From assembly GCA_964035545.1 (NCBI GenBank), contig OZ037768.1, positions 8,030,741-8,094,740 on the forward strand: a stretch of 64,000 bases of DNA, in the 5' to 3' direction. Source of the DNA: Bugula neritina (lineage: Eukaryota > Animalia > Bryozoa). The position numbers and the translations under genes were made by a program. Of this stretch, positions 1 to 64,000 are shown piece after piece (the first letter of the stretch is position 1; each line of letters opens with the position of its first letter). Under the pieces are notes generated by a model, which saw nothing but the letters and a program-made list of their open reading frames with translations, made no database searches and had not been told where the DNA came from.

Positions 1-454
1 CTAGTAGATAGTCATGATAATCATTATATATTACACCATTGAGGGAATATACATGTATTTGACTGAAATAAATTGTGATTTGCTCATTTGCTTCCCCTCT
101 TCCCTCCGTACTTCAGTCACAAACCTCAGTCATGCATGCACCTTAGCTACAGTCCATAGAAAAAAGTCTACTCGGATTTTTGTAGTACACGTTACTAAAG
201 TTTTTTTTTAATAAACGTTGCTCTGAAGTGAAAATAACAGAACATTTTTAGTTCTAAACAGTAATGATAATGGCATTGCAGAACTGAGTGACGTGCGTTT
301 GATTTTGCCTTCCTCTGCTAACCGTAGTAACACAAACTGTACAGCTAAAACATGAATTTTGCTGTAGATCTGAAAGAGAATCTTTATTTATTTGTAATAT
401 TAAATAAATAAAGATCAGATGTAACAAAATATACGCAAAATTTCAATATATTTG

Positions 455-685
455 TTGTGTCCCATTGTACCCCGGTACCGGGGCACAATGGGCCGATTTT
501 TTTGTCGTGAACATTTCATTATTCTGAAAGTTGTGAGAGAGATAGAAACAAAAAACTGATACCTGTAATAGACAACATATGCAGCATTAAAACTAGAGAT
601 TATTGAACTAGTAACTTGAAAAACAGACAAATGAGAGCAACAAATGCAAAATTCGGCCCGTTGTGCCCCCCCCCCCCCCCGTTAC

Positions 686-690
<5 letters not shown>
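455..690. mobile_element. Probable end of a non-autonomous DNA transposon
   Basis: GC-rich motif (GG)CCC(A/G)TTGT(A/G)CCCC occurs three times (palindrome 461-492, terminal copy 655-670). The segment ends GTTACCCC directly against a TA run. The other terminus was not found. Confidence 0.45.

Positions 691-746
<56 letters not shown>
689..746. repeat. (TA)n microsatellite
   Basis: Direct read. Confidence 0.97.
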
Positions 747-749
<3 letters not shown>

Positions 750-913
750 CTAGACTACTTGAAGCCAAGATGAGTACGTTTAAGTTTTTTACAGGAAACA
801 TTCAGTGGTGCAAGGGAAACAACTCTTATCAAGATTTTTTAGAAGAAATATCTTACAAATGAGAGACACTTTTAGAGAAAGTTTCAACATTTTATTTGAA
901 TGCATTGACCGAA

Positions 914-3900
914 ATGCTTTGCCATAATCTCTATATTACTGTGTTTGTGCTAAGATTATGCATTGCGCTTAGTGATAAACTTAGCTCTCAAAAACAGCTA
1001 AAAAGGAAAGAACACGACAGCTTTGTTTATGAAAAGCATAAGAAAAGTCAAAGCTCAGACAAATCAAGAGATGAGCTAGTTAAGATTTCTCTACAAGCTT
1101 CTCATCAGCTAGAAACTAATATTGCACATACATATACACTGAACTCACTTGAAGATGTCAACAAGTTTAAAAGCGAAATGACTGAACTTAGTGAAAACAT
1201 ACAGCTGACTATTATCAGAAGAAGTAGCTCGTCTCTGATTTTAAACTTAAAACACAGCCCACTACTAATTTCTAAAAATTTCTTTACAAAGTATTTTACT
1301 TCAAGTGGAGCTCCGGTTATCAAGAGTGCGGATGAACAGGATGTTGAGCTTGCACATTGTTTCTTCACTGGTAATGTTCAAAATCAAGTGTATTCAATGG
1401 TTTCACTAAATTTTTGTAATGGAGTCAAAGGTACTATAGAACTATTTAACAGCACATATAGGATAACACCAACGGTCATAAGTGACAAACTAAATCATCA
1501 CTTGTACCTGATGAATACAACCAACAGGAAGGATGAGTTGAAGAAGTGTGGTACTGAAGAGGCACACCATTTTAGCAAAAGCAAAAATTTCAGCAATTCA
1601 ACAAATTATGCAAAAAACCAAAACAAACGAGAATTGAATCAGAAAAGACCAGTTGCCGGTTACAGTTCAACAACTAAATACGTAGAAATGGTTCTTGTCA
1701 TGGACAACAGCCAATTTCGAAGAGCAGGCAGTATTGAAGCTACAGTTGTCCGAGCAATGACTCTTGTGAATCACGCAAACTTTTTACTGAAGCAATTAGA
1801 TATCTACATTGCAGTGATTAGCTTAGAAATCTGGAATGATAGAGACAAAATCCCGTACCCTGAAGCAAGGGATGGTTCAGGGGGTGTCAACCACAATCAA
1901 CTTTTAAGTAACCTTAGAAGATATCGGCAGCATAAACTGAACTGGAATCTTCCTAATGACAACATCCAATTATTTTCAACTGTAGACTTTGAAGGCAGCA
2001 CAATAGGTTTGGGTTCAACAAAAGGCATCTGCTCTCAGCCTAATAACGGAGGTATTACGTCAGACACAATAGAAGATGATCCTATTCGAGCAGCCACAAC
2101 TATGGCTCATGAGCTTGGTCATAACTTGGGTTTAAAACACACCAGTGCCTTTAGAGATGAGGCGTGTCTATGTGAAGATCCTGCTGATCCAGAATACACA
2201 GACTGTATCATGAACCCGTCCTCGTCTTGTATGTAATAATAATTATTATTACATAAATTGAATTTGACTTCAGATAATTGTCTGTTGTTATATACATAGC
2301 TGTTAACTGCTACTATATCGCATAAACTATTGAAAACTTTAAATAAACATTTTTAGTTTAGATTGGTCTCCACCTAAGCGTAAAATAAAAACAAGTGTAG
2401 ATGACTGAAGCAGTTTAGTGATTCTTCCAGCTGTCTAGTTTTATTATATTAGAGAGCAATTTAAATATATTTCGCTAGATTTAAGCGAAATGCTCTAGTG
2501 AGATAATTTAAGCCAATATTTAGCTATGCTTTTAGCTCTGGTAACACGCTATGCAGCTTACCACTAACAAGGTATTTAAAACCCACAACAACCCAACATG
2601 GTTTGAACAAATACTTAGCTAGAAGGCAAATAATTTTACGTTAGAAAATCTCCGTAACCTGTACATGTTGATGTACTCACTTTTCTTTTGTCTTCGCACA
2701 ACGAAACATTTGCATTGAACAATATTAGTTGATTCATTTATAGTCATCACAGTTATAAATCTGCGTATTTAGAAAACATTTCCCCATTAACACCTCCTCA
2801 TTAATTCAGCAAATTATACATATTTATGTTTTGAGTGCTGTTCAAATTAAAAAATTTTTTTTTAAACTTTACATACTAACTTTTTCTCATTTAACACACC
2901 ATATTGTTGTAAAGCAACAGAATACTTATTTAGCTATATTCATTTAACTTTTGTTTCAGACTATAGACAGCCTATAAGATGGTCTCCCTGTAACATAGCC
3001 AACATGTTGAAGTTAGCTGAAGGTAACCTCTATCATTGTCTTGAAAACATTCCAGAAACATTAGCAAAAAGTAGCAGAAACACTGCATTTTGTGGCAACT
3101 TCTTCGTTGAAGAAGGTAAGATTGTAAATACATAGAGAGTATGTTTTAAAAATACAGTACATGTCCATGTCAATATTGTGATAATTTTTTATTATCGGAC
3201 TAAATTTCGAAAATAAAATGTTAGTTTTACAAGTTTATCACACTCACGTTATTTTTTATCATTTTGAATAAGTATTTTGCAATTAAATTCTTTTCAATTC
3301 TGAAACATTTGGTGTTTGCAATGTTGAAACATGAAGAAATATATAACTTATAGGTTAACTTATACACTGTCTAACAGAATGAAAGCAATATATCAATTGT
3401 GTGCCTTTGCACATTATTACTTCTCTAATTACCATAAATATATTTTGTTTTTGTGGTTGCAAAAAAATTAGCAGAAAATTGCAGAATAAATCTGACAGTT
3501 GCGTATTATTGGTCAGCTTTGTCCCACTTAGTATCAATATAGTAAATTTAATTACCTCTGTATCAATATGGTAACTTCAATCCACTCTGTATTAATGGAG
3601 TAAGTTTTTTTAAAATAAAAGGTGAGTATTTTTGCTTGTTTTGACTGTATCACACTTTTACACAGATACTATTATATAGGTAAGTATAAGCCCCACATTA
3701 TGTATCATTATTTGGTAAATCACTATTCAATGATCACATGTAATAAAGCTTCCTTTGCTATCTTATTTGCTTCAAGTAATAGAATGATTATAAGTTTTGG
3801 ACATTTATATATTTTCTTCAGCATATGTTTACCTGAACAGGTAGAACCAAGCCTATCTGGAAATATAGAATATAATTATTATATTCAGATATATTTTATA

Positions 3901-6900
3901 GAAGAAGAGTGTGACTGTGGCCAACCAGAGTATTGTCAGAGTAATTGTTGTGACCCAACAACCTGTAAACTACACAGTAATGCTACATGTGCTACAGGTA
4001 AATAATTATCTCAACTCATTACTGATATGCATGTTGACTGTATGCATTTTTATAATATAAGATTTTTATGTATTTATAATACTTTTTTTCGAAAAACAAA
4101 ATATCTCCAACATAATAATATGTCTATACTCTATAGTCTATACCTATACAAATAATTTTAATACTTTTTATTGTTGCAAATATTACAATAACTACATTTT
4201 TTTAAATAAAGTTTGTTTTTAGATAAATTTGCTAAATATTGAAAAAGTCAACTATATCATTATTCTGTTGAATTCATACTTTTATTTTTGTATTATTTCT
4301 TTTCCTGCTTTTGACCACAGCGTGATTTCAGATTGAAAATATTGAGAGATGGAAGTTTGCCAATATTTCTTTGAAAAATACTTGTTTTTGTAGTGATTAG
4401 TTTCACTTTGTTATTCTAAACTCTCAAGCATTGAAAGTTTTTCTCAAATGTATTTCAAAGATATTGTCAAACTGAAAGTGGTGCCAACAGTTATCAAATA
4501 TTTAAACAAGCACTATATTATTTATAAACCAGACCTAGTGTTACAAACACGGCCATAATATTATATTAAACATATACATAAAACAAAATGATCCCAGCAT
4601 ACTATTAAGATATATAGTGAAAATTAAAGTGATCAAGCAGCCAAACTGGTGTTAGGCTCAAATTACCCAAAAAATATAACAAAAAATTGGTGCTATATGT
4701 CTAATGCTCTCTAATTTTTATAGTCATCTTTTATAACAACTTGAGCACTTTATTAAAACATTATTAATTGCATTAAGTGTAGGCCTACTACTTAAAAGAT
4801 CTTTAAACTTTTACATAAGAATATAGATTTAGATTACAACTATAACTTAATAATAGTTTAATTTTTTACTCAGTTTCCTTCAATTGTATAAGGTCTTTTA
4901 CTAATGATACTATTTTTATCACTCTCAACTGTTACTTTGTCCAGGATCCTGCTGTGACCTTGAGACATGTACTGTTCGTCCAATCTCATACCCATGTCGT
5001 TCAGTGCAAGATTCACAGTGTGATCTACCTGAAACATGTGACGGGGATAGTGAATGGTGTCCCATTATAGATACATATAAACGTGATGGAACTGAGTGTA
5101 CAAACGTAGAACAAGGCTATTGCTATGAAGGGAAATGTAATACCCACAGTTCTCAGTGCCAGCTCATTTGGGGTGTGGAGAATGAAGCTAAGAGGTCAGA
5201 TGACGTCTGCTACGTGAAAAGCAACAATGCCAGTACGATCAACCAGGCATATGCTTCTTGACTATACGTTTATTTATGTTTACATATTTCAACACAAGGA
5301 AATACCTAATTGTGTGCACGCAATATACACCTCAATTTTATGTTAAAGTTGGTGTTGATGTTGAGTATATAGAAACAAGCTACCCAGAGTGGAAAGACTG
5401 TCAAAAGTTAAAGTCTGGTTTTGTCTTATTTCAATGGCCCGCCACAGACTTATAATAACTTTTTAAATTTTTTTATGAACATAACTTAAATTTTTTTCAT
5501 AACAGGAAGTTTACTTCAAACCTGCCATCTAATATGAGAACAGATAAAAATTAATTAAAGGAAAGAAGACATTTGAAAACAATAATTTCACAGAAAAATG
5601 CTTTTCTAATGTGTGAGATTATTTCATCGCCTCTTTGATTAAATGAATATTTGTTTCAAATAACCAGAAATTACCATTTGCTGCCTTTTTCTTATATCAT
5701 TTTTGTAGGTGCTTATTTTGGAAACTGTGGCTGGGAAACTGACGGATTAAATACTTACTCAACTACTATATATTATATAAAAAAGATTTTTAAAAGCTGT
5801 GAAACAGAGAATGACAAACTATGTGGAATGCTGCACTGCTATTTTATAGCTGAATCTATAGATGAAATAGAAGCAAAGTTAGTAAACTTTCCTTTACTGA
5901 AACATTTACGAGTGGTAGACGGACACAAGTGTGCTATTACTTCTTTTGACGTTGGTAAGGGCTACATAGTAACAAAGTAGCTTATTCAAAATAAATTTTG
6001 AAACTTAACATGCAGTAAGTAGCCTAAATTTTTTAAGATCACAGAGTTCTTAAAGTCATGTATTACCAAGATCAGAAAACAATCGTTAAAATTGTAATTA
6101 TAATTAGTTTGAATTATTATTGATTATGCAGCACCAAAAGCAAATTTACATTATACAGTTGATTATTTCTATTTTTTATCCAAAATATACAGACACAAGT
6201 AAAAATATAAAACAGCTATATATTAATAATAGTTTTGACTGCATTTAAGTCACAAGTAGACAAGACTGCGTTTTAGTGTCGAGTACAACAGTTCTTCTGT
6301 GCAGTAAAGCGATTAGAATTGATAAAAGTATTAATACTAATATAGCAAGTATTATAATTGATTATAAATAGCTTAAATATTAATTTCACAAACTTCAATA
6401 CCATAATTATGTTACTGTTATGTAATCTAATACCTATTTTCCAAAGTGTTCAGTTTTAACTTTCACAAATAAATATTTTTACAAACAAATAAGTTATAAT
6501 TTTTTAATTTAATGTTTGCTATTGTTATTATGTGTTAACTTTTTTAATAGTTTGCATAGTAATTTATACAAATAAACACATGTTACCATTTCAGGTTTAT
6601 ACACACACGATCCTGGCCAGGTGCCAAATGGAGCAAAATGTGCCACCAACAGTATGTGTGTCAACTCCAAGTGTGTACCTGTACCCCAACAACCTGAGTC
6701 ATGTGACTGTAATGGTAGAGGTGTCTGTAACCAGCTCAATCAATGTCATTGTGACATAGGCTGGGCTCCACCAGACTGCATGCGAAGAGGAAAGGGAGGT
6801 TCTCTTGCCAGCCAACCAACTGTTATTTTAAAGCCACACCTATCTTTAATAGCAGGTAATGGTGATGTTGGATTTACTACAGCATATCAGTATAGTCATG

Positions 6901-8633
6901 TTTTCTGTATTAATAAAAACTGGACTAGATATACTTTCACAGCTTTGAAAAATGGTAAAGTAACTCCAAACAACCTAAAGTCTCACTAAATTGTTGCAAA
7001 ACTACTACAGAATGAGCTTTAAAGATTGATTAAATAGGAAATCATATACCTGGCGTCAGCCAAAATACTGACATATCTTTTATTTATATTAAAACTACTA
7101 ATTGCTTTAAGAACCTAAATTATTTACATCATATGATCTTTTGCTTGAAGGTCTGGCATCTTTCTTTGGTGTTGCACTAATGACAGCCGTTGCCATAGCG
7201 ATAGGATACAGACGTAAAACAGATATTAAACAATTTTTCAACAAACATCGCAGGTCTGATAGTTATCAATTACATGTAATTTTAGATTAGCTTTAGTTCT
7301 AGGTACAACTAAAAGATTATAAATCCATGATTCATTTTATACATGTAAAAACTACTTCTTTATTTAATTTTTAAAAGCTCAATTGTTGAGTAACTAGTGC
7401 CTTTTGGAGGTCTAAAGCTTAGGTAAATGAGAGACAATTTCTAATTTAACTTTGAACAAAATCCTAGAAGCATTTTAATTGTTTGAGCTTGGATACTTGA
7501 AAAGGCAGCTAAAGAAAAAAATTTAAAAACTCAATATTGCTTCTCTTCCCATTCCTAGGTGATAAAGCATTAACTAAATAGTTTAAAATAGGATTTTCTT
7601 ATCAAAAATAAAGTCAATATAAATCAGGATGTTTGCTATAACTAAGCTCTGTCATTATATAAATTAGTCATACTTGTTGACCTCTAAAAACAGATCACCA
7701 ATTATCACATATTTTTTGTTTTAGCAAAGAGAATAACTTGAGTCTTCATCAAACTCCACCAGATAAGTCAGCGTCTGCAACTCCTGATAACCTTGCTGTT
7801 CCTAAGCAACCAAAGTATTCAACTACTGCAAGTGAAAATAGTGATGTAACACCTTCAACTAAAGCTGAACCAATTCCCAGCAAACGTAAGTGGGTCATTT
7901 TACTTAACTTAGTAGACACTAGAAATCTTCGATTTTTAGCTATGTTTTATAATTTAGCTGCTAATGAACATGGGTTTTTGCCCAAAACTAGTAAAATATG
8001 AATGAACACACCTAAATAATCAAGGTTCTTTTTAATTTTGCTTGATTTCTCTTTTTTTTCTAATTATTCAGCTACTTTTGATTTCGGAGAGTTTTGTTTT
8101 TTTCGTAACTCTCTGCAATCAAAAGTAGCTGAATAAATAAAAAAAACGTGAGAAATCAAGCAAAATAAGGAAGAACTGATTATTTAAATGTCTTCATTCA
8201 TATTTTACTAGTTTTGGGCAAAAGCCCTTGTTCATTAGCAACTAATTTGTGAAAAACAGCTAAAAAATGGAGATTCCCAGTGTGTACTAAAATAAGTAAA
8301 ATGATCCAAGTGTTTTCTTCTTCTTTTCTATCATATAAGCAATACAATAGTTGTCAAAAAGAGAGGGGTTTGGTTTATGCTCAATGAACCACTTCGATTT
8401 TCACATATACATACTTGCATGCATATATTAAGTTTTTGGCACTCCATAAATACTTCTTTCTAAAATAAGATATATTTGGAAACCTTGTTTTAGCAGCTAC
8501 CTCTACAGAAAAGCCACTAAGCACTATAAATATCTCTCCTCAGAAGGCTTCATCTAGAAGTAAATCTAAGCGGTTAGAGAAGGTTTCCACTTCACCTTCA
8601 GTACCTAAACGCAAAGGATCCAAGGTTAAATGA
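914..8633 (+). CDS. ADAM metalloprotease, tandem copy 1 (membrane-anchored, zinc motif intact)
   Basis: Exons 914-2228, 2960-3115, 3902-3997, 4945-5232, 5709-5954, 6595-6855, 7151-7253, 7725-7885, 8494-8633, all GT-AG and frame-compatible. Signal peptide MLCHNLY..., Cys-switch KKCGT, basic cleavage site [14 protein letters not shown], Met-turn CIM, disintegrin [47 protein letters not shown]. Confidence 0.93.
7892..8307. mobile_element. Foldback/palindromic MITE in last intron of copy 1
   Basis: Two ~200-bp imperfect inverted arms (GGGTCATTTTACTTA...TAAGTAAAATGATCC), flanked by AAGT duplication. Copies 2 and 3 have the empty site CGTAAGTGTTTTCTTC. Confidence 0.9.
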
Positions 8634-9120
8634 ATTTAATTACCAGAATAAGATACAAGATGCAGTACAATAACAGAATTAATTTTATTCAAGGTTCAAA
8701 AGTAAGATTGATGATGTAGCTGTAGATGACTATCACAATAGTTTATAGTGTAAGCTGTTTTATATAACAATATAAACCAACATTTTAGTATTTTCTAGAT
8801 GTGTTAAGTTTACTATTGTTCAAGTTCTTATAAGGTGCACATCTGAGACAATAGTTTTGTTGTGGTTTGCTCAAGCCAAAAAAATCAGAGCTTTAAGAAC
8901 ATGGTGTTTCTAACTGCATAGTTATTTGTACTTGTGTTCAATAATACATGTGAATGCTTGTGATTATATACTTGTGTGCTGCGACCTTTCGAGTCTTTGC
9001 CTTTCTTATAATATAATAAAGCAGACTAATAAAGTTACACAGATAGCTTATTGTGTGTTAATAATGTATATACTTTACAATGTACATGCATAATTAGTAA
9101 AAATATAAAATTAAGATATC

Positions 9121-9304
9121 CCTGTAAGAAACCCTTGATGGAAAAAGGTTTTGGTAGATCAGGCTAAAGACGAATTGTTTAGATAAGGCACAGGAGCAAT
9201 TAAGACTGGATGCTCTTCCTAGCATCACCAATAGCCTTTGCCTGAGTTTGAACCTATGCCTTCGTGTTCACTAAGCAAACGCTCTAACCCTTTGACCACG
9301 GCTG
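9121..9304 (-). mobile_element. tRNA-derived SINE
   Basis: Minus strand shows A-box-like TGGTCAAAGGGTT and B-box GGTTCAAACTC followed by a body with AGGAAGAGCATCCAG; related copy at 26618-26816. Confidence 0.75.
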
Positions 9305-10220
9305 ATGAATAGTAATATGGTATGAAAATGAGAAATATAAGGATGAATGAATAATTTAAAGTAAGTTGAGCTGAAGGAAATTTTTACCTCTGATCAATAT
9401 GGCAGCAACAAAAACTAAGTTTAGTTAAGCAAATATATGCAGGTAAAAAACAAAACTATGTATTACAAATAAACTTAGAATGTGCTCAGAAACACTAAGC
9501 TATATTCAAACACAACTGAGTGTAGCTTATGGCAATGGGAGAAATAGTGCACATTGGCAAATACAAAGCTATAAATTATTAAAATGGAAATGTTGAGTTG
9601 GTGACAATTTGTAGATATTTATATATAAAAAAAAACTCTCACCTCAATCACCTAAAATTTACCATTTTCACCGAAGTATTTGCAATATGTCTACCAAATT
9701 TTGTTTTATTAGAATTTTTGCAAATATTCATAATTATTGTTTTTTAAAGTTATCAAACCGTACATCCTTACACAGCTAGGCCAAGCTCATAAGTAGAAAT
9801 GTTATATTAACAATATTATTTGCATGCATTCAACACAAGATGCTCATCATATGTCTGTAGCTGTTTCTGCTATTACTATTGTTAGCACAACTCTGTGAAA
9901 TATGAACATCAAATGATGAAAGTAACAATATATACATTGTTGAATGTATTAGTTTAGATGTAATTGAGACATGGGAGTAGATTTTCGAAAACTCATTTTA
10001 TATCCTCTGGCAGGAAACAAATGAGAATTCAACTAGATTTACAATTACCAACCAAATTGGAAGTCAAAAGTGGTAACCAGACATGATGTATTAATTTTAT
10101 GGGTTTTGGCAAGGAATTTGACAGAGCTAAAAGTTTAATATATTTATATGTTATAGATGATAAATTTTTCGTCATAATTAAGCTTAATGCAACTTATGAG
10201 AAGAAGAGTTGACTAACAAG

Positions 10221-13200
10221 ATGCGCCTTGGTGTATGTGGCTTAATTCTCATCATAGAAACCTGTGTAGGACTGAATGATGAATTTCCTTCTAAGGAATT
10301 GCATCTCAACAAAACCTCAATGGACTATAAACATCAACCAAATGTTGAAACTCGAAGCACAAAAACCAACTCAAATGGATCGAGATATGAGTTGGTTAAG
10401 ATTTCTCTACAAGCTTCTCATCAGCTAGAAACTAATATTGCACATACATATACACTGAACTCACTTGAAGATGTCAACAAGTTTAAAAGCAAATTGACTG
10501 AACTTAGTGAAAGCATACAGCTGACTATTATCAGAAGAAGTAGTTCGTCTCTGATTCTAAACTTAAAACACAGCCCACTACTAATTTCTAAAAAATTCTT
10601 TAAAAAGTATTTTACTTCAAGTGGAGCTCCAGTTATCAAGAGTGCGGATGAACAGGATGTTGAGTTTGCACATTGTTTCTTTACTGGTAATGTTCAAAAT
10701 CAAGTGTATTCAATGGTTTCACTAAATTTATGTAATGGAGTCAAAGGTACTATAGAACTATCTAACCGCACATATAGGATAACACCAACGGTAATAAGTA
10801 ACAAACTAAATCATCACTTGTACCTGATGAATACAACCAAGAGGAATGGGGAGTTGAAAAAGTGTGGTACTAACGAGGCAGATTATTTTAGCAAAAACAA
10901 ACCTTCAAACTATTCAATGCACTCTGTCAAAAATATAAAGAAACGCCAAGTTAAGCTTCCAGCTGGCTACAGTTCAGTAACTCGTTATGTGGAAATGGTT
11001 GTTGTCATGGATAATAGTGAGTTTCGAAGAGCAGGCAGTATTGATGCTACAATTGTTAGAGCAATGACCATTGTGAGCTATGCAAACACTTTGTTGAGGC
11101 AATTAGATATCTACATTGTAGTTGTTAGCATAGAAATCTGGAATGATTATAACAAAATCCCGTACTTCAACCACATGGATTATCCAGAAAGCATCGATCA
11201 TGATAAACTTTTAAATAGTCTTATAAGATATCGTCAGTATAAGTTGAACTGGAATCTTCCTAACGACAACATTCAACTACTCTCAGCTTTAAATTTTGCA
11301 GGCAACTTCATAGGGTTAGGTTCAACAGAAGGCATCTGCTCTCAGAGTAATAACGGAGGTATTACGTCAGACACTATAGAAGAGAATCCTATTCGAGCAG
11401 CCACAACTATGGTACACGAATTTGGTCACAACCTCGGTTTGGGACACAGCGACAATTTTGAAGACAAAGCCTGCCAGTGTGAAGATCCAATTGATCCCGA
11501 ATTCACAGACTGTATCATGCACTCATCTTCATCTGGTATGCATTGCTTCTTTACTAAGTGGTATGAATTAATATTTTCGATATGTCCTAGACTGTTTTAT
11601 AATGTGAAAATATGAGTAGCAACTTTTACAGTTTAGTTTAGGTCAGCACTTGCTTGTGTATAACACAAAGTTTCAGTTTCTAGAATAGCAGTATTATAGA
11701 AATGTTGTTAAAAGTAGTAACTAAAGTTGTAAAAAAACTGCTTCTATCTATTGAAAAAAGCCAAACTGAATGGCTCAAACTAGGAAGTCAGTAAGCTAAC
11801 CATTACCCAATAGGAGTTTCTGGAGTATCAAAACAGCAAATTATTTTATTCAGTTTTCCAAAAACAAACTGGCCCCCCCCCCCCATTATTTCTAGCTGCT
11901 AGTTTTTAGGCTCCATGAGTTCTTTAATTTCTTATGCTGAGAATCAGATCACGACAGAAAGATGTAAATTATTGAATTGATACATATAGCATCTATACTC
12001 CCTAAAATGGAAACTATGAAAGTAACACATAAAAAGATATAGCATTTCTTTGCCTAAGTTTAAGCACATTCTACAATACATATGGCTATACATGTAACTA
12101 TGCTAAAGTGTTTACTTTGGGCTCTGCAGTTTGAAGCAACACATTGTGAGTGTATATAAAAAATTGCATTGATGGGCCTTAGTTAATTCATCTATACTCA
12201 TTAGTCAGAAACTTATGCGTAAAAAGTATTTGCTTATTATCTTCTTAGCATGCAAATGATAATAAAAAAAATTCATTTTCCAGTAAGCCTACTGTTGAAA
12301 CTGGAAAATATCTTTTGAATTTCAAATGCTAGCTTTTCCTATTATTTAGAAACCACCTTGGGACTAAATAGAATAATTATTAGTAATCAAATCAACCTTT
12401 GTTTCAGCATATAAACAATCTGTAAGGTGGTCATCTTGTAACAGAGCCCAAATGTTGAAGTTTGCTGAAGGCAACCTCTATCAGTGTCTGGAGAACATTC
12501 CAGAAATATTGGTAAAGAGTAGCAGAAACACTGCATTCTGTGGCAATTTCTTTGTTGAAGAAGGTAAGATTGCAAAAGTATGTTTAAAATATCTTAAATG
12601 TCCACATCAATGTGGTGACAACTTATTACTATATTCAAGTAAATTGTGAACACAACATATGTTAGTTCCACAATACGATCACACTCACTCTATTTTTTTT
12701 TATTTCAAATAAGCATTTTACAAAATAATAATTTTTAATCTAGCTATACTGCTTGAAGTATTTGCAACTAATGATTTCAAAATAAATAAATATATAACTA
12801 GGCCAAAGATATGCTTTAATACACTGTTTAACAGAATGATAATATAATATTTTTGTAGTAATATAGCAATGTTATACTGATTATTATAAAGGAGTTTTGT
12901 AGTTGAGGTTTATATGAAATACAACTTAGCAAAAACTTGCCCAACAAATTTGACAGTTGTATGCATTCTTGGTCAGAGTTTAAGTCATTAAAGAAGGTTT
13001 TGAAGATAAGAGGCTATTATACTACAACTTGTTTTACTGCGCTATACTTTCACACAAATACCTAACCTAAATTGGTACATGATATTGTCATTTATAGTTT
13101 GCAAGTCACGCTCCAGTCATAATATTTGATGTAGGTATTTTGTTTTTAGTTGCTTAGAGTAGTACAATGAATAAGTTTATACATTTGTTTTCTTTTGCAT

Positions 13201-13806
13201 ATGTTTACCTGAACAGGTAGAACCAAGCCTATCTGGAAATAGAGAGTATAGTTTTTATATTCTGATATATTTTATAGAGGAAGAGTGTGACTGTGGTCAA
13301 CCAGAGTATTGTCAGAGTAATTGTTGTGATCCAACAACATGTAAACTACACAGTAATGCTACATGTGCTACAGGTAAATAATTATTTCAGCTCAAAACTG
13401 ATATGCTGACTATTTCTGTTTATGCTATGTTTGCTTTATAGATTCAGAGACCGGTCAAAGAGTTTAAGATAGTTTATTGCTCAAGATATTAAAGGTCCAC
13501 TCTGGATAGATCTAAAAGCACAAACTGACTATTATTAATAACACGAATAACATAGTATAAAGTATAAACCTTTACAAACAAAGACAAAGCTTATTCAGCA
13601 TATCATCAACATCCCCTTTACAAATCTTTGACAATGTTGAACAAACAAACGAAAAAAAAACTAAACAAAAATTAAGAATTGATACGTGAACAAGTAATAC
13701 GATTTTGTTATTAATAGTCTATAGAAGATTAGCATATTATTACAAGATTGTCTCTCTTGTTAATTTAAAGTACATTATATTATTTTCTGGGTTCGGGCTA
13801 TTTAAA

Positions 13807-13838
<32 letters not shown>

Positions 13839-16800
13839 GTTTATTGTCCGATTGTCTTTGGTCAGATTAGGTATAATTATCTAGTATAGTTCGTATTGTT
13901 CATATTTAGCTGGGGTTTTTGTTTGTCTTGACCGTTGCCATCTAACTGGGGCTGGATCAGGGTTTGTATTCACTTCTGTAGGAATTGCTGTTGCGGCTGA
14001 TTGAATCTGTGTGTCTGGAACAGAATGACTGGAAACTGGGTCATTGGCGCCTGTTGGTATTTCAACTGTAGTCAATGGCTGACTAGCTTCCACATCACTC
14101 AGAGGGCGCAAATCGGCCCTGTTTCGCCTCACAGCCATGTCTGTGTCTTTGTTTGAGACAAGGTATGATCGGTCCGACAGCTGTTCAACCACTCTACCCT
14201 GCTGCCATCTAGTCTTTTGTGACACAAAGTCTCTCAGCAGCACTGGCGAGCCAATAGCCAACTTTGTCAAATCTTTAGCTGATTTATTGTAGCTGCTCTG
14301 CACCACTTTTCTTTTGTTAGCTTTTTGCTGTAAGACATTGTTCTTTGGCATGTCACCTGTAGGAAGAATAGACCTCGTGGAATGCCCAAACATCCTCTGA
14401 GCTGGTGATGAGGTCATCCCTGCAGTCGGGGTATTTCGATACTCTAGCAGAGCCAAATATGGGTCTTCTGCTCTCTTCATCAGCCTTTTGATTATTTTAA
14501 CTGCTGCTTCTGCCTTCCCATTCGACTGCTGATGTCCCGGAGATGAGGTTGTATGGCTGAAACCCCATTCAGTGCTAAATCGAGCAAAGTCGGCCGAGGT
14601 GAATTGTGGTCCATTGTCTGATTGAAGCTGGTGAGGGATTCCATACCTTGCGAAAGTTTTCTTGCAAGCCTTGATTACTGCTCTAGATTGTGTATCAGAT
14701 AGAGGTTCACATTCAAAGAAGTCAGAGTAATAATCTACCAGCATCAAATAATCCTTATGCTTATAGGTTAGTATGTCCATGCCTACTTTACTCCAAGGTA
14801 AGTCTGGTATGTCATGGTTTTGCAGAGACTCATGCTGTTGTAAAGGTGCATCCATTGCACATGTGACACACTTGTCAGTTTTCATTCGAATGTCCTCAGC
14901 CATTTGAGGCCAGAATACCGCATTGCGAGCTCTTCTGATAGTGGCAGCTGTTCCTTGATGGCTAGTGTGAAGCTTGTTGAGTATCTCACCTCTGGCAGCT
15001 ATGGGCACAACCAGTCTAGATCCTTTATAAATAATCCCATCTAGTACTGCAAGTTCATCTTTGTATGAATAGTACGGCTTCACCTCTTCTGGAAGTTGAA
15101 ATAATTTGTTAGGCCATCCTGAGGTTATCAGAGATTGCAGCTGCACCATTACTGGATCATTACCCGTATGCTGTTGGATCAGTTTATAGGTCGCTTTTGA
15201 CACTGGCAGGTCTTGCTTCAGATCCGTTTCGCTTAGGTCAGACATAAATGACTTTAATTGATTAACTGTGAAAATCTGTTCTTCTGATGTATTGTTCTGG
15301 GGTTCACCAACAGGAGCGCGAGACAGCATGTCTGCTGTAACTTGTTCAGAACCAGGTTTGTAGTGCACTTTAATTTGGTATCTTTGCAGAGCTAATAGCA
15401 TTGATTGCAGGCGTTTAGGCGCTTTGTTCAGAGGCTTCTTAAATATTGTTTCTAAAGGGTGGTGATCCGTGTGTACAGTTACATCTGGGTTTCCAAAAAC
15501 GTACTGATCGTATTTCTGCATCCCATAGACGATGGCCAGAAGTTCTAGTTCAATAGGTGCATAGTTTTTCTCACTATCTGTCAAACTTCTAGAGCCATAG
15601 CTTACTGGTTGCCCCTCTTGTAAAAGTACAGCTCCGAGCCCTTCTAGACTTGCATCAGTCTGTACAACTACTGGCTGGTTCATGTTGAAGTATTTGAGTG
15701 AAGAAGTTTTCGTGATGAGTTTTTTAATCTCATCAAACGCTCTCTTTTGATCTTGGCCCCAGACAAACTCTTCCTTGCTTACACCAATCAGCCGTCTTAG
15801 TGGTTCACATTCAGCAGAGCAGTGAGGTATGAACTTTGATAGGTAGTTCACATGACCAAGAAACCTCTGTATTTCTTCACTGTTGACAGGGGGCTTCATG
15901 TCCGTTATGGCTCGGATTTTATTAGGATCGGGCTTCACTCCATCTTTTGTTATCAAATGACCAATATAAGGTAGCTCTTCTAGAAGAAACTTACATTTTT
16001 CTTTGTTTAGCTTGAGATTAACCCTACGTGCTCTGGCTAAAAGTTTTTCGAGCTTTTGGTTATGGTCTTGCACTGCTTCCGCTTGAGTAGCTCCTTTCCC
16101 ATAAATTAGGATGTCGTCTGCTACTACAGTTACTCCGTCGAGACCGCTAAGTGCATCTGAGAGTCTCCTCTGGAACTCTTCAGGACTTGAGGACAACCCA
16201 AAAGGCATCCTCAGCCATTTGTATTTGCCAAATGGCGTCCAGAATGTAGTTAAATCACTGGACTTTTTGCTGAGCTTTATCTGCAGAAAGCCGTCCTTGG
16301 CATCACACAATGAGAATACTCGAGCACCATCCAGCTCGCTAAGCACATCGTCCAGCGTCGGCATTGGAAAATGATTTCTTTGAATCACTTGGTTTAGGTT
16401 GCTTGGGTCTAAACATACTCTCAGTGTGCCATTGGGTTTTCTCACAGCCACATGATTGTTTATCCAAGCTGTTGGATAGTCTACTGGACTTAAGATACCT
16501 TTCTGGGTGTATGACTGCGATTTTTGTTTGAGATCAGCTACCATCGAGCAATAAAGCAAACTGAATAAGCTTTGTCTTTGTTTGTAAAGGTTTATACTTT
16601 ATACTATGTTATTCGTGTTATTAATAATAGTCAGTTTGTGCTTTTAGATCTACCCAGAGTGGACCTTTAATATCTTGAGCAATAAACTATCTTAAACTCT
16701 TTGACCGGTCTCTGAATCTATAAAGCAAACATAGCATAAACATGGTACCATGAGTGGGGCTTAAAGAAACTAAAAGTAAAGTGTTTGCTGGAAAGAGAGA

Positions 16801-19800
16801 CAACAAACAATACAACTAAAGCAAAAACAACAAAAAATCACAATATCAAGATGAGTATCAGTGTTGACTTTTTAGCCCCCAAGCCTATTCAAGATGGCTC
16901 TGACTTGTCCAACCAGTGGACGAGATTTAAAGAAGAATTTGAGCTATTCCTCACAGCAGCTGAGAAAGCAAATTCTGATGATAAAGTCAAAGTAGCCATT
17001 ATGTTAAGATGCATAGGCCCAAGAGGCAACGACATATTCAAAACATTCACTTTCTCAGATGGTAAATCAAAAGAAGTCTATGCTGATGTTGTGGAGAAGT
17101 TTGATGCTTTTTGTCAACAAGGCACTAATAAGGTAGTAAAAAGACATCAACTGTTATCAACCAAGCAGAATACCATGAACATTGATGAATATGTCACCTC
17201 GCTTCACAAAATCGCTCGAGAGTGTCAACTGGACACAATGTATGACGATTTCATGCTTCAAGCTTTACTCCTGGGCATCAACGATGCCCAACTAAGAAGG
17301 AAGCTATTTGATGATGCCAGCGGGGATACTGGCTTAGGACTAGAAGAAGCTATAAAGAAATGTCGTATTGCTGAGCCTTATCATCTATTTCAATATGGTA
17401 TTCCCCAGGCAAACATCCAATACCTTCAAAAACCTCTGGATAGCTTCCGAGAATGTCATCTAGGCTGGCATTGCTTATTAGGTTAACCCACTCCTCTTTA
17501 ATGGTTATCAAACCGAGCTGAAGAGCGGCCTCACCAGATAGAAGGCTGTGATTTTGTGTCTTGTGCACCAGAAAATACAGCTGCTCTCCAGCTACTTCCA
17601 GTTTGCATCCTCCTAATGCTCGAGTGATAGAACCATCAAACTGCTTTAGTCTTGTCTGGTTGTTGTCAAGCTTTGGCTTACCGAGATCAACAAAATCTTT
17701 GTGATTGAGAATGTTACAGGATGCTCCTGTGTCAATCTGAAACTGTGTCGGTTGGTGACTATCATTCACACTGGCTCTTATAGTTGTCATCAACTTTTTG
17801 TTCTTTCTGACTACCTGTATGCTCAACAACGATTCACTTGAGCCATCACTGTCTTCTTCTACCATGTTTACTTGCTTTTTTGAGCGACATAGAGATCTCC
17901 AATGGTTATACTTTTTGCAGTTATGACACTGGTGACTGTATGCAGGACACTTTCTGGGAGGGTGAGACTGCCCACAGTTGCCACAACTTCCTTTTGAGAA
18001 GTTTCCTGTTCGAGTGGACCTTACTGCATTATCATCATCATCTTTGCTTGGCTTATTAGGCTTCTTTCTGGAACCGATGAACTGCACTGATTCTTCAGAC
18101 TGGATTGCAGCCATGTCATTCCTTGAATTCTCAGCAATACGACATTTCTTTATAGCTTCTTCTAGTCCTAAGCCAGTATCCCCGCTGGCATCATCAAATA
18201 GCTTCCTTCTTAGTTGGGCATCGTTGATGCCCAGGAGTAAAGCTTGAAGCATGAAATCGTCATACATTGTGTCCAGTTGACACTCTCGAGCGATTTTGTG
18301 AAGCGAGGTGACATATTCATCAATGTTCATGGTATTCTGCTTGGTTGATAACAGTTGATGTCTTTTTACTACCTTATTAGTGCCTCGTTGACAAAAAGCA
18401 TCAAACTTCTCCACAACATCAGCATAGACTTCTTTTGATTTACCATCTGAGAAAGTGAATGTTTTGAATATGTCGTTGCCTCTTGGGCCTATGCATCTTA
18501 ACATAATGGCTACTTTGACTTTATCATCAGAATTTGCTTTCTCAGCTGCTGTGAGGAATAGCTCAAATTCTTCTTTAAATCTCGTCCACTGGTTGGACAA
18601 GTCAGAGCCATCTTGAATAGGCTTGGGGGCTAAAACGTCAACACTGATACTCATCTTGATATTGTGATTTTTTGTTGTTTTTGCTTTAGTTGTATTGTTT
18701 GTTGTCTCTCTTTCCAGCAAACACTTTACTTTTAGTTTCTTTAAGTCCTCACTCAGGGCACCATGTTTATGCTATGTTTGCTTTATAGATTCAGAGACCG
18801 GTCAAAGAGTTTAAGATAGTTTATTGCTCAAGATATTAAAGGTCCACTCTGGATAGATCTAAAAGCACAAACTGACTATTATTAATAACACGAATAACAT
18901 AGTATAAAGTATAAACCTTTACAAACAAAGACAAAGCTTATCCAGCATATCATCAACAATTTCAATATAGCATTATGATGCTGATTAAAAATTCCTTGCT
19001 AAGTACTTCATTTATCCACCATATTGTATCACACAGGATCCTGCTGTGACCTTGAGACATGTACTGTTCGTCCAATCTCATACCCATGTCGTTCAGTACA
19101 AGATTCACAGTGTGATCTACCTGAAACATGTGACGGGGATAGTGAATGGTGTCCCATAGACACATACAAACGTGATGGAACTGAGTGTACAAACGTAGAA
19201 CAAGGCTATTGCTATGAAGGAGAATGTAATACCCACAGTTCTCAGTGCCAGCTCATTTGGGGTGTGGAGATTGGAGCAAAGAAGTCAGATGATTTGTGTT
19301 ACAAAGACAGCAACAATTTTAGTATGATGAATCTATACTTTTTGTAAAAGAATTTGTTTGCTGACTACTGTAAAGACAAAGCAGACATGTGTACAACCAT
19401 GAAAGATTTTCCGTTAGCAGTCATACATTGATTAAATCTTTTTTGTGAAAATATGAAAACTCTGCCAGAAATTTAAATGCTCATATACTGTTCCATTCAG
19501 GGAAATGTTTAGATGATAGCTGTGTTGTATTTCTTTGTGTAGTGGGTAATAGTGTATAATCAATTTAGCACATCGTCAGTGATTACAATCAATTCCACAA
19601 TTGGTTGAGCGAGGATAAGACAATATATTTGAAGAAAGATACAATAATAAAACAATTCTGTACTAACTATCAAGTGTTAACTGTTTGCCTGCCTATTAAC
19701 AACTGCGCACGGGGAGGGGGGCGGGAGGGGCCGGGGGAGGGGGGGGGAGCAACCACTATTTTCAATAATACAGTTAAGGTCTCTTCTGATTGGAGGGCTC

Positions 19801-22372
19801 GTTATATGATCAGGCCACTATCAGTATACGTCATGACACAACAGGCTGCTAATAGGGGAATTCCCCCTTTTTCTATTATGAGTAATATCGTAAATTACTA
19901 CACCTGGAGATTTGTTGACATGTTTTTAAATTGTTGGAATTTTCATGTTGACTTTACCAAGTTAAAGTTTTCTCCAACCTGATACAAAAGCAATATTACC
20001 TTTTTCAGTGGTTGGTCTTAAAAAATTACAGAAATATAAAATGATATCCAATTTAAATCAGATTTAAAATGTGTTTAAATGTTATATTTCACAAAAATGG
20101 TAATAGATCTTTTAAAAGGAAAAGGATATGAAAACATTTGATATGTATAGTTTCCATAATAGGCATGCATTTCAGCTCAAACAAGGACTCAATCATAAGA
20201 TTTTTTTGTGAATGATCAATACTAGTCAGCCACGAAACTCTTTTGTAGGTAATTCTATTGGAAACTGTGGGTGGGAAACTAAAGAACGAAATTCCTTATC
20301 AACCACAGTATACTATGTAAAACAAACTTATAAAAGCTGTGAAGCAGAAAATGACAAGTTTTGTGGATTGTTACACTGCTACCTTGACCGTGTTGAATCT
20401 GCAGATGATGTGTATGACATTGACCTACAGATTTTGAGCTTGGTAACCATGAAGTATATGTGGATACATAAAGGAAAAAAGTGCGCCATGACTTCTTTTG
20501 ATGTTGGTAAGAATAATTGCAAGTTTCAACAGTATTGTCAGCTTTGTAGAGTTTTTGTAAACAAAAAGAAGTTTCTGTTTACATGTCTCTTCCTATAAAT
20601 CATATTCAATTAATAAAATATTACTATAAAAAGCATATATAATTACTATTAGCTATGTGTATAGTTAGAAATCAAATTACTGTATATTTATCCTATAAAC
20701 TTTCTACACTAACTTCTTCCAATAGCAAATACTTGACTGCTTGCATTGGCTTCTACATTTGTTGATATAATATAGACCATAGAGGTTTTACTGAAATGGC
20801 TTTTACATGGTTGCATCTGCGCATTCTTAGAGTTTTAAAGCCACAAATTTATTTAAATATATAAATTGTGAATTTCTTTGTTTTAGGTTTAGACGCCTAT
20901 GATCCTGGCCAAGTGCCAAATGGAGCAAAATGTGCCAACAACAGTATGTGTGTCAACTCCAAGTGTGTACCTGTACCCCAACAACCTGAGTCATGTGACT
21001 GTAATGGTAGAGGTGTCTGTAACCAGCTCAATCAATGTCATTGTGACATTGGCTGGGCTCCTCCAGACTGCAAACGAAGAGGAAGAGGTGGTTCTCTTGC
21101 CAGCCAACCAACTGTTATTTTAAAACCCCAACTATCTTTAATAGCAGGTAATGGTGGTGCTGGGTTGATTACAATCTAGCAGTATTACCACCCTCTCTTT
21201 TATTGTTGGAATTTGACCAGATATAACTTCTCAGCTTTAATTTCAAACTTCTAATTGTTTCAAGTACCTAAACTCCTTACATCATATGATCTTTTGCTTG
21301 AAGGTCTGACATCATTCCTTGGTGTTGCACTAATGACAGCCGTTGCCATAGCGATAGGATACAGACGTAAAACAGATATAATTGAACAATTTTTCAACAA
21401 ACACCGCAGGTCTGATAGTTATCAATTAGATGTATTTTTAAATTAGCATTAGCTCAAGTTACAACTATACAATATTATAAATCAATGAATCATATTATAC
21501 ATGTAAAAAAAGCTTTTTTATTGACTTTTAAATTCTATATTTATGACTAATGCCATTTTACAGTTCAACGGTTAGGTAAATGACTAAAGATTTGTGAATA
21601 ACTTTGGAAAAAAAATCGTAAATGTGTCTGAAATTAACTAAATCAAGTATGAGTACTAAATGTAAAATCTAAAACACCCAATATTGCGTTGGGTGTTTTC
21701 CCTAAATAAGAAAGCATCAACTAAAACATTTTGATATAGAAAATTCCAATCGAAAATAAAATCAATATTCAAGAAATGAATCAGGATGTTCGCCATAACT
21801 AAGCTTTGTCACTATATAAATTATTCATGCTTGTTGACCTCTATATAAAAAAAGATCAACAAATCATAGCTTTTGCCGTTTCAGTGAAGAGAATATATTG
21901 AATTCTCATCAAGCTCCACCAGATAAGTCAGCGTCTGCAACTCCTGATCACCTTGCTGTCCTTAAGCAACCAAAGTATTCAACTAGTGCAAGTAAAAATA
22001 GTGATGTGACACCTCTAAACCAGGCAAAACTAATTCCCAGCAAACGTAAGTGTTTTCTTCTTCTTTTCTATGTTATAAGTGGTACAATGGTTGTCAAAAA
22101 AAGGGGCTTAGTTTAAGTCCAATGAACCACTTTGACTTTCACATATATACTTGTACATATCAAGTTTATGGCACTCCATACAGATTGGTTGTCCTAAAAT
22201 CTGACATGCTATCTTCCAATACTTTGTTTTAGCAGCTATTTCTACAGAGAAGCCACTAAGCACCACAAATATGTCTCCTCAAATGGCTTCATCTAGAAGT
22301 AAATCCAAGTGGTTAGAACAGACTTTGAATTCACCTTCAGAACCTAAACGCAAAAGATCCAGCGTTAAATAA
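10221..22372 (+). CDS. ADAM metalloprotease, tandem copy 2 (LTR retrotransposon in third coding intron)
   Basis: Exons 10221-11535, 12408-12563, 13278-13373, 19037-19321, 20249-20506, 20887-21147, 21304-21409, 21885-22045, 22233-22372. [17 protein letters not shown] site, disintegrin, EGF and TM all present; reading frame open across the junctions. Confidence 0.92.
13417..13611 (-). repeat. 3' LTR (195 bp)
   Basis: Direct repeat of 18764-18958 with one difference seen; preceded on the minus strand by PPT AAAGGGGA (13612-13619). Confidence 0.96.
13881..16545 (-). CDS. pol: Retrotransposon Pol (RT, RNase H, integrase), severed from gag-protease by the inverted insert
   Basis: LRVCLDP, RMPFGLSSSPEEFQ, VADDILI (RT); TDAS (RNase H); HTSH..CVTC, GMD, SDNGPQF, NGKAE (integrase); no internal stops. 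Confidence 0.95.
16561..17375 (+). mobile_element. Inverted fragment of the same retrotransposon family (LTR lacking first 13 bp, PBS, 5' gag)
   Basis: Near-perfect reverse complement of 18130-18945. LTR 16561-16742, PBS from 16743, gag from ATG 16851 to KKCRIAE. Confidence 0.95.
16743..16759 (+). promoter_or_regulatory. Primer-binding site, tRNA-Leu(UAA)-like
   Basis: TGGTACCATGAGTGGGG abuts the inverted LTR and resembles the complement of the animal tRNA-Leu(UAA) 3' end (..CCCCACTCCTGGTACCA, recalled rather than searched). Confidence 0.72.
17376..18654 (-). CDS. gag: Retrotransposon Gag plus aspartic protease (5' part of polyprotein)
   Basis: QWTRFKEEFELFL N-terminus, twin zinc knuckles CGNCGQSHPPRKCPAYSHQCHNCKKYNHWRSLC, protease FQIDTGAS, then YPEVFEGIGCLPGEYHIEID, interrupted at 17375. 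Confidence 0.93.
18746..18763 (-). promoter_or_regulatory. Primer-binding site, elongator tRNA-Met-like
   Basis: TGGTGCCCTGAGTGAGGA abuts the LTR and resembles the complement of the animal elongator tRNA-Met 3' end (..TCCTCACxCGGGGCACCA, recalled rather than searched). Confidence 0.75.
18764..18958 (-). repeat. 5' LTR (195 bp)
   Basis: TG..CA termini, followed on the minus strand by PBS TGGTGCCCTGAGTGAGGA. Confidence 0.96.
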
Positions 22373-23734
22373 ACATCTTTACCACTAGAATAGGACGCAA
22401 GATACAGTATAATAGCAGAATTACAGTTCAAATTGAAGAGTTCGCTGTAGCTGGTTATTACAATAGTTTGTAATATAAAATCAAAAGCTGTTTCATAAAT
22501 TATAAGCTTTTAAATTACCATTTTAGGAATGTTCCTATACATGATACACATCTGATATAATAGTTTTGTTGCTGTTCATCACATCACGTATTGTAACGAC
22601 ATGGCGCTTTTAACTACATAGTTATTTGTCGCTGTGTCTAATGTTGGACGTAAATGCATGTCCTTATACACTTTTGAGATGTGACTTGTGTACTTTTCTT
22701 GTCATGCAATATAGCAAACTAATAAAGTTAAACATGTTGATTATTTATTGTGTGACAATAATGCATGATTGGAGAAAAGCAAGCATCTGTCAAGGTTGAC
22801 AATGGATATTAGTGCTGAGTAAATAAAAAGCTGAATAAAATGTTACAAAAATGACAGGAAATAAAGAAGAACGAGATGAAGGTTTAACAATAACTGCAAA
22901 TAAGAATACAAAATGTGATTCAAATATTCAAATAAAAGTATGCCTAGCTGAGGGATTTTTTTTAATTCTGATCAAGATGGCAGCTTAAAACAAACAATTA
23001 CTACAAATGCATTAGTGAAATAACCAACTATATAACATTATATTGTTGTGAATTTATCTATGTAAATCACAATATGTGGGTTATTGAGATTGGAGCCTTA
23101 TAGGACGTTACAGTGAGAATGCGTGTAATCAAGTTATCCAAATCAACAGTCCTCGTATGATGTAATTCGATATTTATTGCATGCCAAATTATACGCCAAG
23201 TGTCAAACTATAATATGAAAAACTTTATATGGGTAAAGAAATGAGTAAAAAAGCAAAATCTACTGAACTAAGTCGGCTCCACTGCTATAACAACGTGGCG
23301 CTGGTGCAAGGCTGTCTTTTTATATCTGTGCAGCCTTTGTGCTGTTGTAGAGTTAGCATATACAGTCAGGTGATCACCAGCCAATAAAGTTGTATTAATT
23401 GCACAAACGAAGATGTGAACAATAGTGTGGGTATTTACTGTGGTGGGCAAATGAATGTCCTAAAAACCTTTACAATAACATATGTAGACTTTAAAACTTA
23501 AAAGCAAGGTTATATTTTACATATGAACTAAGCAAGTACTCAGAAGCACTAGGCTATATCAAACCACAACAAGAAAGTGGAACTTATAAAATTGGGAAAT
23601 ATACCATACATTAGATAGATAAATTTTGTGTTTATTTATGAGATCAGTTCCTGTTACATGTTTTCTCCATGGCTGAATATAGCACAGCATCAATGCAAAT
23701 GTTCTATTGAGTTATTTCAAGTAATTTAGTTTGT

Positions 23735-23825
23735 GAGTGAGTGAGTGAGTGAGTGGGTGAGTGAGTGAGTGAGTGAGTGAGTGATTGAGTGAGTGAGTGA
23801 GTGAGTGAGTGAGTGAGTGAGTGAG
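23735..23825. repeat. (GAGT)n microsatellite
   Basis: Direct read; a shorter paralogous remnant lies at about 33062-33090. Confidence 0.95.
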
Positions 23826-25155
23826 CAAGTGCAAATCACAAAACAAATAAAAGTTGTTTTTTACAGCTAAGAATTTCCTCCATGTATAACTCTTACATGT
23901 GCTATTTAGAATTATAAAAACACTTAAGATAATAATTCGCTATTTTTCATTTAAAACTCACCACAATACTCTCACCTCCATGAAGATTCACTTTGCAAAT
24001 ATAGCTGCAATATACCTACCAGATTTTATGTTTCACTATAATTCTTGCAAGCATAGAACATCTGTTTTAACTAAGCTAGCAAGCAATATGTGCTTATAGT
24101 TAAGTTATATAACTAACTCAGGCTCATATATAAAAAAAACAATAATTCCATGCATTCAACATAATATGCTTGTATGTATATGCCTACAACTTTCAGTCAA
24201 GTTTTTCTGCTATTACCATTGTTGGCACGACTGTGTGAGATAAAAACAGCAAGTAATGAAAGCAACAAAATATTAGTTTTGATAAATCAAGTTTTAAAAC
24301 TTTTCAAAGAGTTATTTGATATCCTCTGGTAGGAAAATAGCTTATACAATTCAACAGAATTCATAATTACAAGACAAAATTTGAATTCAAATATGGTTAT
24401 AGTTAAACATAATGGGGAGCCTAAATGAGGTAATTAAATATTATTTATTTAGAGTGATGAAAGTGCATATAAGATATGTTTCTAAAGAAACTGAATATCA
24501 ACTGGAATTAATATAATTATTATTTTTCATGAAATTACCACTTTATATGTGTTCGAATCTGTTTATGAATCTTAGTTTAGGCGTCTTTTCAAAATTTTAT
24601 TGATAATACATTGATGAATAAGAAACGTTTTTGTTGACTAGTAGCAGCTAAAGTAAAAGTTTTTTGCTTAATATTCAGACATCAACTCAGAACCCCTTTT
24701 CAGTTCCAAGTTTTCTAATCCATCTCACCGCAAAGTATCTACATATTACTCTGAGGACTTGTACCATTCAAACATTAACAGTAGCAGAAATTAATTCCGT
24801 AGATTAAAAATTCTGAATATTTAGCTACGCATAATGTTATAATAATTATGGTGATGAATCCTCTATATTAAAGTAACTTCTGTTTCAATTTTAAGATGTA
24901 ATATTATCATTTAGATTAAAGAGTTGAACAAAACTGCGTATGATGTATAATATAATGACAGTTTGTTTATAATCTATATGGTATATAAGCAACTATAATA
25001 TGATCATTCATTTTTATTTTATAGGATACATAGATGTTGTGGGTGTTGACAATAATAACAGAGCTAGAAGTTCACTATATTATAATTTTTTCCGTTAAAT
25101 TTTTTGAGTTAATTAAGCTTAATGCAACTTATTAAAAGAAGAGTTGACTAACAAG

Positions 25156-28100
25156 ATGCGCCTTGGTGTATGTGCCTTAATTCTCATCATAGAAATCTGT
25201 GTAGGACTGAATAATGCATTTTCATCTAAGGAACTTCATTATAATAAAACCTCATTGGGCTATAAACACCAACCAAATGCTGAAACTCGAAGTTCAAAAA
25301 CAAATTCAGATAGATCAAGATATGAGCTGATTAAAATTTCTCTACAAGCTTCTCATCAGCCAGAAACTAATATTGTACATACATATACACTGAACTCACT
25401 TGACGATGTCAACAAGTTTAAAAGCAAAATGACTGAACTTAATGAAAACATACAGCTGACTATTATCAGAAGAAGTAGCTCGTCTCTGATTCTAAACTTA
25501 AAACACAGCCCACTACTAATTTCTAAAAATTTCTTTACAAAGTATTTTACTTCAAGTGGAGCTCCGGTTATCAAGAGTGCGGATGAACAGGATGTTGAGT
25601 TTGCACATTGTTTCTTCACTGGTGGTGTTCAAAATCAAGTGTATTCAATGGTTTCACTAAATTTATGTAATGGCGTCAAAGGTACTATAGAACTATTTAA
25701 CCGCGCATATAGGATAACACCAACGGTAATAAGTAACGAACTAAATCATCACTTGTACCTGATGAATACAACCAAGAGGAATGATGAGTTGAAAAAGTGT
25801 GGTACTAACGAGGCAGATTATTTTAGCAAAAACAAACCTTCAAACTATTCAATGCACTCTGTCAAAAATATAAATAAACGCCAAGTTAAGCTTCCAGCTG
25901 GCTACAGTTCAGTAACTCGTTATGTTGAAATGGTTGTTGTCATGGATAATAGTGAGTTTCGAAGAGCAGGCAGTATTGATGCTACAATTGTTAGAGCAAT
26001 GACTATGGTGAACTATGCAAACACCTTGTTAAGACAATTAGATATTTATATTGTAGTTGTTAGCATAGAGATCTGGAATGATAAAGACAAAATCCCGTAC
26101 TTCAACCATACGGAATATCCTGAAAGCGTCGATCATTCAAAACTTTTAGCAACCCTTAATAAATACCGACAGCATAAACTGAACTGGAATGTTCCTAATG
26201 ACAACATCCAACTATTTTCAACTTTAGATTTTGCAGGCAGCACAATAGGGTATGGTTCCGTTGAGGCAGTTTGTTCTCAGGCTTATAGTGGAGGTGTTAC
26301 ATCAGATTACATAGAAGAGAATCCTATTCGAGCAGCCACAACTATGGCACACGAATTTGGTCATAACCTGGGTTTGGGACACAGCAGCAACTTTAAAGAT
26401 GAAGCTTGCCAATGTGAAGACCCAATTGATCCAGAATTCACAAACTGTATCATGCATGCATCTTCATCTGGTATGCATTGCTTTTTTACTCAGTGGTATG
26501 AATTGATATTTAAAGGAATGCTAGCTAAGTTGTTATATAATGTGAAAATATAAAAAGCAAACACCTGCTTACACATTAATCATAAACAGTTTTAGTAGTA
26601 GCATAGCAATATTAGAAAAAAACTAACGCAAGTTTATCGTTGCTATCTTTGTGAGAAGTCCATGATATAAAGGGTTTTTTGTTAGATCGGGCTAAGAAAT
26701 TTTTTAAATGTGGCACAAGAGCAATTATTTCTGGATATTTTCCTTAAGATCACCATTGGCCTTTACTGGGGCTCGAACTAGGCAAACGCTCTAACCCCTA
26801 GACCACGTCTGCTCTCTAGCATAGCAATATTAGAATTGTTGTTAAATAAGTAATAAGTAAAACTGTAAAAAAATGCCCCCACATGAAAACTCAAGCTGCA
26901 TAGCTCAAATTTGCAATTTAGCAAGCTAACCATTACTCTATGGCAGCTACTAGAGCATTAAAAAATCCAGTTAAGCGGCTAGTTTTTGAGCTCTACCACC
27001 CCTCAACTTCCTAATGGGAATCACATGAAATTACTGCAAAAAATGTAAATTATTAATTTGGTGAACAGTGTCTACTTCCTAAATTGGAAATTATGAACGC
27101 TACACCTCGAAAGATGTAGCTTTGTTTTGCCTAATCTTAAGCACAATTCATACCCATGGGCTATTGCAATACTTGTGATTATGCTAAAGTGTTATCGTTA
27201 CTCAGGGCTCTACAGTGTGAAATTATGCATTACATGTGTATATAAATAAAAAGCTGCATTGGTATAAGGCATTTATAGTCAATTCATTTATAATAATTAG
27301 TAAGAAACTTGAGCACAAAAATACTTGATTTATCATATTGATATAAGATAATTATTGTTTTACCTAAAAATAATACAACAGTCATTCTAAAGTACTTTTA
27401 GAATCTCTTGAATTTGAAAAAGTAGCCTTTTCTTATTCAGTTTTCCATATTGCTGTAAATAAATATAATAATTATTTATCCAATATCAATATATCAATAT
27501 CAATCTTTGTTTCAGCATATAAACACTCTGTGAGGTGGTCTTCTTGTAACAGAGCAAAAATTTTAAAGTTTGCTGAACACAACCTCTATCAGTGTCTTGA
27601 AAACATTCCAGAAACATTAGTAACGAGTAATAAAAACACTGCATTCTGTGGCAATTTCTTTGTTGAAGCAGGTAAGATTGTGAGAGTATGTTTAAAATAT
27701 CTTAAATGTCCACATCAATGTGGTGACAACTTATTACTATATTTAAGTAAATTGTGAACACAACATAATTATGTTAGTTCCTCAATTTTACTACGCTCTC
27801 TTTATCTTTTTAAATAAGTATTTTACAAAATAATAATTTTTAATCTAGATATACTGCTTGAATTATTTGGTACTAATGATAATAAAATGAATATAAATTA
27901 AATAACTAGGTGAGGGATATGCCTTAATACACTGTTTAGCAAAATGAGAATATCATATTATTGTAGTATTATAGCATTATTATACTGATTATTATAAATG
28001 AATTTTGTAGTTGTAACTTATGAAATACAATTTAGCAGAAATTTGCCCAAAATAGCGTTGTAGTTTTGTGCACTACTAGATTTAGTGTTATTGTGTGATA

Positions 28101-31100
28101 GTAACTACTGCATGTCCACTGTGAGGTTATGCGAGAAACCGAACAGGTAGATCATGAAACGAGAGAATTTTATTTAGATAAAAGATACGCAAGTAAAAGT
28201 GAGATACATGAACGAGAAAAATATACAAGAGTTAGCGTGATTACATATATAGTTATCCTGATAGCTACTGGTACTGTGGGCACCGGAAGGCGTTGCTTAT
28301 AAGTGTGTGATTGCCCCTGATTGGTTGACATAGATCTATTGTCCATATTAACTGAAAGTGCCGCCGCATGGAGACGGCATGACTGGAAGTAGAGACGGCA
28401 TGACTGGAAGTAGAGACGGCATGACTGGAAGTAGAGACGGCATGACTGGAAGTAGAGACGGCATGACTGGAAGTAGAGACGGCATGACTTAAAGTTGCCG
28501 TTCCTGACCATAATCTATTACACTAGGTTTATCAGGGGACACTGGGGGGGGAGGGGTGTACTTAACCACTAGCCATTACACCAGTTCGACAGTTATGTAT
28601 TCTTGGTCAGAGCTAAAGTCCTTAAAGGAGGTTTTGAAGATCAAAGGCTTTAGGCCTACTTCTTGTTTTACTGTGCTATATACTTTAACACATATATACC
28701 TAATATGAACTCATGCATGTTATTAATTGTCATTAGTTGGCAAATCACAGTTCAGTTATAACACTCCATGGAATTTTATTTACTATTTGCTTAAAGTAAT
28801 AGAATGAATAAGTTTACACATTTACACAAATTTTTGTTCCTGATCAATAGTTCTGTTGATTACATAACCTTCATACGTGATGCAGTAATTGATAACATAC
28901 AAGCTAGCAGACCTACAAGCTATGGTTTCTGAAAACTATAACAATATTGTCATTTATAGTTGGCAAGTCACACTCCAGTCATAACATTTGAAGTAGGTAT
29001 TTTATTTTTAGTCGCTTAGAGTAGTACAATGAATAAGTTTATACATTTCTTTTATTTAGCATATGTTTACCTGAACAGGTAGAACCAAGCCTGTCTGGAA
29101 ATATAGAATATAATTTTTATATTCAGATATATTTTATAGAAGAAGAGTGTGACTGTGGCCTACTAGAGTATTGTCAGAGTAATTGTTGTGACCCAACAAC
29201 CTGTAAACTACACAGTAATGCTACATGTGCTACAGGTAAATAATTATCTCAGCTCATTACTGATATGCTGACTATTTCTATATAGCATTATTATGAAGAT
29301 TAAAAATTCTTTGCTAATTAAGTACTTCATTTATCCATCATTGTATCACACAGGATCCTGCTGTGACCTTGAGACATGTACTGTTCGTCCAATTTCATAC
29401 CCATGTCGTTCAGTACAAGATTCACAGTGTGATCTACCTGAAACATGTGACGGGGATAGTGAATGGTGTCCCATAGATACATATAAACGTGATGGAACTG
29501 AGTGTACAAACGTAGAACAAGGCTATTGCCATGAAGGGAAATGTAATACCCACAGTTCTCAGTGCCAGCTCATTTGGGGTGTGGAGATTGGAGCTAAGAA
29601 GTCAGATGATTTTTGTTACAAGAAAAGCAACAATGCCAGTATGATAAATTAATACCTTCAGAAAAATATTTTTCTGCTGACTACCATAAATACAAAGCAG
29701 TATCATGTTTTTAGCCTTCAAAGATTTTCTGTTAGCAGTCATAACTGATACATTAATTAAATCTTTTTTGTTAAAAGTTTATACAATTCTGTTAGAAATT
29801 TAAATATTTATATCCTGACTCATGCAGAGAAAGTTTTAGATGGTCGATTGGTTGCTTAACTTGGTAGAATTTTCATGTTGACTTGTCCAAGTTAAAGTTC
29901 TCTCCAACTTGATATACAATTTAAAAAAACAATGTCACTCTTTCCATTAGCTGGTCTCAAAAATTACAATAGGTATAAAATCAAATCAAATTTAAATTTA
30001 ATTGAGAGTGTGTTTAAAACTATATATTTATAAAATAATCTCCCCCACCGGGATTGGAACCACAGATCTTCGGTTTGCAAGCAAGTGGGCTAACCAATTG
30101 CACCACTAGGGCTGCTGGGTCAACTCAACACCACAATATTTTACAAAAATGGTAATATATCTTTCAACAAGAAAAGGTTATCAAAACATTTGACACGTAG
30201 TTTTAAAAATACTTACAAGTTTCAGCTCAAACAATGACTCATTAAATGTTTTTCGTTAGTGATGGTTACTTTGTAGCCACTAAACGGTTTTGTAGGTCGG
30301 CATTTTGGAAACTGTGGATGGGAAACTAAACCACAAGAGTCTTTATCAACTACAGTAGCCTATGGAAAACAAACATTTAAAAGCTGTGAAACAGAAAATG
30401 ACAAGTTTTGTGGATTGCTACACTGCTACATTGACGCTGAATCTGCCAAAGATGCGAATGAAATTGACCTAAAGATTAAAAACTATGCAACTTTCAAGTA
30501 TATGCGTATATATAAAGGAAAAAAGTGTGCTGTGACTTCCTTTGATGTTGGTAAGAAAGATTGCATGTTTTAATATTAGTGACACTTATGTAGAGCCTTT
30601 GTGAACAAAAAGAAGTTGTTCTTTTCACATATAAGTACCTATAGCTCGTATTTAAATAATCAAATATAACTAAATGGCATATACTATCAGCTATATGCGT
30701 ATAATTAAAACATAAATTTCACATTATAATATCAATCTTTAAATTTTCTATACTACGCTTTTCCAATAGCAAATGTTTGACTGATTGCATTAGAGTTTAT
30801 ACTTAGCATTAGGTATAACCTAGAAGCTTTGCTGAATATCTTTTACATACTGCATAATATATGCATTACTAAAATTATAAGGCCACACATTTATTTAATA
30901 GATATTCCAGTTGTGCATTTTTTTATTTTAGGTTTATATGCACATGATCCTGGTCAGGTGCCAAATGGAGCAAAATGTGCCAACAACAGTATGTGTGTCA
31001 ACTCCAAGTGTGTCTCTGTACCTCAACAACCTGAGTCATGTGACTGTAATGGTAGAGGTGTCTGTAACCAGCTCAATCAATGTCATTGTGACATAGGCTG

Positions 31101-32486
31101 GGCTCCACCAGACTGCAAACGAAGAGGAAGGGGTGGTTCTCTTGCCAGCCAACCAACTGTTATTTTAAAACCACAGCTATCTTTAATAGCAGGTAATGGT
31201 GATGCTCGGTTGCCCGCAATCTAGCAGTATAGTCACTTGCTCTTTCATTGTAGAAATTTGACAAAATATATTTTCTCAGCTTTAAAACTTGATAAAGTAA
31301 TTCCTTGCAGTTCAGGTTTTGACCAAAGTGTAGCAAAAATATTATGAAAGGAACTTTAAAGATAGTTCAAATAAGAAAGCAAATACCTGTCAGATTTAAC
31401 TTAAAGCTACTGATTGTCTTAAGAGCCTAATTTCTTATCACGTGAGCTTTTGGTTGAAGGTCTGGCATCTTTCCTTGGTGTTGCACTGATGACAGTTGTT
31501 GCCATAGCGATAGGATACAGACGTAAAACAGATATTAAACAATTTTTCACCAAACATCACAGGTTTTTAACTTAGCTTTAGCTCTATAGTTATAACTACA
31601 AAATTAGATTACTTAATTCTTTATTGAAGTTTAATAAATTGCAAATTTCCTAACTATAATTAATGTCATTTCAAAATTAAACGGTTAGGTAATTGGCCAA
31701 TAATTTCTAATTAACTTTGAAAAAAATTACATATGTGTCTGAAATTAACTAACTCAAGTATCAGTACTAAATGTAACATTTAAAACACCTAATATTGCTT
31801 TTCGTTGTCTTTCATAAGTAGCAAAGCACCTACTAAAAATATTCTTTTCTAGAAAGTTCCAATCAAAAATAAAATCAATATTTCAGAAGTGAATTAATCA
31901 GTATGTTTGCCATAACTAAGCTTCGCTGTCATCATATTATAAAGGTCATGCTCGCTGACCACTAAAACAGACTATTAAATCACAGTTTTTACTGTTTTAG
32001 GAAGAAGAATAAATTGAATTTTCACCAAACTCCACCAGATAAGTCAGCGTCTGCAACTCCTGATCACCTTGCTGTCCTTAAGCAACCAAAGTATTCAACT
32101 AGTGCAAGTAAAAATAGTGATGTGACAACTCTAAACCAGGCAAAACTAATTCCCAGCAAACGTAAGTGTTTTCTTCTTCTTTTCTATGTTATAAGTAGTA
32201 CAATGGCTGTCAAAGAAAGGGGCTTAGTTTATGTCCAATGAACCACTTTGACTTTCACATATACTTCTACATATTAAGTTTATGGCACTCCATACAAATT
32301 GGTTGTCCTAAAATTTGACATAATATCTGTCAAGACTTTGTTTTAACAGCTACTCCTACAGAGAAGCCACTAAGCACTATAAATATGTCTCCTCAAATGG
32401 CTTCATCTAGAAGTAAATCTAAGCGGTTAGAGCCAACTTCTAATTCACCTTCAAAGCCTAAACGAAAAAGATCCAAAGTTAAATAA
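25156..32486 (+). CDS. ADAM metalloprotease, tandem copy 3
   Basis: Exons 25156-26470, 27516-27671, 29140-29235, 29354-29638, 30296-30550, 30932-31192, 31460-31562, 32001-32161, 32350-32486. [14 protein letters not shown]; same architecture as copies 1 and 2. Confidence 0.92.
26618..26816 (-). mobile_element. tRNA-derived SINE (same family as 9121-9304) with 19-bp TSD
   Basis: Similar to 9121-9304, with a deletion in the tRNA head. TAGCATAGCAATATTAGAA is repeated at 26599-26617 and 26817-26835. Absent from the paralogous introns of copies 2 and 5. Confidence 0.8.
28371..28489. repeat. 21-bp minisatellite (GAGACGGCATGACTGGAAGTA) x5.7
   Basis: Five perfect units plus a partial, no spacers; lies in a ~530-bp insertion specific to copy 3. 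Confidence 0.95.
30041..30115 (-). mobile_element. tRNA-like SINE head / tRNA pseudogene inserted in intron of copy 3
   Basis: Minus strand AGTGGTGCAATTGGTTAGC (A box) and GTGGTTCCAATCCC (degenerate B box); missing from the paralogous intron of copy 2. Confidence 0.6.
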
Positions 32487-33901
32487 AAATCCTTACAAGA
32501 ATAAGATACAAGATGCGGTATAATAGCAGAATTACTGTTTAAATTGAAGAGTTTATTGTAGATGATTATTGCAAAAGTTTATAATATAAGACTGTAAGCT
32601 GTTTAATATATTATAAGCTCTTAAATCTACATTTTAGTATTTTCTACATAGCGTGTAGCATTATTTAAGTTCTAATATATAATGCACATTCGACATAATA
32701 TTTCTGTTGCTGTTCATCATAACATCACGTAATTTAACGACATGGTATTTTCAACTACATAGTTTTTTGTAACTGTGTCTAATGTTACATGTAAATGCAT
32801 GTTTTTATACATTTTCGGGTGTGACTTTTCTTGTCATACAATAAAGCAAACTACAATAAAGTTAAACATGTTGATTATTTATTGTGTCGTAATAATGCAT
32901 AATTTAAGAGAAGCAAGCATCTGTCAGGGTTGACAGTGCACATGCATGTTGAGTACATAAAAAGATGAATAAAATGGTATAACAATGACAAGAAATAAAT
33001 AAGAATGAGATAATAAAACGCTAAACAATAACTGCAAATAATAATGCATGTAATTTAGGTTGTGAGTAAGTGAGTGAGTGAATGAGTGGGTGCAAATCAC
33101 AAAACAAATAGAAGTTGTTTTTTACAGCTCGAAATTTCTTCCATGTAACTTATACATGTGCTATTTAGAACTGCAAAAACAATTAATATTTAGTAGTTAG
33201 TTATTTTGTACTTCAGACTTACCACAATACTCTCACCTTCATTAGGATTCACCATGTAAATAGCTGCAATATATTATGTCTACCAGATTCCATGTTTCAC
33301 TATACTTCTTGCAACCATTGAACATCTGTTTTAAATAAGCTAGCAAGCAATATATGCTTATAGTTATACGGCCAAATCAGGCTCATATATAAAAAGAAAT
33401 AACAATAACTCATGCATTCAACATAATAATATGCTAATATGTATATCTCTACAATTTTCAGTTAGGTTTTTCTGCTATTACCATTGTTGGCACGACTGTA
33501 AGAGATAAAAACAGCAAGTAATAAAGGCAACAAAATATTAGTTTTGATCACTTAAGTTTTAAAACTTGGGGAGTGTATTTTCAAAAACTATTTGATATCC
33601 TCTGGTAGGAAACTAATTACAATTCAACTGGATTTACAATTACAAGACAATAATTAGAATTCAAATATGGTGATTAAACTTAAATAGGAGCCGAAATAAG
33701 GTAAATAAACATTATCTCTTTAGAGTGATGGAAGTGCATATAAGCTATTTTTTTAAAGTCACGGCATAGTAACTGAAATAAATATAATTTTTATTTTTCA
33801 TGAGTTAGAGTCTTTGTATGAATCATAAGTATGTGTCTTTTCAAAATCATGTTTAATAATTAATACATTGATGAATGAGAAGAGGTTTTTGTTAAGCCTG
33901 A

Positions 33902-33962
33902 AGAGTTAAAGTAAGGTTCCTTTGCTTAATAATATTAAGCAAAGGAACCTTACTTTAACTCT
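33902..33962. repeat. Perfect 30-bp-arm palindrome
   Basis: AGAGTTAAAGTAAGGTTCCTTTGCTTAATA, 1-nt spacer, then the exact reverse complement. Confidence 0.93.
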
Positions 33963-34408
33963 GGAAATATTATTTGACATCACCTCAGAACCCCTTTTCA
34001 GTTCCAGGTTTTCTAATCCATCTCACCACAAAATATCTACATGTTACTCTGAAGAGGTTTACCATCTAAGCATTAACAGTAGCAACAAGTTTTAATCTTG
34101 TAGGTTAAAAACTCTGAATATTCAGCTGCATAGTGATGAATCCTCTGTATTAAACTAACTTTTGTTTTAATTTTAAGATGTATTATTATCATTTATATTA
34201 AAGAGCTAAAAAAATGGTTTATGAAGTATGTAATGACAGTTTGTCTATAATCTATATGGTATATAAGCAACTATATGATTATTTATTTTTATTTTATAGG
34301 ATACATGGATGTTATGGGTGTTGACAAAAGATAACAGAACTAGAAGTTCACTATATCTATATATGTAAATTATACATTTTTTGTTATAATTAAGAATTGA
34401 ATAACAAG

Positions 34409-40908
<6,500 letters not shown>

Positions 40909-42738
40909 TAAGATATTTGTTATAATTTTAAGCTTTTCAATAAATTCTCTTTTATTCAAATAATCTAAACTTTTTTATAATATTCAATAAAAAATGTAAA
41001 TTGTGCTAAAAATAAATATTATGATGTGCCTTCCTTAATGTGTTAAAGTAAATAACTGTGGTAAATATCAAGAGTTATCCCCCTTGACACATAAATTATG
41101 GCTATTTGTCTAAATACTGTAGTTATAGCTAAGTCTGTGGCGTAACTTTCTAATACCTTAAATACTATGGTTATTGTTGAGCTTTTAGCATAGTAAATAG
41201 TTAATTCTTTTTCCCCCAATTACGAGTTACAATATGCATACATTTGGTTGGGTTCATTTTTCTTGATTCATGTAAACCGACAGTTGGAACGAGTTCGGCA
41301 GGTGGATGCTGGCATAGGGTCTGTGTGGTTAGCGATGACAAATGTCGCCATTTCCTGCCGAATGTTGGCCTGCTGTCGGTGGAAAGTTCTAGAAGTCCTT
41401 TGTTCTACTAGTATGAAAGACTGAAGCTCAGACTAGATACATCTCATCTACAATAAAGGATACTGTACACACACGAATTCAACACTCTCTCGTGTCTCTC
41501 CTATAACAAGGAATTATGTTCTCTGCCTGATTTCATTCTATAACCCACAAAACTACTACACAACTACACCTGCATCATTATTTCTAAAATAATGAAGTAG
41601 AAACTGCATCATTTTGCATTATTATATTAATATCAGTCTGATTATAGATTTGTATTAGATAATCCTTGACACACTCAATGCAGTAGTAAGATATTCACAT
41701 ATATCATAATGATCATCTATAACAGAATGTTTGAGAGTTGTATGTTCTAACAATATAATTTTATAATAATAACAGACGTGTCTTGCATTGATTCTCAATT
41801 TCTGTTGATTGCTGATGATGTTCCCAACTGGCTCTGAAATCTGTTGTTTCATAGAACTAATTATTACTAATTATTATACTAACTTTCATTTCATGCTATT
41901 CTGAGCTGCTGCGAGACACAGCATTCCACAAAGCTGCATGCTTCAAAGTTTAGAGTGATTCATTGCTTTACAAGAAGCCAAACATGGTTTTGGTTGTAAA
42001 AGACTTGAACTTCAACTAATTTAGATTAATGAAAATTAATCAGCTGTTCTCAATGACCATTGTTGGCACTGAATAACTGTAATTTATATTGTTAGTCTGA
42101 TTGAATTATACAAAATATTACACTAGCATTAGTTTCCTCCCTTCCGGTTTAAAGGGCGGTAGTGAAATGCTGCTTAACATTAATTTTCAATCCTCTGGCA
42201 GGAACAGATAATAGTCAGCCATACTCATTGATTATTGAGGTAATTTAGCAGTTTATCCAGTAATCTTATTATTTAAATTCATAATATTTGAATTAGTATC
42301 TTCATATATAAAAGTCATCAATGTATTTGGCAAATTATATTCCCTTTAACACAATTAACTGCAACAACATTTAAATTAAACAGTGACAAAAGAGAACAAA
42401 CAGCTGCCAAACCACATGACTGGACTAGCTCTTATTTTACTTTCTAGTTTTTTCAATATTAAAAACAATTTATTCAATATGGTTATAAATTAATAACTTC
42501 TCGTACTATGAAAAACTGAAAATAATATACATAAAAACACACAATGTGTGTGTACTTTAAAACTGCAGGGCTACTTAAAGCTAAGATAAATAAGCTTTTA
42601 TTGTTATGATGTTTTACAGGAGACATTCAACATTGCAAATGAACCAACATTGGTCAGGATTTTCTAGAAGACATATTCTACAAATAGTACAAACGTTTAG
42701 AGAAGATTTTAGCATTTTGATTAAGTGCATTGCCAGAA

Positions 42739-45700
42739 ATGCTGTGTCACAATTTGTACAATGCAGTATTTTTTCTCAGACTATGCATTGCTGCTTTCCC
42801 AAAGCATGACAGCTTTGATTATAAAAAGCATATAAAAAGTCAAAGCTCAGATAAATCAAGAGATGAGCTAGTTAAGATTTCTCTACAAGCTTCTCATCAG
42901 CTAGAAACTAATATTGTACATACATATACACTGAACTCACTTGAAGATGTCAACAAGTTTAAAAGCGAAATGACTGAACTTAGTGAAAACATACAGCTGA
43001 CTATTATCAGAAGAAGTAGCTCGTCCCTGATTCTAAACTTAAAACACAGCCCACTACTAATTTCTAAAAATTTCTTTAAAAAGTATTTTACTTCAAGTGG
43101 AGCTCCGGTTATCAAGAGTGCGGATGAACAGGATGTTGAGCTTGCACATTGTTTCTTCACCGGTAATGTTCAAAATCAAGTGTATTCAATGGTTTCACTA
43201 AATTTATGTAATGGAGTCAAAGGTACTATAGAGCTATCTAACCACACATATATGATAACACCAATGGTCATAAGTGACAAACTAAGTCATCACTTGTACC
43301 TGATGAATACAGGCAACAGGAATGATGAGTTGAAAAAGTGTGGTACCGAAGGAGCACACTATTTTAGCAAAAGCAAATTTTTGAACAATTCAATACACTT
43401 TGTCAAAAATATAAAGAAACGCCAAGTTAGGCCACCAGCTGGCTACAGTTCAGTAACCCGTTATGTTGAACAGATTGTTGTCATGGATAATAGTCAGTTT
43501 CGAAGAGCAGGCAGTATTGATGCCACAATTGTTAGAGCAATGACTATGGTGAACCATGCAAGCACTTTGTTGAGGCAATTAGATATCTACATTGTAGTTG
43601 TTAGCATAGAGATCTGGAATGATTATAACAAAATCCCGTACTTTAATCACACGGATTATCCAGAAAGCATCCATCACGGAAAACTTTTAGCAACCCTTAA
43701 TAAATACCGACAGCATAAACTGAACTGGAATGTTCCTAATGACAACATCCAACTATTTTCAACTTTAGACTTTGCAGGCAGCACAATAGGTTTAGCTTCA
43801 ATAGAGGCAATTTGTTCTCAGGCTTATAGTGGAGGTATTACCTCAGACTACATAGAAGAGAATCCTATTCGAGCAGCCACAGTTATGGCACACGAATTTG
43901 GTCACAACCTGGGTTTGGGACATAGCGACATTTTTGAAGACGAAGCTTGCCAATGTGAAGATCCAATTAATCCAGAATTCACAGACTGTATCATGCATTC
44001 ATCTTCATCCGGTATGTATTGCCTCTTTACTAAGTGGTATGAATTGATATTTTAAATGATCCTAGGCTGTTTTGTAATATGAAAATGTAAAAGTAAACAT
44101 TTTTAGTTTAGATCATCGCCTGCTTATACATTACACAAAACAAAAACAGTTTTATAGAATTTTTGTTAAAAGTAGTAAATAACGCTGTAAAAAAACTGCC
44201 TCCATTAAAAAAAGCCAAACTAAATGGCTCAAACTAGTAAGTCAGTAAGCTAACCATTACGCTATGAGGGCTACTAGAGAAGATCAAAGCAGCAAATTTT
44301 ATTCAGTTGTCCAAAAACACACTGGCTCCCCGATTATTTCTAGCTGCTAGTTTTTAGGCTCCATGAGTTCTTCAATTTCCTATACTGAGAATCAGATCAT
44401 GACAGAAAGATGTAAATTAATGAAATGATACATAATATAGTATCTATACTCTCTAAAATGAAAATTATGAAAGTCACACATAAAAGAGATATAGCATTGT
44501 ATTGCTTAATTTTAAGCACATTCTACAGTACATGTATTGTATGGCTATACTTGCAACTATGCTAAAGTGTATACTCAGGGCTCTACAGTTTAAAGCAACG
44601 TATTGTAAGTGTATACAAAAAATCGCATTGATGGGCCTTAGTCAATTTATTTATAAAATTATTAATTAAAAACTTGATCATAAAAACATTGCTTGTAATT
44701 CATATTGATAGATGTTTATTGTGTTTACTTAAAGATAACAAGATAGTCATTTTGAAGTACTTTTGGAATTTCTTGAATTTGAAAAAGTAGCTTTTCCTTA
44801 TTCGGCACACCATATTGTTGTAACACAATTAACAGAATAACCTTTAAACTCCCCGATTAACCTTTGTTTCAGAATACCAGCTCTCTGTAAGGTGGTCTTC
44901 TTGTAACAGAGCCCAAATTTTGAAGTTAGCTGAAGGCAACCTCTACCAGTGTCTTGAAAACATTCCAGAAACATTGGCAAAAAGTAGCAGAAACACTGCA
45001 TTCTGTGGCAATTTCTTTGTTGAAGAAGGTAAGATTGTGAAAAATTGAGAAATTGTTTAAAGTATTTTACGTGTCTGCATCAATGCTGTGAAAACTTTGT
45101 TACTATTTGAATAAATTTTGCACATAACATGTTGACCTTTTAGTTTCATCACACTCGCACTATTTTTATTATTTCAAATATGCGCACTTTAAAACATGAT
45201 ATTTTTAAACTAACAATAGTACCTAAAATATTGGATACTAATGATGTTGAAATGAACAAATATTTAATTATGCCAAGGATATGCTTCAATACACTGTTCA
45301 ACATAATAGCCTAGCTTACTATATTGTGTGTATTATAACATTTCCATATTGATTATTATAAAGGAATTTTGTGATTGTAATGTACGAAATACAACTTAGC
45401 AGAAACTTGCCCAAAACAGCCTGACAGTTGTGTTTATACCTCTGCTGAACTTTTTATATTCAGATGTATTTTATAGAAGAAGAGTGTGACTGTGGCCTAC
45501 CAGAGTTTTGTCAGAGTAATTGTTGCGATCCAACAACATGTAAACTACACAGCAATGCTACATGCGCTACAGGTAAATAATTATCTCAGCTCACTACTGA
45601 TACGTTGACTATTTCAATATCACAGTATGGTGATGATTAAAAATTTCTTGCTAAGTGCTTCATTTATCCACCATATTGTATCACACAGGATCCTGCTGTG

Positions 45701-48700
45701 ACCTTGAGACATGTACTGTTCATCCAATTTCATACCCATGTCGTCCAGTACAAGATTCACAGTGTGATCTACCTGAAACATGTGACGGGGATAGTGAATG
45801 GTGTCCCGTAGATACATACAAACGTGATGGAACTGAGTGTACAAACGTAGAACAAGGCTATTGCTATGAAGGGAAATGTAATACCCACAGTTCTCAGTGC
45901 CAGCACATTTGGGGTGTGGAGAATGGAGCTAAGAAGTCAGATGATTTTTGTTACAAGAAAAACAACAATGCCAGTATGATAAATCATATGCCTTTTGTTT
46001 TGTGTTGCTTGAGTAGAAGTGTATGTTTATCATCAATAACTGCATGAATTAGAGAATGAATGACATAGAATGCTGGGTTTAAAATAGTCCAACAAATAGC
46101 TTATTTGTGGTAGTCCAAATAGCTGTACAACAGCAACAGCTGTAAACAGCACAACAGAAAAAACCTTTAGCTGCGGAACTACAATAAAGCTGTTGTAGTG
46201 TAACAAAAGCTTTCCGCGGTGCTTAGATTCCCCAACACATTTTTGTAAAATAATCTATTGCCGAACATGTAACTATAATAAATGACAAAGCAGTCAAGTG
46301 CGTGCTTGAGAAATTTTTACTCTGTAGTCATAGATGAATCAAATGTTTCTATGTAGAAATAACATTCCTGCCTGAAGATCAACTGTTAATATCTTCTTTT
46401 GCGCATAGAAATACTTTTTAGACTGTAGCTGTAGATTATTTAGGTTGGGAACTAACTTTTGAGTACACCTGTTGAAATTTTCATGTTGGCTTAAAAAGAT
46501 GAAAAAGGTTTCTGGTTGATTGGATTTATGTTAAAAGCACTTTTGAATGGTTGGTTTCCAGAAATACAGGGTTTAAAGACAGTTTTTTTCTAAATAAAAT
46601 CAAAAGTGTGCTTATGAAATAAATTTTACAAAAACTGAACATAATGACATATTGCTCAATCCAAAAAACCGGCATCAAAACATTTCATCTGCAGTTGTAA
46701 AAATAAGTATATAAAATTAATGCAGTCCAAATAAGGATTCATCTTTCATTGTTTGAGTAGTGACAGTTACTTGACTGTTTTTTTTTCAGATTTAGTGTTT
46801 TCAAATTTAATATTGTTTCAAGATTGCTGTAGGCCGGTATTATGGAAACTGTGGATGGGAAACCAAAGCACAAGCTTCCCTATCAACTACAGTAACCTAT
46901 GTAAGAGAAAATTTTAAAAGCTGTGAAACAGAAAATGACAAGTTTTGTGGATTGCTGCACTGCCACATTGATCGTGTTGAATCTGCCGATGATGTGTACA
47001 AAATGAAATTGAACATTGTACACACGGAAATGCTACGGTATCTACTCGTACGTGAAGGGAAAAAGTGCGCCATGACTTCTTTCGATGTTGGTGAGAATAA
47101 TTGCAAGTTTTAATATTAATATCACTTTTGTAGAGAGCTTTTCAAACAAAACAAACTTTTGTTCACATATAGATAGGTAAAATTCATATTCAATTTATCA
47201 AATATAACGAACTAGCATATATCACTAGCTAGGTGTATAATTAAAAACCAAATTACTATATATAACGATCTTTTTAACTTTCTATGTTAACTTCATCTAA
47301 TGGCAAATGTTTGACTGCATGCATTAGATTTTATATTTATCATCAGGTATAATAAAGAAGATTTGCTGAACTCTTTTACATGTATATATACAATCATTGA
47401 GTTTTAGTGCTGCAAATTTATTTAATAGAACTAGTCTTGAGTTTCACTATTTGTTCTTTAGGTTTATTCGTGCACGATCCTGGCCAGGTGCCAAATGGAG
47501 CAAAATGTGCCAACAACAGTATGTGTGTCAACTCCAAGTGTGTCTCTGTACCTCAACAACCTGAGTCATGTGACTGTAATGGTAGAGGTGTCTGTAACCA
47601 GCTCAATCAATGTCATTGTGACATCGGCTGGGCTCCACCAGACTGCACGCAAAGAGGACGGGGAGGTTCTCTTGCCAGCCAACCAACTGTTATTTTAAAA
47701 CCAAACCTATCTTTAATAGCAGGTATGCAATACTTTTGAATAATGCACTTGTTTATTTACTTTGTAAAATATTATGTTTTCAAATTTTTAGATAAGGTTA
47801 AGGGCTTAATGTGAGACTGGTTTTATAAGCATGAGAAAAGTTGTTACGCAAGTTTTTACCAAAAGTATAAAAACATTTGTTTTACAATCAGCTGGGTGCA
47901 AAAATTTCAGACGTAAAAATAAAATTCAATCCTGCCCAACGTTTTTAATTGCTGTTTAAGTTTTTTTTTGTCTACAGGTCTGACATCTTTCTTTGGTGTT
48001 GCACTAATGGCTGCCGTTGCCGTAGCAATAGGATACCGACGAAGAAAAGATATCAAAACTTCATTCACCAACTTTCACAGGTTTAAAAATGATCAACTTA
48101 CACAACGCCTCAATGTTTTTTGAAACAACAATATCTGTACTTTTTTTAAAGATTTACAAACAAATTAAAAAGTTTATGCCTACCTTTAATTTCAAAATTA
48201 TAAAAGTTACAAATTTACTCTCTGTATAATCCTGCAGCAACCTACAGCAAAATTGGCTTGAATCTGAAATTAACTTTAAAGGGCATGATTTAAAAATAAA
48301 ACTGTAGCCAACAACACAAGCTACTATATGTATTGATATTTACTATAACTATGACTGCATCACAGTTTTACTGTTTCAGTAAAGAGAATAAATTGAATTC
48401 TCAACAAACTCCACCAGATAAGCCAACTCCTGATCACCTTGCTGTCTCTAAGCAACCCAAGTATTCAACTAGTGCAAGTAAAAATAGTGCTGTTACACCT
48501 TCAAACCAGGCAAAACCAATTCCTAGCAAGTGTAAGTCTCAAGTCTTTGAATCTTTCATTCTGGAGATAATTTATCTAAATTTATCAGATGATACAATCA
48601 TGTGGTCAAAAGTGAACACGTTTAACAGAACTGAAGTTTGTGTATTACCTCTCTATTCAAATGCCTATAAAAAAATTGAAAGCCAAAAAGGTTCATTTTT

Positions 48701-48967
48701 ATTGATGCTAATTATTTGTTATGTGAGAATAATGAGGAGCAAATTAGAAGTTGAGAAAAACCATAAGTTTATTTTATTTTTTTGGCTTGTACAAAATATA
48801 TTCATGACATTAAAATATTAAAATTGTATTTGTTTCTAATTTATCCTTTAGTGGTTACCCCAAACACAGCAGCCACATATTCTCAAATGGCTTCATCTAG
48901 AAGTAAATCCAAGTGGCTAGAACAGACTTCTACTCCACCTTCAAAACCTATAAGTAAACGAAATTAA
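42739..48967 (+). CDS. ADAM metalloprotease, tandem copy 5 (mosaic of other copies)
   Basis: Exons 42739-44011, 44873-45028, 45477-45572, 45689-45973, 46833-47090, 47462-47722, 47978-48080, 48380-48531, 48852-48967. [36 protein letters not shown]. Confidence 0.92.
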
Positions 48968-51900
48968 AACTAGATCAAACCCTAAACTTAGTAACCAAGT
49001 GGAGTATAAAATATGACAGCAAAATTCATTTCGACTAAGTTGTAAAATTATTATTGTATATTGTTATGAATAATTACTATCATGAAAACGCAAAATGTTT
49101 CTTTTTATAATCTAGTTTCAAATTAATCATTGGAAACCATTGGATGTATTTACATGCTAAAAATACCATTTATAATCTGTAATTGTGCCTAATTGTAATA
49201 TATGTATGCATATAACTTATACTTGCACATTTATGTTTCATTGGATGCTAAAATGTATGCATATTAGCAATTCAGTAAAGGAAAAGAGTTGTATAAAAAA
49301 ATGTGCTTAAATAATTCTTCATGAATCCAGAAATGCATGCTTAAAACTTCAAAAAATTGAAATATTCTGAATTACATAGTTATACGAGCCAAAGATATAC
49401 TCAACATACTTATGCACTCAGACTTTATGTGCTGACTCTTACATACACAGACTATATTGAGTGTACTGACTACTGTAGTGTACTGTAAACCACTGCAAAA
49501 CTGTAAAGCCTGCAGATTACAAAATTATATAATTGTACAATAACTTCTATACAATAAAACAATGGGCTCACAAAGGGGAAAATTTGATTGAGTTGATCAT
49601 TTAACTTTAGAACAATTTAGCCACTCTCTGCATAGGCCATATAACTTTGAATTGAAGATTAATGCCGTGTAGATTTGTGCAATTTTAATTCCTGCAATTC
49701 CATGCAAAATATTCAAGTTTGACTTGAATAGTTTATTTATTTACTTGCATATATATTCTATTTTATTTCTTTATAAGAGGCCACATCACACAGCTGTTTG
49801 ATTTAATTATTTGCCAACTGCTCAAAATGTTGTCCTACTTCATGAAAACTGGTTAGTTTTTATCAGTAGGCCTATTTATAGACATAATAATAATATTGTG
49901 TTTCACAAATAAACAAACAGGAGCAAACAACTTCTTAATAGTTATAGTGCATTGCAACACATTCTCTATAACAAAACTTTCACATGTACTGAAAATTTGT
50001 AATATAAATGTATTTCTATAACAATTTTAGGACTCCTATTATACTCAATGGCCTAATAACTATAAGTGTCTGCAAGTGAGAAATTAATCATAGTACAGAC
50101 ACAGACTATCAACAATATTTCCGTTACCAAGCAAATATCACATAGCCGTGCAGGATATAAAACAGGAATTTGTCTATTTACATGAAAATATTATATTATT
50201 ATTTTTGTAGCTGTTGACGCGCATGTAGATTGTAAAATTAAAAACCATTGCTGAGAAATTGCAAGATGCAAGCTGTTTATCAATGAAAGTAGAGTTGTCT
50301 TCCTGGTGCAGAAAATGTTTTTTTATTCGTGGGAATTTCAGTGGGCTCATTGACCGAGCTTGAATTATTAGCCTCTGATTCAAACATTTCAAGTTCATTG
50401 AAGCGTAGCACCGGTTATCGCGTATAGAAAGGTGCCAATTTGATACTTGAGGCTATGAAAAGTTCTATAAAATCACCTCCCAAATCTGATCCGACTTAAA
50501 AAGTTTGCTGTTGAATGTCAATGTACATAGATTGAGATCGCTGCCAGCAAGTGTGGTTGTACATCCAGTTTGAAGTGTGTGTTGAATTGGAATTTTCCAC
50601 ATAATATTATTATTAATTGTGGCTGGATGTAGCACACATTTTAGAATGTTCTTCAGTTATTCATTTTTAATTTGTTCATTTATTTAATTTTACTTTTAGT
50701 TTTAGTTTGATTTTCCTAAGACTAAGAGTAACACTGACTGTAACTGTTACACTTACTGTTAGACTAAGACTCAGACTGGTAGAGTTAGTCACTTTGACGT
50801 AGAGTTAGTGTTACTATTAAAGTGTTATTCATATTGTAACTTAAAGTTAAAGTAAATCACTATCGGAGTGTAAACCTTACACTCAGTCAAGTTGACATGT
50901 TTCACTTGTTCAAGTTAATCTAAAACTTGAAATTGTGTTGGTATAATTATAAGTGCAAGTGTTACTATGTCTATAGCTATTACTATTAGTAATACTAATA
51001 GTAATACTAATAGCTAAGACATAGTTATAGTAATACTAATACTAATAGTAATAGTAATAGTTAGTATAACTATAAGATTAAATATTAGTATTAATACTAA
51101 TAGTAAATTTATACTTATGGTTATGATATAACTCCAAGACAGTGTATAGTCTATAACTTGAATACTATATTGGCATTCTATTTAAAGTATAACTATAAGT
51201 ATTCTAAATTAAAATTTGAAATTTAGCATTCTTGAAAACATAATTCAAATTATTATTTTGATAATCATACCATGGTGATGAATATAATTACTAAAATTAG
51301 CAAAACTTCAATCATAAATATTTATCACTATGGTTGACCATTATGATTATTATAAGAATTTTAGTATGTGAGATTTTCAGTTACTAAGATTCATTTTGAT
51401 TCTGAAATAGCATAATAATGTTTTGTGATAACTGCTGGTGCTCGTGCACTTGGATTCCATTGTTTTATATGGCTGGATTTGTGTTTTTGATTTGCAATAA
51501 ATTATGGCTGTGGTTTCATTTAGTGCAACTGTTCCCAAACATCGAATGAAAAATCTATGGAATGAAAATGAATCAATGGAAATGCAGTAATAATCTTATT
51601 TATAATTGACTTCATCGATAATAACTATTGTGCTTACAAAGTAGCCTAAGCTTGATTTTTACCATTGTTTATTTACTGTTTTGTAATGACAACTTTTTTG
51701 TCTGAATGATAATTTATGTTTTACATTTTGGTCAACTTGAAAGCTCCCCTATAAAACGTAAATTTCATTTTGCAGAATATTTTATTAAAGAATAATAATT
51801 AATAAGCATTGCCAGTTTAAGGAACTTATAAAGGACATAAATGACATAGCTGAGCCTGCCTTATTTTATTTTTGTCTGTTCTTGCAGGGACTAAGTTTAC

Positions 51901-51997
51901 ACACTGAGAATTTCCTACTATCCACAAGCTAGAGATCCTAACCAATAGCGTTTGAACAAGTCGAGAAGCAATTGCTTAACTGTCTTGTAGACTGAAA

Positions 51998-54900
51998 ATG
52001 ATACAGCACAAAATATTACCAAAATTGACCCTTTTATGTATCTTCTATGTTCACACACACGCGAAAAGCATTCAAGGTATAATAGAGAATGAACACTCAT
52101 CTGAACCTTTGCTAGCACCACCTGGAACTCCTGTCAGTGTTGTCATAAATGCTATGCACGTCAACAATTCTTCTATCACATATAAATACTCTTTTCAATC
52201 TCTGCAGGATTTGAATGAAGTACGCCAAAATTTAAACAATTTTCACAAAAATATTGAAATAACGATTATTAGGAACCACAGTACTCCGATAGTACTTTAC
52301 CTGGAAAGAAATTCATTGCTGATTACTAAGAATTTTGTTCGCAAATATTTCGCTTCCTTTGGTGCGCCAATTATGAAAACTACTGATGAACACGATATGA
52401 CGTTGTCAGACTGCTATTTTACTGGTCATGTTTTGAAACACGTCAATTCATTGGTATCTTTGAGTATCTGTAATGGGGTCAAAGGTGTTGTGGAACTATT
52501 TGATCAAGTATATGTTATTAATCCAATTGTGGTGGGGTCGGAGCTTATACATTATTGGCATATGCAAAATGAAACAAACAGTGCTGAATCATCAATGAAA
52601 TGTGGCACTACTGTGGAAGGTGATTACAGCAGACATATGCAGTCTAATTTTTCTGCACATCGACACAAAGGTCGATTCCCTCGACAAATCAAACTACCAG
52701 CAAACCATGTCTCAGAAACCAGATACATAGAAATGTATGTTGTCATGGACAATAGTGAGTACCGCAGAGCGGGCAGTGTGGATGCAACAATCATGAGAGC
52801 TGTAAATATTATAAACTATGTCAGTGCTTTGTACCGGCAGCTAAATATATATATAGCTTTAGTTGGTGTTGAGGTATGGAATAACGGAGATAAAATTCCA
52901 TATACTACAAGCAGTACATCAGGTTTGGACACAGGTAAATTGCTTGCAGAGTTCAACAAATACCGCCAATACAAAATAAATTGGAACGTTAATAATGACA
53001 ATGCTCAGCTGTTCACAGCACTACAGTTTGAAGGTAACTTAATTGGAAAAGGCTCAACCAAAGCCATTTGTTCTCAACCCTACAGTGGGGGGATAACTTT
53101 TGATGGACAAGAAGATAATTATATTCGAGCAGCTACAACCATGGCTCACGAACTCGGACATAACCTGGGCATGATACACAGTGATGATTTTGATGAAGAT
53201 CGTTGCCAGTGTGAAGATCCTCAAAATCCGGAGTTCACAGACTGCATAATGCATTCATCGTCTAGTGGTGTGTAATTATCATATATACAACTGCAGTGCA
53301 ATTAACCGGTTACTATGCCTGTTTGTACTTGATGGTAGTGTCTATTATATAAAGCTTTATCTATCCCTGGAGATAGATGATTAGGCAGTGGGAGAAGTAG
53401 CATATCGACACATAATATTGTATATATAAGCTATAATATATCGTTAAGTGGTTGCTCAGCTGCTAGTAAAATAGATTAAGCACTTAGTAATTAACTAATT
53501 AGGTTGGTGTTTTATTGGATTACAGTTAATATATAGATCAACTGTCCTCTCTACCATCCTTTCAAGTCCCACATCACAGTTGGTACAAATCTTGGCTCTT
53601 CTTACAATCACTTGATACTCTATTCTCAAGTTACCCATTACTTTCAGTTTCATCTTTTCAATGGGATAGTGAAGCCACTAACTGTCAACAACTATCAAAA
53701 TTAAGTTTGAGCTTTGCTTTAGAAAGCCTGCATAGATGCACCACATATTTTGTAAAACAAGAAATCATGTACACATACAATATTATGCAGGCCTATGAAC
53801 CGGTGTGCCTATATTCTGAGATATTTCTGTTCTCATATATTAAGAATGATAAATATGTATATTCAGTGCTGGTAGCACACTTCGTTGATCTCGATATTCA
53901 TTGCATTGTTTTACTGTTTCCAATAGCTTGTGAACAACTGATCCAATATAATAATATTGTTCAATTTTCAAGGAGCCTATTATGTTTAGTCATCTAACAG
54001 TGTGACTGCTATTAAACTGTATAGTTAGTTTTCCTGACCTTCATATATGGTAATAACTTTTTACATATATAATCAATACACAATCTTAAGATAATCTACT
54101 TAATTAACCCAACATTAGGCATATGTCTAAAAAATATCATAAAATCTTAAGTTTGTCCAACTATTGATTTGTGAAATATATATGTAACCTAGTGTTAACT
54201 GTCACTTGCTAGCTGTCAATGTACCAAATGCAACATATTTTATTCAATAAAATTTTGTATGTTTAGCCTATAGGCAATCGGTGCGCTGGTCTCAGTGCAA
54301 TAAGGAGAAGCTTTGGAGAGACTTTACTGAAGGAAACTTTGATCATTGTCTCAAAAATATTCCAGAAGTACTTGAAAAAGTTGGGAATACTGCAATATGT
54401 GGCAACTTCTTTGTAGAAGCTGGTTAGTAGTACTTCATAATGTACATGCAGTAGTTACTAATATGGATCTATTTAGTATCAAAAGTTTAGCTATGTGTTT
54501 AAAAGTATTTTACATTTTTATTCAATAAGTTGATATTTTAATAAAAAATGAGTCATTTAAAATTGGCACATCAGTTGAATCATAAGTACCACATGACTCA
54601 TAGGTTATGGTTGATCAACTCTTCTGGTTAAGATGATTGGCTGCTCACAGTGATTTATTCTTATCCAGAGCAACCGTAGCCTGTCTGTTTCCGGTAGCAG
54701 GCACTGTTTTGTTATTGGCTATGACTGCAGTAATAAATTTACATACAACAGGGTTTGATATCTGATTCATGGTTACTGTTTACTAAAATATTAATTATAT
54801 TCAACTGTGTTGTAACTCATCAGTAACCTAGTCAGCCGTGTGTACTCAGCTGTGTGAAAATTCAGCAATTATATTAACAATTGCACATTGTATTTTTAAT

Positions 54901-57900
54901 GCAAACAATTAGATGCTAGATTTAATGTAATATTAGTTGTATGCTGAAAGTGAGCACACCGTGTGTAGTTGTACATCGAGTTCAGTGAGCTTCAGATTAA
55001 GTGCTCTTTAGGGGTTCATAGACAATGCCATTGTGTTATCTCTACAGGCTGCCAGGAAATGCACTCTGCCTGATCTCCCGGGTTCTTATGTGTCTTGCGC
55101 TGCCTTTTAATCATACTGGGTAGCTGCTAGGTGAAGAGATGTAGGTTTTTCTTAGCTTGGATTCTTAACTTTGCATTGAGATTGTTTTATTTCATAGTTA
55201 GGCAACTCTTCATGCTACAAAGTTCTGCTGCAACTGTTTTATTAAAAACTGCAATTACGCATCTCTCTTTTAGTATATCAGTAACACAAGTTTCAATTTT
55301 GTACAAGGAAACACATTTTTAAGTTATTTTAGAAGCAATGATTTCCTCAAACTGTATACATTTGATGATTGTATGTACTCAAATGAAAGCATGTCAGTTA
55401 ATTCCCTGCCATGTAGTTGAACACTGTGTAAGTGCATGAGACAACTGTCTTATCTGGTAACAGGGTATACTGTTGCTTGATTTAGATCTTTTAGTCACTG
55501 CAAGCTCAGAAGTCTTGTATTAAACTTACTGCAGTAAAGAAACTTACATCATTAAAGAATATGTATTAAGGACGGGCAATTCCTAATATAAGTTGGTGTC
55601 TTACCACCAATGATGTGTCTTATATACAAACACACAAGTCCACAGTGTATTGTAAAATGATGTTTCCAAAGTGCTGATAATAATATTAGCTTAGGGACTT
55701 CAGATTATTTGGAATAATAGTTTTTTGGAGTGTGATTCCGACTCCAGGATAATATGAGAATAGCCCGAGATCTTACTAATATATTGTGCTGTAGGAGAGG
55801 AGTGTGACTGTGGCCAGCCCGCTGATTGTCAGAGTAAGTGTTGTGACCCAACAACCTGTAGACTACACAGCAATGCTACATGTGCTACAGGTAAATAGGC
55901 TCATGAATAATGAGGAATACCACTTTTGCTATGCCTTGTGTCACTTGATTTATTATTCAAGTAACTTTAATGTTGAGTGGCAATTTAACTGTGCAATTGT
56001 GTAGTAACAGTTGTTGATGTCAAAACCATTTCAACATTAGAATGTTGCTGTTGAAAAGATAAAAACAATATGAGTTATTTGTTTGGGCTGTCCAAAAGAT
56101 ATGTGGGCAAAATAACTTAATCAGTTAGAAACTGTTGTAATCATCAAGGATCTTGATAAGCCTTCAGACTATGGAGATTAACTATGACTACAATATATAG
56201 TATATAGTAGTCTGCACGCTGTAAGACCTTCTATACATTTCTACTCATCATTGTATCACACAGGATCCTGCTGTGACCTTGAGACATGTACTGTTCGTCC
56301 AATCTCATACCCATGTCGTACAGTACAAGATTCACAGTGTGATCTACCTGAAACATGTGACGGGGATAGTGAATGGTGTCCTGTAGATACATACAAACGT
56401 GATGGAACTGAGTGTAAAAACATAGAACAGGGCTATTGCTATGAAGGGAAATGTAATACCCACAGTTCTCAGTGTAACTTTGTCTGGGGAGAGGAAAGTG
56501 CGAAAAAGGCGGATGATTTCTGTTACACAACATTTAACAACCGTAGTAAGTAGGCCCAGCTTTCTTACTGTTTCTTAATAATTTAGTTCTATTCTTTATA
56601 GATATTTCTAAAGCGCTGCAGCGTATGTCTATTTTTCCTGAGCTGTGTTTTAGTATCACAAACCTGCTAAATTGCAAACTGCAGTTTTGACTGTTTATTG
56701 TAAAATTGCTGTGTAACATATCTGTAACAGGTTGATGTGCTAGTAGTTATAAAACTTTGCACCAATTTAGGCGCCTACTACGGCAACTGCGGCTGGAAGA
56801 CGCAGCAAGTTGAGTCTGATACGCCTATTGTGAAGGAAGAGTATCAAACTTGTGAAAAGGAAGAAGACAAATTCTGTGGACTCTTGCAATGCCAGTATGA
56901 GGGAGCACCACTGGACCGCACCAAGATCATTAACTTCCCATTGTTTATCTATCATCATACCAGGCAGGGCAAGGACTGTGCTGTCGCTGCTTTCGATGTT
57001 GGTAAGACAAGCTACTGTCATCACTTAGTCATGCTGCCATAATGAAGTAGGTGCAGTGACGCAGAAATTGGAAAAAACCCTGATCTAGATTGAAAAATAT
57101 ATCAAAAGAAATAACATTTGTTTGAAAGTTTTCCCCAGTGTCTTTAATACAATTTCGCAAAGACAATTAAAGAATTTAGGCTTTTAAAATTTCTCTGTCA
57201 CTGGACCTGAATGGCCATAATGACCCCTTTCCTGACCTATGCTGCCACTCTCACACAGACAGCCATGTTTGCCCAAGTCTTGTTTGTTTTCAGAGTATGA
57301 CATTCCAGTCAATTGATAATCATCAAGCTGTCAATCAAGTAGGATTTCAACTCTGCGTTTAGTTTTAGTTGTGGGCGCATGATTATCTCAATCTTCATTG
57401 GCAATTCATCTTTTCTCATAAATCACAATTTATTTACACTTCAGGAAAAATGTTTCTGTTTACTTAATCATATTACTAGTAGTCACATGTTGTGCAGTGT
57501 GTTTATGGCTCACAAGACAAGGTTCAGTGACTACCTAGCAGTAGTTCAATACTTTGTAGTCATATATCATATAGCTGTCAACTGCTAGGAGGAAACTGAT
57601 TAATATGTAATGGCATAAACCTCTCTCTCATATTTTATAACATTAAAACACATCATTTCATAGAAATGTGTATTTCCAAAGTAGGAATGCAAGTAGCCCT
57701 AGTAACTAACAGTTAATATATAGTGTAGCAGGTTTATAGTATGTTCAGCCAGTAAAATACTATATAATGGGTGCTTAAGGATTGCAAGTTGCTGCCTTGA
57801 ATAAATTGCCATTCTATTTAATAAATGTTTTACCCACAGTTATAAAGAAATCTGAACTTTATGTTCCACTTTAGTAGCACTATGTACAGTCACTGTATAA

Positions 57901-60586
57901 TTTCTGAAATACACAACAATTTCTTGTAAATGCACAACTTGCAGTGCAAGCTGTGCATTTGCAAGAAAAGCCATTCCTTAACTAAATCAACAATCTTCAA
58001 GTATATGTTGATAAAGTTAGGTGTTCAGTCATTGGGAAACTATGCAAGTTTTACAGTTGGATAATTTCACCATTAGTTCAAACAATATTTTATCAAACTT
58101 ATGCTCTTAATATCAAAATTATCATCAATATCTTTTCCTTGATCAATATCATCAACCATAACTATTACTGCCATTAAAATCTAAATGTAAAGCACTGTGT
58201 TGCATATTTTAGGTTTTAATGTCTATGATCCTGGCCAGGTGCCGAATGGAGCAAAATGTGCGACTAACAGTATGTGTGTCAACTCCAAGTGTGTCCCTGT
58301 ACCTCAACAACCTGAGTCATGTGACTGTAATGGTAGAGGTGTCTGTAACCAGCTCAATCAATGTCATTGTGACATTGGCTGGGCTCCTCCAGACTGCAAG
58401 CGCAAAGGGAAGGGGGGTTCTATCACCAGCCATCCTATGGTTATTGATGGTCCAAATCTCGCACTACTGTCAGGTTGGTTATTCGCTGCATAGTTTTAAA
58501 GATGCTCCACCTACTGTAGCATTTGGTGTATCAGTAGGAGATGTGATGCTTATTGATTATTGCTATAAAACTTTGCTCCCCAGCATAAAATTGCAGAAAA
58601 CATTCCCAGTGGCATCATTAGTGTGTTCAATGAGAATAGAACTAGCAGCTTTGGAGTTGGTGAAAGTGTATGATACTCAGTGCTAGGTTACCACATGATT
58701 TATATACTTATATCTATATATATAGGAAAACTAGATGCTAGGGTTTTCATGTCTAATCACTTCAATAATCATATGATAAATTATAGGGAGCTTGACATTA
58801 TTAGTTATGACATGATGTCAAGATTAATCTGTTTTACATGGGTTTAGCTCGTATAGATTAATGGGAATAGCATACAGTTAGTTAGTAGTACAAAGCCCCG
58901 GGTGTTAATAATCTAATAAGAAATGGCAAAAGCAACAAGTCAAAACTCTGATTTTTGCTAAAAATTTACAAGAAAAGCCATCCCTTGGGTAATTATGTGC
59001 AGTTCAACATGTTCTGCTGATCTTATTTGAATGTAATTATCTTATCATTATCAATTAGTGTCACTCCAAAGCTGTGACTGGTAACTCTAGAATACTTATT
59101 ATCTATAATCATACATCTAGAGTCTAGATCAACTCTTTCTATGCTTTCTAGAAACTTCATTACACTTTATTTTCTGTATTCATTTAGATTTTTGTACCAA
59201 ATCATATTGCAAATCGCTTTATTGTTCTCTAATAATCTGGTATTTGGATTTATCAACCCATGTTTTTATATTGGCAGGTTTAATATCGTTCTTCAGCATT
59301 GCCCTGATGGTGATTGTTGCAGTAGTGATAGGTTGCAAGCGAAAGGCAGACCTTGAAAAGTTTTTGAACAAACTTAAAAGGTTTGAATTTGTATATTATT
59401 GTGCTGTCTTTCTTCTATAGACTGGTTCAGCTATCTGTTGAATAGAGTGTTTATCAATCAAACTATTGTTGTAGGCTATGCATTCCATATGCCCTCTTTT
59501 CTGTCCTAATGCCTATTATAATATTCAGAAATAAAATTACCAAACTCTAAGTAGTTGTGCTCTCTTGACATTTGTGAGCTCACAACTTTAAATTTACATA
59601 ATATACTGACACTGTAAGTGAGCTACTGGTCATTATTGATTAAGATAGCTAATGGGAGTTATCTACTTAATGTGTAAAATATTATTTCTGTACTGAGAAA
59701 CAAATATTATTTGAGTTGCTTTATGGTCACATAAATGCCTTTACTTGTGCACTTTCCTATATTTCATTACTAGGTGCTGTTTACTTACTAAATTCAATGT
59801 AAAAGATCTGTAAAAGCTTATTTTCTGGGACTGGAACCCTAAAGATACACATTAATTATCATTTTTGTGAGATTGTATTTTCAAATTTTCAAGTATATTT
59901 TGTTGTATTTCACTAGAAGTGAATCAACTAAAAAGGAGACACAACTACAAGATGTTCCAGCTCCAGTCTTGCGTCAAAACGATTCTCAAATATCCAGACC
60001 TCCATTTGTTGTTAAGAAACATTCTGCTCTAAAACCTCCAAATTCAGCTGCTTCTAGTAACAACAAATGTAAGCATATTTGAAATATCTAATATTTTAAC
60101 CACGAGTTCTGATTTTGTGTTGCTGCCACTTTAGCCCTTGATTCTATAACACTTTTTTGTTTCATGTAGATGTAGATATGGTTTGTGAAATATTGTTTTC
60201 AAACTAAGTAATTAATGTGTTTTGTAGCAGTCATATCTACTCCTGTATTCCAAAGTTCTACAAACGGCTCATCTCAAATGCTGGCGAGCACCACACGTAC
60301 TCCTCCTAGCACCGCACTTACACCTCCGCGTGTTGTCCCACCAGCAATTCAAAGTCTTACAACTGATCCAGCTTCAGTTCATTCGAGCAATGCACTCAAA
60401 CCATCACGGGCGGCTCCTCCGCCACCGAAACCTGCTGGCCGAAATGTGAAGAACTTAGGTATGCTTTATGAGAATGTGGCGCCAGCTGTGCCTCCAAAGC
60501 CACCAGTTGGAGCCAAACCTCCTCCTCCTCCAAAGCCAGCTCCAAAACCAGCTCCAAAGCCCAACCCGAACAGGTCTTGGAAATAA
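51998..60586 (+). CDS. ADAM metalloprotease, copy 6 (meltrin/ADAM12-like architecture with Pro-rich cytoplasmic tail; probable progenitor)
   Basis: Exons 51998-53267, 54267-54422, 55795-55890, 56264-56545, 56771-57001, 58213-58473, 59278-59380, 59917-60068, 60228-60586. Cys-switch MKCGT, furin-type [47 protein letters not shown], tail with [11 protein letters not shown] and PPKPP. Confidence 0.93.
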
Positions 60587-61675
60587 GACGCAACCAATCA
60601 GGTCTTAGGGAATACTGGTAATTGATCTTGCTTAATCCTAATGTACTGTTCAATGTCTAAAGTGGTTCATTCCTAAATATAATTCAGCTGATTCATGCAT
60701 TCAGTTGCTATCTAGTCTTTCAGTCACAGGTTTGCAGTATTCACCTACACGCATATAATGGGTTTAAATATCTACTCTTTAATATTAGATATTTTTTATG
60801 ATTTTTGAGTATTTTGTTTATATAGGTTTATATCATTCCTTTTTGTTTGGCCCTTTTTGGATAAGGTTGCATATTTGTTTACGTTTGTTTATCTTAGTAC
60901 TACTGCAGCTAAAATCTCACATTATTATTGTACTTACTTTTAATACTTAGCATAATCAAACGCCTTACTATGTCTTAATCATCAAATATTTTGTGCTCAA
61001 TTTGTGATAATTGTAATGCTCTTCAAAACTATATTATTGTAAATCAATTAATTTTCTATTTGAATTATTTTTCAGTAAGTTGAAAATCAAGAAATAAAAT
61101 ATATATTTTTAATAAGCATCATATATTTTTACTCAAATAAACCAAGTAATTACATAACACATTTAATGTTATATTGCTGCAATGCTGGTAGTGATAAACG
61201 GAATTGGTTGTGGAAATACAATTATCAAAAAATTGCTGAAATACCATGTTTTCATCATTCTAGTAGCAAATATCTATAGCAACTTATTACTTTATTTTAT
61301 ACTTTCTGTAAACAAACTCTAAAATCAATAGATTAAAATAAAAATTGCTGACAGAGATGAAAGCACAGAACTGTTGTTAAGTTTAGATCAACAGCTTAGA
61401 CTTTTTGTTGCCTCTCATTAAATTAATAGTTGACTAAAAAACTGGTACAAGATTAGATAACCCACCTATCGCAAGTAAAATTTTACACTATTTAATATAA
61501 TAAAAAAAAAAATACAGCTAATATAAACTTATATTAATCTAGCTCTATGATCTACCTCTATAAAGCCCATATATAAATTTTTCTAATATATTTCATTATG
61601 TGTAACAAAGAAATTTATTAAATAAATGATATTCTTGTAGAATTTCAAAGTTAATAGTTATAGATCTGAAGAAAT

Positions 61676-64000
61676 ATGAACACGCTTAAGCTGTCCAGCT
61701 GCAGGTATATCTTGACGTATAACTATTTATTTCAAAGTTTTGTCGTTATCATGCTTTTATGCAGGCATGTAAGTACATCTACCTTTAATAGTCAAACATT
61801 TTTAAGTAACACTGCTAATGGAAAAGACTATAAAACAAAGTCACCTGCCATTATAAAATTAAAAGTTACTCTATTCTTGGAATCTTTTTCATCAACGTAC
61901 CATGCTTATTATTTTGAAAGCTTCAATCATAGTGACGGCATAAAGAATTTAACAAGATTTATAAATCAAAATGCTACTAATAGTAGCATAATACATATTA
62001 GAATATCAAGATCAGGTTTTAACCCAATGACTTTACAACTCAAACAGTCTCGGCCAATCATATCTGCAGGTTGTGTGGCCAGATACTCCAACAAATCAAA
62101 ACCAATTAAAAATTTCCAAAAGCTGATTCAAGATGGCTGCCATTTTACTGGGAAAGTGTTGGAATATACTAATTCACATGTGTCTGTTAACTTATGTAAT
62201 AAAGTGACCGGAAAAATAAAGTTATTTGAAGAGGCAGCAATCACATCTGCAACATTTCACAAGAATTATTGGAATGCCACCATGGATATATTACACGAAA
62301 GCAATCCGAATTTTACTAAAGTTAAAAATAGAACAAAGAGACAGGTTGATTCGTATTTGGTAACGACAAACTGGTTGAAAACCGGTGCTGTCTACTACAT
62401 TGAAGTTTTTTTGGTAATTGACAAGGGCACGTACAAGAAACAAGGAAGGTCTGTTGATAATTGTTTTCAAGCAGCACAGAACCTTATTCATGGTTCTAAC
62501 GTTTTGATGACCCAAATTGGTCTGTATCTGGTGCTGGTTGGAATTGAAATATGGGACGGAGAAAACAGAATAGAGACGTCACAAAATAATACCCAAACAT
62601 TAGCAAATTTTAATGAATATCAATACAAGTATTTGTATGACAGCGGCGCGTATGACACTGTTGTTTTGTTGTCAGATAAATTAGTAAATTTTCCAAAAAA
62701 TGGGATCACAAACATTGGTCGCATTTGCACAGCTCAATCATCCGGAATTATTTTGAATGCTAAAAAAAATTTGCAATTATCATCAGTTTCTTTAGCTCAT
62801 CAACTCGGTAATCTGCTGGGACTGGCAGACATTCAGTCAAATGAAAGAGATGATTGCGATTGTCCTCGGAAACGAACTTCCAAGTGCATTATGGAAAGTG
62901 AAGTATGTAAGTAAATTATACTTAAAGAGTTAGTAAGTATTGAGTAGATATAAAAGTTATATTTGCTAAAACTAAGGAGCCTGTTTGATTAACTGTAAAT
63001 TCCATTACAAGCAACTAAGCTATATTGAGTAAAGTATAACAAAAGTATGATCAGTTAAATGACAATGACCTCTAATAAATAAATAAATGTTTAATAATCT
63101 TAAAGCATAAACTTATAAAATGAAGCAATAATTATTCAATTAAATCAAACATCTGCACAAGTTTTGATACTCATTTGAAAGGGTTCAAATTTAAATAATG
63201 GTAATGACTGCATGCAATGATATCTATAAATATTTGAATACAGGGAATGAGCCAGGCACAAAAATGCAGCATTGCTGGGTTTTTGAGCTTCTTCATCATT
63301 CTTTACGCCAAAACAGTTCAAGTTACTGCTTTACTGCTGCAGTATATATTTTTTTCAACATTATAATCATAGTGCTTATGTGTTAGGAGGTACAATGCCT
63401 GCCTTCCCAAAAATTTGACAAAGAAGTCATCAGTAAATACTAGACAGAATAAGAGTTTGATACTACCTACTGGTTGTAACAACATGTGTGTAGCCATAGT
63501 GCTATATTCTAAAACATTCCATTTATCTACTTTGCTGCAACAAATTAGGGAAGTCTTAAAAGGTCTTATTTGTTTACAGAATATCTCAACTGTGTTTTGT
63601 ATGCTATAGTGAGTTTTGCAAACTGTTATGTGTTGTAGCATTGTCTTCTGAAAATTGGGTGTGGTCACCTTGTTCACAAAAACTACTAAAAAACATTGTG
63701 CTTACCAAGAAATACTTTGCGGGATGTTTGTCAAATAAACCTGAGTTGTGGTCTCCTGCCTATCAATCTAGCACGTGTGGTAATCACATCATTGAACAAG
63801 GTGGGTTGTAGCTACACACACACACGCACACCCACACACCCACACACACACACACACCCACACACACACGCACGCACGCACATATATATAAAGCTGTACA
63901 ACTGTACTGTATAACATATATAGTAACTATGTTTCACTCTTCAGGAGAGGAATGTGACTGTGGTCCAAGTGAACAATGTGATAGCAAATGCTGCATACCA
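61676..64000 (+). CDS. Divergent non-proteolytic ADAM, copy 7 (5' part; runs off window)
   Basis: Exons 61676-62906, 63639-63800, 63945->64000 with the same intron positions as the other copies. Prodomain CHFTGKV..SVNLC, furin RTKR, YIEVFLVID, degenerate zinc motif HQLGNLLGLAD, CIM, CGNHIIEQ-GEECDCG. Confidence 0.9.
63814..63882. repeat. Degenerate (CA)n microsatellite in intron of copy 7
   Basis: Direct read. Confidence 0.9.

Follow-up and report, generated by a model that had tools for sequence, protein, structure and literature searches.

An inverted arm with a tRNA-Leu-type primer binding site in a Ty3/gypsy retrotransposon of the bryozoan Bugula neritina: a probable cDNA origin and a predicted hairpin

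In an intron of an ADAM gene of Bugula neritina (Bryozoa), an LTR retrotransposon carries a second, inverted copy of most of its own 5' end. How did this copy come to reside within the element, and could RNA transcribed across the inverted repeat silence the retrotransposon family, as Mu killer does in maize? Both questions are addressed here for a window of 64,000 nt, the whole stretch of DNA that was analysed (GCA_964035545.1, contig OZ037768.1, positions 8,030,741-8,094,740 of the forward strand); all coordinates below refer to this window.

The host element and its inverted repeat

The host element occupies positions 13417-18958 on the minus strand (5,542 bp). It has direct LTRs of 195 bp with TG...CA ends, a 5-bp target duplication (ATTTC) on both flanks, a primer binding site (PBS) that adjoins the 5' LTR and complements the 3' end of a tRNA, and the domains identified with Pfam in the order gag, protease, RT, RNase H and integrase that is typical of Ty3/gypsy elements. 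A model that read only the DNA had assigned the arms to a retrotransposon of a recently active family, inserted in an intron of ADAM copy 2. This placement is borne out, and the element is antisense to the gene: one ADAM exon ends at 13373 and the next begins at 19037 (the Disintegrin and ADAM_CR domains of Pfam are located in 19024-19347), and subtracting the element together with its duplication leaves an intron of 116 nt. The paralogous sites of ADAM copies 3 and 4 are empty and contain ATTTC once, which confirms the insertion; a search of the assembly for another haplotype at this site retrieved only paralogous ADAM copies, with identity of 93% or less. The features of the locus are as follows.

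13374..19036, plus strand: intron of ADAM copy 2, GT...AG; the reading frame of the disintegrin domain continues from one flanking exon into the other
13412..13416: left target-site duplication ATTTC, recurring at 18959-18963
13417..13611, minus strand: 3' LTR, 195 bp, TG...CA
13881..16559, minus strand: pol open frame (RT, RNase H, integrase; Pfam RVT_1, RT_RNaseH, Integrase_H2C2, rve), severed from gag-protease
16549..16560: filler of 12 nt at the junction of pol and the inverted arm, absent from the intact copy
16561..16742, plus strand: inverted copy of the LTR, LTR nt 14-195, with AATAAA at 16681-16686
16743..16760, plus strand: PBS of the inverted arm, complementary at 18/18 positions to the 3' end of tRNA-Leu(UAA) plus CCA
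16761..17375, plus strand: inverted leader and 5' part of gag, with the gag ATG at 16851
17376..18129, minus strand: spacer, the remaining gag and protease of the host element (loop of the hairpin), beginning at the junction 17375/17376
18130..18745, minus strand: right arm, consisting of the 5' gag and leader that belong to the host element itself
18746..18763, minus strand: PBS of the host element, of the family type, complementary to the 3' end of tRNA-Met(CAU) plus CCA with one C-to-T change
18764..18958, minus strand: 5' LTR
18959..18963: right target-site duplication ATTTC, matching the left copy and single at the empty paralogous sites

The segment 16561-17375 is the reverse complement of 18130-18945 at 808 of the 816 positions, a match far above the chance level, and the renewed search recovered the same limits and the same 754-nt spacer as the initial reading. 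The inverted match falls into two segment pairs, 16757-17375 with 18130-18748 (619 nt, about 100% identity) and 16561-16759 with 18747-18945 (199 nt, 97%), which are offset by one base relative to each other. The description of the arms as near-perfect thus fits the overall match but misses the uneven distribution of the differences: of the eight (seven substitutions and one indel), four lie inside the 18-nt PBS or directly after it, including one base that is absent directly after the PBS of the inverted arm. Each arm extends from LTR nt 14-195 through the PBS and leader into gag, of which the first ~620 nt are included, so that the content had been correctly given as LTR, leader and 5' gag, except that the LTR is 195 bp long and its inverted copy, beginning at nt 14, is short of the outer 13 nt.

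The polyprotein is broken, as had been noted, into open stretches of 473 and 905 codons, compared with the single 1366-aa gag-pol frame of intact family copies, and the inner LTR faces the 5' LTR, which makes the two convergent. The open frame of the inverted gag (16785-17486) extends into the antisense spacer.

At least 14 other copies of the family, with 96-99% identity, are present in the genome, and none of these has the inverted structure. Each of twelve other copies is flanked by its own 5-bp target duplication. Five family copies have identical LTR pairs, and four have an unbroken gag-pol frame. The LTRs of the host element differ from each other at one of the 195 positions, and three other copies have LTRs with 100% identity to its 3' LTR. 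The host element is a defective copy of a young, multi-copy Ty3/gypsy family.

Primer binding sites and the origin of the inverted arm

In a provirus, the tRNA primer is the template for the plus strand of the PBS and the genome for the minus strand, and therefore alternative priming becomes visible as a changed PBS (PMC6450007). The family PBS matches the 3' end of tRNA-Met(CAT) plus CCA at 18/18 positions; this type is found unaltered in 11 copies and with one deviating base in five others, among them the host element. The PBS of the inverted arm, embedded between the LTR and the leader of the same family, has instead switched to an exact 18-nt complement of the 3' end plus CCA of a different tRNA, encoded by the single tRNA-Leu(TAA) gene (C9:1542840; L032:1501-1583, minus strand), and the inverted arm is the only family copy that carries this PBS. 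Judged from this match, the PBS change shows the origin of the inverted arm: it would be a separately primed cDNA, rather than an assembly fold-back or a duplication at the DNA level, because its PBS matches tRNA-Leu(UAA). With tRNA-Leu(UAA) as the primer, the PBS of the arm would be the copy of the tRNA left by plus-strand strong-stop synthesis.

The preferred reading, which we consider probable, is accordingly worded as an event of reverse transcription: synthesis primed by tRNA-Leu(UAA), not by the tRNA-Met(CAU) of the family, would have made a partial cDNA of the same lineage, which was then joined, inverted, into pol of a defective antisense copy. Comparable primer switches have been described in HIV-1 and SIV, where an unusual primer tRNA likewise leaves its own 18 nt in the PBS (PMC6450007, PMC4549124); those cases involve a difference of one base between lysine tRNAs, whereas here tRNA-Leu(UAA) replaces tRNA-Met(CAU), with 5 of the 18 positions differing and, unlike in HIV-1 and SIV, both PBS types are kept side by side in one locus.

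An assembly artefact, in which a palindromic chimeric read or a collapse produced the inverted repeat, has to be considered because long-read and amplified libraries are known to contain inverted chimeras, and the locus is known here from the assembly sequence alone. Such a fold-back would give identical arms that meet directly, but these arms have eight differences, among them the perfect PBS match to another tRNA; 35 nt of pol are gone and a patterned, templated filler of 12 nt is present at the junction; and the genome contains no other locus able to supply the Leu-type arm. An artefact is therefore rejected as extremely unlikely.

Hardly more credible is a fold-back at the DNA level, in which a template switch during replication or repair after integration copied the 5' end of the element inversely and the arms drifted thereafter. 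Fold-back inversions of such kind are known (PMC7467729), and the geometry of the inverted duplication, as well as the microhomology and filler at the junctions, would be in line with one. This course of events predicts, however, the Met-type PBS of the neighbouring arm, whereas the arm has an 18-nt perfect match to another tRNA between unchanged flanks, which random drift cannot yield. Moreover, the arm stops 13 nt short of the free end that a linear cDNA would have, which for a chromosomal template switch would be a coincidence. With the perfect fit of the arm PBS to another tRNA, and with a deletion and patterned filler at the junctions, this explanation is likewise rejected.

Two variants are common to both arms and absent from 14 other copies; one of these occurs, genome-wide, in these two arms only, with the other base in 9 copies. 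The arms are assigned to one lineage because of these shared private variants. The C-to-T change in the host PBS was considered as a third shared variant but set aside: it is at a CpG and the site is mutated in another copy too, and it is ambiguous also since the Leu-type PBS has T at this position. Outside the PBS, the arms diverge at 4 of 798 positions, about as much as the LTR pair (1 of 195). The LTR of the inverted arm has one difference from the 3' LTR and two from the 5' LTR, and the only relevant difference is a private change of the 5' LTR, so that the U3 region does not discriminate between a cDNA and a DNA copy.

Junctions, joining and timing

At the point of entry, 35 nt of pol that are present in the intact copy are replaced by the filler and the inverted arm. 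The two junctions differ in character: 17375/17376 shows microhomology of 2 nt, whereas the 12-nt filler at the other junction consists of two pieces of LTR sense sequence that overlap, one of 10 nt as at 16677 and one of 11 nt as at 16720, both oriented like the inverted arm. These features suggest that a cDNA piece of 815 nt, from LTR nt 14 to gag nt 829, entered pol inverted and displaced the 35 nt, and that it was joined by end joining or by polymerase template switching, with microhomology on one side and a two-step, LTR-templated filler on the other; the gag-pol frame of the element would have been split as a consequence. At the level of junction marks, end joining by a repair polymerase looks the same as a template switch of reverse transcriptase.

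Partial cDNAs joined in this manner have been found in other eukaryotes. Replication intermediates of Ty1 cDNA are captured at chromosome breaks in yeast by end joining (PMC11372161), where partial cDNA is joined with microhomology or extra bases, as proposed here (PMC11372161, PMC1976456), and retrotransposon capture at Cas9 breaks in mouse zygotes similarly involves end-joined partial cDNA with cDNA-only features (PMC4516963). The present locus differs from the Ty1 and mouse cases in that the piece joined a copy of its own lineage and is inverted, and in that the event may predate integration.

As for the timing, we infer, from the very small number of substitutions, that joining most likely occurred in the particle from which the insertion arose, or shortly afterwards. 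Joining before integration predicts a parent with both shared variants, and the assembly contains no such copy; an event after integration would require the cDNA to have entered the very copy from which it was made. In the HIV reservoir, too, there are defective proviruses with internal inversions, rearranged products of reverse transcription that can no longer replicate but that, like this element, integrate by means of normal LTR ends.

The inverted arm could also be the remnant of a nested insertion, that is, of a full sibling primed by tRNA-Leu that integrated antisense and then suffered two deletions, by which it lost the greater part of its length and the tip of its LTR. The arm does derive from a cDNA of the same lineage, and antisense self-nesting is known for an active LTR element, EVD of Arabidopsis (PMC11624286), in which, as here, an LTR retrotransposon contains an antisense copy of its own family with the LTRs opposed. 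The EVD copy, however, is a complete nested insertion (PMC11624286), whereas the locus described here contains 815 nt only, without the LTR tip and the inner target duplication, and has filler at one junction. Clean integrase-mediated nesting is rejected given that the tip and the duplication are missing: the inner LTR starts at nt 14, lacking the outer 13 nt, and 35 host nt were lost rather than 5 nt duplicated. Nesting followed by decay would additionally have to account for the templated filler at one junction and the mid-gag position of the other, and it calls for an insertion followed by two deletions, one per junction, where one joining event would suffice, which makes it decidedly improbable compared with the capture of a Leu-primed partial cDNA.

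The predicted hairpin and the retrotransposon family

Folding of the region predicts ~809 base pairs between the arms on either strand, with a hairpin energy of -1682 kcal/mol compared with about -565 for shuffled sequences. A transcript that crosses both arms would form the ~809-bp duplex, and the geometry of the locus offers three possible promoters for such a transcript, namely the element's own 5' LTR, the inner LTR and, if the pre-mRNA escapes polyadenylation, that of ADAM. The sequence-only reading had proposed that long dsRNA would arise from ADAM pre-mRNA or from either LTR. The predicted duplex agrees with this proposal, but the ADAM route may be interrupted: the inverted LTR is sense on the ADAM strand and contains AATAAA (16681-16686), and therefore read-through may end before the second arm. 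A hairpin is accordingly more likely to come from a transcript that starts in the 5' LTR of the element itself than from ADAM read-through.

The closest model for a silencing function is Mu killer of maize (PMC3440606; Slotkin et al. 2005 via PMC11624286). Both loci are natural inverted duplications of part of an autonomous transposon's 5' end, together with the terminal repeat and the promoter, both can be read through from a flanking gene, and for both a long hairpin RNA is predicted. Mu killer is a DNA transposon derivative that arose by DNA rearrangement and causes heritable silencing of its family, as demonstrated by genetics, whereas here the element is an LTR retrotransposon, the arm is a cDNA and silencing is putative.

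By this analogy, the locus would be a killer of its own family, with the predicted hairpin diced to small RNAs that repress the family promoter and gag in trans, like Mu killer acts on MuDR. The structure required for this is in place, namely an inverse duplication that takes in the LTR and the 5' coding region of a family active in the recent past, together with the three candidate promoters and the predicted duplex of about 809 pairs. At the level of domain presence, the genome encodes Dicer-, Argonaute/Piwi- and ADAR-like genes; Dicer or ADAR could act on the duplex. Precedents exist in Mu killer itself (PMC3440606) and in the antisense nested EVD copy, which was proposed by its authors as a possible hairpin source and silencing trigger (PMC11624286). 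The RdRP search returned zero matches, as did its control query.

Several observations weigh against a killer function. This is one young locus with no selection signal. The family, with its five identical LTR pairs and four intact frames, is not visibly shut down, although dating is too coarse to order the events. The AATAAA in the sense-oriented inner LTR may cut ADAM read-through short, and in animals, editing by ADAR, not dicing, is often the fate of long nuclear duplexes (PMC7084138). Silencing of the family by the predicted hairpin is only possible, and a killer function of the locus appears unlikely. The most elaborate version of the idea has to be called rather improbable: that this is a working natural hairpin source, with small RNAs driven by an LTR or by ADAM against the LTR, leader and gag of a Ty3/gypsy family still active today, and with lowered family activity in carriers, born in one step from aberrant reverse transcription with the switch of the primer tRNA on record, and hence an animal retrotransposon counterpart of Mu killer. 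The default reading is a dead copy that is neutral or mildly harmful and, if the hairpin is inert, the locus is at least a well-documented one.

To our knowledge, transposon silencing has not been studied in Bryozoa. The locus is a testable candidate for the one-step gain of a hairpin trigger against an active LTR family and, should carriers and non-carriers coexist in the population, would amount to a natural experiment on transposon silencing. Apart from any such role, it holds, within a single lineage, the usual PBS beside one that was rewritten by a different tRNA, and so provides direct evidence from nature that alternative tRNA priming occurs in a bryozoan, along with evidence for a partial cDNA built into a retrotransposon copy.

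The host element, its inverted repeat and its relatives

The window holds a tandem ADAM gene array with a period of ~8.3-9.3 kb and a second unit of 14.9 kb; at least six units lie within positions 1-64000, with exon blocks 60-99% identical from unit to unit. The extra DNA of the second unit is a single LTR retrotransposon with LTRs of 195 bp each that start with TG, end with CA and differ at one of the 195 positions, and with ATTTC (5 bases) on both flanks (13412-13416 and 18959-18963). The intron that holds this element extends from a GT at 13374 to an AG ending at 19036, measures 116 nt without the element, and is bordered by exons that read through the disintegrin domain. These limits, together with the empty insertion site seen in ADAM copies 3 and 4, bear out the sequence-only reading, which had placed the element in an intron of ADAM copy 2. 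The main parts are as follows.

13417-18958, minus strand: the retrotransposon (host element)
18130-18945: right arm, the 5' end of the host element itself
17376-18129: spacer
16561-17375: inverted arm
16549-16560: filler

Pfam searches place gag and protease within 17353-18720, and reverse transcriptase, RNase H and integrase within 13884-16559, which is the domain order of Ty3/gypsy elements. The polyprotein is broken, as had been proposed, with the frame split into open stretches of 473 and 905 codons. At ~13811-13834, after the end of pol and before the 3' LTR, the element strand has a poly-A stretch, read in the window as a long run of T. Elsewhere in the window, ADAM unit 1 contains a short inverted repeat (7891-8022 / 8177-8308; 132 nt, 85%, 154 nt apart) that may be a miniature transposon, and 39653-40020 is a run of tandem units of 8-12 nt each.

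The ~815-bp inverted repeat previously noted within 16561-18945 is real, its paired arms being found by repeat search and by global alignment. The pair 16757-17375 / 18130-18748 (619 nt) is ~100% complementary, the pair 16561-16759 / 18747-18945 (199 nt) is 97% complementary and one base out of register, and 754 nt separate the arms. In a global alignment of 816 positions, the arms differ by seven substitutions and one indel, a match that cannot have arisen by chance.

The 216-Mb assembly contains at least 14 other full copies of the family, 96-99% identical and ~4.74 kb long (4689-4756 nt, two longer copies excluded), each with a 5-bp duplication of its own, and the inverted structure is absent from all of these. 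The LTR pairs are identical in five family copies and a single unbroken gag-pol frame (1366-1367 aa) is present in four, so that the family must have moved very recently. One copy, L072 (C4:17980386-17989608), has 8.8 kb between its LTRs, ~4 kb above the rest, and probably carries another insertion; a crude fixed-length comparison gives six apparent LTR differences.

Primer binding sites of the two arms

Of the eight positions at which the arms disagree, four fall within or directly after the primer binding site (PBS), the 18-nt stretch adjoining the LTR. The PBS typical of the family is unchanged in 11 copies and has a single mismatch in five others, among them the host element (18746-18763; one C-to-T change). 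It is complementary at 18/18 positions to the 3' end, with CCA added, of elongator-type tRNA-Met(CAT) genes. The PBS of the inverted arm (16743-16760) is instead complementary, again at 18/18 positions, to the 3' end with added CCA of tRNA-Leu(TAA), which is encoded by a single gene (C9:1542840). Both flanks of this Leu-type PBS are family sequence, with one base missing immediately after it, and a search across the family found it in no other copy.

In reverse transcription the primer tRNA serves as template for the plus-strand PBS, and priming by another tRNA accordingly leaves a changed PBS (PMC6450007, PMC4549124). Given this mode of copying, the Leu-type PBS shows that the inverted arm is the product of a separate reverse transcription, primed by tRNA-Leu(UAA). 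The same site rules out both a DNA-level copy of the adjacent arm and an assembler fold-back. The missing base may reflect a one-base realignment, with the 3' C of strong-stop DNA pairing at the second strand transfer. Alternative tRNA priming is recorded at this locus with unusual clarity.

Beyond the tRNA genes and the host element, the only near-match to the tRNA-Leu 3' end is at ~1501-1515 of another locus, L033 (C4:13665817-13668831), in an apparent protein-coding exon rather than a PBS. The lone CpG of the family PBS has mutated independently in two copies, C-to-T at 18746-18763 and G-to-A in L069 (C4:13671727-13676832), a hint that the elements undergo CpG deamination and hence are methylated.

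Junctions, lineage and proposed origin

Compared with one intact family copy, the protease-RT linker of the host element lacks 35 nt, which are replaced by the filler (12 nt) and the inverted arm. Microhomology of 2 nt is present at the other junction, 17375/17376. The filler junction string is covered by two overlapping LTR sense pieces, 10 nt as at 16677 and 11 nt as at 16720, both in the orientation of the inverted arm, overlapping each other by 5 nt and pol by 3 nt. The filler is thus non-random, with a pattern characteristic of several short rounds of priming and copying. Such a mark can be left by repair polymerases and by reverse transcriptase alike. Templated insertions are known at breaks (PMC11724301).

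Two variants are common to both arms and absent from all of 14 other copies compared; for one of them, an exact search of the genome matched the two arms only, and nine copies have the other base. Over 4,715 nt, the host element has 21 changes private to it and therefore represents a distinct lineage; five of these changes lie inside the arm region, two or three of them common to the inverted arm. Both arms thus come from the same lineage. Apart from the PBS, four of 798 positions distinguish the arms (each arm has two private changes), compared with 1/195 for the LTR pair, which suggests, on small numbers, a duplication of about the same age as the integration. Private changes are more frequent over the first 1,583 nt of the host element (12, seven of them in the spacer) than from pol to the 3' LTR (nine in 3,132 nt), which could reflect error-prone synthesis near the rearrangement, or chance.

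The proposed origin is a partial cDNA that extends from close to the free LTR terminus of linear cDNA into the middle of gag. It would share its parent or its particle with the host element and would have been joined in reverse into pol, either by template switching within the particle before integration or by end joining of a captured fragment, as in the capture of Ty1 cDNA at breaks (PMC11372161). The inverted arm begins at LTR nt 14, not at the LTR tip, and so ends 13 nt short of the cDNA terminus, an offset expected of a nibbled cDNA end that would be a coincidence in a chromosomal fold-back. Nested insertion of a sibling copy followed by two deletions is possible but requires more events. 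Origin of the arm before or around integration is favoured, because the intact outer LTRs and clean target duplication show that the whole unit could integrate normally, and because a cDNA is unlikely to land by chance in its own closest relative.

Predicted hairpin and possible effects

For both strands of 16561-18945, ViennaRNA predicts a hairpin in which 809-811 base pairs connect the arms, with an energy of -1682 to -1690 kcal/mol, versus ~-565 for shuffles. The predicted transcript from the 5' LTR of the host element would include both arms, and one from the inner LTR would do so and then continue into downstream ADAM exons; ADAM pre-mRNA would include both only if an AATAAA at 16681-16686, in sense on the ADAM strand, were passed. 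A genome search found Piwi/Argonaute domains at several loci, a Dicer dimerisation domain and ADAR-type deaminase domains, so components that could dice or edit a long duplex are present; the search for RdRP gave no match, and its control search was equally blank.

In structure, the locus is the counterpart among retrotransposons of maize Mu killer (PMC3440606) and comes close to the antisense self-nested EVD copy of Arabidopsis (PMC11624286). The likeness is structural and the functional traits that define a killer locus are putative here, so the locus, which had been proposed as a hairpin-RNA killer allele, is kept out of the killer-locus class. By origin, it belongs with rearranged, dead products of reverse transcription and captured cDNA, as a real addition to the known kinds.

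The inverted gag start also opens a 233-codon frame (16785-17486). Truncated Gag proteins interfere with particle assembly in yeast Ty1, and by analogy this frame could yield a truncated Gag that disturbs assembly.
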